Positions 1 through 64,000 of a DNA stretch of 64,000 nt are shown here, piece after piece (within the stretch, counting starts at the first letter, position 1; each line of letters opens with the position of its first letter). This DNA comes from Balamuthia mandrillaris (taxonomy: Eukaryota). Made by a program: the position numbers and the translations under genes. The DNA lies in the NCBI GenBank assembly GCA_031835245.2, contig JAVKOQ020000107.1:62001-126000 (forward strand). The letters are read 5' to 3'. The notes under the pieces are model-generated. The model was given only the letters and a program-made list of their open reading frames with translations, did not search any database and was not told the DNA's origin.

Positions 1-512
1 CCTTATTTATACAAAAAGTAAACAAAAAGAGCTAAACCTTGCAAATAATAAAACGGAGAGAAAGAGAAGAGAGAAGTGAAAAAAAAAAACAAAAACGCAC
101 ATCTCCAGCCAACCGGAATATTCCCTCTTGTAGAAGGGCATTCTTATCTTTCAGAGCAGTTTTCATTTGAACAAGAATAGTTGGTACCTCAAAGCCTTTT
201 TCAAGAAAAAAGTTATGCAAAAATAATAATAATAATAATAAAAGAATAATCACTTCTAACACGCAGCGTACCTGCATCCTCTGTGAGTTCAAGAGTTGTT
301 GGGTCTACGCCGTACACACCTTGGTCCGCGTGCACGCGGACGTGTAGAAATAGCGTCTCCCCTCCTATTGTATTAATGTTGTCAATCAGTAAAGCAGCGA
401 AGCAGGAGACCAGAGGGAGAAGAGAGAAGGGAGAAGAGAGAAGGGAATCAGAAGTCCAATTGTCCACAGGAGATTCAGACATATGCTTGTCTTTTGTTTT
501 GGAATTCATCAT

Positions 513-543
<31 letters not shown>

Positions 544-587
544 AGAAGGGGGACGAAACAAGAAACATCGAAAAGAAACAACGAAAC

Positions 588-619
<32 letters not shown>

Positions 620-1305
620 AGGGAGAGGGAGGGAGAGGGAGGGGAGAGAAACCAAGTATTCGAAGATTAACGCGGAAGTTCAAGCTTGCGGGTTCAAGCA
701 ATACGAGTTTGGCTACAATCTTCTTCGTGTTTTTTTTCTGTAGTCATGAACAAGTTTCAAAAACAACAGCAACAAAATTCAGCCTTATACACAAGGTACA
801 CAAAAAAGAAAAGGGAAGAGCCATAAAGAGTGAACATCAGTAGGAAGGCAGTAGGTGATATTTAATTTTGACTTCTTCACGATTTGTTTCAGCCACACCA
901 TTCATCCGTTGGGTAACAGAGAAGCAGAGAGAGGGAGAAGCAGAGAAGAGAAGACGAAGAACAGCAGCAAGAGAACAAGAGAAGGAGGCAGCGAGAAGGA
1001 AAAACAGAGAATAAAGGAGAAGCAGATGAAGAACAAGGAACAAGAGGAACAAGAACAAGGAAAAAGGAGAGAAGTGACCAGAAAGAAAGAGCGGGAAGGA
1101 AAAGCGTGCCTTATCAAGAGAGCCGGTGGAGGGCTCAAAGGTGAGTTTGCAGGCACTGGTGGGGATGGGGTCAAAGCGGAACTTGATCTTTCTGGCAGAG
1201 TTATTGGTGAGGGTGAAGGTGTCGCTCATGGTCTCCCGAACGGGGCAGGCCCCGTCCCCCAGCCCAAAGTCTAACTCCTCCTTGGAGAGCTGCATCGGCA
1301 AAGAG

Positions 1306-1366
<61 letters not shown>

Positions 1367-1766
1367 TAACACCGAAAGAAAGGAAAATGAATGTAAATCG
1401 AAAGAAGCACAAAAGGGGGAAGAACAACAAGAACAAGAAGAACAAGAACAAGTAGAAGAAAAAAGGTACCACCAAGTCTTGTCTGCCTCCTTTCTCTTCT
1501 ATCACATTGGAGGAACAAAAAAAAGTAGAAGGAGAGAGAGAGAGAAGGGAAAGAGGGGGGTTAGAGCCGGATTGAATATCATATCATATCATATCCTTTG
1601 CAGAGCAGAAGAAAGAGCGGAGTGCGGGAGGAAAAAAAAAAGATATATCCGAACCCAACTCAGCAAGGCTCTCTTTTCGAACGCTGGTGACTTGCCCTTC
1701 GCCGCCGCCAGTACTGGTGGAAGAAGACCCCTCCTGCGGCCTCTTTTTGCTGTTTTTCGCTCCCAT
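1..1766 (-). CDS. Rho GTPase-activating protein with N-terminal MSP/ASH-like Ig domain (Dictyostelium GacA-like architecture); 3' end runs off the window
   Basis: Spliced exons read MGAKNSKK... (MGxxxS myristoylation), ...ELDFGLGDGACPVRETMSDTFTLTNNSARKIKFRF (MSP/ASH-like), ...VYGVDPTTL... and VPTILVQMKTALKDKNALLQEGIFRLAGD (RhoGAP arginine-finger GIFRxxG). Confidence 0.85.
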
Positions 1767-1780
1767 CTTTCTTATTACAA

Positions 1781-1808
1781 CCGATCCGATCCGATCCGAT
1801 CCGATCCG
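1781..1808. repeat. (CCGAT)n pentanucleotide repeat just upstream of the RhoGAP ATG
   Basis: ccgatccgatccgatccgatccgatccg read directly. Confidence 0.9.
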
Positions 1809-2345
1809 CGGCTTTCCTTGCTGCTTACTTTGCTCCGACAACAACAATCTAAAAGGCCAAAGACCAAAGGCCCAACGGGGACGGGGGATGGGGGAAGGGT
1901 AGAGCTGATGATGAGCTTTTCGAAGAGAGAAAAATAAAATAAAATAATAGAAACGATAATTTTTTTTTCTGTCTTTCTTTTTCGTTTTTTTTGTGCCCTA
2001 ATTAGCGGAATCGGAAAATGAGAAAGGGAAGATTACGTCTTCGGGGGTTACCCAAAAGTGCGGTCTCTACGTGTGGACACTTGTTAAGGGGAAAAAGGAA
2101 CTCATCGTAGAACTGTGTTTTAAGGATGGGTTCCTAAAAGGAACGGTTCTTACCGAAATCTGTCCAAGCGCGCCTCTCCCTGTTCTGGACGATCATTGTA
2201 TGGACAACCCGCTCAGAAAAATACGCTCTAATCGTTTCTCTTTTACTTATTAAAAAAAACAGCCATTATAATAATGAATCGATAAATAAAATAAAAAAAA
2301 AGAGAAGAAGAAGAAGAGAAGAATGCCCTTGGGCATCGCGTTCGT

Positions 2346-3484
2346 TCAGCTCAGCAAGCTGCTGCCGGAGGCCTTGTCGCACTGCCGAGGGTCAGGCGGC
2401 TGGTAGGGGTTGAACGTGCACAGCTTCTTGAAGCCCGAGGGGCAGGTGGCCAGCATCTCCCTGCACAGGAAGGGCACGAACCAGTCCATGGGGTCCAGCA
2501 CCTCTTTCCCCTCGCAGGGAGAGAAGTACAGCCCGCAGATGAGCTCCTGCGTGGAGGCCAGGCACTCCTGCGTGGCGTTGGGGTGGTGCGTGAAGGAGTC
2601 GTAGCGCACCTTGGCGGCGTGGTCGATGGCCTGCCAGACTTGGGTGTGGTTGGAGGGCGCGCTGGCCACGGGGTAGTTGGGCTTGCAGAAGGAGGAGGCC
2701 AGGAAGTCCTTTGTCGGTTTCATGCAGACGTACTCCTCTGTGGTTGTTGGGAAAGCAGAGGGTGGCAGGGAAGGCGGAGAAGAGGACGGCAATGAGGGAA
2801 GAGAGGAGACAGAGGAGGCAGAAGAAGGAAGGATGATGGGAGTGCAGCCATTGGGGTCCTCATCGTCCACAAAGAGAGAGCCGGTGTAGCAACTGGCCAT
2901 CATGTCTTGCACCTTTTGTTGTTGCGCGTGTGTTGGTCCGTGAGTGATGAAAAAGAAAGAAAGAAAAAGGAAGAGAAGGTCGTATGCGACTGAGAGAAAA
3001 AAAAACCTTATCGGCACAACGAGCAATGCGGGTGATGCAGCCGCTCCTGCAAATGCCATTCACGTCCTCGCAGTAGGGACACTTTGGGAAGTAGAACGAG
3101 CACAACCTATTTTTTTTGTGGTTGCATTCATAGCACATAAAAGAAGAAGAAGGAAAGAAGAACGAAAGAAGAAGAAGCGATCAGTCTTTGTGACTTCAGC
3201 CAAAGAGAACGACAGAAGAGAGAACGATAGGAAGAGCGAGGATAAGCGGGAGAGCAAACCATCCACGGTAGGCCTCGTCGCAGTCCTGCGTTTGGAGCTG
3301 CTGGGAGCGGTACTTCATGTAAATGTTGGCCACGTTGCCGTCCACCGTCTGGGGGTCCGCCACGCTGGTGCTGTAGTTCACTTGCGTGCAGAACCTCAGC
3401 CCCGTCGGCACCTTGCACTCTCTGCGAGGCGCCGCAGGATGAGCTGAACCAAAACGAAGAGAAAGGAAGAAGCGCAAGGAGAGA

Positions 3485-3528
<44 letters not shown>

Positions 3529-3712
3529 AAAAGCTAAGTAACGCATCAAGAAGAGAGCGAAAAAAAAAATCCAAAAAAAAAGGGTAACCATCGAAAGGAG
3601 AAGCGTTACCAGAGGAGACGAACAGGACGAAGAACAGGACGGGCGTGCAGACAATGGCTCCGATGGCCAGGCGTACGAGGGCCTTGGACCCAGCGGCAAG
3701 GACTTGCTGCAT
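2346..3712 (-). CDS. Secreted or membrane-anchored protein with two Frizzled-type cysteine-rich domains
   Basis: N-terminal hydrophobic segment (LAIGAIVCTPVLFFVLFV). Spliced CRD1: FCTQVNYST...CDEAYRGWLCSFYFPKC...GICRSGCITRIARC. Ser/Pro linker. CRD2: FCKPNYPV...CLASTQELICGLYFSPC...LCREMLATC. Four exons with GT-AG introns. Confidence 0.7.
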
Positions 3713-4012
3713 TTTTATTTCCTCCTTTTTCCCTCTTATTATTTTTTTTTTTGGTTGGCCTTTTTTTTATTTGCTTTTTTAATTTCCGCGCAGAAAAAAT
3801 AAGGTTAGGGTTACTCTAGGGTTAGGATTTTGGTAGGGTTGATCGTCGACATATTTGAAGTTTGATTATTCATCCATTGGAAAATCAAAGAGTATGTTGG
3901 AGGATCTGACCAGTTAACGTCGACAAGAAAGCCCTGGTTTGAATTTTTTGTCCAACAGAAAATCAAACAAAAATTTGCCACAAAAAAAAAAAGGAAAAGC
4001 AAGGAGGCCACG

Positions 4013-5544
4013 ATGGAGGACGCGGCACAAGCAAGCCTTTCGTCTCCCTCAGGGTCCACCACCACCACCAGTGCTCCCCCTTCCTCGTTGAGTTCGTCTT
4101 CCTCGTCGTTGCCCTCTGTTGGTGCGTTGGGAGCAGCAGCTGGAGGGGCCACCGTTGATGCCGTCATCCAGCAATGGAAAGGTCGGTCAAGCCCTTTTGA
4201 CACGCCCCTCTCCCTCTAACCCATTGCAGCAGGGCCACATTCATTTTTTGTTCTCATTTTTTTTGTTGATCCAACCATAACAGCCTTCAACCTCAATGGC
4301 TCACGGGAACAACTGGACAAGCAAGCGGCAGAGGTCGTCCATAACCAAGACACCAGCTTGGAGTCTCGTAAAAAGCTTGCAGAGGCCACCCGCAGTTCGT
4401 TTTCTCTCCTTCTCTTCTTTCTCGTTGTCTCTGCTTCCTTCTCCCCTCTGTCTCTCTTTGCTTCTCTGCTCTCTTCTCTTCTCCATTTCAGGAACTCATA
4501 TATAAACGACAAAGAATTTAGACAACTGCCTCCTGAAACCAAGTTGAAGAGCTTTGGGTCTCTGCTAAAGTCCTACCAGGAGGAGGTCGACAGGCTCACC
4601 CAACGAGGCAGCTTTGCTGAGAAGGTTTTTCTCACGTTGTATAGGTCGTTGGCAGAGATTGCAGATCCAGTTCAGGCTCTTCAGAGTGCTTTGGTATGAA
4701 CCTTTTTGTAATGTTTTATGGAATGGTTGCAGTCTAATTCTCCTCTTTCTCTTTCTCTTTTTCTTTCGTCGTTTCTCTTTCGTCGTTTCTCTTTCGTCGT
4801 TTCTCTTTCTCTTTCTCTTTCTCTTTCTCTTTCTCTTTCTCTTTCTCTTTCTCTTTCTCTTTCTCTTTCTCTTTCTCTTTCTCTTTCTCTTTCTCTTTCT
4901 CTTTCTCTTTCTCTTTCTCTTTCTCTCTCTTCCTCTCTCCCTCTCTCTTCTTTTTCTGCAGAATGATACAAAGCATGCAGAGAAGTTGGCAGAACAAGAA
5001 CAAGAGAATAAAAGGCTCCAAAGACAGCTACAAGAGTTTCGCAAAGAGTTTCAGGAAGTTCAAAACCAGGAGGTTACCATTCGTAACCTCGAAGAAAAGC
5101 TTCGTAATTATGAAACAAAGGTCTCCTTTTCCTCCTCTTTTCTCTATGCTCTCTTTTTCGTACTCAACGATGACATATACAATGTTATTCACTTGGCTAC
5201 GAAAGACGGAAGAGCTGGTGGCAAGCAGGTTACACAACGCCATCTCTCAAGTACACGAGGAACATCACGCAGAATTGGAATCTATGAGAGAAAGGTTACA
5301 CACAACTGAATTCTTGCCTTCGTCAGTTCTTTTTCTATTTTGATGAGCAAAAATGTTGACGAGGCGACTCTATCTGCAGAGAGGCGGAGCTTACACGACA
5401 ACTGGAACTATCACGGACGGAAGCAGCACACATAAGACGTGCCTACGAAGACACTCAAGCCCAAATATTTGACTTAAAAACGAAACATGGTCTCTTGTTC
5501 TTTCTTTCTTTCTTCTCTTACTCTCTCTGCTCTCTCTCTCTCTT

Positions 5545-5595
<51 letters not shown>

Positions 5596-5870
5596 TCTCT
5601 TTCTTTGCTCATGTTTTTGGTATTTCTCTGTTTAGCTAACCTTTTATTATAGATTCTGAGCAAGCAGCAAAACAAGCACAACTTGATATCGTTGTAAACG
5701 AAGTAGAACGAGCCAATGCTAACGTTTTAGCTTTAGAGAGAGAAAGGGTAAGATGCCCTTGTTAAGAAGAAAGAAGACAGAAAATCAGATAAGAGGCTCA
5801 CAGCAACTTCTTCTTTCTCTTAATAGGATCGGTTGAAAGAGCAATTGTTGAAAGGAATGCCTGGGTATAG

Positions 5871-5918
<48 letters not shown>

Positions 5919-6129
5919 AAGCATTCTGCTGACTCTTATTTTGTTAAAAGCGGGGAAGCACACCCAGTGGGAACATCACCAGATATCGAGCTCTCGATTG
6001 CTCAAAAAGATATTGAGATCTCTCAGCTCACTGAGCGTCTTCAAGTAGCAGAGGAATCTCACCAAAAGACGCTGCACGCACATGCCGAACAAGTAGCTAG
6101 TTTGCAAACACTTTTGGAAAGAAAAGTCC

Positions 6130-6170
<41 letters not shown>

Positions 6171-6928
6171 TGTGTCTTACCTCAAACACTGTCCTGCTAA
6201 TAGGAAGAGGAAGTGAAAGCATTGACCACAAAGTTGGAATCCAATCCTACCCCTTCTGAGATTGCCGAGCTCAAACGCGAATTGGAAATATTGAAGGTAT
6301 ATTTGCAATGATCCTCCTTTTTCAAATCTTTTCTTAAAACGAAAACTCTTCATTCAGTCGTTGGACTATGATTTGGGGCTGGGAGCAGAAGAAACTGTTA
6401 TCAACGAGAAGACGGTGGAAAAGTTGCTCAAAGAGAAGAACAGGCGGTTGGAGACAGAGAACATGAAGTTGAAAGCATCTCTCACAGATACTATCCAAGA
6501 GCTAAAGAGAACACAAGAGGAGTTGAGCGCACAACAAAAGCAGGTGGCGGAACAAACTGTGCTCATACAAAAGTTGGAAGAGGACATCTCCAAACACACC
6601 GCCAAGTCTCCCTCTTTGGAGAGCGCTATTGCGCCTTCCACTCCTTATTCTTCTCCCGCTTTAGGATCCGCTATTCCTGTTGCTTCTGTCTCTTCTGTTT
6701 CGTCTTCTGCCCCTTCTGCGGAGGAAGAATTTTCGATGGTGAGAGTGGTTTGCAGTCAGCGAGATCGCTTCAAGGCACGAGCGCAGGAGCTAGAGGCGGA
6801 GTGCAAGGAGTTGCAGGACAAGTTCTCACAAGTGCAGGACCAGCTCTCTTCGCTTCACAACGACAACGTTAAGCTCTATGAGAAAATACGTTACTTGCAG
6901 AGTTATAACCACCTTAGAAGAGATGTAT

Positions 6929-6969
<41 letters not shown>

Positions 6970-7389
6970 CTTCCTGTTTCGCTTCTTTCATTTACACGTG
7001 TTTGAAACCGACAGAGGGTAAGACAGGCAGACGTAGAGTCTGGTTCCAACAGCGAGGATCCGTTTGAAAGCAAATACAAGAAAGCCTATGAGGAGAACAT
7101 AGATCCCTTTGTTCTATTTAACAAAAAGGTATCCCCCCCCCCGTTTCCCTGAACACTATTTGAAGAAAGCTCTCTCAACTCCTTTTGTTTTTGCCAGGAG
7201 AAACAAGAGAGGTACAAAGGCTTGAATGCAGCAGAGCGGATGACACTGCGCACCGGACAGTTCTTCCTCGCCAACAAATACTCGCGCACATTCATCTTTT
7301 TCTACTCTGTCTTTCTCCACTTTCTCGTCTTCCTCACATTGTACAAGCTGGCTAGCACATCCGCTGTCGCTTCGCCTCCTCTCGAATGA
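4013..7389 (+). CDS. CASP: Golgin CASP/COY1 (CUX1 N-terminal coiled coil plus C-terminal TM anchor)
   Basis: QQWK.FNL...SRKKLAEATR, LLKSYQEEVDRLTQRGSFAEKVFLTLYRSLAEIADP, SQRDRFKARAQELE, DNVKLYEKIRYLQSY, YEENIDPF, and C-terminal TM FIFFYSVFLHFLVFLTLY; multi-exon; stop TGA at 7387-7389. Confidence 0.93.
4790..4930. repeat. Intronic (TTTCTC)n hexanucleotide microsatellite in CASP
   Basis: Perfect tandem hexamer read directly. Confidence 0.95.
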
Positions 7390-7476
7390 AACAACAGTGG
7401 CCTCCCTTCTCTGTGTACATAGAGACTTCTCTCATAGAGGAAAAAAAAACTTTCGCTCTTGTTCAAACGTTTGTTC

Positions 7477-8648
7477 TTAATGATGCTGCTGTTGTTGACG
7501 CAACAGCATTTCAGCTATTTGTTGGAGTTGTTGAGGAGGAACGGCACTGCCTGCGCCTTGTTGAGAGGGAGGTTGTTGCTGCGGTTGTTGTGGTGGCTGT
7601 GAATTTTGATAGCCTCCGCCGTGTTGTTGTTGGGGAGGACCACCACCGCCTGCTGGCGGAAGCAGAGAAAGTAGAGATGCCAAGTTTGGCGTTGCCGATG
7701 CTGCTGGACCGCTGCTCGTTTGTTGTAACGATTGTAACAATTGGTTTAGTGATGTTTGTTGTTGAGACGGAGGTTGTTGTTGAGGTTGCTGCTGCTGTTG
7801 AATCTGTGGTTGCTGCATGGCGCTAGCTAATAGTTGTTGTAAGGATTGCTGCAGTGATGGTTGGGTTTGTTGTTGCTGTTGTTGTGGTGGTTGATTTTGT
7901 CCGATTGCTGTCCGCAACTGCGTTTGTTGCTTTGTAAAGGGGAAGAAAGGTAAATACAGAAGCAGAACAGAGCGTTGAAATAAATGACGAGAGCAGACAG
8001 AAGAAAACGGGAGCAGGAGGGAACAAGAAAAAAAAAAGGTTACCTCAAGTAAACGAGAGAGCTGGCCCATGGCCTGTTGCAAGACAGAAGACCCAGCAGT
8101 GGCACTGGCATCGGGTTTGGGAGGAAGAGCAGCGCCAAGTTGATAGGCTTGCGGGTCGTAGCCCTGATCATCCGACCGTTGGTGAGAAGAGTATCTGGTA
8201 TCTCTTGATTCTTCACGATGACGATAACCTTTATTTTTGTTTGTTGAGTGTGTTTTGTTATGACAACAACAATAACAATGAAAATACCTCTTCCATATCT
8301 ATCCTCGGTTCTCATGGGTCCTCCTCCACGGTGTCTACTTCCACCGTCTCGATAGTCGTCCTCTGTCCTTCTATCCAGTGAATCTCTATCGTCTCTATCT
8401 CTATCCGTTCGTTTGTTTCTGTTCCAGTTGCAAGAGAAGAAAGAGGAACGCTGGTTAGAAATTTGTAAAGAGTGATGCGATTGAAGAGCGATGCGACCAA
8501 CCCTGGGCTGTGAGCAAACTCAATAGCTAATGTGCCACCAGCAAAAGATTTGCCATTAGCCTCTCGTCTTGTCCGTTCGGCATCTCTAATATCATAAAAC
8601 TCTACGAACTTTTGCCTATTAAACAGGCCGTGTAAGAGGGAATGTCAT

Positions 8649-8687
<39 letters not shown>

Positions 8688-10407
8688 GAAGCCAACCTAG
8701 GATTTCCTCTGCAGTCGCGTATTTCTTTGATATCGCCCCATTGTTCCAGTAGTTCGCGTAGAAGCCGTTTGGACACAACGTCTCTTGCACCGCGTACTCT
8801 CAAAAACAACGTATCCTATACGAACGAAGATCATGTTAATGTAAGAGTGATGGCGCGGAAAGAAGAAGAAAGATACGTTATTATCCTCTTTGGCGTCATG
8901 GTCGCGTTCGTCTTTTGGCAACGAGTAATGGACATGGATCTACGAGATGGATTGCACCGAGAGTATCACATAAGAGAAGACAAAAAGTGGTTAAGCGGGC
9001 GTAATGTGGTTGTTTTTCACGAGTCGCTGAATCAACTCAACGAAAGAAACTCAACAGAGATTCCGGAAAAAGAAAGAGTTTTCGCTCTCACGCGAAAAAG
9101 AGCTCACTCTCATTTTGCTCGAAAACGGTGTTTGCTTCCTCAGCGATGAGAGGTGGAGAGTTCAAAAATAATAATAATAAACAGAAAGGAAGCTAAGGGA
9201 GGAAACTTACAGGACGGCCGTTCAATGCGTAGTCTTGCAGCTCATTTTTGGCCTTTTCTGCGCTGCGAATGTCGTACTTTGGGATGGATCACAAAGAAGG
9301 GTGCATGGTATGGCGGGAACAACGAAAAAGAAAGAAGCGACGTTAAAGAGCAAAGAAGCGATATAGGGGTGTTGGAGCAGCATTTGTTAAGCGGCCGCAA
9401 TTGGAAGCACAATTCTCTCCAGACGGAGGACGTGTCGGGGAAAGACGAAACGAAGAAAAGAAAAAGAAGAAGAAGAAGAAGAAGAAGAAGAAGAACAAGA
9501 AGAAGAAGAAGAAGAAGAAGAACAAGAAGAAGAAGAAGAAGAAGAACAAGAAGAAGAACAAGAAGAAGAACAAGAAGAAGAAGAACAACAACAACAATAC
9601 CAAGAACAGCAAGAAGCAGAAGAAGAACAGATAAAGAGAGGGAGGAGAGTGAAAGAGGGATTGGCACAACGTGCCGCACGGAAAGGAAATACTCACAAAG
9701 GCGACAAAGGCCATGCCCCTCTTCTCAATGAGCTCGAACACTCGCTTCAGGTCACCAAAGCGACCAAAAAGGTCTCTCAAAGCCTTCTCACTAACGCGAT
9801 ACTCGATGTTTCGTATAAAGAGCGTGCGTGAGGGCTCCTCTTGCACTCTTCTCGATTCGTGCAGCTCCTCCGAGGGCGTTGCGCCTGCTCCGCGTCCTCC
9901 TCCCACTCCTCCTCCTCCTCCGGCTGCTCCTTCTCTGTAACCGCCTCCTCCTCCTCCTCCTACACTCAGTTTTTCTTTCATTTAAAAAACGCAAACATCA
10001 AATCTCTTCACCCTGAGGTGAAGAGAGAAGTGAAGGAAAGAGCGAAAAGAGAGAAAGACAAGAGAAAAGACAATAGTACCAGAAGAATAAGAAAGGTGCG
10101 GAGCAGCTGCTGGCCAACCTCCTCCCCCTCCCCCTCCTGCAGCAGCCAATGGGGGTAACATGGCGGAAGCTGCTGCAGGAGGAGGATAACCTCCAGGCCC
10201 TGCTACTCCTCCTACTCCTCCTTGATGCATCATGAGCGGTGGCGGAATCAATTGTGGTGGCGGTTGCCCCATGAGCGGTAGATTGGAGTGATAAGGGGCA
10301 TGAGGAGGAGGAGCGTGAGGTCCTCTGCTACCCGGAGGTGGTCCTCCCCATGACTGCCTGTACGGTTCGAACCGTTGTGTAGTGGGAGGAGGTCCTCCTC
10401 TTCTCAT
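7477..10407 (-). CDS. RNA-binding protein with two Mei2/AML-like RRMs and Pro-rich/Gln-rich low-complexity termini
   Basis: PSRTLFIRNIEYRVSEKALRDLFGRFGDLKRVFELIEKRGMAFVAF..YDIRAAEKAK (RRM1); LLEQWGDIKEIR...VEFYDIRDAE (RRM2); poly-Q C-terminus. Confidence 0.8.
9464..9630. repeat. Intronic (GAA/CAA)n microsatellite in the RRM gene
   Basis: Tandem trinucleotides read directly. Confidence 0.9.
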
Positions 10408-10817
10408 CTTTCTGCTTTAAAAAAAATAAAAGGAAAAAAATAAAGAGACAAGAGAAAAAAGAAGAAATCAAAGCTCACTCACAGATCAAAAAAAAAACAA
10501 ATCGGCGCTTGCGTGGTGTACGGTTCTCTTCCTCTCTCTTGCGTGGTGCGGTTCTCTCTTCCCCTCTCTTGCGTTCCCCTTTTGCGCTGTTCTTTTCTTT
10601 TTTTCTTCGGAGGACCTACCTATTATCCTAAGAAACTGCACAGCTAATAGAGAACCGTATTTCACAAGGAAAGATCAAATCTAATATGAATACTCAATAT
10701 AAGTAATAGGTAAACAGCATCTAGCCTATTATGATCAGAAGAAACCGTTGGGATAATAGGAAAAAGTCGCATGGTATTAGGAAAGCTCATTTATTATGCA
10801 AAAACAAATACCACAGA

Positions 10818-11180
10818 ATGGAAATAGAAGAAAAGGAGAAAGAAGCAGAAGACGAGGACAGAGAAGGCGAGGAGTGTCTCATCTTGGAGCCGTTTTACGG
10901 CGGCTCGCACCAACAACTGATCGACTTGTTAGTGGCGGATCTGCTTCCTGCAGCCACGGTGCTTTCGTTGCCCGCCAAGAAATGGAAATGGTTGGTACTA
11001 GTGATGATGAGGTAGATGAGAGCACGCTGACCGGTTTAACAAAAAAAAAACACGACAAAGGCGGTTGCGAACGTCTGCTCCCTACTTTGCACAGGTGGTG
11101 CCACCACAACACTCCTTCAAGACCCTCCTCTGTAGCTCCATGCTCAACCTGGCTGAGCTTATCGGTATTTCTTTCATCTC

Positions 11181-11247
<67 letters not shown>

Positions 11248-12661
11248 ATCGACTGCTTCCTCCGCTTCTTCTTCGTGCTCACAAACCCAAAAAAAAAAAG
11301 CGTTGCGGCAAGACCTGGCCTCCCTGCGCAAGATAGTCTACTTTCACGAAAACCAACTGGAGTATCCCTGCAGGGAGGAGAAGGAGCGGGACGTCCAGTT
11401 TGGCTACGCCCAAATGCTGACGTGCATGGTGGCCGATGTGGTCTGCTGGAACAGCCGCTATAACATGACGTCCTTCCTGCACGGCCTTCATGGGAAGCTG
11501 CTCAGGCTGATGCCTCCGGACCAACGCCTCGACTCGGTGGCTGAAGCCATTCGACAAAAGTCGGTCGTGCTCTACTATCCGATAGTACTCTCGTTGCCTG
11601 CTCCTCTGCTGAGTTGCACCGCCGTTGAGAAAGAAGAAGGGCCGTTACACATAGTGTGGAACCATCGGTTAGTTCGCTATCTCTCTTCTCTTGGTCATGC
11701 TCTCCTTTTTTTCCATCTTTCTCGTCTTCCACGTGTTCTTCTTCTTCTTGTCTCCATTCATGCTCGAAAGAGAGAAGAGTAATTGGGTGAAGAATAGGTG
11801 GGAATGGGATAAAGGACCTGACCAGTTTTTCAAGAGTATTTTCGCGTTGCAACAGGAAGGACTCGCCTTTCATGTCTCTGTTTTAGGTACGTAACTGAAA
11901 GATAGAAGAGAAGAGAGGAATAAGGTTAGGAAAGATGAAACCCTCTTTTCATCTACCCATATTAAACAGGAGAGCAGTTCGGAGAGGTGCCAGAGGTCTT
12001 TGAAGAAGCTAGAAAACGATTGGAGCCGCATATCCGCCATTGGGGCTTTCTATCCTCCAAGGACGCTTACTACAAAGCATTGCGTGAGGCCGATGTCGTT
12101 GTCAGCACTGCTCTGCATGGTAATGTGAAGAAGAAGAAGAGAGAGAGCCGAGAAGTAGAGGAGAAAAGACAGCAGAGAGAACGTTAGAGAAGTTCTTACC
12201 TTCAGTTTGTTTGTAGAATTCTTTGGGGTGAGCGTGGTAGAGGCTATAGAACAGGGTTGCTGGCCTATCTGTCCCAATCGTTTGGTCTTTCCAGAGTACT
12301 TGCCCCCTGATCACCTTTATAACACCGAAGTACGTCCTATAGCTTCTCTATTTTCTCTCGTTCTCTCTCTCTCTCTCTCCCCAACTCACTATTTCTCCTG
12401 TAGACCCAGTTAGTAAAGAAGCTGCGTTACTTTGCAAGATATCCTGGTTCGTTGGTTTCATTATTGTGTTTAAGTTTTCACAGTTCATGGAAACTAAAAA
12501 AGTTGCTTCCTGTTTTTTTCTTTAAAATAATAACAGGCAAGCTACGTCATGTAAAGAAAGAAAAGCATGGAGGTGGACCTGTGGTTGATCTCTCACCATT
12601 TTCGTGGAACAACTCGCTGCGGCATCGCTACAAAGCCCTTCTTACGTTGCAGGATGAATGA
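10818..12661 (+). CDS. GTDC1: GTDC1/QTMAN-like glycosyltransferase (DUF3524 plus GT4; tRNA-queuosine alpha-mannosyltransferase family)
   Basis: ILEPFYGGSHQQL, LPAKKWKWRLRTSA, SSMLNLAEL, IVYFHENQLEYP, IVWNHRWEWDKGP, VSTALHEFFGVSVVEA, PNRLVFPE. Confidence 0.92.
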
Positions 12662-12707
12662 ATGCTCCTTTGCTCTCTGCATAACTTCAGAAGAAGAGTT
12701 AAGTCTT

Positions 12708-13132
12708 TTAGTAGGTGGATCCCAATGTCGATGATGCTTTTGTTAGCTTTTCCACAGTTTCTCTTCGGAGCCATGCTGTGTCAGAGTATCTTAAGCATTT
12801 AGCAAGAGAGACTGCCACATTGCTCAACATTTGGTCCTGCATCACAGCAACCAAACAACGAATACCAAGAAGAAGAAGAGGGAGAAAGCAGAAGAAAGCA
12901 GAATGAAGAAAGATGAGCAAGTTTTTGCAAGGAGAAAGAAAGGCGTGTTGACGTCGTACCACTCTCTGAACGTCTTCAGCAGACATGGATTGGCCCCACT
13001 GAAGGAGGTCCACATAGGTTGCGTGCTCTGCCACGCTTTCAGCAATGTTGCGAAGCAAACACTTGAGTTCGCTGCGTGCATGGGTTACATATATTTGGTG
13101 CTCTCGTGAGGCAAAGAAAGAATATGGAGGAG

Positions 13133-13176
<44 letters not shown>

Positions 13177-13862
13177 CGAAAGAAAAGAGGAGATGCAGAG
13201 AAGAGGAAAGAGAGAACAAAAGAGAAGCGAGAGAGAGAAGAGGGAACGAGAAAACGAGAGGAGAAGCAGAGAGCTAGAAGAGGTACGTTTGTTTCTCTGG
13301 CTCAATGAAAAGGCAGTGGTCCTCTGCGGTGGAAGAAGTTGACAACGGTTGTTGAAGCTGCGCCACCAACGTGCTACTTTTCTCCGACAATTGTTCAAAA
13401 TGAACGCTCAATGACTCGACCAACGACTCCTTTTCCTCTGATAGATCAAAAAAGGAACATAAACTTATCAGAGGTGATGCGAAAAAAAAAAAGACATGGG
13501 AACACGTTACCAAAAGCTTCCTTTGATAGCACGTCTCTCGTCTCAGTAAAACGGCGCAGCACTTGCACACGTTCTCGCACCTTCGGATCAAAACAAAATA
13601 ACAAAAAAAAACGAATTTTTTTTAAAAAAAACCATTCTAATCGATAGCCGATGCCCTCCTTCGAACGTACTTGATAGAGTTGCTGATGGAGAGCATGAAG
13701 AGCAGCCAGTCCTGCCGCTACCGTTCCGCTTCGATCGGAAAGGCGCACGCCGCCATCATCGCTGCCGCCGTACCTGCCGCCGCCACCGCTGCCATCATCC
13801 CCCTCTTGCGGTTCTGTGGGGCGATAGCCCAGCCCCTCCACCACTCGCAGCAGCGCTTCCAT
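12708..13862 (-). CDS. HAUS2: HAUS augmin-like complex subunit 2 (AUG2-like)
   Basis: LVAQLQQP...CLFIEPEKQ...LLQWGQ and MLSNVAVSLAKCLRY...RRE match my recalled pattern of plant AUG2/animal HAUS2 (ARLQQP..C.PVEAEYQ..FQW; IPVALASCTRY). Confidence 0.65.
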
Positions 13863-14265
13863 TTCGATTTTTTTTTGCTTTTGCTTTTGCTGGCGCAAAA
13901 CAAGTAGGGGTCTCTCCCTGTTCAAAGCAGGGAAGCGCCAATGTTTTTGTTTGGGGATATTTTGGCGGGAATCGTGCGGAACGACCCCTCAAGTATCCCG
14001 CCACACAAGCGAGGAGAGAGGAGAGCAAAGAGAGAATGAGAGAATGAGAGAACGAGAGAATGAGAGAATGAGAGAATGAGAGAATGAGAGAACGAGAGAA
14101 GAAAGAAGAGAGAAGAAAGAGAGAGAAGAGAAGAGAGGACTGATAAAATGTCTGGTAGAGAAACAGGAGAGGCAATTTTTAAAATATCACTTTGTTTGTC
14201 CAAAAAGTTTTAAAGAATTGGCTGAACAATCAGCTGAAGCTTACTAATAAAACACAACATGAAAG

Positions 14266-14307
<42 letters not shown>

Positions 14308-14375
14308 ATAGAACGTCGAAGAAAATGAAATAATTACACATCATGAGAGAAGGGATGAAAGGAAAACGCCCGCTT

Positions 14376-17300
14376 TCATCCAGAAGAGCTCCCATTAGAG
14401 AGGTTAGCACTGACAGAGTGACCATTAGTTTGCCCCAGTTCAGCCGTCAAATCACTGTTGCTCTGCCTCTTCTCCAACAGTTCAACTCCTTGCCGAATGG
14501 TGCGCACTTGCACCAGCACATCCTGCATTTCTTTGAGCATTTCTTCCATGTCTTCGATGGCAACAGTCACCATCTCCACACGTCGTTTGTCTCTTGAAGG
14601 AGTATCGAGTTCCGCTGAGTGTTCCATTAGAGCAGAAGGAGGCAGCAAAGAGGAGGCAGAATAGGAAGAAGAAGAGGGCGAGGAGGAAGTCGAAGAAGAA
14701 GCGGATGAAGAAGACTCAGAGGCAGTAGATGTTTTGTTCTGCTCACTTTCCTCTGGCAAGGATTCCAGGCTATTACCGCTGCAGTTTTCTTTGGCTTTGC
14801 TTTTGCCCTTTGCACTTCCGCCCTTCCGTTTGTTGACTCGAGTCTTTGCTTTGGTGGTGCCCGAAGACGAAGATGTTGATTCATTGGAGGTCAGCTCTGA
14901 AGGAGCACTGCCATCTGAGCTAGACCCAGCAGAGTTGCTGCGTTTGGTCCGAGTCTTTTGTTCTGAGGTAGACTCTATGGAGGTTGAAGATGAAGACGAA
15001 GAGGAAGAGGAGGAAGAGGAAGAGTTTTCATCAGGTAACATAGCTTTCAACAAATCCACAATGTACTCAGCGGTGGGTCTGTTCTCAGGCAGCTGCTGCC
15101 AACAAGAGCGAATAAGGTCGCACCAGAGAGCAACCTCAGGGGACAAGGCCTCACCACCGCCGTTGCTTTGCTCCTCATCAGGAAGGGGAAGCCTAAAGTT
15201 ACGTTTGGCCACTCGCATTGCAGCCACCGCTGGCTGCATGCCTTTATAGGGCTCATCCAAGGTGAGCAGCTCCCACAAGATCACGCCGTAGGAGAACACG
15301 TCTGACACTGGCAGATACTTCTTGTCCACAAAGATCTCGGGTGCCATCCATAGGAAGGATGGAGGACGAGATAATCCAAAGTCGGCTACTCGCACTCTCC
15401 CTTCCCACTTTTTATAGCGTGGGCTTAACGATTTATGTTTGGCGTTGCTGTTGCTTTTCTCGTTGTTGCTGAAAGATGATGAGTTTTCTTCGCCTTTTTG
15501 TTGTTCGCTTCCTGCTCCGCGTTCCTTGTTTGAAGAGAACGAAAGCCGAGGAGCAGGATTCAACAGCACATTTCTGGAGGTGAGGTCCCGATGAACGATG
15601 CAAGGGTCCTGCGAGTGAAGATACTTGAGTGCCTCCGCGATTTGTAGGGCTATCTCGAGGCGCAGTTTGTTGGGGAAAGCAGCAAACGCAGCAGAGGAAA
15701 AGGAAGACGAAGAGGAGGAAGAGGAAGACGAAGGAGAAAGTTTCTTTCTGGTCCGCCGCAGAAAATCTTGCAAGCTGCCGCCTTCCAGATACTCGGTAAT
15801 AATGGAGAGATTGGGAGACTCCGTACAGACGGCAACAGGTAACAAGAGGTAGGGGTGATTCAGCTCACAAAGAGTGCAGCATTGCCGACTAAAGAGTTCT
15901 TGTTGGTGTTGCTTGGAGGGCATGTGACGGCAGACCATCTTCTTGCCCTTCCACGTGCATAGCCGCACTTCCTCGAAAAAGCCTTTCTTCAAGGACTCTC
16001 CCAACTCGATGTCCTTCCAGCTGGTCTCGTACTGGGCCAGACGCTTCTGGATTTGGCTGAACGGCACGCGAGACCTCGTCGAGGAGCCTCTGCGACGGGG
16101 AACGTCCGTAAAGAGGGCAGACTTGCCGGAATTACGAGAGGAAGATGTGGAAGTAGAAGAGGCGGCCATCGTTTCAGCGGAGGATGGGTCCTTCTTGTCT
16201 CCGCTTCGATCGCTGCCGGTCTTTTTACCATCACTACCGCTCTTTGGAGATAAGCTGCTCTGTTCATTGGAATGCCATGAGAGAGAACGTTTTAACGCTG
16301 GCTTTTGGGCATCACTAGTATTGTTCTTCAACGAGAGAATGGCCTCGTAGAGCGTTCGTTTGTGGTCTTCATCCTCAATTCCCATCGCCATCAGGTCTAA
16401 CTCATCCAAAGTTTGAATGGCAGCCATGTCAAAGTAGCCCGACTGAATGAACAGGTCCGTGTACTGCTCCAAGCAGAGCGGCGCCAACCAGTCAAACACA
16501 ACCTGCGTGGGAGAGTGATATTGCTCCGGGGCAATAAAGGGAGTGCGGAAACTGGCGCTGCTAGAGGGGGAGAGGGCATCCAAAAAGAGGACTAGTGTGT
16601 CGAGAAAGTCGTGAGAGTCCTCTAAGGTGGCGTGTGTTGTGCCTTCCAGCTCTACCACCTTCCACACGTTTGGCAATTTCTTTGCTAGTTTCTGCATTCA
16701 CGAGCGAGAGAGTTTACAAACTGTTAAGAACGAAAAGGGCGAACGAGAAGGGAAGAAAATCCGAAAGGAAAAAATACGTACCTTGGAATGAGATCTAGGG
16801 ATAGGGACATCGTCAGCAGCATGCATTACCAACGTGGGACATCGTATCCGCTCTGCTTTCTTTGTAGTTTCAAAGATGTCAGCCATGCCCATATGAAACT
16901 TGCTTCCATCCATGTCCAAAACGGAAGTGATAGGACTTTGTAAAATGAGCGCAGCCAATCCACGTTCCTCCTCTGACTCTCCCAAAGAAGAGGAAGAAAA
17001 GGAAGATGAAGAACTGAAGACGGATGTGACAGATGAAGAGGTGGTGACAGAAAAACTAACAGTGGAAGAAGTTGCGCTGTCACTGCCGCTATCGCCACTG
17101 CTCTCCTCCGCTGGTATCTTACTGCTACTGTTGAAAGGGTTGCTGAGGGAGTGAGATTTTTGGGGTGTGTTTTTCACTTCGCGAATGAGCTTTCTGCCAA
17201 AGTGGCTTATGCGAGAGCCACGGCGTTGTTTGTCCCGTCCTGGATAGATCGAATGTGCCAAGTCTATCGCTGGTCCTGTTCCAAGTGCTTTGCCCATTCT

Positions 17301-17347
<47 letters not shown>

Positions 17348-17914
17348 AGTAAATAAGAGAATGGCCAAAAGAAATAAATAAGCAAAGAAAGTAATTAAAA
17401 ACAACGAGAGAGAGAGAGAGAGAGAAAGCGCACATGATTATCTTATCGGAGGATATGTTTTTGCTTTCGATCAGCCAAGAGTAAACGGTATGGATGTCTT
17501 CATAGCACGCCGCTTCAGAAGGAGCAGCTTTATTCAAGCCATAGCCCGAATAATCAAAGCCGGCCACGTTCACCTGTGTGCCGTCTACAGCTTAGAAATA
17601 AAGAAAAGACAAGAAAGAAAGCGAGAAAGAAACGAACGTGGAGCGTGTCGCGAAGAAGTTCAAGCCACGGTAAAAGGTGGCCGAGATCCCCCATGTTGTC
17701 TTTAGCATAAAGCAAAGTAAACGAGGCGCTATAACGGTGGCGTTAAAAAGAATAATGTGAGCAACAGAACAGAAATAAATGACAAGAATGAACCCATTAC
17801 GGCAAGAGAGAAACAGAGAAGGAGAGAGGAGAGAGAAGAGAAGGGAAGAGAGAGAAGAGAGAAGGGAAGAAACAAGAAACATCGAAAAGAAACAATAAAA
17901 CAAAAGACAGAGAG

Positions 17915-17948
<34 letters not shown>

Positions 17949-18045
17949 ACGAAACAAACAGACGATACGATAATTAACACAACAGCAAGAAAGCAAGAAA
18001 CGACGAGAAAGAAAGAAACGACAAGGCAGAGAAATGACCAGACAA

Positions 18046-18090
<45 letters not shown>

Positions 18091-18338
18091 GCAACAACAA
18101 CAACAACAACAAAAATAAAGGTTCACCTCTGCCCTTCGTCGCCTCTCCATTCCAAAAAAACAGCCGGCACCTGTTTCGCCGACGGAGACGAGGAGGAGGA
18201 AGACGAACCAGGGGAGAGAAGGGTGGAGCTTCGCCCGCCGGAACTGGGTTGGTGGTTGGCCCAGTGAAAGCCTTTCAGGGTTTCATCGTAGGAGAGGGGC
18301 GGAGGTTGATAGACGGCTTTGCTGAGCTCTTGTCCCAT
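14376..18338 (-). CDS. Fusion: ABHD17-like alpha/beta-hydrolase, SAM domain and TKL-group kinase domain; both catalytic domains degenerate
   Basis: MGQELSKAVYQPP..SY; FTLLYAKDNMGDLG; NVAGFDYSGYG..PSEAACYEDI; MGKALGTGP; LILQSPITS; SAM (WLAPLCLEQYTDLFIQSGY..LMAMGI..HKRTLYEAI); kinase HRDLTSRN, DFG, WMAPE, SDVFSYGVILWEL. Confidence 0.85.
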
Positions 18339-18883
18339 TCACTTTTGGTTTTACTATTTTTTGGGGTTTGGGGTTTGGGGTTTGGGTTTGGTAGGGTGTG
18401 GTGTTCCTCTCCCTCCCTTTGATCTTCGCTTCTCCTTTGAATATTTGATTCCAAACCGGATTTTCTTCTTTTATCTTTCAACAAAAAAAAAAAAGACTTG
18501 GTGATAATAAAAAAAGCTGAACCAAAAAAAAAGAAAGAAAGAAGGGGTTGAAGAAAAACCGTTGTTGGTGTTTGCTGGTTGTTGTCCCCCTTCTTCTTCT
18601 TCTTCGTCGTCTTCGTCGTTTTCTCTCTTTCTTTCTTTTTTGGTCCCCAAAACAAAAAAATAAAAAAGCCAAATATATCGCCAAACAATTACACCAGTCG
18701 TTGTAGGGGACAATATTTGCGCCACCCAAGGTACTCGGTCTTGGTGGATTTGTTGTCCAGCGGGAAAACCGACACATCTTATAGCAAAGGATGAGGCGAT
18801 TTTGGCTCTTCTCCGATGCGCGAGGAAGCAATAAAAACCAGAACTCGGGTCGTCATTAAGGTACCAATGGAAAGTCATCGGGG

Positions 18884-18897
18884 TCATGTCGACATGA
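18884..18897. promoter_or_regulatory. Perfect 14-bp palindrome TCATGTCGACATGA, candidate promoter element
   Basis: 48 bp upstream of ATG 18945; the core GTCGACA recurs in other upstream regions (3845, 3919, 41385, 41407, 41433, 48930, 57619). Confidence 0.5.
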
Positions 18898-18944
18898 AAT
18901 TGAAACGCTCCGAAAAGAAAGAGAAGAATCAATCAATCAACAAG

Positions 18945-19262
18945 ATGGGAGGCGGCGCAAGGACCTGGAACCAGTTCCTCATGAACTTGGCTACCAACTA
19001 CAGTCAAAACTTTTGGGGCGGTGTCTTCGGAGCTGCTGGTTCGTCGATCTTTCTCCCCGAAATTAATTGTCTTGTTTGATGGATCTTTTGTGATTGATGT
19101 TTGATTTATTTTTTTGTCCGTGGGGCTCTAGCCATTTTCGTGCCTGCGGTGTTGGTCCCAATGAAGCTTAGCATGCTCAAACGGGAACCCAGAATGAAAC
19201 CCGAACCCAGTACGGTTTTTTTTTTTGCTGCCTACCTTCTCTCTCTCTTTTTTAACGTCGGG

Positions 19263-19311
<49 letters not shown>

Positions 19312-19330
19312 AACAGAGTTCCTCGTGTAA
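18945..19330 (+). CDS. 61-aa single-TM microprotein, possibly complex I accessory subunit NDUFA3/NI9M
   Basis: Exons 18945-19038, 19132-19209 and 19317-19330 with canonical GT-AG introns give MGGGARTWNQFLMNLATNYSQNFWGGVFGAAAIFVPAVLVPMKLSMLKREPRMKPEPKFLV*. Confidence 0.65.
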
Positions 19331-19459
19331 AGTGAGCGGCTCTGTGCTTTTCAACCGCGTTGATCTCTCTTGCTCACAAAAAATAAAGTCAATTTGATCT
19401 GCTTTTTTTTTAGAAACAAGCTTTCGAGTCTAGATGAGTTTTTGTTGGGTTGTTGCATC

Positions 19460-22400
19460 TCACGGCTGTTCCACAATCATCTGAGGAACAAGTAAGGAAG
19501 AAGAAGAAGAAGAGGACGATGAAAACGAAGACGAAGACAACGAGGCAAACGAGGAAGAAGGAGAGGCCAAGGAGGTCAAAGAGGAGGAGGAGGAAGAGGG
19601 CGAGGCAGCCATGCCAAAGGAAGGCGTCGAGGCGGGCGTCATGAAAGCGGCATAGGAAATCGGGTTGTTCTGCTTCTGCAGCTGCGTCTCCAGCTCAAAG
19701 AACCTCTCCTTCTCCACCTGCACCGTGAGGTGCTCCACCAAGCCGCCAAAGAGCTTGTGGACCTTGCGCTGGACCTTTTGCTCGTCCGCCTCGTTTTGTA
19801 TCTGTACATGCATCGTGCCCACGATGACATCGCCCGAGTGCCGCCAAAAGTGGACCTCCCTTACCCCCATTACCACCTCCATTGCCACCACCTTTGTTTC
19901 AACACGAACACACCGAGTTAGAAGAAAAGAAGAAGCAAGAAGAAGAATAAGAAACCTTTTGAACGAGGTTACGCAGATCGCCCTCCATGTTCTCAGGAGT
20001 TCGTTGGGCAAGCGTGGCCGCTGAGCCCTTCAACAGCGGGATGATGCTCAGCAGGATGAGCAGCGCAATACAAAACGAGCAGATAGGGTCGGCGATGGCC
20101 CAGTCAAAGTACATCACGCAGAGAGAGGAGATGATGACGCCGACGCTTCCCAACGTGTCGGCCATGACGTGCAGCCAAATGCCGCTGAGGTTCTCGCTGA
20201 TGCCGCCGCTGATCATTTCCTTGGCTTTGTTCCAGGGTTGCAGAAGGATGGCCTTCCAGGTATTATTGTTGGAGTTGTTGTTATGGAAGAGGTCTTCTTC
20301 TTTCTCATGGTGGTGATGGTGGAAGTCGTCGTATTTTTTGCTGTCTTTTCGGTGATGAGGGTGAGAATGTTGATGAGAGTGTGCATGGGAATGTTGTTCT
20401 GCCTCGAAATGATGAGAGTGTGCATGGGAGTGAGAGTGAGAATGATCGTCATGGTGTTCGTCATGGCCGTGTCCATGAGAGTGAGCATGTCCATGGCCAT
20501 GCTTCTTTTTCTTCGAGTGAGAGTGGGAATGAGAATGAGAGTGTCCATGACTTTCGCCTCCGTGAGAGTGACCGTGAGAATGTCCGTGAGAGAAAGCAAA
20601 GACACCGACGAGATTGACCAAAAGTCCTAAAAAGGAGACCAAGAGGAGCCGCTCGGTGTCGATCTTGGGAGGCTCCAGGAAGCGTTCGATGGACTCGAGC
20701 AGCACGAAGAAGGCAATACACACCAGGAAGACAGAGTTAACAAAGCCGGAGAGCACCTCCACACGAGCATATCTGCAATGACAATGTCAGAGCGATAAGC
20801 AAAGAAGGGAAAGAAGGGAGGGAAGAATACCCATAGGTAAAGACTTGGTTGGCTTCCCACTTGGAAATTACTGAGGCATAGAGACCGATGAGCAAAGCCG
20901 TACAGTCGAACAACATGTGGAACGCGTCCGAGATAAGGCCAAGACTGTTGGTCCAAAAGCCATACACCATCTCCACAAACATGAACGTAAGGTTCAACAG
21001 AAGGAAGCCAAAGATGCTGCGAGACTCTCCGTTGCGGATGATCTCGTGGAGGGAGGCTTTCAGGAACTGCCACACCCGCCGAGAGGTAACTGAGTAATGA
21101 GCGGAGAGGGCGCCACTGTGGAGGGGCAAATCCGCAAGACCGCCTTTGCTTTTTTCTCTTCCCTCCAATCCGAATCGAAGATACACACCTTTGGATTTTT
21201 GATTAAAGCAAGTAAGAAATAGAACAAAGAAGAAAGAAAGAAACGACAAGGAAGAACAAGAAACGTATGGAGATCATACCAAACAAAAGCACAACAAAGC
21301 AAAATAGGTTAAGAAAAGCAAAGCCAGGTCCTTGGTTCCACCACTCAGAGAGAAAAGCAAATGCACAGCAGCTGATAAGACCTGTCATAACAACAGCGCT
21401 AGTGGCACCAATCTTGGCGTGCGAGATGATATCCACGTAGTAATCAAATACTAAGAAAAAGACAGAGAATATCACAATCGAGATCACCGTTCCAAACGAG
21501 AACTCAAACGTTGGAGCCTTTAAAGCGAAACAGAGACAAAAGAAATAAATAACAGACAAAAATAGGAAAGCAGAGAGAGTATCAGAAAGGGGAACAAAAA
21601 GAAGACAGAAAGAACGAAGCAAAGGTGTACCGTAAAGTATTTGTAGACAGCAAAAGGGAAGAGCATGACCGCGCCAGCTCCAAGTGAGAGGGAATGCAGC
21701 CGCTTGGAGGTTCCCACTTGAGCAGAAATCTTCCTTACGTATTGCTTGCGAGCAAATGAGATCATGATTGCTATCACAACATTCACAGCGCCATAGAGAC
21801 CCTCTGGTACGGGAATTCCAGCCACCGTGGGAGCTGTTGCTGCAATTGTTTCTTCTGTTGCCCTTCGCTCCTCCTCGTCTCCCGTGTTTGTGTTGCTTGT
21901 TTGTGTAGGAGTGCTGTTGCTGCCATGAAAATTGACCAAGAATAGAATAAAGTAGGCTGCTAAACAAACCAGTGCTCCTCGTGTCTACTCCAACAAAGGG
22001 AATGAGACATCCACACTGAAACTAAACGAGCTCTCATTGTTGTCATTTTTTAAAATAGGTACCTTGGTTTTGTTACCACGTTTATTGGCAGAGAATAGAG
22101 GAGCCAGTATGATGTCCGTGTACTCTGCTGTCAGGATTGTGCTACCAGAAAAGGTACAACATAAGAGACAGATAGAACAGAGAGAAAGAGCGAGATAACG
22201 CGTGAACGTAAGAGGAGAATATAAAGAAAACAGGAGACCAACAGAAAGAGAAAAGAGCAAATGGAGAAAAGCAACGGTGAAGAGACAAAGGGGAATGCTT
22301 ACGCAATAGGGCCATAGTACTGAAGTCCATTGTGATAAAAATAAGCGCCCAACACGTACAAAAACGCGTTGAAAACAATTCTACTCCACTTTTTGTACAA

Positions 22401-22725
22401 GAAAGAAGGGACGTGCCAGTGAGTAAACGGACAGACAGAGAGAAAAGAGAGCTAGTGAAAGGAGAAGGAAAGGAGAGAGATAGAAAGAGAGAGGAGAGAA
22501 CGAAAGGACAAGCAGAGAGCTAGAGAGAAGAATGAAAACCTGTTGCGGCTGGAGACGTTTGCCGAGCCAAGGCCGCTGTGAGAGGAAGAAAAAGAGGGCG
22601 GCCCCCAGCAACAGGAAGAAGAGATAGAGCTCCACGGGCACACCGCTGGCCAACATGGCTGCCGCTGAAAAGATGGAAAAGGACTTGAAGCATTTGGCAC
22701 CGGCCAGCAGGATCAATGGCCACAT
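19460..22725 (-). CDS. SLC30A5: Cation diffusion facilitator zinc transporter, ZnT5/Msc2 type (extra N-terminal TMs, long His-rich loop)
   Basis: SRSIFGFLLLNLTFMFVEMVYGFWTNSLGLISDAFHMLFDC, FTYGY..VEVLSGFVN, His-rich loop, GIWLHVMADTLGSVGVI, ADPICS, VHFW; N-terminal multi-TM extension. Confidence 0.92.
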
Positions 22726-23281
22726 TCTATTATTTATTTTTTTTTGAAATGGGCATTAAGGAGTGAGTGAGTGCTTTTGACTTTTTTTTGTTTGTTTTGA
22801 TGGAATGACATTGGAATCAATCCCTCCCCACTCACAGCAACGAAACGTACTTTGTGGAAGAGTCACCGCCACCACCGTCGTCCAACATTTTTTTTTTAAA
22901 AAACAACAACAACAACAACAAGGGAAGGAGGGGGGTGAGAGGGAAAAAAACAAAAAGGGTGAAAGATCGTTCACCTGAAAGAAAGAGAAAGAGAGAGGGT
23001 GAGGGTGAGGGTGTTTCTTTCTTCTTTGCTGTTTCTCTTCTTTCTTCTTCTTTCTTTGTTTTTTTGTTGTTGGAAACCCCCTCACCAAAGAACAGGATAA
23101 AGAATTTTTCGCTGGATGAAAGGGGACAATCAAGGATTGGGAAACATCGGTCAGGAGCACTTTGTGTCCTGGATAGAACCGTCGACCAATCACAAATCGA
23201 AAATGTTAGATCATGAGATTCAGGTCGTCATGAAACTAGGTCCTTGCGAGGGGAAAATAAAAAGCAATGAAGAGGAAAGAG

Positions 23282-24960
23282 ATGGCTTCGCCGATGGAAG
23301 AAGCTCCGCTCCGCAACACCGTCGGCGATGAGTTTGAACAACCGGTACGTGTTCTTTTTTTCCCCTCTTTTTTATAATATTGTTTTTTTCTGGGTCCACG
23401 TTGATGTTTGTTGTTGCAATTTTTTTTTTTGAATTTTATCAGCCGTCATCTCTTTCTTTGCTGCAGTTGCCACAAGAGGTACTTCTTCGGTACGAACAAA
23501 AAAAAAAAAAAATGAAACCAAGCTTTGTCTCTTCATGCTTGCCTTGACTTTTCTCTTTTTGCTCAACACTTTTATTCTCTTGGGTTTTGTTTGCCGGTTG
23601 GTGCATCCCTGCAGCACGTTCAGTTTCTTGCCGGTGAAGGACGTTGCCAATGTATCATTGACCTGCCACGAATGCAAAAACTTGGCGTACACTCTATCGT
23701 TCTTTTTTCCCTCTGCCTTCTTTGCTCTTCTATTCCTTTCTACTCGCTTCTCTCTCCCCTCTCTCTTTTCTCCCTCTCGTATCGTCTCCTTTCTTCTTGT
23801 TCTTGTTCTTGTTCTTGTTCTTGTTCTTGTTCTTGTTCTTGTTCTTGTTCTTGTTCTTCTTCTTCTTCTTCTTCTTCTTCTTCTTGTTCTTCTTCTTGTT
23901 CTTCTTCTTCTTCGTCTTGTTCTTCTTCTTCTTGTTCTTGTTCTTCTTCTTCTTCTTCTTCTTCTTCTTCTTCTTCTTCTTCTTCTTCTTCTTCTTCTTC
24001 TTCTTCTTCTTCTTCTTCTTCTTCTTCTTCTTCTTCTTCTTCTTCTTCTTCTTCTTGTTCTTGTTCTTCTTGTTCTTCTTCTTCTTCTTCTTCTTGTTCT
24101 TCTTCTTCTTCTTCTTCTTGTTCTTCTTGTTCTTCTTCTTGTTCTTCTTCTTCTTGTTCTTCTTCTTGTTCTTCTTCTTGTTCTTCTTCTTCTTCTTCTT
24201 CTGTCTTTTCTTGCTGCATGCTTTGCCTCCATTTCATTCTTATATGTTTAAAACAAAAGAGAGGACGACATTTATTTGTGGAGGAAACTGGCCAAGAGAG
24301 TGATGCCGCCCGAATGGAGGCACCATAAAGCCAATGACAAACGCAAGGAGCCTTCAAACAACAATCAGTCCCGAGCAGGAGCGGAAGAACAACAACAGTC
24401 TTCAAACTCCACCGCACAGACAGACCAACCGCAAAATGAAGAAGAACAGGAGGAGGAGGCGGAGCAGGAAGATTTGTCAAAGGTAACCCAGTTGCCTCCT
24501 TATCAGCTCCCCAAGAATCCCTTTCCGGATAGGTACAGCCATCTTTTTCTTAGAGGAGAAGGTGGTTGAAGAACGAAGAAAGAAGGCAGCAAGAAAGCAA
24601 AAAGGCAAAACAAAGGAGAGAGGGAGGAAGAAGAACAATTCTAATTTTTTTCTTCACCACAGGACATGGAAATGGTTGTATAAGTGTTTGACGATACCTG
24701 TCGAACCAAAGAACGAATTCACCGGTACGGGAGTTCACGTCCAACCCAAGGAGGGTACCTACAGAGGAGAGTGGAAGGACGGTAAAAAGCACGGCAAAGG
24801 CCATTACACCTACGGCGAAGACCAAGCTGCCGTTTACGTTGGAGATTGGGAGGAGGATAAGCAGAGCGGAGAGGGCGTGTTGGCATGGAGGGATGGAGGC
24901 TATTACAAGGGCTCATGGAAGAATGGCGCTCAAGAAGGCTTTGGTGTATTCGTTTCGTAT

Positions 24961-25004
<44 letters not shown>

Positions 25005-25908
25005 ACATTCCCTTTTCGGATTGTTATTTACTTTATTGAACAACCCAAACAACAGCAGCAATGGCTTCACCTTTGAAGGCATTTGGACTGATGTACGCAT
25101 TGCACTTGTTTGTTTGTTTTACCCTCAGCTTCGATTGTAGGAGTGATTAAAAAAAACTAAATAGGGAGAGCTGCAAAGTCAAGGCCGCAAATGGTGGGGA
25201 GACGCTGGAAAGTTAGAGCTGTACGAAGGTATACTCTTTTTTCTTCCTTCTCTTCTTTGATACGCGAAATGGAAAAAACGAAACCTCATCTACAAACAGG
25301 AACCTTTAAAGACACGCGTGCCGAAGGTTTTGGTGAAAGAACTTATGGCAATGGCGCCAAGTATTATGTATACATTCCCGTCTCTTCTCTTCTCTCTCTC
25401 TCTCTCTCTCTGTTCTTCCTCTCTCGTGTTTTTTGGTGTTTTAACAGCTTAGTTTCTGATCTCATCCGACAGGGATATTACCAGGCGGATAGGAGAGTAG
25501 GCACGGGCTGCTATGTATGGCCAAACGGAGATCAGTTCTTTGGAAACTTTCAGGTGCGTTTTTTTAGCCTTCGCATCCTTTCATTTCTTTCTTTCGTGCC
25601 AACTCAAAAACAAACAATAACAGGTGGGTCGAGCCAAAGGAAGGTTCATCCGTGCTTCCGATGGCAAAGAGTTTCAACAAGAGTGGAACGAAGCTAGAAT
25701 GGATCCAACAGTGACACAAACACCAAACGACGTTGAGGTGACCAACAAGCAACATCTCGTGAAGAACGCTGCCGCCATTGTCACAGAGCTAAACACTTGG
25801 AAGCCCGGAGCCGAGAAGCCGGATGTACGACCTCCTTTGCCCATTCCTCCTCCTCCCGAGTTCTTCGAGAGCCTTCAAGCCGTTCTCCTGAAGCATCATG
25901 TTTGCTGA
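23282..25908 (+). CDS. F-box plus MORN-repeat protein
   Basis: Spliced F-box LPQEVLLR|TFSFLPVKDVANVSLTCHECKNLA|EDDIYLWRKLA; MORN repeats YRGEWKDGKKHGKG, YVGDWEEDKQSGEG, YKGSWKNGAQEGFG, GYYQADRRVGTG. Confidence 0.85.
23792..24201. repeat. ~410-bp intronic (CTT/CTTGTT)n microsatellite in the F-box-MORN gene
   Basis: Read directly; creates spurious poly-L/S/F/E/R ORFs. Confidence 0.95.
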
Positions 25909-26009
25909 AACAGAGAACTCCTTTCTCTCTTATTGTAATGAGTAATAAAAATAATAATAATATAAAACAACAAAAAAGAAGAAACATAGAAAAGAAGAGA
26001 GAAAGCAGG

Positions 26010-28061
26010 ATGCGTCGATGGTTGAAAGAAAAGCTGGGCAGCAAACGAGACCCCGTTCCTTGCACCATTCGCATCGTGCGTTGTTTGCTTCTTCTTCTTC
26101 TTCTTCTTCTTCCTCTATCTTTTCTTTCCTGTGTAACGCATTGTGCTGTAATGCATCATCAATAAGGGGGTTCTGCCGCTCTTATCCGGAGTCCCAAGTG
26201 GCGTCATTGCCTTGATATACCGTTACGTGACCGGCCTATTTGTACGTTACATATAAGCTCCTCGACGTCTTATCATGCTTCTCCCTCGCTCTTTGTTCTC
26301 ATTGCTGCTTCTCTCTCCTCTCTCGCTCTCTTTCCTCTCACGCTCTCTCCACAGTTACAAGAGGATGCATATGAAGCGCTATACGATTACCAAGATTGGG
26401 TAAAGCCGGTGCACCAAGCAGGAGAAGGAGACGAACCCGAAAGAGCCCTGTTGGTTGCTCTTCCGTTCGACTACTATCGCCACCATCCCGCCGCATACGA
26501 CTATTACCACAGCATAGTTGCTGTTCACATGTTTTGCGTGGACCTCTCACGTCCTCTTTCTTCTTCGACTTCTTCTGACCGTGACAGCCATTCCTCCATA
26601 CAAACGATGCTATCTCATATCCAGCAACTTCAACAGCAAAACCAAAGTAACAAGCACGAGAGGAGAGCACACTGCGTGTTGGCTGGAACCAAGAGCGACT
26701 TGCAACCACGTCGAGTGAGCAACGAGCAGATGGGCGAGCTGTGCGAATGGCTCAACGTTGATCGATGGATAGACACCAGCGCCAAGACGGGAGAGGGAGT
26801 GGAGGAGGCCTTCGCAGAGGCTCTTCGCTTGGCCGAGAAGGAGCAGAGAGCAAACATAATGTTGGAGAACGAAGAACGGACTGGACTGCCGACGGCGTCA
26901 CGGTTTAGGATAAAGGAAAGAGCATCGACTATGAAGGAGGACATGATGACTGCTTTGGAGATGGCTCGACATTTTGGAGATGTAGAGTTTACCATTCACC
27001 AGAAGCAAGAAGAACAAGAACAGGACAAGAAGGAAGAACAAGAAGAAAAAGAAGAAGCAGAAGACAAACATGTTAGTAACATTCCAGCCAATCTGGTCAT
27101 TCTGTTGTGCAGATGTCCTTCTTTGATGAAGCATATGAAAGAAGGAGAGAAGCAGGCGGTGATCAAGGGTGTATCTGCGGAGGTGATGCGGAGCTTGTTA
27201 CAGTATATCTACAGCAAGACGTTTCCTCCGGACCTATCAACGGATGAGAAGCACATTCGTCAGGTGATGGATGCAGCTAAACGGTTCGAGATCTTCTCTC
27301 TAGTTGGTCTTTGTAAACAAATGACTAACGCCAAAGCGGAAGAGGATGAGGATGAAGAAGAAGAACAGGACAACGTTAGAAAAACATTTGTTCATTTGGT
27401 CAGGAGCGAAAAGAAGGAAAGAAGAAGAGAAGAAGAAGACCTAGAAGAGCACTTTAAAATGGTGGTGAATGCTTCCGTCTACAGTGACGTCAAGTTCCTC
27501 TTTCCTCCTCAAGAGAACAACCACGACAAAGAGATGAAGAAGACAAAGAAGCAACACGATAAAGAACATGAAGAGCATTACAACGATTCGCAACAACGTA
27601 CCATTTATGCTCACAAAGTAATCCTTGCCAGCCGGTGCTCCTACTTTCGCAGCCTCTTCCTGGGCAACTTTCAGGAGAAAGAGAAAGATGCCTTCGAGGT
27701 TCACGACATTCCCTACGACACCTTCCTTACATTACTCGCTTTTCTTTACACCGACCAGCTCTCCTTTTCTTCTTCTTCTCCTTCGTTGTGTTCTTCTTTG
27801 GAGTTGATGGTTGCAGCGGATCGTTACGGAGTGGATCGGCTGGTTGAAAAGTGTTGCAACTGTTTCATCGATGGTTTGGATGAAGAGAACGTGGTGCAAG
27901 TCATAAAGTGGAGCAGAGAGCTCTCTTTGGAGCAGCTAAAGGCGGCCTGTTTGCAGTACATGCTGAGATGGATGCAACTGCATCCCCAAAGCAAGAAAGA
28001 GCTTGAAAAGAAGTTGGACGATGCTACAAGACAAGAACTCCGTCAATGTATGCCAGAGTAA
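26010..28061 (+). CDS. RhoBTB-like protein: degenerate Ras-superfamily GTPase domain plus two BTB/POZ domains
   Basis: G4 VLAGTKSDL and G5 DTSAKTGEGVEEAF retained. BTB1: FGDVEF..IPANLVILLCRCPSL..LLQYIYS. BTB2: YSDVKF..IYAHKVILASRCSYFRSLFLGNFQE..FLYTD..ADRYGVDRL. Confidence 0.85.
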
Positions 28062-28196
28062 AACTCTGCAGAAGAAGAAGGAACGAATCCATGTTAAATA
28101 ACAAAAACAAACACAAGCACAGAGCGTGAAAGCGAAAAAGGCCTTCACTTTTTTGTTTCCCGCCTCCCTTGTTCCTCGTTAAAGTCGACTTCGGAA

Positions 28197-31160
28197 TCAA
28201 GAAGAAGGTTGAAGCTTTCGATAGAGCTCACGTGCAAACATATTGGTAGAAGCTTTGTTCCGCAGAGCAACGAGCAAACGATGAAGAGAGGATCCGATCT
28301 CCTGTCTTATGAGCTCCGCTCTTCCGCTGTCCTCTTCTTCTTCTTCTTCTCCTTTCTCTCCCTTTTCTCCACTTCCCCCAATCCCTTCTGTCTCTGCCTT
28401 TTTGGCGAGGTTGAAGAGGTTGGCCGCTAATGTTGCTGATTTGGCGTTTAACTCCGCCAAGCAGATCGTATGCTCGAAGAGTGCTAATGCTAATGCCACT
28501 TGTTCTCTCTTTGCCTAAGAGGAACAACAACAGAAAAAAGGGTGAGAAGGAGCGAGAGAAGAGACTAGGGAAGGGAGGGAGGGAGGGAGGGGGAGGGAGG
28601 GAGGGAGGGGGAGGGAGGGAGGGAGGGAGGGAGGGAGGGAGGGAGGGAGGGAGGGAGGGAGGGAGGGAGGGAGGGGGAGGGAGGGAGGGGGAGGGAGGGG
28701 AGGGAGGGAGGGAGGGAGAGAGAGAGAGAGAGAGAGAGAGGAGGGAGAGAGAAAGAAGTACCGTGGCAGTATTGGTTTTCTTGAGAGCAGCGAGTTGCTG
28801 TAAGATGAGTTCGATGAGTTTGTCAATAATCATTTCGAGTTCTTTGCGAGCTGCCGGGTCGTCTCCGTACAACACATCATTCGACTCCACTGTAAGCGAG
28901 AAAGAAAGAAAGGAAGTTAAATTTAGTGATAGAGAAGTGAGAGAAGAAAAAGCGAAATCATACGCCCGTTAATGTGATAAGGAAGCTTATCCTGATAATG
29001 TGCACAGAACATGGACAACAAAGCTAACAGAGCATAAGACTTGTAGCCGGTGGTGGCCTCCCACTCGCGGTCTTGCACCACTTTAACCAAGCCTTTGATG
29101 AGGTAGAAGGGGCCATGCTCGGGATGGCCTGGCGCCACAACCAGCACGGCAGAGAAGTGCTGAATCACGGAGAGAAGCATTGGATCCGTGTTCTTGCGTC
29201 GAGTTGTGGAATATTCATCCTCTTTTGAAAAGAAAGTTAGGAGAGAAAGAAAGAAAGTTGAAATTAGTGAGAAAAAGTGCACCAATAGACGATGGAACTT
29301 CTTGAATGAGAGCAATGGCGGCTTTGAGGAGGGAATCAGCTTGTGGAAGAGCTTGGTTCATGAAGGCCACTTGGGCAGCAAGCAGGTAAAGATGAAGTCT
29401 AGCAAATACATCATCCATAGAGGGAATCGTGATGAAACTGTAAGCTATGCACGCCTGTAGATATCGTCGTTAACACTTTGAGCAATGAGAGAGAGAGAGA
29501 GAAGACACGTACGCGAACAAAGGCAGCTGTCTTTTTGGTGTGACGACCGTGAACGAGAGAAAGTGTCCTCATCGCTAAATTGCAGGCGGCGAGTACCATG
29601 TGGCTCTTCACTGCGTCCAAGTTGGCAAATGCGCGCCGACAATCCACCAAAAAGTCCAAATGTTTCACCACTTCTTGTCCAAAATCGATCTTTTTTGTTT
29701 GACGAGTCAGACAAGTAAGAAGAAAAGAGGAGACAAAGAATGAACCTTATGAATAAAGTCAGCGATTAAAACGGATATCTGTCGTACTTCATCTGCAAAG
29801 GTGAGCGTGTTGACAGAGTCGTGCACCACTTTGGCCACTTGAAACATGCTGTTGATGAGAACGGGGTCTTGGGCACTGGATATCGGCTGATGACGAGAAA
29901 ACGCGGCCAACACCGACTTGTTCACTTCCACTTTTGTGGAACCAGAAAACATGTCCAAAATGGGCATGAAGTTGCTCTAAAAATAAGGTTTAGATTTGCA
30001 GGAAGAAAAGAAAAAAAAAAGGAGAGAAAGAACCAACCATTGCAAAGAGAGAAGCAAAGTCATGATACTCAGCAAGGACCTTGCCAACAATTGACTGAAG
30101 TGGCGTCATAAGATTTTCATATGCTTTATCCACCTTCATGTGCTTCACTAGGTCTCCCAACAAAGTGTTCACCTCTCGAGCAGTGAGCAGCTTGATGGGA
30201 TAGTCTATCCAAACGTCAACCACCGAGGCGTAATCCTTTGGATCTTTGATCTTGGTCACCACTTTCCAAACCTCCTTCAGAAGAGCCAACCTGTCCTCCT
30301 CTTTAGGTGGCGCCAAATTGACACAGGTTCCCAATGCGTTGTATAGTTTAAACTGTGAAGGAAAGCAAGAATATGAAAAAGTAAGAACACAAGGAAGAAA
30401 GGCGAAGGAGAACGGAGAAAGAGATTACTTTGGGATAAGTTTCGCCATCAGACTCTTTGATGAGCTGTGCAATTTGAAGTGCTTTTTGGGAGATGAACTC
30501 CGGTTGGAACGACGATATGATGTGGTACAACACCAACGAATGCGGTTGACTCGTAGTATACTTATTCAACGTCTCTTCGAAAGTAGTCTGTATACACAAC
30601 GTAAACAAGTCAAAAGAGGAACACAAGACAAAAAAAAATACAAATAATTAAAACAAACCAGTTGACCATCGCCAGCAATGCATTGAAGCAACCACTCAAC
30701 GGCAGGCGAGAACAAATGCACATAACTGGCCATGGTGAAGCGATGTTTCTCGGTAATCTCCTTCACGAAATAGGGCCTTCCAAACGCCGTCTTCATGTTA
30801 TAAAGATGGTCATCAAAGCTGAGAAAGAGGTGATCGCGAAAAGTGGGAGACACTTCCTTTGCCTTACGCGCCAAGTAACAGAGGGCATAAGAAGCCACCA
30901 AAGGGTCGCCAATACCCCTCATCATCAAGCAAAGACGATTGATGATGTCGGGATAAGGGTTGGCAGAGAGGAAGGAGTAGGACTTAATCAGCGCTAGTTC
31001 TACGTAGATACGGGGCAGCAGCTCGCGGATGGACGCTATTTTGAAGAACCAGTTTCTGCAAGTCTCTCTTGCCGTCTCGGAGACGTCTTTTGCATCAAAA
31101 TTTTCTATGTATTTGAGAGAATGAATAAAGTTTAGTCTCCCCTTGTTTTGTTATCTTTCT

Positions 31161-31205
<45 letters not shown>

Positions 31206-32652
31206 CTCTCTTTCTTTGAAATAGCTCTTTTTTTTCTTTAAAAAAAACATACCAGCCAATGGCACTTTGTTACCAGAGGTGGCATCACGAACACTGGCTC
31301 GATTCAAGATACGTTTGAAGACCAAGTCACCAAATGTGTCCAATATCTCGGTGATGAGCACCCATTTGCTGGGATAGAACTTAATCACCGAGTTGTCCAA
31401 CAGCAGCTTTGCAGCCTTTTTAAATAAAACAAAACATAAATAAGAGAGCTAAGATAAAGCACAAAGAACAAAGCAAGAGACCTGAATGACAATTTTGAGG
31501 GACTTGACCCTTTCTTCCTTCTTCCAAGCAGCGCTCAACATCTCGTGCAGGTTTTCAATGTGAGTGATGTAATCCTTCTGCGACATTTTGAGGAACTCCT
31601 TCTCCTGCTTCTCCTCCGACTCCTCCAATTGTTCCAGCCTCTGCTTGGTCTTGTCCGATGGAAGAGCAGCTATTTCAAAAAACAACAACAACAAAAATAA
31701 ATAAAAGTTAGAAGAAGAAGAAATAGAAGAAGAAGAAATAGAAGAAGAAGAAGAAGAAGAAGAAGAAGAACTAGAAGAAGAACAAGAAGAAGAAGAACAA
31801 GAAGAAGAACAAGAACAAGAACAAGAACAAGAACAAGAAGAAGAAGTGAACATAACGAGAACAAAAATAACAAGAATTACAGTATGAGACAAAGAGAAAA
31901 ACGCGACAAAAGAGAGAAGAGAAGCAAGAGAGAGAGAGAAACGAGAAAAGCGAGAAGCATAAAAAAAGAAAGAGACAGAGAGAAAAAAAAGCGAGAAAAA
32001 GATAGAAGAGAGATCGAGAGAATAGAAAGGCAGCAAAAGGGAAGATGCTCTGCGCACCTTTGCTCTCTGTCTCCATAAACTTGACCTGAATGCCGACCTC
32101 CTCGTCGGTAGTGTAGGTCTGCAGGATGTCCTTCTTGCGAAGGGACCAAGGCATGACGCTCTCCTCCAACAACTGGCGGTAATAGCTGGCATCGTCCTCT
32201 CCCGCGTCCACCTGTTTCGCCTTTTTCTCCACAGCAACGGCAGAAGAAGAGGAGGAAGAAGCAGAAGAAGCAGAGGAAGAACCACCGCTCATGAGAGGAT
32301 CAATAAAGCCGTTTGTTTTCGTGGTGGTGGACGAAGAGGAAGGACCCATGAGAGGATCATCAAAAGAAGGAGCGGAGGAGGAGGCTCCCAATGGATCGAT
32401 CACAGAGGAGGAGGGGAGAGAAGGAGAGGAGGCGCCGAGAGGGTCAAAGGAGCCGCTCGACCCATTTGTGGAGGCCGTGGAGGAAGCAACAACCGGGGAA
32501 GCATTCGAAGAAGAGGCAGAGGCGTGGGCTTGGGGGGAGTGCTTTGGTTTGTGGAGGAGGGGATGATCTTCGGTGGGCTCGCGCTCGAGCGCGCACTCGT
32601 CGGCTTCTCCTGCGTAGTCCCTTAGGCGTGGTCTCCACTCAAAATCCGCCAT
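28197..32652 (-). CDS. VPS35L: VPS35-like endosomal Retriever complex subunit (C16orf62)
   Basis: W.PRLRDY..E...DHPL N-terminus, DPL repeats, [70 protein letters not shown]. Confidence 0.93.
28567..28750. repeat. (GGGA)n G-rich tract plus (GA)n in a VPS35L intron; G-quadruplex potential
   Basis: Dozens of GGG runs separated by single A. Confidence 0.9.
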
Positions 32653-32981
32653 GGCTCCGAGAAGAGAACGAGAGGGAAAAAAAAAAGAAGAGGTTGGTGA
32701 AAGGAGGGACGGACGACGACGAGGAAGAAGTGAGCGAGGCAACTTTTTCTTCTTCCTTTTCTTCTTTCTTTTTTTTAATGTTTTTATTTCGATAATTATC
32801 AACTTTTTTCTTTTTTAATCAAAATTTTATTCGATAATTATCAATTTTTAGCGGTTATCGTTGAAGTATCATTCGTGACGACGTGGAAATAGATCATAAG
32901 ATCGAAAGTTCTATTTGATTTTTGATTGGTTATTTTCCCCCATATTGAGCTTTTCTCTCGCAGCAAACGTGAAGAGTGTAT

Positions 32982-34333
32982 TCATGGACAAGGAGGCGCA
33001 TTTTGTTGAAGGAACAAGGAGGCACCTTCTGCAGATAAGTGAGGCGAGACTGGAACTTCTGTTTCAAGACTTTTTAAAAAATAAAATGGGGTAATTGTTA
33101 GCCATTCATTGAAAAAAAGAACAAGAAGAAGGCACCAGAAGAAGAAGAAGAAGAAGAAGAAGAAGAAGAAGAAGAAGAAGAAGAAGAAGAAGAAGAAGAA
33201 GAAGAACAAGGAGAAGAACAAGAGAAGAAGAAAGAAGAGCAGGAGTAGCAAGAAGAGAGATACCTCAATCTAGCGGCATACATTCCAGCAAAGGCAGCCT
33301 CCCTGTGGCTCTTGCCTTGAAGAATGGCCCACACAGCACCACCCACAAAACTATCACCTACATAAGCCAAAAAAAATAAATAAAATAAAATAAATATCAT
33401 CAAACAAAATCACACTCAAAAAATAAATATACGATAACACAAAGACGATATAAGAATAGGAGAATTACAAACCTGCGCCGGTAACGCTGACTATAGACTG
33501 TACGGGAGGAGGTCTAAAGTGTTGAAACCGATGTTGGCAGCAACTTCCCTTCTCTCCCTCCATACGGTGATCGTCACCGCGTTCCGCCAAGAGCACTCCT
33601 TCCGCTCCCATCGTCACGAATAGGCAGGAAAGACCAGCATCCAACAAACGAGCAGCATGAAGCTTGATTGTCTCCAAGTCGATGTTTGTTTCCGATAACA
33701 CATCCTCCTCTTTTGTTGCTTTGTCTTTTTGTTGTTGATAAGCGGTAGACATGGCGATCAACTCGGAGACATTTGGGGAGGCGTAGGAAAGGTGAGCAAG
33801 TGCGTTGGCCTCGATGGCTTTGGCAGATTTGGCCACTGATGTTGGCTCAAACCAAACTTCAATACATAGAGTTAGAGATGGATATTAAAAACGGAAAGAG
33901 ATGAGAGAGAGAGAGAGAGAAGAGAATACGTTTGGGTTTGGGAGTAACGGATGAAGTTATGTTGCAGAGAGTGCGCAATGCCTCCGCAGTGATGTTGGCA
34001 TCAACCACCACTATGGCTGCCTTTTGTAGGTCTGTCCTGTAACGCTCCAACTGCAGTATGTTGCAATGCTTAAAAATTATTCTCAAAGGCGGGATGAAAG
34101 CAGGATGAAGTACCAGAGAGGGAGATATTTCAGAGGAGGTGATATCCATGGCAGCGACAGCATGCAACATCTCTCCGGTGTGGTCCAACGTGGCCACATA
34201 AACGGCGGTAGAATGGGTGGAAGACTTCAGCACCGCTTCTGAGTTCTTCGTTTGAAGGTTGGGGTATTGTTTTAGCGAGAAAGAAAACAGAGAAGCAGAC
34301 AAGAGGAGAGAGCAGAGTACAAGAGAAGCAGAC

Positions 34334-34366
<33 letters not shown>

Positions 34367-34998
34367 GGAGAAGAGAGAGGTAGAGAGCGAGAGAAGCGAA
34401 CAGAGAAGCAGAGAGCCTCGTACGAGTGGAATGGAGGCAGCGTGAGGCCAGAACGATTGGCCTGCCGGGTCATCCCCTACTGCCGAGATGAACAGGGGAC
34501 GAGCGGAGAGACGGGCCAACGCTTCAGCCATGTTTCTGCATGATAAGAGATCAATGAGAGAGAAGAAAAGCCTACAAAGAGAAGGAGAAAGCAGTAAAAG
34601 GAAGAATGGGGGAAAGAAAGCTAGAAGGGAAGGCGCGCGTACCGACCGACCCCGCCCCATTGCATGTGGACATAACCGGGGTTGGAGGTGCCTTGTCGGA
34701 ACACGATGCCTTCCTTTGGTTTGGCAGCTACATCAAAGGCTGTGCCTCCCACTACTACCACCGACGGTGCTGACGAAAAAGAAGAAGAAGAAGAAAACGA
34801 AGAAGAAGAAGAAGAACAAGAAGAAGAACAAGAACAAGAACAAGAAGAAAGGGCTTGCTGCGATGATGAAGTTGTTGCTGCTACATAAAGCTTAGAGTGA
34901 AGAGTGTGTGACATAGGAAACAGTTGTGCCTGAAGGGCAAACAACCGCCTCACCGGCGTGGTCCTCCGCTGCTCCTTGTGGACCTTGGCCCGTTCCAT
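32982..34998 (-). CDS. PfkB-family carbohydrate kinase, pseudouridine kinase-like
   Basis: VVVGG..FD, GTSNPG..QWGGVGRNMAEALARL, ISAVGDDPAG, VVDANI, EPTSVAKS, SPNVSEL, SVTGAGDSFVGG; start codon uncertain. Confidence 0.85.
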
Positions 34999-35036
34999 CT
35001 CTTCCGTCACCTTTTGTTCCTTAACCAAGGATCCAC

Positions 35037-35069
35037 GTCGTCATGATAATTTTCGTGTCGTCATGATAA
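35037..35069. promoter_or_regulatory. Direct repeat GTCGTCATGATAA x2 in the divergent PfkB/Cys-rich promoter
   Basis: Copies at 35037-35049 and 35057-35069; related TGACGACGTG at 32876 and 59457. Confidence 0.5.
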
Positions 35070-35342
35070 CAATATTGTAGACACTAGGAGTAGAAACCAC
35101 ATGAAATTCCGATCGATCATAACGAAATTTCGTGTTTTATGCTCACGGAAAGATTTCATTGGTAGATGAGAATAACTCCGAAGCGACAAATTTTTTACCA
35201 TTTATCAAAATAAAAGTGAAGAAAAAGAAGAAAGCGGGGAGAAGCGAGCGAGAGGGATTTTGTGGTTCGTTGGTTGTAGATTTTCTGATTCCTTTGCTCC
35301 TTTTCTTCTGTTCTTTCGTGGGAGGCGTTCAAAAAAAACAAG

Positions 35343-35973
35343 ATGCAGATCACTCGAGTTCTCCTTCTGGTGATGGTCTGTGCATATTCTTCTCCTTCTA
35401 ACCATACCGTCATACTCGCTAACGTTTATGGTGCAGGTGGTGGCAGTGTGCCTAAACCTCGCTCACGCTTTCACGACACCAAGGTATACCCCTGCCTACA
35501 ACTCCAAGCAGGCCTCTCTCCGACAAGAAACCGACGCAACGGAGGAGGACGGCGACGAAGAGTGCATCCCCTGCTACAAAGCCGACGACGAGCCGGTCGT
35601 CCCCTGCTGCTACCTCGGTGACACCTGCTGCTCTGACGGCCTCTCATGCACTCCCCCTGGCGGCGTCTGCTGCGAGGAAGGCCACAGCTGCGATGCCGGT
35701 CAGGTTTGCTGCGGAGCTGCCTGCATGCCCGCCGAAGCCGACTGCTGCGAGCCCAGCAGCACCCACTGCCTGGACGGAAGGCAGTGCGTCGTGGTTGAGG
35801 ATGAGTTCCAATGCGCTTCTGGTGCGTTGTCTTTCTCTGCTCTCCCCCCCGCCTTTGCTTGCACGTCTCACACGTTTCTCTCTCTGTGTCTTCACGGTGA
35901 TGCAGGAGCGTTCTTGAAGCCGGCTTTGGGTGTGTTGGTGGTGTTGTTGGTTACAGTGGTGCTGATGTTGTGA
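35343..35973 (+). CDS. Small cysteine-rich secreted protein with CC repeats and hydrophobic C-terminus (probable GPI/TM anchor)
   Basis: Signal-like MQITRVLLLVM|VVAVCLNLAHA; repeats PCCYLGDTCC, GGVCCEEGHSCDAGQVCC, EADCC; C-terminal LGVLVVLLVTVVLML; two introns. Confidence 0.7.
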
Positions 35974-36163
35974 ACGGATCGAAAAAGAACAAAGGAATAA
36001 AGAAAAAGCAAGAAGCATGAGAACGAAAGAAGAGGAACGAGAGACAGGGGAGAACAATGGAACGAACAAGGAAGAAACAATAGAAACAAACTTCAACTTT
36101 GACAGAGCAAAGAAAGAGAACGGAGAAGAGAGAGGAATATCGAGAATTATTCCTGCCCTTCAC

Positions 36164-36197
<34 letters not shown>

Positions 36198-36237
36198 GAA
36201 AGAGAGAGAATTCGACAAGACAGAAGAGAAACGAGAA

Positions 36238-38704
36238 TTATTGTTGCGTCCTAAACTCAGCTTTGAGCTTCCACAACTTGCTGCGTTTGCTGAAGTAGGC
36301 TATTTGCTTGAGCAAGCGCCTGAAGATGGTGATCTGAGTAGGGGTCGTCTGTACTTTGAACCGTGAGACGAGGTCACTTGTCTGTGCGGTTCCACCTTGC
36401 TCTTGCAAGTAATCATAAATGTCGAGAATCAGCCTTGTCTGTGGATTGTCGTCGGAAACATCATCTTCTTGCTGTTGTGAGGTAGATTGTTGTTGCTGTT
36501 CGGATTCTTCTCCTTCTTCCTCTGTTATCATTCTTCTTTCCTTCATTCGTCGAATGAGTTCTGCAGAAGAAGGGAGTGGGCCAGCTGTTAGAGCTCCTCC
36601 TCCGCTGCTTCCCTCCACAATTGGAGAAAGGAAGACGCCGCTTCGTTCACTGTCAAAGTAACTACTGGTACTTCCACTTTTCTTCGGAGTTGGCGTGGAA
36701 GAAGGCGAAGATGAAGCAGAAAAGTTTCGTATGATTGCCGGCATGTCGGTAACACTGCCTCCCATTTTCTCTGAAAGAGCCACTAACTTGGTATTGCGTT
36801 GAGTGCCGAACCGTTTATTGCTACGTCCTGAGAGTTGAGATGGAAGACCTGCTCTGCCGGAACGTCCAGTCCAGGTAGGAACTGCCACGTCGCTCTGTTG
36901 ACGAGATAGTCTTGACTTCCGCAACAGTTGCATTGCTTCATTGGCAACTTTGGCAGCTATTATGTTTGAAATTAAATAAAAGAGTTTTAGGAAGAAAGGT
37001 AGAAAACATTTACCTTCTTGTTCCACCAAGTCTTGTTCTTGACCAGATTGTTCAACGATGGCATCGTGGGAAAGTGTGTCGATACCAGTGTTGTCGAATA
37101 GCTTGCGAAGGATGAAGGCATCGTCTTTTGAGCTTTGAGAACTTTCTCCTCCGCCTCCTTTTGCAGTTTCTCGTTCTCCTTCGCCTGTTTGCTCATCAGA
37201 GGTGCTATCTTCAGGGGCGCTTTTATTATTGGCGTCGTCATCAGGAGTAATTGTGGCATCTTCAGAAGTAGAGTACGAGAATAAAGCTTTGGTTTCGGTG
37301 GTCTCATCGTCTAATCCCAATCGAAACAAATCTCGTAAATCTGAAGACTAACATGGAAGAAAGACGTAAACAACAGACAGAAAAAGTATCAACCAAAGCC
37401 ATTACGAACCTTAAAGAATCGACGCTGTTTGGGATCCTTTAAGATCTTGTTGGTCAAAAACTGTTTGAATATTTGCCGATGATACATCTTTTCCTCAATA
37501 GTACCTCTCGTGATGAGCCTATATACTGTCACTTCCTTCGTTTGACCGATCCGCCATGCTCGTTCTCTCGCTTGTGAATCTGTCGAAGGATTCTATTTTT
37601 TACATGTGAGAAAGGTGAGAGGGAGAGGGAGAGGGAGAGGGAGAGAGGGAGAGGGAGAGGGAGAGGGAGAGGGAGAGGAGAGGGGAGAGGGAGAGGGAGG
37701 GAGAGGGAGAGGGAGGAGAGGGAGAGGGAGAGGGAGAGGGAGAGAGAGGGAGAGGGAGAGGGAGAAGGGAGAGGGAGAGAGAGAGGGAGAGGGAGGGAGA
37801 GGGAGAGGGAGAGGGAGAGAGAGGGAGGAGAGAGAGAGAGAGTTCAAACCCAATCGGGATCATATATTAGCACGCGATCAGCTCCACAGAGGTTGACTCC
37901 TAAACCTCCGACTTTGGTGGTAAGCAAGAAGACAAAGATATCAGGATTCTGATTGTATTCTTCCACAAGCGGCATTCTTTTTTTGATGGAAGTAAGACCA
38001 TCCATTCTACGGTACTCATATCCTAGAATGGTAGCCAAATGCAAACAAAGTTGAAGGTGGTTGAAAGATATTAAAATCAGGTTTTTGAAGAATACCTTTA
38101 GATATGATGAACGCTTCGACAATGTCAAGCATTTGGCGCGTTTGACAAAACAACAAAACGCGATGGCCTTGGTCCTTCCACATGTGCAACAATTGCTCTG
38201 TCACTTTGAGCTTTCCTGATTTTTGCCAATCCATATAATCTTGAGGCTATAATATAATCCATTAGTTAGAACGAAATGGGGTTTGAAAAAACAAGACAGG
38301 AAAGGACCTGATCATGCGAGTCCAGGTACAAAAGATCTGGGTGATTGCACACTTTGCGAAGAATGTCGATAGCATAAAGGACTCTCATGGAGCGTTCGTC
38401 TAGCATACGTCCAATGTCAACGGTTTTCAGAAACTCAGAATAGGTTTTTCTTTGTACAGGTGTGAGCTGGCAGAAGAGTACTTGCTCTCTTTTCTTTGGA
38501 AGGTTGATGTTGACATCGGCTTTCATTCGACGAAGAAGATAAGGGCGAATAAGGTCACGAAGAACAACGGCGCATTTATAAGCGGTTTGTACTTGTAAAC
38601 GAGAAGCATTGCTGTAGCCTCCTAACGCAATTGGCACTCCAAACTGAGCTTGAAAGATAGGTAGAGTCTAAAAGCAAATATTTCAATCAATAAATGTTCC
38701 AGGA

Positions 38705-38761
<57 letters not shown>

Positions 38762-41274
38762 AGTCTGAAACTTACACCAAGTTTGCCAGGAAAAACAAAA
38801 TCAAACAATGACCAAAGCTCAGTAAGGTTATTTTGTATTGGAGCTCCAGTTAATATTATTCTGTGTGGTGTCTAAATGGATAGTTAGATAGCAAGAAAAA
38901 AAGAGACAAAGATTGCTTCGCACCTTCAACACTTTAGCAGCGAGTGTGACTTCGGCATCTGGATTTCTTATTTTGTGACCTTCATCCAAGACAGCATACG
39001 CCCATGCCACTTTTCCCAACAACTCCTGATTGATCCTCATTCCAGCATACGTAGTTATCAAAACGTGTCCTTTTTACATGATGAGATGTTAAACACATAT
39101 TAGAATAGCAATGATATATTTAAAAAAAACACAGAGAGACAAACCGTTGCTTGCAATCTTGTGAACAATTTCATCCTTTTCGCCAACATGCGATCCGCTT
39201 TCGTGCAACAAGGCAACACGGAAAGGAGGCCACCATCGGTGAAACTCCTGTACCCATTGCTTCAACACAGTTGCTGGACAAACTACCAACACAGGTCCTT
39301 CTAACATGTCGCTGTGATGCAAACCACCAAGGAATGATATCATCTGGATGGTCTTTCCTAATCCCTGTTGTATTTTTACGTTAACACCAGAAACCGCAAA
39401 GACAAGAAGGAAGAGATAAAGTACCATTTCGTCGCCAATGATTCCCCCAGCTCCTTGGCAATGTAACTCCCACATCCATCTCACGCCAGTCTTTTGGTAG
39501 TCAAAAAGTCTGTCGTATACAAAGTCCGGAATGCGATAACCACCTTCCAGTACCACGTCTTGTGGAGTCACATCTTCCTCCATATCATCCACTAAATTTA
39601 ATGCGTCTTCTTCCTCTTCCTCCTCCTCTTCTTCTTTTTCTTCTTCTTCTTCTTCTTCTTCTTCTTCTTCTTGTTCTTCTTCTTGTTCTTCTTCTTGTTC
39701 TTCTTCTTCTTCTTCACGTCCAGCTTCTTGGGGTTCTTCCGCTTCTTTTTCTTTTTCGTTTTCTCCTTCTTTCGCATGTTCATTCTCTGTGGACTCTCTG
39801 AACTTTCTCAATACATCTTTTTGTTCGTCTTCTTCCTCTTCTACTTCCTCCTCTTGCTCTACTTGCATCTTATTTTCTCTCTTTCTTCTCTGCCGCATCT
39901 CCTGTAACAGCTGCTGCCGTTGATCCTGCCATGCCTCTAATCGAGCGTAATACACCTCATCATCAGCATCGTCCATCCACATAACCAAGTCCTTTTTGGA
40001 CAGCCTTCTGCTCTTTCCTTTCTTCTTTCTTTTCTCTTCTCGACGCAACTCTCTTAAACTTGGAGGGAGTTTGCCTTTCTCTCGCTCCGGTTGAGCACTT
40101 CCATCCATGCCCATTCGTTTGGCTTCTAACTCTTGCTCTTCATCCATTGCCGGTGAGGTTGCCAACGAGCTCTTCACACGTTGGGGTTGGCTCTTTTGCG
40201 TGGATGACTTTTCGAATGGAGTTATCTGTCCGGTTCGTAGCAACCGGTCCCGTTTCGTTTCTTTCAATGCAGCATCGAATGCTTCGAAAAGATGGAAAAT
40301 GCTTTAGAGACAGAGCAAAAGCAAATAGCATAACGAGACGAAGAACACTTGAATGAAAAACCTGAATCTTCTTGAATGCTGCTAGATGCAGAGGAAAGGC
40401 CTCGCCGAGAGGAAGAGGAAGAACGGCCAGCTGGAGTCTCCTTGGCTTTCTGTTTCTGCCTTGAAGCAGCCAACGCCACCATCATTTTCTCCTTCCTCTC
40501 CAGCTCTTCCAACCTCTTTTTCTAGTTTTCATTTTTTTTTTTGAGCATAGAGCACACCGAAAAGAGAAACGAGAAAGAGAAAGACTTACTTTGGTGCTCT
40601 TTTGCACAACTATTTTAGAAGCAGCCTTCGGGTCTCTCACTGCCTCCAGCTGAGCGAGCTCCGCCCTCACCTTGCTAATCTCCTGCCTCAAAGCCTCCAA
40701 CCGTTGCTGCTCTCTGGCTACTTCTCTCTTCTCCAACGCTTCGTCCACCTTTTTTTGGTTCGTTTTGTTATATGGAAGCAAGAGAGAGAGAGAGAGAGAG
40801 AGGAGAAGAAAGAGACAAGAGCAAGTGAGAGCTGAGTGTGTGAACCTGTGCCAGAACGTTTTGTTCGACGTCCTCAGGTCGATAGGCGGAGACGCCCAGG
40901 CTCGCCAAGTTCGTTCTCGCCTCGTCGTGCTGGGAGAACTCTGCCAGCTCGCCCAACGGCACCGAAGGGATCAGGCTCGAGTCTATGGACAGACTCCCTC
41001 CGCCACTGCCCTCAGTCCTCCGTTCACTGCCTTGGTTGTTGTTCTTCTTTGTTTCTACTTTGTCCTTTCTTTGGTCCCTTCTTCTTTTGTTGTTGGCTGC
41101 TACTTTCCCTTCTGTTCGGCTGATGTTCTCATCTTGCGGCAGCTCCTCCAAGTCGATTCTTGTTCGTTTGGAGGGAGTTTTGTTTTTCGTTTTTGTCGCA
41201 CTGAACATGTCGGCTTCTTCTTCTCTTTTTCTAGGAGAGGCGTGAAAGTATTGGTCCAAAGAGAGTTGCTTCAT
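36238..41274 (-). CDS. ERCC6: ERCC6/CSB/Rad26 SWI2/SNF2 ATPase (transcription-coupled repair)
   Basis: [103 protein letters not shown]-terminal winged-helix/UBD. Confidence 0.96.
37615..37841. repeat. (GGGAGA)n G-rich tract in an ERCC6 intron
   Basis: Read directly. Confidence 0.9.
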
Positions 41275-41780
41275 TGACTCCCCGCTGCGCCCCAGTAGTG
41301 GAGGGCTTTCGCTTCTTCTTCTTCCTCTTGTGGGTTTTTTTTCTCAGCACACACTTTTCTTGGAATATTTTCGGTCAAAATTAAGTCGACATTATATGTA
41401 CTTTCTGTCGACAGTTTCCTACCCTCCATCATGTCGACATTAGGAAGCACAGCGCTATCTTGCCCACAACTGCAATGGTTTTATAGCTTTGCGCGAGGTC
41501 CTCAACAAAAGACCTGACAGGTCAGGGGGAAACTTGGGCGAACCGGATGTAAGGGATGAAGCAAGCAAATGCAGATGGAACGGAGCGAAAAACAAGAAAA
41601 TGAACAACAAAAAAATACCAGAGTGGAAAAAAGAAGACCACAAAAGTAAATGTAGAGTTAGTTTGGTGCATTTGATTGGGTAAAAAGTACAAAAAGTGAA
41701 CATTCATTTTGATATGGCTCTTCTTCAAAAAGAACCCCTACTTTGGTTTTCTCATATGACCTGCTCTCAGGTTTTTTTTG

Positions 41781-44700
41781 TTAAACTCCACCAAGCCCGG
41801 AAGAGGAGGTAAAATGATCCTGTTGCTGCTCTCCCCCCTCTTGCACTGGAGGCATGGCGTGCTCTCTTAAAGTTGCCACTGCTGCTAGATTGCGTTGTCT
41901 CTGTTGCTGTTGTTGGGATCTTCTCAGCATAAACGAAGGAGAGGAGGGAGAAGAAGAGGATCCGGAGCTGTTTCCACCGTATCCCCTCGAGAGCAGCGGG
42001 GAAGAGGTGGAGATTGGCGGGGGTAATGGAAGCGCCGACATGGAAGCAGAGGTGGGAGAAGGAAAAGTGAGAATGGCGGAGCCTCTCTCCTTGCCGCTTC
42101 TCGTTGTGGCGATACTCACTGAAGAGGAAGAAGAGAGAATCTTTCTACTTGGGTTGTCGCTAAACCCTCTATTTCTCCCTATATTGATGCTTTTGTCAAC
42201 TTCTCCTCTCGTTCCTCCTTCTCCTCCTCGAGAGGAGGAGGCTAAACCAGAAGTAGGAGAAGAGGCACTATGAGAACGAGGATCGCTTCGTCGGCCGTAC
42301 CCGCGAAGAGAGCCACCTCCAGAGTAAGAGATAGAGAGGCGGCTTCGGTTCCAGCTGGGAAGAATGAAGCTGCTGCTGCTCATTCCGGTGTAGGAGAAGT
42401 AATTGCAGTCCGTCTTTTCCTCGTTCAACAGAGATGGCTGTTCTTCGGTTGGTACTCCGGTCTTTGTGGTTGTAACCCTTTCTTCTCCTTCTTTTTCCTT
42501 CTCCTTATCCTTGTTGTCAGAAGAGGATAAAGAAGCCGAAGAGGGCAAATCGGTGGGAGTTGATGGTGATGTGGTTGCTATGGGAGCGGAGACGACCCAT
42601 CTCAAAAAGTATCCACTCCAGAAGCGAATGTTTCTTCCCCCGACCTGTGCTCGAAGCACCTCATCCTTCTTTTGAGGTTCGTAGAGTTCATTCAGAAAGA
42701 GATGAGCATTTGTGTTGACGTAGCTCCAAACAGAAACGCTGTGGTTAGGAAGAAATCCTTTTGGTTGCTTCTTGTTAGATGATGAAGCTGGTTCTTTCTC
42801 TTTTTTTGGCTCTCTGGAACTCTTTCTATTGGGCTTAGGCGCTCCTTTCGTTTCTTCTCCTCCACTGTCTCCTCGTTCAACATCGCTTCCTCCCCCGTTA
42901 CCACCTTTTGGTGTTCTTGATGAGGGCATCGGAGAAGGTGCAGGAGACGAAGCTGCAGAAGAAGCTCTAGAGCTCGCACGAGAGCCAGCACGTGAACTCG
43001 GACGAGAGGTTGAACGGGAAGCGGCACCTGTGGAGGGTTTGGAGGAAGAAGCAGGAAGGGCTAGATGTCTTTCTGGGTGTTCCAATGGAGAGATCATCCT
43101 TTGTCTTTCGCAGTTGTGAAGAAAAGTTCCAAACACGCAGGAATACACCCAATCTTGCAAGTTTATCAAAAGTCTTTCGTTAAACTCAAATGAAAGTGGG
43201 GATTGTTGCATTAGTTGCCACACGCAGTCCAAGAACTGAACCGACGAAGCACAAGAAACAACGGAAAGTGTAAGTACGTTGACATGTCAACACAAATGAA
43301 GAATCGAACCTGGAGAAAAATTGGTGCGCGTTGTTTGTCCTTGTAGTCCTGCATCAATCCACCCTGCTCCTCTCCAGCATGCCCATGCCGAGTTGCGAAC
43401 TGTTTGGTAAAAAGGAGAAGAACATGAGAAACAGGAGAACAAGAGAGCAGGAACACAACCTTGTGTCCAAATGAAAGCCACTCTTTCTCTATGAGAACCG
43501 CGAATCCTTTCAATGTACGAAAGTAAGGGTCGAGCATTAGCATGGCCAGCGACGTGATTTGACTGGTTCTGTCCCAGCCGTCGCTGCAGTGTGTCAACAC
43601 TGAACACGGTTCCCTCTCCAAGAGGTTGGTCACGAAGGAGGCTGCTTTAAGTATCTTTCCAATGATAGATACCCATTCGCTGTTCTGTGCCGCCTAGTCA
43701 ATAAAAGGAGAAAGAAAAAGAATGACTAAGATTTGGCAAACAGCTACGAATGTTAGAGATATCAAACCTCCCATAACCAACGTTGCGAGTCTGTTGGCTC
43801 TCTTGCAAACAATAAACTCAGTTTGCGGACATTCTCGTGCGCTTCTCTCACAACTTTTAGGCAAAGATGACAAGAAAAGAAGATTTTGAGCTTGTTAGGA
43901 CAAAATCAAAGGAAAAAATAAGAAAGAAGATACCGTGTATGTTATCAATTCCAAGGAAAAATAACTTGCTGTACTTGGACTTGGACAAGTTCTCGAATCC
44001 TCCACCAACCACGGCGTTGGCTCTTGCGTTCTTTTTAGGACGAGCGTCTACTATATAGAGCTTTGCCCTCTCCCCAACAGAAGGATGGGTGAGCCGTATC
44101 GCTTCCAAAAGTTCCTGAGATTGTGTGATCAGATAAAAGTCATTTTCTCTCTTCTTCCTGCTTGCTTTGCCTCCTTACACCATTTGTTCTGTCTTTCTAT
44201 TTTCTTTCTACCACGTGCAGAGAGGTGTACCTCATCGTCTTTGGATTTGTTCCTTGTAAGACCAACCAGCGGTTGACTTGACCGCAACAAACACGACGAA
44301 CTAGACGGATGTTTCCAAACACACGTTGGTATTCGTCCTGACAAGGAAAAAAAGTTAGTAGGCGAGATACAAAGAATGGAGGAAGAAATAACCATGGCTT
44401 CGTTTCTTGGCCACGGCAACAAGAGTTTCATCAGGAATTGAGGCTGGCACCACCAACACAGAGGGGTACGTAGGGGCTATCATATACTGCTTATTCACGC
44501 TGGTCAGCCTCCAAAATCGCGAGGAGGTCAGACCCAACCGCTTGTACTCCTCTTTGGCGTTATAGATGGTCCACCCGTTGAACTTGGAGGTATAACTTGG
44601 CGTATAGTGGAAGCAAAAGAGGGAGGATGAACGTGAAGGAAAGACAGCAGCGAGGAGGTTCTCGTAAAAGGATTGGAACTGAGTGTGCCCGCCTCCGGAT

Positions 44701-45152
44701 TTGGTGGGGTGAGTGTGAAAGTGGAAACGTTCATGTCGTATGTCCTTGCAGATGAGTTCAATGCAGAGGGAGGATAGCGCATCTTCCTTGTCTTTCTTCT
44801 TCTTGATTCTTTGGATAGTGGCCAATGGAATGAATGCTTGCTGTATGAAAGTAGAGAATGAGAAGGAAACGAATAAGAGGCATACAGAAGAAGGAGAAGA
44901 AGAAGAAGAAGGAGGAGGAGGAGGAGGAGGAGGAGGAGGAGAAGAAGGAGAAGAACAAGAAGAAGAAGAACAAGAACAAGAACAAGAACAAGAACAAGAA
45001 CAAGAACAAGAACAAGAACAAGAACAAGAACAAGAACGAGAACAAGAAGAAGAAGAAGAAGAAGAAGAACGAGAACCAGAAGAAGAACAAGAAGAAAGAA
45101 GGAGAACAAAGAAGAAGGAATGAGAGCAAACACAACAGAAGCGCAAGGGGAA

Positions 45153-45190
<38 letters not shown>

Positions 45191-45829
45191 CTGGCGCGAA
45201 GTTTGGGAGGAAATGAAAAGTAACAACAGAACACAACAAAACACCCCTTTATCAAAAATACCTGCGGTACGGTGGAGGGCTGATCCGCAATGACCACCAG
45301 CTGAAAGTTGGTCAGAAAGAGGGTATAGAAGGCCAGCGACATCGACGCTCTCTTGGAGCTCCGCCTGCTTGAGCGTGGGGCAGCAGCGCCACCCCTTTGT
45401 TCTTGCTGCTGTTGCGATGGCGGTTTAGCGCGAGTGGAGGTCCACCGCACGTCCTGAAAGTAGCCCTGGATCTGTTCTCCTGGCAGCAAATACGACTTGC
45501 AGCGAGTCTTTTTTTTTTTTTTGGTTAAACGTTTTTTAGTCAAAAGAAAAGAAGAAAACGAAAAGCAAAAAAGAAAAAGAAGAAGAAGAAGAAGAAGAAG
45601 AAGAAGAAGAACAACAACAACAAGAAGAACAAGAAGAGAGAGAAAAAAATGAAACGATGGAAGGAAAGAAACGAACGACTGGGTCGGATAGCTCTCGGAT
45701 GGTGAGCGCAGCTCCGAACGAGCTGCTGCTGCTGCGTGACCCGCCGTCTTTTGCCCCTTCACGCTCTTCCTCCGAGTGAGAGGCAGAGGAGGAGGACCCC
45801 TTGCGAGCTGCCTTCTGCCTGTCCTCCAT
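41781..45829 (-). CDS. Myotubularin-family phosphoinositide 3-phosphatase (PH-GRAM plus active PTP domain)
   Basis: [13 protein letters not shown] (GRAM), [32 protein letters not shown], catalytic [27 protein letters not shown]. Confidence 0.95.
44886..45100. repeat. Compound (GAA/GGA/GAACAA)n intronic microsatellite in the myotubularin gene
   Basis: Read directly. Confidence 0.9.
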
Positions 45830-46070
45830 TCCCGTCGGCTCGACCCCGGTTTTTTTCTTTCTTTACTTTTTTTTTGTGTTTTTGGTTGAAAGAAACTATT
45901 TCACCTTTTTTAGGCAAGAATACCTTTTTAAGGCTATTCATCTGCACAAAAACTGCACAATTATTGTAGTTTTCGAGCACGTTCGTGATCTCTTGCATAA
46001 ATGTTGCTGCCTTTCTGTACGATTTGTGCAAAGGAAAGAGTAGCAAGAAGAAGAAGAGAAGAGAAGAACG

Positions 46071-46874
46071 ATGGAAGAGCTTTTGGCTGGGTACGGCCAA
46101 GAGGGAGAAGAAAGAGAGGAGGCAGACCGACCGGCTGAAGAAGGTCCTCTCCGTGGCGCAACAACAACAACAACGCCCTCCTCAGCCTGCGCAAAGAGAG
46201 GCCTCGCCTCCCAGCTGATCCAGTCGACAGGGAACTCCACCACTGCCCCTCCCATTCGGCCCTACGTCTCCAAACGACAACGCCTCTCCACTCCTTCCTC
46301 TTCTTCCTCTTCTGCTTCCTCTTCTTCTGGCCTCTCCTCCTCCTCTTCTTCTGCTACTCTCTCGGTTGACGTGAGTGTGGAAGCACTTCCCATAAAGCTT
46401 CGACGACTGGTCGTCGGCTCTTGTGCTGATTCTGAGGAGGAGGAGCAATGGAGGAGGAAGAAGAGGGCGCAGCATCGCACAAAACTGCCCAACAAGACCT
46501 CTCCTTCGCTCTTGTTGCGGCAACATGGTGCCGCCGTGAATGTCTTACGCTGGTCCAACCTTACTGGTTTGTGGGTCGTTTCTTTCTTGTCGTTTCTTTC
46601 TTGTCGTTTCTTTCTTTCTTGTCGTTTCTTTCTTTCTTGTCGTTTCTTTCTTTCTTGTCGTTTCTTTCTTTCTCTCTTTCTTTCTTTCTTTCTTTCTTGT
46701 CGTTTCTTTCTTTCTTGTCGTTTCTTTCTTGTCGTTTCTTTCTTTCTTGTCGTTTCTTTCTTTCTTGTCGTTTCTTTCTTTCTTGTCGTTTCTTTCTTTC
46801 TTTCTTTCTTTCTTGTCGTTTCTTTCTTTCTCTTTCTTTCTTGTCGTTTCTTTCTTTCTTTCTTTCTTGTCGTT

Positions 46875-46926
<52 letters not shown>

Positions 46927-48352
46927 TGCTTTCTTTGCTTTCTTTGCTTTCTTTCTTTCTTTGCTTTCTTTGCTTTCTTTGCTTTCTTTGCTTTCTTTGC
47001 TTTCTTTCTTTCTTTGCTTTCTTTGCTTTCTTTCTTTCTTTTCTTTTCTTTTCTTTCTCATTTTTACGTTCTTTTTCATCCCCACAAAACAACAAACAAA
47101 GGAGGGTACTTGGCCTCTGCATCCATGGATGGTACGGTGCGTTTATGGGATGTCTTTCGAGCCAACAAAGCGGAGCAGCGCCCATGCGAGAGCGTTGTTA
47201 TAGCCAGCCATGAAGCTGGCGTGAGGGACATTCAATGGAGTCATGATAATGGTCATCTGTTGTCGGGTGGCTTCGACAAACAAGTTTTACTGACGGACGT
47301 GCAGACAGGCCAGCTTGTTCAGGTTTGACTCTGTTGTTTTTGTTTTGTTGAGTTGTGAACTTCTCTCTCTCTCTCTCTCTCTCTCTCCTTTCTTTGTTCG
47401 TTCACTTACATTACTTCTCTCACACATCAGACTAGCAAACATGAGGAATTTATCACAGGTAATTATCATTTCTTAATCACCCTTATTGTTCTTCTTCATC
47501 CTTTCTCACTTCTTTCCATTTCTCTCAGCATTACGTTACCATCCATCAACGGATGAGAGCAACCTGTTCCTGTGCGGAGGCGCCAAGTCAGGACTCTTTT
47601 GTTGGGATCTGCGAACCACCAAGATGGCCATTCGCTATAAAGGCATTGTGGGACAGGTTCAGAGCCTGGAGTTCATCAAAGAAGGTGAGCAGTTCGTGTC
47701 CAGTGCTGATGTGCTCAAACGCAACTCCGCTGATAAGGGCATCATGGTTTGGGACTTCAAAGCTGTATGTATTCTCTTCTTTCTTCGCCTCCTCTTTTTT
47801 TATTCTCTTTCTCCTATCATTTCTTACATTTACATTATAAGGGCGTGGTGATCTCCAACCAAGTCTATCAAGAAGTGTATACATGCCCATGGCTACGAGC
47901 TCATCCAGATGGGGCGAGCTTCATTGCTCAATCCAACGCTGGGTACATCACCATCTTCTCCACTCAACCGCCATTTAAGCTCAACAAAAGAAAGGTAACA
48001 AACACGTTTAAGAAATTGAATAACAGAAAGAGAAAAAGAAGAGCGGGAAGGAGAGTGAGTGCGAGAGAATGAAGCGACCTGACTATTTCACAAAAAGCGC
48101 TTTGAAGGTCATCAAGTATCAGGTTATCGGATCACCTGTGACATAAGCCCAGATGGAATGTTGGTTGCATCGGGATCGACAGATGGCAAAGTTTATTTCT
48201 ACGATTGGAAGTCATCTGCTATAGTGAAGGTCTTGGCGCAGCCATTCAGCAACACTGCCAACACGGTATGTACTGGCGTTGTCTTTCACCCTTTGTTGCC
48301 GCGCTGCCTGGCTGCATCTGGTTGGAATGGCTCCATCTCCATTTTCGAGTAA
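46071..48352 (+). CDS. WDR25: WD40-repeat protein WDR25-like
   Basis: N-terminal LLAGY..., RPYVSKRQR motif, LASASMDGTVRLWDV, QVYQEVYTCP.LRAHP..FIAQSN, KRKRFEGHQVSGY. Confidence 0.85.
46577..47060. repeat. Intronic minisatellite (TTTCTTTCTTTCTTGTCG-type units, then TTTCTTTGC units) in WDR25
   Basis: Higher-order ~18-nt and 9-nt units built on TTTC. Confidence 0.9.
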
Positions 48353-49134
48353 AGGAAGAGAAAATAACAACGAGGAGAAAAGAACAAAAAGAACCAGAGT
48401 TCGTCAGACAACTGAAATGACGGAGCATTTATTTATTGGGGGTATGTTCTCTCATCTCGGTCTGTCTCTTCTCTCTACCTCTCTTCTCTTCGTTGTCATC
48501 TCTTTATCGTTGTTTTATACAGATAGATTCCATCACTGATAGAAGTGAGAAGCGGAACAGCAACGATGGATGAGAATCAAGCATGTAGGCGCATTTATTC
48601 CGTGGAGTTCAACGAGAGGTCCTCCCCCATCATCATCAGGCCCTCACACACACACATCGGAGGGAGAGGCGGCGAGGTCATGGAGGAAGCGAGAGGACAG
48701 GAGATCCGATAAGAGAGAGGTTACATGGACAGGAGCGTAGATAAGGGAGTGGATAAGAGAATCATCCAGCGGTGACGTCACATGTTGGCGGAGATCGGAT
48801 TCAGATCTGAAGATCGGTGCAATTCTCCGCGGAAGAAGCGAACCACCAAGAGCATTGTAACAAGCCAAAAAGTGTCCGGAACCCGCCTTGGCGGTGGTTT
48901 GCGAAGAGGTCCGTTCATCTCCATGGGGTGTCGACAGAAATTAATCCAACGTTTCATTTTTGCAGCAGGTGCGTTTCCTTTGCGTCGTCCCAACTTTTAC
49001 GTGACCGACACGGTTTGAACCTCCACCTTCTCCTCCTTTCTTTCTTTTTGTCTTTTTTTTTGAATTCAAAACAAATCCGTTTTTCTCTCTCTCCTCCCCA
49101 TAAAAAAGGCGGTTTCGAGCAGACTCATCCAACC

Positions 49135-51105
49135 ATGTCTGACTTGATCGCACGCCCCTACACCCAACTCACACAACTGGTGGAGGCCAGGCCGTGGCTG
49201 CGCACTATCCGCAACGTGGTGTTCTACGTGGTGGTCCTTCGCCTCGGCCTCAGCTTCTTCTGGCGGCTGTACGACTGCGGCCCGCGCCGCCTGCTCAGGG
49301 ACCTCAAGAAGTACCTCCTCCTCACCTTCTTCACGCAGGTCAAACGGTTGCCCCTCATCAAAGGGACCATCCAGGGAGAGATCTCAAAGAACATGGACCA
49401 GGTGCGGAAGAGCCTCATCCCGCAGCTGCCGGAGGGCCTGCCGGTCTATAACGAGCTGCCCAAGGAGGGACTCACCCCTGAGGAGATCGAGGAGCAGCTT
49501 AGCATTATGAAGGACATGGGCAAGCACCACTGGCAGGAGGGCAAGATTTCCGGCGCGGTTCGTTTATTGTTTTTATCTCTTCGCTTATTCTTGTTCTTAT
49601 GTTGTCTTGTCTTGTTTTTTTGTTCTTCTTTCTTCTTTCTTCTTTCTTCTTTCTTCTTTCTTCTTTCTTCTTTCTTCTTTCTTCTTTCTTCTTTCTTCTT
49701 TCTTCTTTCTTCTTTCTTCTCTCTTCTTTCTTCTTTCTTCTTTCTTCTTTCTTCTTTCTTCTCTCTTCTTTCTTCTTTCTTCTTATATCCTGTTCCACCC
49801 GGCATTACTTTGCACTTGTAGGTATACCACGGCGGAGAGGACATCACCAAGATCTCAGTACGAGCCTACGAGATGTTCACATGGAGTAACCCACTGCACC
49901 CGGACGTCTTCCCTGGTGTGCGCAAGATGGAGGCAGAGGTGATCGCCATGGTCGTCAAGATGTTCAACGGCAACGAGGAGGCCTGCGGCACCACCACCAG
50001 CGGCGGCACGGAGAGCATCCTCATGGCCTGCCGCGCCTACAGGGAGTGGGGGAAGGCCGTAAAGGGCATTACCAAGCCGGAGATCGTGGTCCCTTCCTCC
50101 GTGCACTGCGCCTTTGACAAGGCCTGCGACTACTTTGGCATCAAGCTCGTTCACGTACCCGTCTCCAAGAAGACGTGGAGCGCCGACATCGAGGCCATGC
50201 GTCGTGCCATCACCTCTAACACGGTAGCTCTTGTGGGCTCTGCCCCAAGCTTCCCTCACGGCACCATGGACGACATTCAAGGGCTGGCCGCTCTGGCCCG
50301 GAGATACAATGTGGGGTTGCACGTAGACAGCTGCCTGGGAGGGTTCTTGGTGCCTTTCATGGCCAAAGCGGGCTACCCTCTGCGTCCCTTTGACTTTAGA
50401 GTGCCCGGCGTGACCTCTATCTCCTGCGACACCCACAAGTACGGCTTTGCTCCCAAGGGTTCCTCCGTCATTCTCTACCGCAACAAGGAGCTGAGGAGCT
50501 TCCAGTACTTTGTGGCTCCCGATTGGCCAGGAGGTATCTACGCCTCCCCAACCATCGCCGGCAGCAGGCCCGGGGCCTTGATCGCCGCCTGCTGGGCCAC
50601 CATGATGTCCGTCGGAGAAGAGGGCTACGTGCGTGCCACTAGGGAGGTCATTGCCAACACCAGAAAGATTGCCACCGGCATCAAGAGCATTCCCGGCTTG
50701 AAGCTCCTTGGGGAGCCGCTGGTAAGCGTGGTGGCCTTCACCTCGGACCACTTTGACATCTACAGATTGGGAGAGGAGATGAACCACAGAGGGTGGAATC
50801 TCAACAACCTGCAGTACCCTTCCAGCATTCACCTCTGCTTGACACCCGCCAACATGCATCGAGCGGATGACTTTGTGGCGGACCTTCAGAGCATTGCTGC
50901 TGAGCTCATGAAGAACCCTGCTGCGAGCAAGGCGCAAGGCGCTGGTGCTATCTATGGCATGTCACAGGCTGTGCCCGACCGTTCCATCATCGACCAAATT
51001 GCCCGCGGCTACATTGATGTTCTTTTCGAAAGCACGGCCTCCTCCTCTGCTGGTTCCTCTTCTGCTGAAGACAGCAATACTTCTAGAAAGGAGAGCAACA
51101 ACTAA
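49135..51105 (+). CDS. SGPL1: Sphingosine-1-phosphate lyase (PLP-dependent)
   Basis: N-terminal TM; WQEGKISGA|VYHG; SNPLHPDVFPGVRKMEAEV; TSGGTESILMA; HVDSCLGGFL; SISCDTHKYG (PLP Lys); one intron at about 49558-49821. Confidence 0.96.
49624..49783. repeat. Pyrimidine-only intronic tandem repeat in SGPL1
   Basis: Repeated TTCTTTC-based units read directly. Confidence 0.85.
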
Positions 51106-51195
51106 AAACGCAAACTTTACAGACTTTGGTTCTATCTTTTTGTTCTTTCTTACACGTGTGTTTCAGTGTGCTTCACGTTTTGTTATTTCTTCATG

Positions 51196-54100
51196 CTATC
51201 GTCTTCCTCCTCTTTTGCCACGGGTAGCAGTGGCTTGCGAGAAGTAAGACTTGCCAGTGGCCAACCGTCCTTTTCCAGCGGCAGCTCTGCCCTTCCGTCC
51301 AAGTCCCGTTCCTCCTTTCTCCTCCTCCACGATCTCCTTCACGACACCAACCACCGCGGTCTGTCCTTGGTCCCTCATGAGGAAGCGTCCCAAGGGAGCC
51401 AGCTCCTGGAAGGTCTCCAAACAAACCGCTCGCCCTCCCTTTGGTCGCATGAGGCAGATGGCGGCCTCCCCCGTGCGAACCTTTTGGGGCTTCTCCTCCA
51501 CCACTTTGCCAGTCCTCTTGTCCAGCTTTTGCAGCAGCTCCTCCACTCGGCAGGGGAAGGAGGCGGTGTGGCAGTAGAGTTGAGGGCAGAAGCCAGCGCT
51601 GATGCCGTTGCTGTGATTGAGGACGAGGATCTGAGCGATGAAGGCCTTGACGGCACGAACGGGTCGGTCGTTGGCATGGCAGGCCACCAATCCGCGGTAG
51701 ACGTGCTCCTTGTAGGGCTCCGGACAGTTCTTGACCTTGAAGCCGATGAGGTCGCCCGGCAGCACCTCCGCTCGGTCCGTGTGATGGATCTGAATGCTGG
51801 TCGTCTGGGCGGTCAGGCCCTCGGGCATCAGCATGAGGGTGTCGTTCTGACGAAGGACACCGCTGGCCACACGACCGACGGCCACCGTTCCAACACCCGT
51901 CACCTTGAAGGATTGGAGAATGGGGATGCGAAGCGGTTTGTCCACCGGACGAACGGGGAGGGAGAGGTTGTCCAGGGCCTCCACCAGGGTCGTGCCCTTG
52001 GCGCCGGTCATGCCGTTGGTCCAACCCTCGTACCAAGGCATGTTCTCGGAGGGATAGATGAGGTTGTCGCCGTGGTAGCCGCTGATAGGGATGAAGACAG
52101 TTCTCTTGTCCTGGACGCCTACCTGTCGGAGGAGGCGCTGGACCTCACCTACAATCTCTTCGAAGCGCTTCTGAGCGTAGCCGACCGTGTCCATCTTGTT
52201 GACCGCCACGATGAAGTTCCTTACTCCCATGGTGTAGGCCACGAGGGCCTCCTCTCGAGTCATGCCCCCTCTGGCGATGCCAGCCTCGAACTCCCCATCG
52301 GTGGCACTGATGACCAAGATGGCCACGTCCGCCATGGAGGCACCCACCGTCATGTTCTTGATGAAAGAGCGATGGCCGGGAGCGTCCAGGAGATCCACGT
52401 CAAAGTTGGGCGTCTCCACGCTCCAACAGCTGACCTCGATGGTCACGCCGAGCTCGCGCTCAGTGCGGAGCTTGTCCATGACCCAGGCGTACTTGGACAT
52501 GGTGTTCTTTCCGGCGGCTCTCGCGTCCCTCTCGTACTTTTCCACTATTCTCTTGTCCACAAAGCCCAACTCGGTGATGAGATGGCCAGAGGTGGTCGAC
52601 TTGCCAGAGTCTACGTTGCCAATGATGACCACGGAGATGCGAGGCTTTCCGGTGACGCTTCTTGCTATTTGCTTGGCCACTGTGTAATGCTCGTCCAAGA
52701 GACGAGCGACCTCGGGGCGTGGAGGCACGAATGCTGCGTACGCTTTGTTGCGCCACTCTTTGGCTGCATTGTACTCTGCCAATTGAGTCTGGTTATAGAA
52801 CGACAGGTCACCAGTCGTTGTGAACAGACAGAAACAAGAAAAAAGCAAAGGAAGGAGAAGAAGAGAAACGAAAAAGATAAAGAAGAGAACGTACAGTATT
52901 CAGCGTTTCAATGAGCTGGTTTGTAGGATCCATCAAAGCACGCACCACGTCGTAATCCAGTCTAAACAGGCCATAGCCATTGGAGGGACGTCCCTTCCAA
53001 TGCCACAGCTTAAACACCGGCAACATCAGTTGCTTCCAGAACCTCTGCCAAAGGACGCGCCCGTCCTCTTTGTTCTTCAGGTCCAAGGTATGACCTTTGC
53101 CGGTCATCGTGTCCCTCACAAAGAGATTGTTGTTGCTGAGGTTGACCTGCAAGGTGCAGTGCTGCTCCGTCTCTTCATCCACCCAGCAGAGCAACGTGTG
53201 AGCAAAAGGCTCCTTGTGTTGGCGAAGCGGCTCCAAGCGAGTGATAACATGCTGCTCGAACTCGTTGGGAGAACGAAAGGCTGCAAAGCTCTCTTTCAGT
53301 TTATCGATGGGATAGGTGGCGATGCAATGCCACACGAAGAACTGCCTTTGGAGGGTCCTCCAGCAGAAGGATGCAGGGAAGGCCACGCGCGTCTTCCTTT
53401 GTACCAGTTCGAAGAAGGTGGAGACGAGGAAAGGGAGCATGCCCTCTTTGGAGAGGAAGAGCAGGACTCGGGATTGTTGTTCTTCCTCCGAGACGTCATC
53501 ATCGTTGAGCAACACCAACTGGCCTAACTCCTGCGCTATACGAAGTGCATCTTCTGGAATCTCTGCTTTGTTTTCTTCCTCCTCTTCTTCCTCCTCTTCT
53601 CCCCCTTCTTTCTTCTTTTCATCAGAAGAAGCAGCAGCAGAAGATGAAGCAGCAGAAGAGGATGTCGATGTTAACTTGACCAAGTTACGCACCAACTGCC
53701 TCAACCACTTGCGAAGCACCATCTGCTCCGCCAACAGCTTCTCCGACAACCCCCTTTGCTGCGGGGGAGCAGCTGCTCCCTTCTTTACCTCCACTTTGCC
53801 CAACAACAGCTTGCAGGACCGGTAAAGACTGACCCTCTGGAGGGCTTCCAGCTTGGCCGCTGCGGGGAACTCTCCATCGAGCAAGGCGTAGGCAAAGGCC
53901 TTGACCGGCATGTACTTTCCGGGAGAGTCGGCCTGTTTGAGGACGCTCCTGCCGTTCACAAGTTTCAGGACAAGTCCCATGGCGTCGTGGTACTTGGGCA
54001 GGGTCTTGGGGTTATCTATCCAGCAGGCCAAGGTGGCCAGGATCTCGGCCATGCGGCTGACGTCCATGCCTGTGGGTGGCCTCTTCTTCATGTGCATCAG

Positions 54101-57100
54101 CAGGAAGCCGATGTAGAGGTTGCCCGTCTCCGTGAGCGGAGCCATCGGCGTGCCGGTCACGAACTCGCTCAGCAGGCCGGGGAGCAGGTTGGAGAGAACC
54201 AGGTTGGAGAGAGGCTCGGGGGCGATGGGCAGGGCAAAGTTGGCCGAGGAGAAGGTGCCTGGCACGCGGACCAAGCTGTTCCCTTCCTTCTCTCCTTCTT
54301 TGTCGGCCAACCGCCAGAACAAACGAAAGTAGGCAAAGGAGGTGGCGTCCGAGCCTCCCTCCACGACGTGCATCATCTCCTTGGAGTTATAGATGAGGCC
54401 GGCTGACTGGTTAGGGGCAATGGTGTAGAGGAAGGCCGGCAGCGTGCTGTTCTCCTGGATAAGCTCCAGCATGGTGGAGAAGGAGAGGGGGTCGCAAAGC
54501 CGCTTGCAAGTCTCGGAGACGTCCTTGGAGAGCGCCACGACAGTGTGCCTGGCCACCACTCGCTCGGCAGGATAGATCTCTCCCAACGTGAGGAGGCCGC
54601 TTCGCTCTCTCATCTCGGAGAGAGCGGTTCTGCCTCCGCCGACCAAACGATAGCGAACGCAAGAGAGGAGCTCTTCTGGGTTGTTCTTGTTGTGGGTGAT
54701 AACTTCCTCCACTAGCTCTGCCTTGGGGAAGAGCTTGCCCTTCTCCATCTCTTCCTTCAACAACCTCTGCAAGAGGGCAGCACGAGCCTCCGCCACGTCC
54801 TTGCCTTCCATGATGAGCAACGTGAGTGTGGTCTTGGGAGGTTCCTTTCCTTCCTCCTCTTCCTCCTCATCCTCATCGCAAGCCAACAGGCAGACGCGAT
54901 GAAGGAGGTCTCTGGCCCATGCTCCCCTCTGTGCTATCAGCCGCTCCACCTGTCGGTCCAGGGTGGACTGGGTGACGAAGCCATGGCCCAGCTGCACCTT
55001 CATGCTCTCCAACCCCGCCGCGATGGCCATCTGCTCCTTCGGGTTGAAGAACTCGGACTGCTTGGCCTGCGTCTTGTCGTAAGAGCCAGCCTCCGTGCGC
55101 AAGTACTGAGCCAACATTCTCTCGAGGGCTTTGGCCTGGGTGTCCACGCTCTCCAAGACCTTCTCAAGGAATGAGCGGAGGGCCACCTTGTTGCGAACGT
55201 GTTGGGCGAGGCTGATGATAGCCTCCATTCTTTGCTGCTTGAGCTGCTCCAAACGTTGGCTGGAGCGCTCCATGCCGCTGGGGCTGATGTCCTGGCCTAT
55301 GGCAGAGAGGAGGCCCTCCAGTTGGGGCTCAAGGCTGAGAATCTTGGCCACGTGCGTGCTAACCTCTTCGGAAAGAACGCTGCTCTCGTGGCTCCTTAAC
55401 CAATACTCTTTCCTCTTTCCGCCTTTGCCACAACGAAGAACAATGCCAGTCTTCTCTTCCGAAGAAGCAGCAGCCGAAGAAGGAGGAGCAACGATCTCTT
55501 CCATGAGGAAAGACCAAGGAAGATGTCCTCTGGCAAAGAGAATGCCTTCCTTGGAGACAGCTGCTGGCACGACGTGCTCGTTGCCCGTGCGAAGACCGTT
55601 GATGGTTAGCATGGTGTTGGTGCCGGAGGCCATCGCCGCCATCTCCCCTTTCAGCCTCTCGATGTCAGCCACCGCGTGAAAGTGTCCGTTGGAGGCCTCT
55701 CTCAAGGCCTTCAACAGCAGGGGATGAGCCTCACCAAAGTGGCAGACGTGAAACTCGAGGGAGCAGCCACCACGGCGATCGCTGCTGTCCTCTTCGCTCT
55801 CATCCTGCAAGCGCTTGCAAGCAGTCTCCAAGTCGCCCACCATCTTCCTTTGGTACTCGGTCAGACCGGTTTGTGGGTCTTCCACGTTGAAGTAGTTGAA
55901 CTTGGGGTCTGCCCTGTTGGAGGGAATGCGCAGCACTTGTTGCTTCGTGAGCGTGCTCTGCAGGTTGCTGGCGTTCTTGTTGATGGCGGAGTGGTCCAAG
56001 CAACGGGTCTCCTCGCCATCCGTCAAGAACCAGACCACCAGGTTGGAGATGCGGTCTCGGCTCCTGAGCTCCTCCATTTGCTGAGCGATGGCAGCCAAGG
56101 CCGCCTCGATGTTGGTCCCTCCCGTTGCCACAAACACGCTCTCATTCGTCTTCTCCCTCAACATTCTCTCCATCTCCTCATCCTCCACAAACTCTTCTCC
56201 GCCCTCCATATCGTCATCGTCCTCGTTCTCCTCTTCCTCTTCCTCTCCGCCTCCTTCCTTCTGCTTATCTCCTTCTTTCTTGCCGTTCTTCTTGGAGACA
56301 TAAAACATATCGGGAGTGAAGGTGATGGGGCGGGAGACGATGTTGTTCCAAACGAGGAGGGTCACCGGGACGCCGTTCTTCAAAGCGGCCATGAAGAAGG
56401 GAGGGATGAGGTCTCTTGCCTTCTTGATGCTGCTATGAGGATGGTCGTTGGACTTGGGAGGGAGGTAGATGCCCTTCTCGTCGTGGTTCATCGAGGCACT
56501 GATGTCAAGACAGAAGATCACATGCGAGCTTCCTCCTTCTTCAGTGTTGCTTCTCAAGACCATTTGTTGTTCTTTCATCGAAGAAGAAGAAGAAGAGGAA
56601 GCATCACCGGTCAACAAGTCGACAGTGGAGAAGAAATGGAGCTTCTTGTCGGCCACCATCGGCACGAACAACAGCTGAGCCTGCTCGCACCACACCTGGT
56701 GCATGCGGGTGAACTGCTTGTGCCGCTCCATCTCCATCTCCGCCGTGTCTCGCTGCTTGAGCAGCGCTCTCTCTTGCTGCTGTTTACGCTCGGCCACGAG
56801 CTCGCTTGGGAGGAGCTTCGTCAGGGCCTCTGTCACGGCACGAAAGAGCTGTCGCTGACGGGCGACTACCGAGTCGTCCCCGCCGCCGAGGAGAATGTCC
56901 TCCAGGGTGTCAAACTGGCGGTCGCTCTCCTCCAAGTCCAGGAGTTGGGCGAGGGAGGTCACCCCCAGGGCGTTGCGGAGGGTGTCAAAGAGGCCCTCCA
57001 CTTCCTCGCGGGTGGCGTCCGGCATGGAAAGGAGGTGCGCTTTGTTGGAAGGGAAGAGGACGGGCAGGAGTCGAGCCGTCTCAGTCTCCTTCGTGAGACT

Positions 57101-57418
57101 CGCTTCCTTCTCTTTCTCTTTTTCAGTTACATTGGTGGTTGTTGTAGTTGTGGTGGTCTTGGTTGCTCCTGTAGTGCTTGCCAGCAAACGAGAGGTCAAA
57201 GCGGCCAGCTCGGTTGACTCGAGAAAGCCGATGGCCACCAGACGAGCCAGCAGCGGAGCCGCTTTGGCCAGCGGTAACGCCAAGACCGGAGCGAGAAGAG
57301 CTTCCTTCTGCTCGTTATAGAAAGGACCCAAGCCGTCCTTCAGGAGTAACAACGCTTTGGCCTGTTCTTCCAGGGATTCGAGGGAGACACTGGCCTCTGG
57401 TTCCCGTGTCCCCTCCAT
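51196..57418 (-). CDS. ~2038-aa fusion: vWA (MIDAS) domain, large uncharacterised region and complete EF-1alpha-like translational GTPase
   Basis: Exon 57418-52895 (1508 codons), phase-0 GT-AG intron 52894-52789, exon 52788-51196. MIDAS: CLDISAS, GGTNIEAAL, WFLTDG. EF1A: GNVDSGKST, ERELGVTIE, DAPGHRSF, NKMD, SGYHG, PLGRF..RD..QTAVVGV. Confidence 0.85.
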
Positions 57419-57673
57419 TCTTCAAGGTTTGTTAGTAAGCTTTGGGCGAAACTAAAGCATTTTTTTTTCTTTTATTGGCTTTATTTCATTTAGGTGAACA
57501 GCACAGCAAAGAGGTTTTTTTTCGTTCTGAAAAATTTCTCGTAATAAAGAGAACGTTTATCGATATTTTTATATTTGTAGACATTTGTTTGAATGGCCAT
57601 TGGTCACTAACTTTAATTGTCGACATCCAAAACGATAAAAAGAGAAGCAGAAAAAACCTGTACAGGGGGAGAG

Positions 57674-57713
<40 letters not shown>

Positions 57714-57764
57714 AGTTTTGGGGAGAATCCAATGGGTTGAAGGTTCGCTGGCCTGCGTTCCTTC

Positions 57765-59210
57765 TCAACTTCCCACTTGCTTTCGGATCTTACGATTCGT
57801 TCGCTCCATTCTCTCATTGTTTTGACGAGAACTATCGCGAACTTTGTCCAACCTGCACAGAAGAAAGAAAGTTATTCATGCGTTTCTTTTGTCGTTTTCG
57901 TTCTCATCTTTTTCAACTTACCTAATATTATGATCCTGGAGCTCGCCTCTTATTTCCAAAGCCATCTCTCCGAGGTCTGACACAAGGTCTCCCAAACGGT
58001 CCAGCGCGCTGTCCGTGTCCTTGATCTTCTGCTGCTTCTCCTCTGACAGCATGCTAAAGTCTGGCTGATATTCCCTGTGATCCTCCTCGCCGCGATCCCT
58101 TGACCGGCCGTGTTGCTTCCTCTGCCGACGGCGTTCCTCCCTCTCGGCCAATTGCTTGTCCTTGGCCTCCGCCTTGCGCAGCTTATCAATCTCCCGGTCG
58201 GCCTTGCGGTTGTTGTCCTTGGCTCTTCCGGAGGAAGTCACATGGTTTGCATAGTAACCGGCCACACTCTCGATACCACGCATGTGGCGGTCGGCCTTGT
58301 CCTGCAGGTGGGAGATATCGTCGAGGTCGCCCTGGATGCTGCGCAGCTGCTTGCCTTGGTGATCCAGTTTCTCCATTGTCTCTGAGCCTATTCTTTTGGT
58401 GTTCTCTGCCACTCGCTATACAGAGGAAGAGAAAGAAAAGCAAGGTAAAACATAAGGCAATAAAGAAAGCTGACAATTTAGTACATACCAAGGCGCGTTG
58501 AACGCTATCATAGGTATCATCAACTACATCTTCTGCTTCTTCAATACTGTTTTGTTATTTGAATTAACTCTGAGAAGGAGTAAAGGAAAAAAAAAAGAAG
58601 AAAAATATCTAGAAAGAAAAAAGAAAGAGAGAGAAAACGAGCACAAGAAGACGTACACTTTCTGAGTTTGTTTAGCCTTTTCAGACATACGACCGCCTGA
58701 TGTCCCTGCCTCCAGCTCTGCAGGCTGGTTCTTGACAGGCGCCCCCTTGGGCAGCACCAAGCCCACCTTCAGCTCCACATTGCCCTGGATCTTGTCCTTC
58801 TTGTTGCCCCTCTCTCCGCCCAGCTTGTACCTCCTGGGCTGGGCGTACTCGAAGCTGGTATTGGCCAGGTCGGCCAAGGCGAGCCTCACCTCCCCAAAAA
58901 ACGTTTGGCTCTTCCTCTTCTTGTGGCCGTTCTCGTCGTAGATCTGGATAAAGACCTCTGTCAGCCTCTTCTGATCCGCCCGCGCTATGGGAAACTCAAA
59001 GGTCTCATCCCACTTGGGGCGGGAGGTGCGGTGCATGACCTTGGTGGTCCGCTCCACGCCGTTGTAGATGACCACGGCAAAGACGTCGCCCCCCATCTTG
59101 GTCTTGGGGTCGCGCTTGGGGACGTGGGCGTGGTAGACGGTCACCTTGAGGGCCATGTAGTCAGGATCCCCTGGGACGGGCTCTGGATCGACTTTCTTTT
59201 TCTTGAACAT
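57765..59210 (-). CDS. C2-domain protein fused to a SNAP-25/Sec9-like Qbc SNARE
   Basis: C2: LKVTVYHA..RD..GGDVFAVV..RTTKV..TSRPKWDETFEF..IQIYDEN..FFGEVRL. Qb: DSVQRALRVAENTKRIGSETMEKLDHQGKQLRSI. Qc: DSALDRLGDLVSDLGEMALEIRGELQDHNIRLDKV..MERTNRKI; stop at 57765. Confidence 0.85.
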
Positions 59211-60076
59211 TTGTTTGTTTTGGGCTGAGATCAAATCAAAAATAAAATCAAATCAAAAAGCGCGTCTCTCTCTCTCTCCCTCTGTGGTGGTTAGGAGGGG
59301 CAAGAAGGAGAAGGAGGAGGGAAGGGGGAGGGAGGGATGGATGCTTGGTTTGTTCTCGCTACGAGTTGCTGCTGCTGCCTCCTTTTTCACTACTTTTTTT
59401 TTTCGTATATTTTTTGTTTGGGGGCTTTGTTGTTGGTTTAAGGTGTTGGAAGTTCGTGACGACGTGACAGTTGACGAAATAAAAAAACCCCGATGCTTTG
59501 GCGGGAAAACTTATGGGGTAGAATCCAGAGAAACAATTGTTGGGGGTTTGGAAGGTCAGCACGTTCTCCCAAGGAGCAACAGGATGCCTAGGACGGCCTA
59601 ACCAAATGATAGCGTTGTGACCAACGATGTGGTGCTGACTTCCTCTTCTCCTTGGGGGACGACCTCTGCCAGGTCATTCTCCCGACCTACGTCCGCCAGA
59701 GATACGGTGTGAGCCCAGACCATTTTTTTTTTGCTCAACGCGTACAGCTACACCTGTTTTCGGCGGGAACAGCGCTACCGTTTCCACCTTCTGCCAGCAC
59801 CACCACAAATCATTTCCCCTGCTAGTTTCAACTCCACTGGGATAATCTGAGTTTGGATGAGGAGTTGCCACTTTTCCCCTCTGGGCAAAAAACCAGCTTC
59901 TCTCTCCGCACAGCGTCCTTCCGTTCACCCAGGCGTCCCGTGCCTGCTAAAAAGCAGTGAAAAAAAAATGTAGTGAGAGAACTTTTGCAAAGTTCAAAAG
60001 CGAAGCGAAACTAAAAAGAAGTAGCAGCAGCAAGAGAGGGAGTAGAACCTCGCTAGTCGGGAGCCTTTGAGGAACA

Positions 60077-60597
60077 ATGGACGTGCGTATCCGCTTTTTC
60101 AAGCCGGCGTCTCGCTTATCTTGAGGTTGCTGCAACCATTTTCTATTTTATGTTTTTCGTATTTCCAGGAACATGCTTGCCACGAGGAAGGCACGAACAA
60201 CCACGTTGCTCCCGAAGTAGAGGAAGCATCTGGGCTTGCCACCCTGCCTGAGCTTCTTCTCACGGCCAACCAGGATCTGAGTACCACCAATAGAGAGCTG
60301 ATGAACCTCGCCACGCAACAAACCGCCATCATCGACTTCCTTACGCAGCAACTCTACTGGGCAAACTGCATCATCTACACCAAGGTGTCCTACCAGTCCC
60401 ATCCCCAGCAACAAGATAGCGAGGCAACAACCACAACGCCGCCCTACACCTTTGCTCAGCCCAACCTTCATGAAGATGTGCAAGACGGTGCATCATCATC
60501 CTCGTGTCCCGAGGAGGAAGTACTGGCAGCAGAGCTTCTAGCCTTGGAAGAACGTGTTGGAAAGACAAGGAACAGCAACCAAGCACAACAGCACTAA
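60077..60597 (+). CDS. Hypothetical ~144-aa protein with short coiled coil
   Basis: ATG GAC, GT-AG intron 60083-60168, then an open frame (EHACHEEG...ELMNLATQQTAIIDFLTQQLYW...); no recognisable family. Confidence 0.5.
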
Positions 60598-60655
60598 CGA
60601 AGAGACAAGAGAGAAACAGTAATAATAAAAAAGAACATCGATACCATTTGTTTGT

Positions 60656-63600
60656 TCAAGATAAGACATGAAGAAGGAAAGCCACCAACTGCGTGAGGTG
60701 TTCCAGAGCAGAGGCCATTGGCTGTGGAACTTCCGATAGAGCCTTCAGCTTCTGCCGTAAGCCATCCCTATTGCCGCCCCGCACAAGGTATGTCTTACCC
60801 CCTTCCATTGTACATATTACCTCTAATGCTCTCAACGTCTGTTGTCGTAGCAGAACTAAGTTAAAAAAAAAGAAAGAAAGCGAAGGAAGCAACAAGAACA
60901 AAGAGTAGATAACGTACGTGTAAAACAGGAGTAGAGGATGGACTATCTCCACCAGCAGCACGCAGATGCTCCTCGATCGCCTCCTCCGCAGCTTCCACCA
61001 AAGAGTCCACCAAATACTCTCCCTTAGCATCCAACGAAGTGGGCTCTCCTTCAGAGTTCAGCGCCATCACTGTAGCAAATACCTTCTTCACAAATTGATA
61101 ACACGGCTCATCCTCCAAAGGAGAAGTGGCTTTGGGAGAGGAGAAAGTGGAAGTAGAAGTAGAAGAAGAGTCAGGAGAAGGAAGAAGGACGCGCAAGAGA
61201 TAGTCCTGAAGGCGGTGAGGGTTGAGATTGGATCGTAGGCTTTCGGCTACCAATGGTCCTTTGCTGCCGTCCCATGCTTCCTCCATGTGAGCGAATAATT
61301 TAGGGAGATTTCCGGTCAAGTGCACTGTTGACAACAAGAGCAACACTCCTGATAGATTTTTACCAAACAAAAAAATGAGTGTCTGTCCACATACATGTAC
61401 AAAGACGAAAAGAGAGAGAGAGAGAGGAAGCAAAGGCAAACCCAAAGAAGCAGAGGTAGAGGCCAAGATACTATCGTCCTTGAAGCACTGTAGAGCCCTA
61501 GAGAACATGGCAGAGGCAAAAGTGAAGTAGACAGGTTTGCGGTGGGTAGGTCGACGCGAGGAGCTGTTGTCCTGGAGGCTGGTCTGGTCCATGAAGAGGT
61601 TCTTCAGCAGCTGCTCAAGGCAGTGGTTGCTCCGGTCCATACGCACCACCACCTCCAACAGCCTATAGCACTCCAAGAGGACGTCTCCCTCCTCTTTGTA
61701 GGTGTCCGCAATCGTTAACAATGTTGTTACGAAACTGGTCTGTTGTGGTGGAAAAAGATAGAAAAGTTTAAAAAAACGAAATAGAAAGAAAAGAGAGAAA
61801 TGAGAAGGGAAACGGTGGTACCTTTCCTTCCCAAGCTTCAGAGATGGCGAGGGCGCGTTGCAAGCGCTCATCATCAGGTTCAGGCTCTTGGGCCATCCAT
61901 GAGCTCGCTTTGAACATAACCTTAAGGGCGGTGATGATGTCCTGAGGAGTGACAGGATCTTCCCTCTTCAGCGCAGAAGATGCTGATGTGGCAGCTGTAG
62001 TTGATGGACGGCTATTCAAATGCAAAAACTGGGCAACAAAATAAAATGAAGAGTTAGCACATGAACAAGGCACAAGCAGGTCGGAATCTTGGGAGATAAG
62101 ACGTAAGACGTACTCTTGCCAACTGCTGCAAGCCCTGGTTCTCACAAAATACTACAAAATCCGGCTCAGATGCCAATAATACATCATAGTACCTTTTTTT
62201 GTGAATAAGAAAAACACAGTGTCAGAGGGAAGTAATGGAGAAGAAAAAAAGAGAAAGCAAAGAATGAAACGTAAAGAAAGATACCTCAACATGTTGCGGT
62301 GGTTGGTAAGCAATTTGTTGGCTTTGAGAACAACGGGCAAGCGACGAAGTCTATACTCTGGAATGTTTTCCGCGATGACCTTGATGCCAGCAAATATTTG
62401 ATCCGAGGTGCGCGGATAGACATTGGTGTTGACATAGATCTGTGAGGTAGCCCAATCGAGGTTGGTGTGGAAGGCCCACGTCTGCATAAAGGCTTCACTG
62501 CGAACGCAACACAGGTAGAGGATGCGATAGAAGGTGGGGAGAGCTTCCTCGTTGTAGGCGATCATCTTCTCGTTTGGACTGATGCCGGCAAAGAAGTCAA
62601 AGAGACGAGTGGGTAGCGTTGGGCTGGAGGTAATACGGTCTACTGTTCTCTCATCAAGTTCAAGCATCTTCAGCCAGTACTCCATCATGTGCTATTTTTT
62701 GTGACATTTGGTGAAGTCAGTGAACAACGTGCAAGACAGAGAGGGACAAGAAAGGAAAACAAATATTACCAATTTGTTTAGATCACACTCAGTGCGAGGA
62801 CCATCAATGGTTTCGAAGAGCTGAACAAAGGCATCAAAGTGACTAGCGAACTGAAAAAAGAACAGGGATAAGAAAGGAAATATGAGCATAAAGCTAACAA
62901 GTAGAGGGAATGAAAAAAGCAAAACGAACCACTGCAGCATACGGCGGCGAGCGCGCACACCACTTGAGCAGCTTAAAGTAGTTCGTCAGCTTCCAATAAG
63001 TAGTAGGAAAGTTCTCTGGTGACTTTCCAGTTATGAGTGTACTCTCCCCACGAACATGTCGCCTCGCCGTCAATAACAACGACAGCAAGTACTGATAGAC
63101 AGCCAGCAAATGAGAATCAGCGTCGGGAGTCAGCCCGGGCAAGATCTCTCTGTTGGGGTTCTTGGGGTCGACCCTAATGGCAGCCTCTGGCACCAATCCC
63201 ATTACCAAAGACTCCGCAGCCTCCCTCGTGAGATCAGAGCTGTTGGCCATCAACCAGGATTCTACCCAAGAGCCTTTGTTGCGGAACATCCACTCCCTAG
63301 CGAGAGCATTGTGCGGCATGAGGTCGGCCAGGTACTTGACTGCGTAATAGGTGGCCGTCTTGTACTTAAGATTGTTCTTGATGACCACGAGCAGGGAAGT
63401 AAGGGCTTGATCCACACGTGCACCCTGCAGAGAGTCCTCCAGGGCCAAGAGAGGGGTCAGCACATCGAAGTACGGCTGGAAACGGTCATAATCCACCGAG
63501 TCCAATCCTTTGGTGATGATCTCCAGGACATCGTGAGACAACTCCTCGTTCTCCCAACAGATATGCACCAGCACTTGAGCGAGCTCCTTTGAGTTGATGC

Positions 63601-64000
63601 CATCCAACAAGATCTTGGACAGGAAAGGCTTAGAGTAGAGCAGTTCTTTATCGGTGGTGGGTAGCTGAAGAGGAGCGGCCAGGGTGAGCGAGGGAGGAGT
63701 GCCTTTGTCCAGAGGGGCGTCCGTCTCACAAGCCCGTATCAGCTCGCTGAAGAGACTGACCATGAACTCCAACTTGGGAGGATTGCGTTTCTCTCCCATT
63801 TTTGCCCTCTTCTTTTTCTTCTTCTTGGAGCGCTATTCATTGAAAAGAACAGAAAAAATCGGTCAGAAGGACAGACAATAAACTAGAAATGAAGAGGAAG
63901 CATACTTTGGCAAGAGGAGAATCTTCCCCGAGATAAAAGTCTATCAAATACGCTATGACGCCTTGGTCCAACAACAGCTTCTTCTCGTTGGTTCCCAATT
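60656..64000 (-). CDS. C-terminal part of a large USP9X/USP24/USP34-family deubiquitinase; 5' end outside the window
   Basis: HICWENEELS..QPYFDVL..LLALEDSLQ.ARVD resembles the USP9/24 C-terminus; YN...LPTFYRILYLCCVRSEAF...HTNLDWA resembles USP34; the catalytic domain is not in the window. Confidence 0.75.

Follow-up and report, generated by a model that had tools for sequence, protein, structure and literature searches.

According to PMC4342817, eRF3, Hbs1, and EFL are the ancient eukaryotic paralogues of eEF1A; its main text contains no mention of vWA. PMC12852372 names the WAV3 E3 ligases as the eukaryotic proteins structurally nearest to the ArnB architecture. The sequence of the UBR4 zinc finger does not reveal its RING likeness (PMC10873205).

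We analyzed a window of 64,000 nucleotides of Balamuthia mandrillaris (contig JAVKOQ020000107.1), in which one gene encodes a vWA domain and an eEF1A-like GTPase. Our favored reading is that the product is a GTPase of translation quality control that carries, by prediction, its own ubiquitin-ligase module of a zinc-free RING-UZI type (probability about 0.4). Residue conservation makes it fairly probable that the fusion acts on tRNA or ribosomes, and the family is likely a so far undescribed factor for translation quality control. The initial annotation knew of no protein with this architecture, and no description of it was found in the literature searched; supplementary lists of EF1A paralogues might include members.

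Gene structure, expression, and distribution

The features of the locus (window coordinates) are as follows.

52895..57418, minus strand: exon 1, aa 1-1508, no stop; RNA depth throughout
52789..52894, minus strand: phase-0 GT-AG intron of 106 nt; spliced RNA reads
51196..52788, minus strand: exon 2, aa 1509-2038 (530 aa) and stop
56714..57391, minus strand: two small conserved helical domains, aa ~10-80 and ~120-235; conservation, no family
55079..56707, minus strand: predicted vWA within a beta-sandwich and a following helical bundle; AF2, Foldseek, MIDAS
54524..54898, minus strand: predicted alpha/beta domain, aa ~841-965, six antiparallel strands and a long helix; common-arrangement matches only
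53006..54511, minus strand: conserved core, aa ~970-1135, and helical region to ~1471; conservation, VIA match
51331..52647, minus strand: three-domain eEF1A-derived GTPase module, aa 1556-1994; Pfam, PDB scores, tree
51199..51330, minus strand: basic C-terminal tail, aa 1995-2038; family comparison

The initial annotation had joined ORFs of 1536 and 550 aa through the intron at 52894-52789 (pyrimidine content 76%) and had suggested RNA data across it as a check, which we performed. The joint 52788/52895, skipping exactly 106 nt, was crossed by 14 reads with 10 start places in RNA run X6 and, at the same position, by 4 reads in run X7. No read crossed it in run X8, which gave 44 mapped reads in total. 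One 2115-nt contig from run X1 spanned the joint, connecting the GTPase exon with sequence as far as 54185, and RNA depth was found in 30 of 30 bins in both X6 and X7. The spliced product of 2038 aa is identical to B. mandrillaris KAL6063334.1, which was automatically named eRF3 in GenBank. The EF1A-like part has no Met start of its own, as had been noted; exon 2 has its first Met downstream of the P-loop. All motifs named beforehand were located (DISAS 305, GGT 433, TDG 466, GNVDSGKST 1565, GVTIE 1622, DAPGH 1643, NKMD 1705, SGY 1744, and PLGRF 1973). The vWA–EF1A-like fusion is confirmed as one spliced, expressed gene.

The same architecture was found in eight named amoebozoan species and in unnamed records; the relatives include compact proteins of the free-living Copromyxa and Cavostelium. 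A metagenomic relative (L004) carries the whole fusion in a single 1996-aa ORF without an intron, and full-length fusions occur among the EukProt transcriptome ORFs of five named amoebae; together, these prove the fusion independently. An assembly or gene-model artifact fusing two genes has a negligible probability, considering the RNA reads spliced across the joint, the intronless relative, and the presence of both parts in 17 of the 18 family rows checked. The fusion is ancient and has become fixed among distant amoebae; what had been described as a single gene is indeed one fused gene, but it belongs to a conserved family. Dictyostelium, Acanthamoeba, Entamoeba, and Physarum were not among the named matches, in searches that cannot show absence. 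Viral EF1A/EFL ORFs were stand-alone at 27 of 29 loci examined, with G1 at most 18 aa from Met at the 25 loci where G1 was located, and we thus saw no sign of a viral source. Pattern scans for the middle region confirmed none of 63 viral and none of 103 prokaryotic candidate stretches, and those for the vWA gave weak, generic vWA matches in 2 of 54 viral candidates.

The eEF1A-derived GTPase module

Pfam detected GTP_EFTU, D2, and D3 in the GTPase module. G1-G4 and beta-barrels II and III, as expected of an EF1-family translational GTPase, were found, in agreement with the initial report of a complete three-domain EF-1alpha with intact G motifs. Against the PDB, the Balamuthia module scored 480 bits with eEF1A, 300 with HBS1L, and 283 with eRF3a, and the family profile scored 650 bits with eEF1A, 552 with aEF1A, 408 with HBS1L, and 393 with eRF3a. 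In a tree built without eRF3 and GTPBP1 rows, the fusion, Hbs1, and EFL rows formed separate clades (100/100 each). The best tree placed the fusion clade as sister to eEF1A/aEF1A (support 98/92); AU tests rejected neither a sister relation to Hbs1 (p 0.29) nor one to EFL (p 0.31). On these comparisons the GTPase modules are best placed beside eEF1A, and the bit scores, profile scores, and tree bear out a C-terminal part derived from EF1A rather than eRF3 or Hbs1. The eRF3 identity given in GenBank is contradicted by both sets of scores, and the name of KAL6063334.1 needs correction. The C-terminal tail is basic, and many relatives have a short Lys/Arg-aromatic motif close to their C-terminal end.

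The complete three-domain module and the GenBank product name would agree with a canonical eEF1A or eRF3 bearing a long extension. This is very unlikely, as the profile favors eEF1A and aEF1A over HBS1L and eRF3a, the module scored 477 against a cut-off of 540 in the EF-1alpha model TIGR00483, and only 89 of 148 eEF1A/aEF1A-invariant positions are kept. Balamuthia moreover has at least eight annotated eEF1A paralogues, according to bioRxiv 10.1101/2025.02.25.640156. G-domain identity was 0.50 within the family, compared with 0.80 for eEF1A.

Residues were counted in 16 family rows. GKST, DxPG, and NKMD were kept in 16/16 and the catalytic H95 in 15/16; P0241, an MMETSP-linked relative, has D at the catalytic His. 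R37 was R, H, or K in all 16 rows and S53 was S or T in 14 (S in 11), both being named ribosome contacts (PMC5119991). The A76-pocket residues E293 and H296 (PMC12775451) were kept in 15/16 and 14/16, respectively. In the Balamuthia protein, E293 is replaced by Q and one residue is inserted near S53. K100 and R322, whose tRNA-end roles are taken from EF-Tu, were each kept in 16/16; in Hbs1, position 100 was P in 13/13 rows, and H296 and R322 were absent from the four commonest letters at those positions. Lost in the family were H15 (kept in 3/16), D97 (3/16), Q132 (0/16), and H136 (0/16), which are invariant in eEF1A, aEF1A, and Hbs1 and nearly so in EFL; E48 was mostly lost. Judged by these residues, the aminoacyl pocket is remodelled, and the GTPase core, ribosome-contact, and tRNA 3′-end residues are kept. 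Given the changed pocket, the module would probably carry not ordinary aminoacyl-tRNA but an unusual species, such as deacylated, damaged, or peptidyl tRNA.

Four relatives contain an inserted 2H phosphoesterase (Pfam PF13563, with E between 8e-22 and 5e-30) at two different sites, near the N-terminus in the region of the small helical domains (P0096, P0097, and P0098) and immediately before the GTPase (P0224). Both HxT motifs were present in P0224 and only one in the other three.

Across the family, H15, D97, I103/T104, Q132, and H136, which lie near the P-loop, switch II, and helix C, are changed. This could also point to a ribosome-independent GTP switch that works as a cytoskeletal or membrane scaffold, with the Sec23/ArnB-like module or the core as a built-in GAP or GEF. 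CysN is a parallel case of a GTPase repurposed in this way, and the fold of the N-terminal part is similar to the core of Sec23/24. However, the family retains R37, S53, H95, and the residues of the A76 pocket, and RNA-end enzymes of the 2H type were inserted twice; we consider such a switch unlikely.

The vWA module and the middle region

PDB and Pfam searches with the small helical domains (aa 1-240) gave no significant match and did not support a SAM- or SHOCT-like identity. The vWA domain covers aa ~298-600, with MIDAS residues D305, S307, S309, T435, and D467. Its Pfam score was weak (E 0.014, short of the cut-off). The AF2 model of the N-terminal vWA module had a pLDDT of 77 and was matched by Foldseek to PitA, ArnAB, VWA2, ITIH1, and Sec24 (E 3e-10 to 1e-7; TM-scores over the whole chain were low); in the ESM Atlas, aa 295-1190 matched generic vWA clusters only (0.86-0.90). 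DxSxS was present in the 15 of 15 family rows that cover it, and the T and D in 16/16. The predicted fold is clearly vWA despite the weak Pfam score, and the modelled arrangement is of the ArnB/Sec23-24-core type, with neither the zinc-finger nor the gelsolin domain of Sec23/24 reported by Pfam. The family-invariant motifs and the predicted fold agree with the vWA domain with full MIDAS seen initially.

About 900 aa had been left unassigned. No family was found at the sequence level: profiles of the middle region against the PDB and Pfam retrieved no UBR or U-box protein, and none was among the long rows checked in the family sequence search. The ESM Atlas gave no usable match for aa 780-1508, and Foldseek against BFVD and the PDB gave none for the middle model at E 0.001. 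The structural matches of the alpha/beta domain (aa ~841-965) had Z ≤5.4.

A fold match was obtained by VIA with the hemiRING-UZI E3 module of UBR4 (8btl_A; rmsd 4.5, 219 aligned residues, 10% identity), the sole chain with Z ≥8 among 48,161 (next 5.4); its Z of 10.2 tops all other chains but lies inside the chance range, as helical models may reach Z ~13 through common arrangement and the 742-aa query was mostly helical with a low-confidence stretch. True pairs of UBR1-3 and UBR4 UZI domains have Z of 6.6-8.0 and rmsd of 3.8-4.2 (PMC10873205). The RING-like part (aa 992-1096) had pLDDT <50, and the aligned range of 8btl_A (4866-5183) leaves out the first two zinc ligands of UBR4.

Conservation of the core equals that of the G domain, with invariant D976, Y998, R1032, N1060, P1064, and H1109 and no difference between the two GenBank copies. 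D976 (17/17 family rows), S979 (16/17), R1032 (17/17), and W1035 (15/17) have a spacing of 3/53/3, compared with 3/46/3 for the UBR4 ligands C4838/C4841/H4887/C4890, in a register of our own set with the help of U-box and UBR patterns. The family alignment contained no conserved set of zinc ligands in aa 960-1215, so the core would be at most a zinc-free, U-box-like derivative. A complex prediction of the vWA, core, and GTPase module, run without alignments, scored 0.00.

We predict that aa 970-1471 form a zinc-free RING-like plus UZI module. The E3 assignment draws on a single structural match; a true relation of the middle region to UZI is somewhat probable, and an active ligase in a translation quality-control role is rated a little below even odds. 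The protein might instead be a specialized tRNA-handling or ribosome-rescue GTPase without ligase activity, whose middle region is a scaffold, a dead E3 fold, or a chance likeness. The retained tRNA-end and ribosome residues and the 2H insertions of relatives suit this alternative, as do the profiles without E3 signal and the missing zinc ligands. The UBR4 match, 4.8 Z units above every other chain, and the top conservation outside the GTPase, at the would-be RING-like E2 surface, speak against it, leaving it possible but doubtful.

Proposed function and comparison with known systems

In the favored reading of a GTPase with a built-in ligase module, the GTP-bound eEF1A-derived module would bind the tRNA 3′ end through the equivalents of E293, H296, K100, and R322 and dock on the ribosome through those of R37, S53, and H95. 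The core (aa 970-1471) would then bind E2~ubiquitin and mark a target close by, be it a nascent chain, a ribosomal protein, or a stalled factor, and the vWA MIDAS would capture an acidic residue of a partner, either an adaptor protein or an ATPase acting in extraction. The 2H phosphoesterase of some relatives would trim the 2′,3′-cyclic phosphate of cut tRNA. More tentatively, the whole may be an ancient amoebozoan single-chain machine, in which the GTPase recognizes aberrant ends of tRNAs where ribosomes have stalled and directs to the stalled complex a fully zinc-free RING-UZI ligase that would be a new class of E3, the MIDAS recruits a partner, and 2H repairs the tRNA end in some lineages.

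Of the two roles initially proposed, ribosome quality control gains support from the ribosome and tRNA-end residues, the 2H insertions, and the predicted E3-like middle. The other, in which the protein would serve as an integrated decoy or as a sensor of eEF1A-modifying enzymes from pathogens, is improbable. The single fused gene, its derivation from eEF1A, and the intact MIDAS are upheld. The S53 loop (S in 11/16 rows) is a target of bacterial glucosyltransferases, and the E3-like module could be an output. The gene also looks regulated, because it was nearly silent in one RNA run while the neighboring gene was still expressed. However, the architecture is old and fixed in distant amoebae, the catalytic motifs are intact, and of 38 listed coding differences between strains, 34 are synonymous, all of which weakens the idea; the Balamuthia loop also has its insertion adjoining S53. 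Pfam reported no NLR or sensor domain of the kind that marks integrated-decoy immune receptors.

The fusion family is a further conserved EF1-family lineage across distant amoebozoan groups, masked by automatic names (eRF3, EF-1alpha), and the gene represents parasite-specific biology in Balamuthia. If the fold match is true, a translational GTPase is fused to a ubiquitin ligase of a zinc-free RING-UZI class, and tRNA sensing and ubiquitylation would be joined in one polypeptide.

ArnB/VWA2, the Sec23/24 core, ITIH, and WAV3-type proteins share with the fusion a vWA in a beta-sandwich followed by a helical bundle and a complete MIDAS; unlike these modules, that of the fusion is joined to a translational GTPase, and the zinc finger and gelsolin domain were not seen. 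The hemiRING-UZI of UBR4 and RING-UZI of UBR1-3 are candidate relatives of the core by predicted fold and have a similar spacing of invariant residues, whereas the fusion has no zinc ligands or UBR box, shares 10% identity, and is undetectable by profile. eEF1A/aEF1A, nearest by sequence, share with the fusion its three-domain module, its G motifs, its catalytic His, and its A76-pocket residues. In contrast to canonical eEF1A, a stand-alone protein of ~450 aa that brings aa-tRNA to the A site, the fusion has 2038 aa with a 1555-aa N-terminal extension, is changed at H15, D97, Q132, H136, Q251/D252, E268, and N307, and evolves much faster. Hbs1/Ski7, eRF3, EFL, and GTPBP1 are likewise repurposed EF1-family GTPases and themselves act on ribosomes; Hbs1, eRF3, and GTPBP1 also have N-terminal extensions, and the fusion retains tRNA-end residues that were lost in Hbs1.

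Gene structure and transcription

The initial annotation had proposed a single gene joined through a phase-0 GT-AG intron, and RNA reads skip exactly those 106 nt. The splice joint was crossed by 14 reads of the RNA read run X6, four of X7 and none of X8 (44 reads in all). A 2115-nt contig of run X1 connects the GTPase exon with the middle region, and both X6 and X7 covered the fusion gene in 30/30 bins of RNA depth. The sequence motifs named earlier were all located at their places in the 2038-aa product. We regard an artefact as a practically negligible explanation of this gene.

Features of the region (window coordinates)
46044-48352, plus strand: gene split by introns, WD40-like repeats on visual inspection; Pfam match absent in the one piece scanned
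49822-51105, plus strand: PLP-dependent decarboxylase-fold gene (Pfam PF00282)
52788-51196, minus strand: fusion gene exon 2, 530 aa (protein total 2038 aa)
Between exons 1 and 2, minus strand: intron, 106 nt, GT..AG, phase 0
57418-52895, minus strand: fusion gene exon 1, 1508 aa, stop-free
57850-59252, minus strand: C2-domain and SNARE-like gene; 69-nt intron 57850-57920 spliced in RNA reads
62155-63832, minus strand: DUF3517 exons

The decarboxylase-fold gene, presumably sphingosine-1-phosphate lyase-like, is convergent with the fusion gene, and some 90 nt separate their two stop codons. We take DUF3517 to be typical of large ubiquitin-specific proteases.

The RNA libraries appear unstranded, and their source alleles differ from the window: 38/40 displayed differences were coding and 34 of those 38 synonymous, with 180 further differences beyond the displayed 40. 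Among the RNA reads, in-frame length polymorphisms (3-12 nt) were seen in Ser-/Thr-rich tracts of the fusion gene at 56580-56595 and 57138. With equal reads sampled per run, window 50600-58000 received 1543 (X6), 850 (X7) and 44 (X8) reads. X8 depth at the end of the neighbouring gene was 6.9 (vs 11.4 and 12.6), yet nearly nil over the fusion gene, which suggests condition-dependent expression.

Translation of the spliced transcript gives a protein that matches Balamuthia mandrillaris KAL6063334.1 at every residue; that record bears the name 'eukaryotic peptide chain release factor GTP-binding subunit'. A second record (2035 aa) has 27 residue differences, 0 within aa 966-1140. Gene models are already in databases, under automatic names.

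Distribution and phylogeny of the fusion family

Exon 1 was matched by 14 non-self rows, and the profile search for the family returned 15 proteins. A query with the non-GTPase region gave 11 proteins, all carrying EF-Tu domains, and a search for long EF1A relatives gave 68, three extra family members among them. Named members are Balamuthia, Pyxidicula operculata, Copromyxa protea, Cavostelium apophysatum, Soliformovum irregulare, Mastigella eilhardi (2), Pelomyxa schiedti (2) and Mastigamoeba balamuthi. Together they represent Discosea, Tubulinea, Variosea and Archamoebae, which suggests that the family arose close to the root of Amoebozoa. The GTPase module was present in 17/18 family rows checked, the remaining one being an incomplete ORF from a contig of 4 kb, and locus L004 encodes the whole architecture in one intronless 1996-aa ORF. 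P0099 (JGI, 938 aa) has the vWA and core without the GTPase, possibly through a gene-calling break. P0241 (P0241/P0102: MMETSP and JGI), a divergent 2160-aa member, has D in place of the catalytic His and lacks a standard match to the P-loop; through it the family may extend outside Amoebozoa.

An exhaustive profile search gave 159 matches; among the 150 listed, 131 of 145 new rows were <400 aa, and 10/147 rows tested extend into the GTPase module. One weak row was a bacterial vWA protein. A pattern scan for viral or prokaryotic relatives of the middle region confirmed none (0/63 viral and 0/103 prokaryotic candidate stretches). A decoy for pathogens is a quite improbable role.

Against the PDB, the GTPase module scored 480 bits with eEF1A, 398 with aEF1A, 300 with HBS1L and 283 with eRF3a, and the family profile 650, 552, 408 and 393. 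The eRF3 identity in GenBank was rejected because eEF1A outscores eRF3a with both queries. In an LG+C20 tree (34 of 66 rows, none from eRF3 or amoebozoan eEF1A), 13 fusion rows formed one clade (100/100), sister to eEF1A (98/92; simpler models gave 87, with 50 rows, and 75). AU tests did not reject a sister position to Hbs1, EFL (our own label) or archaea (p 0.29, 0.31, 0.45). At least eight annotated eEF1A paralogues are reported in Balamuthia (preprint 10.1101/2025.02.25.640156).

EF1-family GTPases are also encoded on 29 viral contigs (L006-L034); of six in the tree, two grouped with eEF1A and four with a Durusdinium protein that we take as EFL. The eEF1A at L037 117-1427, whose 1.6-kb contig belongs to a Devosia marina genome record, clusters with a beetle sequence (99) and probably represents contamination, as may also be the case for L040 (Kribbella record).

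Residues of the GTPase module

The GTP machinery is intact across 16 rows (GKST, DxPG and NKMD 16/16, H95 15/16). Of the ribosome contacts R37, E48, S53 and H95 (PMC5119991), R37 is R/H/K in 16/16, S53 is S/T in 14/16 and H95 is conserved. E48 is absent from most rows, and is also variable in archaea and Hbs1. A GTP switch independent of the ribosome is an unlikely alternative role for the protein. The A76-pocket residues E293 and H296 (PMC12775451) are kept in 15/16 (Q in Balamuthia) and 14/16; PMC5119991 describes these tRNA-end pockets as not conserved in eRF3 and Hbs1l. K100 and R322 are retained in 16/16 and lost in Hbs1. Their roles we assume from EF-Tu.

Other eEF1A residues are lost: H15 and D97 (each kept in 3/16), Q132 (0/16) and H136 (0/16; E in 14). 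Changes also affect Q251/D252, where K, N, R, Q are the most frequent letters at 252, as well as E268 and N307, and only 89/148 eEF1A/aEF1A-invariant positions survive. In eEFSec, changes in this pocket determine cargo specificity (PMC5059743). On our reading of these residues, the module may still grip a tRNA end and meet the ribosome, though not as a general elongation factor; a canonical eEF1A or eRF3 is very improbable.

PF13563 2H phosphoesterase (E 8e-22 to 5e-30) was found in four of eight proteins scanned, all long family members: near the N-terminus in P0096, P0097 and P0098, and just before the GTPase in P0224, where alone both HxT motifs are clear. The P-loop of these four reads GDVD. 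2H enzymes work on cyclic-phosphate RNA ends, e.g. of tRNA cut during ribosome rescue. The domain was inserted twice separately, which points towards RNA-end handling.

Predicted modules and comparison with UBR4

The AlphaFold2 model of aa 130-780 (14 sequences, pLDDT 77) predicts a beta-sandwich with the vWA inserted, followed by a helical bundle. The best Foldseek rows were PitA, ArnAB, Catenulispora vWA, VWA2, ITIH1 and Sec24 (E 3e-10 to 1e-7, but low whole-chain TM). This arrangement is common to Sec23/24, and its closest non-archaeal matches are WAV3 E3 ligases (PMC12852372). The five MIDAS residues do not vary in any family row spanning them.

The model of aa 767-1508 had pLDDT 68 overall and <50 over aa 992-1096, and the RING-like part coincides with this unreliable stretch. 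Foldseek (BFVD, PDB; E 0.001) gave no match. In a VIA search of 48,161 chains, in which helical models can attain Z ~13 by chance, the single row with Z >=8 was 8btl_A, the UBR4 E3 module (Z 10.2, rmsd 4.5, 219 residues, 10% identity, chain range 4866-5183; next row 5.4). True UBR1-3 relatives reach Z 6.6-8.0 in PMC10873205, which defines the hemiRING-UZI module of UBR4, with one zinc replaced by a hydrogen-bond network. The middle region is more likely than not homologous to UZI. Profile searches of PDB and Pfam matched it to no UBR or U-box protein, and the family has no zinc ligands there.

Apart from the structure and expression of the gene, its conservation and its intact motifs, the account is inferred or predicted. 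The best explanation, at roughly 40%, is a quality-control GTPase: at the ribosome, the module would bind an aberrant tRNA end and position a zinc-free RING-UZI-like ligase, with the vWA MIDAS holding a partner. The same role with no ligase activity is somewhat less probable. The family is a new EF1-family lineage, and its architecture was not found in the open-access main texts searched (pairings of EF1A with E3 or 2H apart); the main text of the surveys PMC4342817 and PMC6514570 has 0 mentions of vWA. If the predicted ligase is active, the fusion protein would be categorically new.

The most conserved non-GTPase block of the family is aa 970-1135, with D976 in 17/17 rows, S979 in 16/17, R1032 in 17/17 and W1035 in 15/17. 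We infer their register on the UBR4 ligands manually, guided by U-box and UBR patterns. In this putative register, D976/S979/R1032/W1035 are spaced 3/53/3, against 3/46/3 for C4838/C4841/H4887/C4890 of UBR4.
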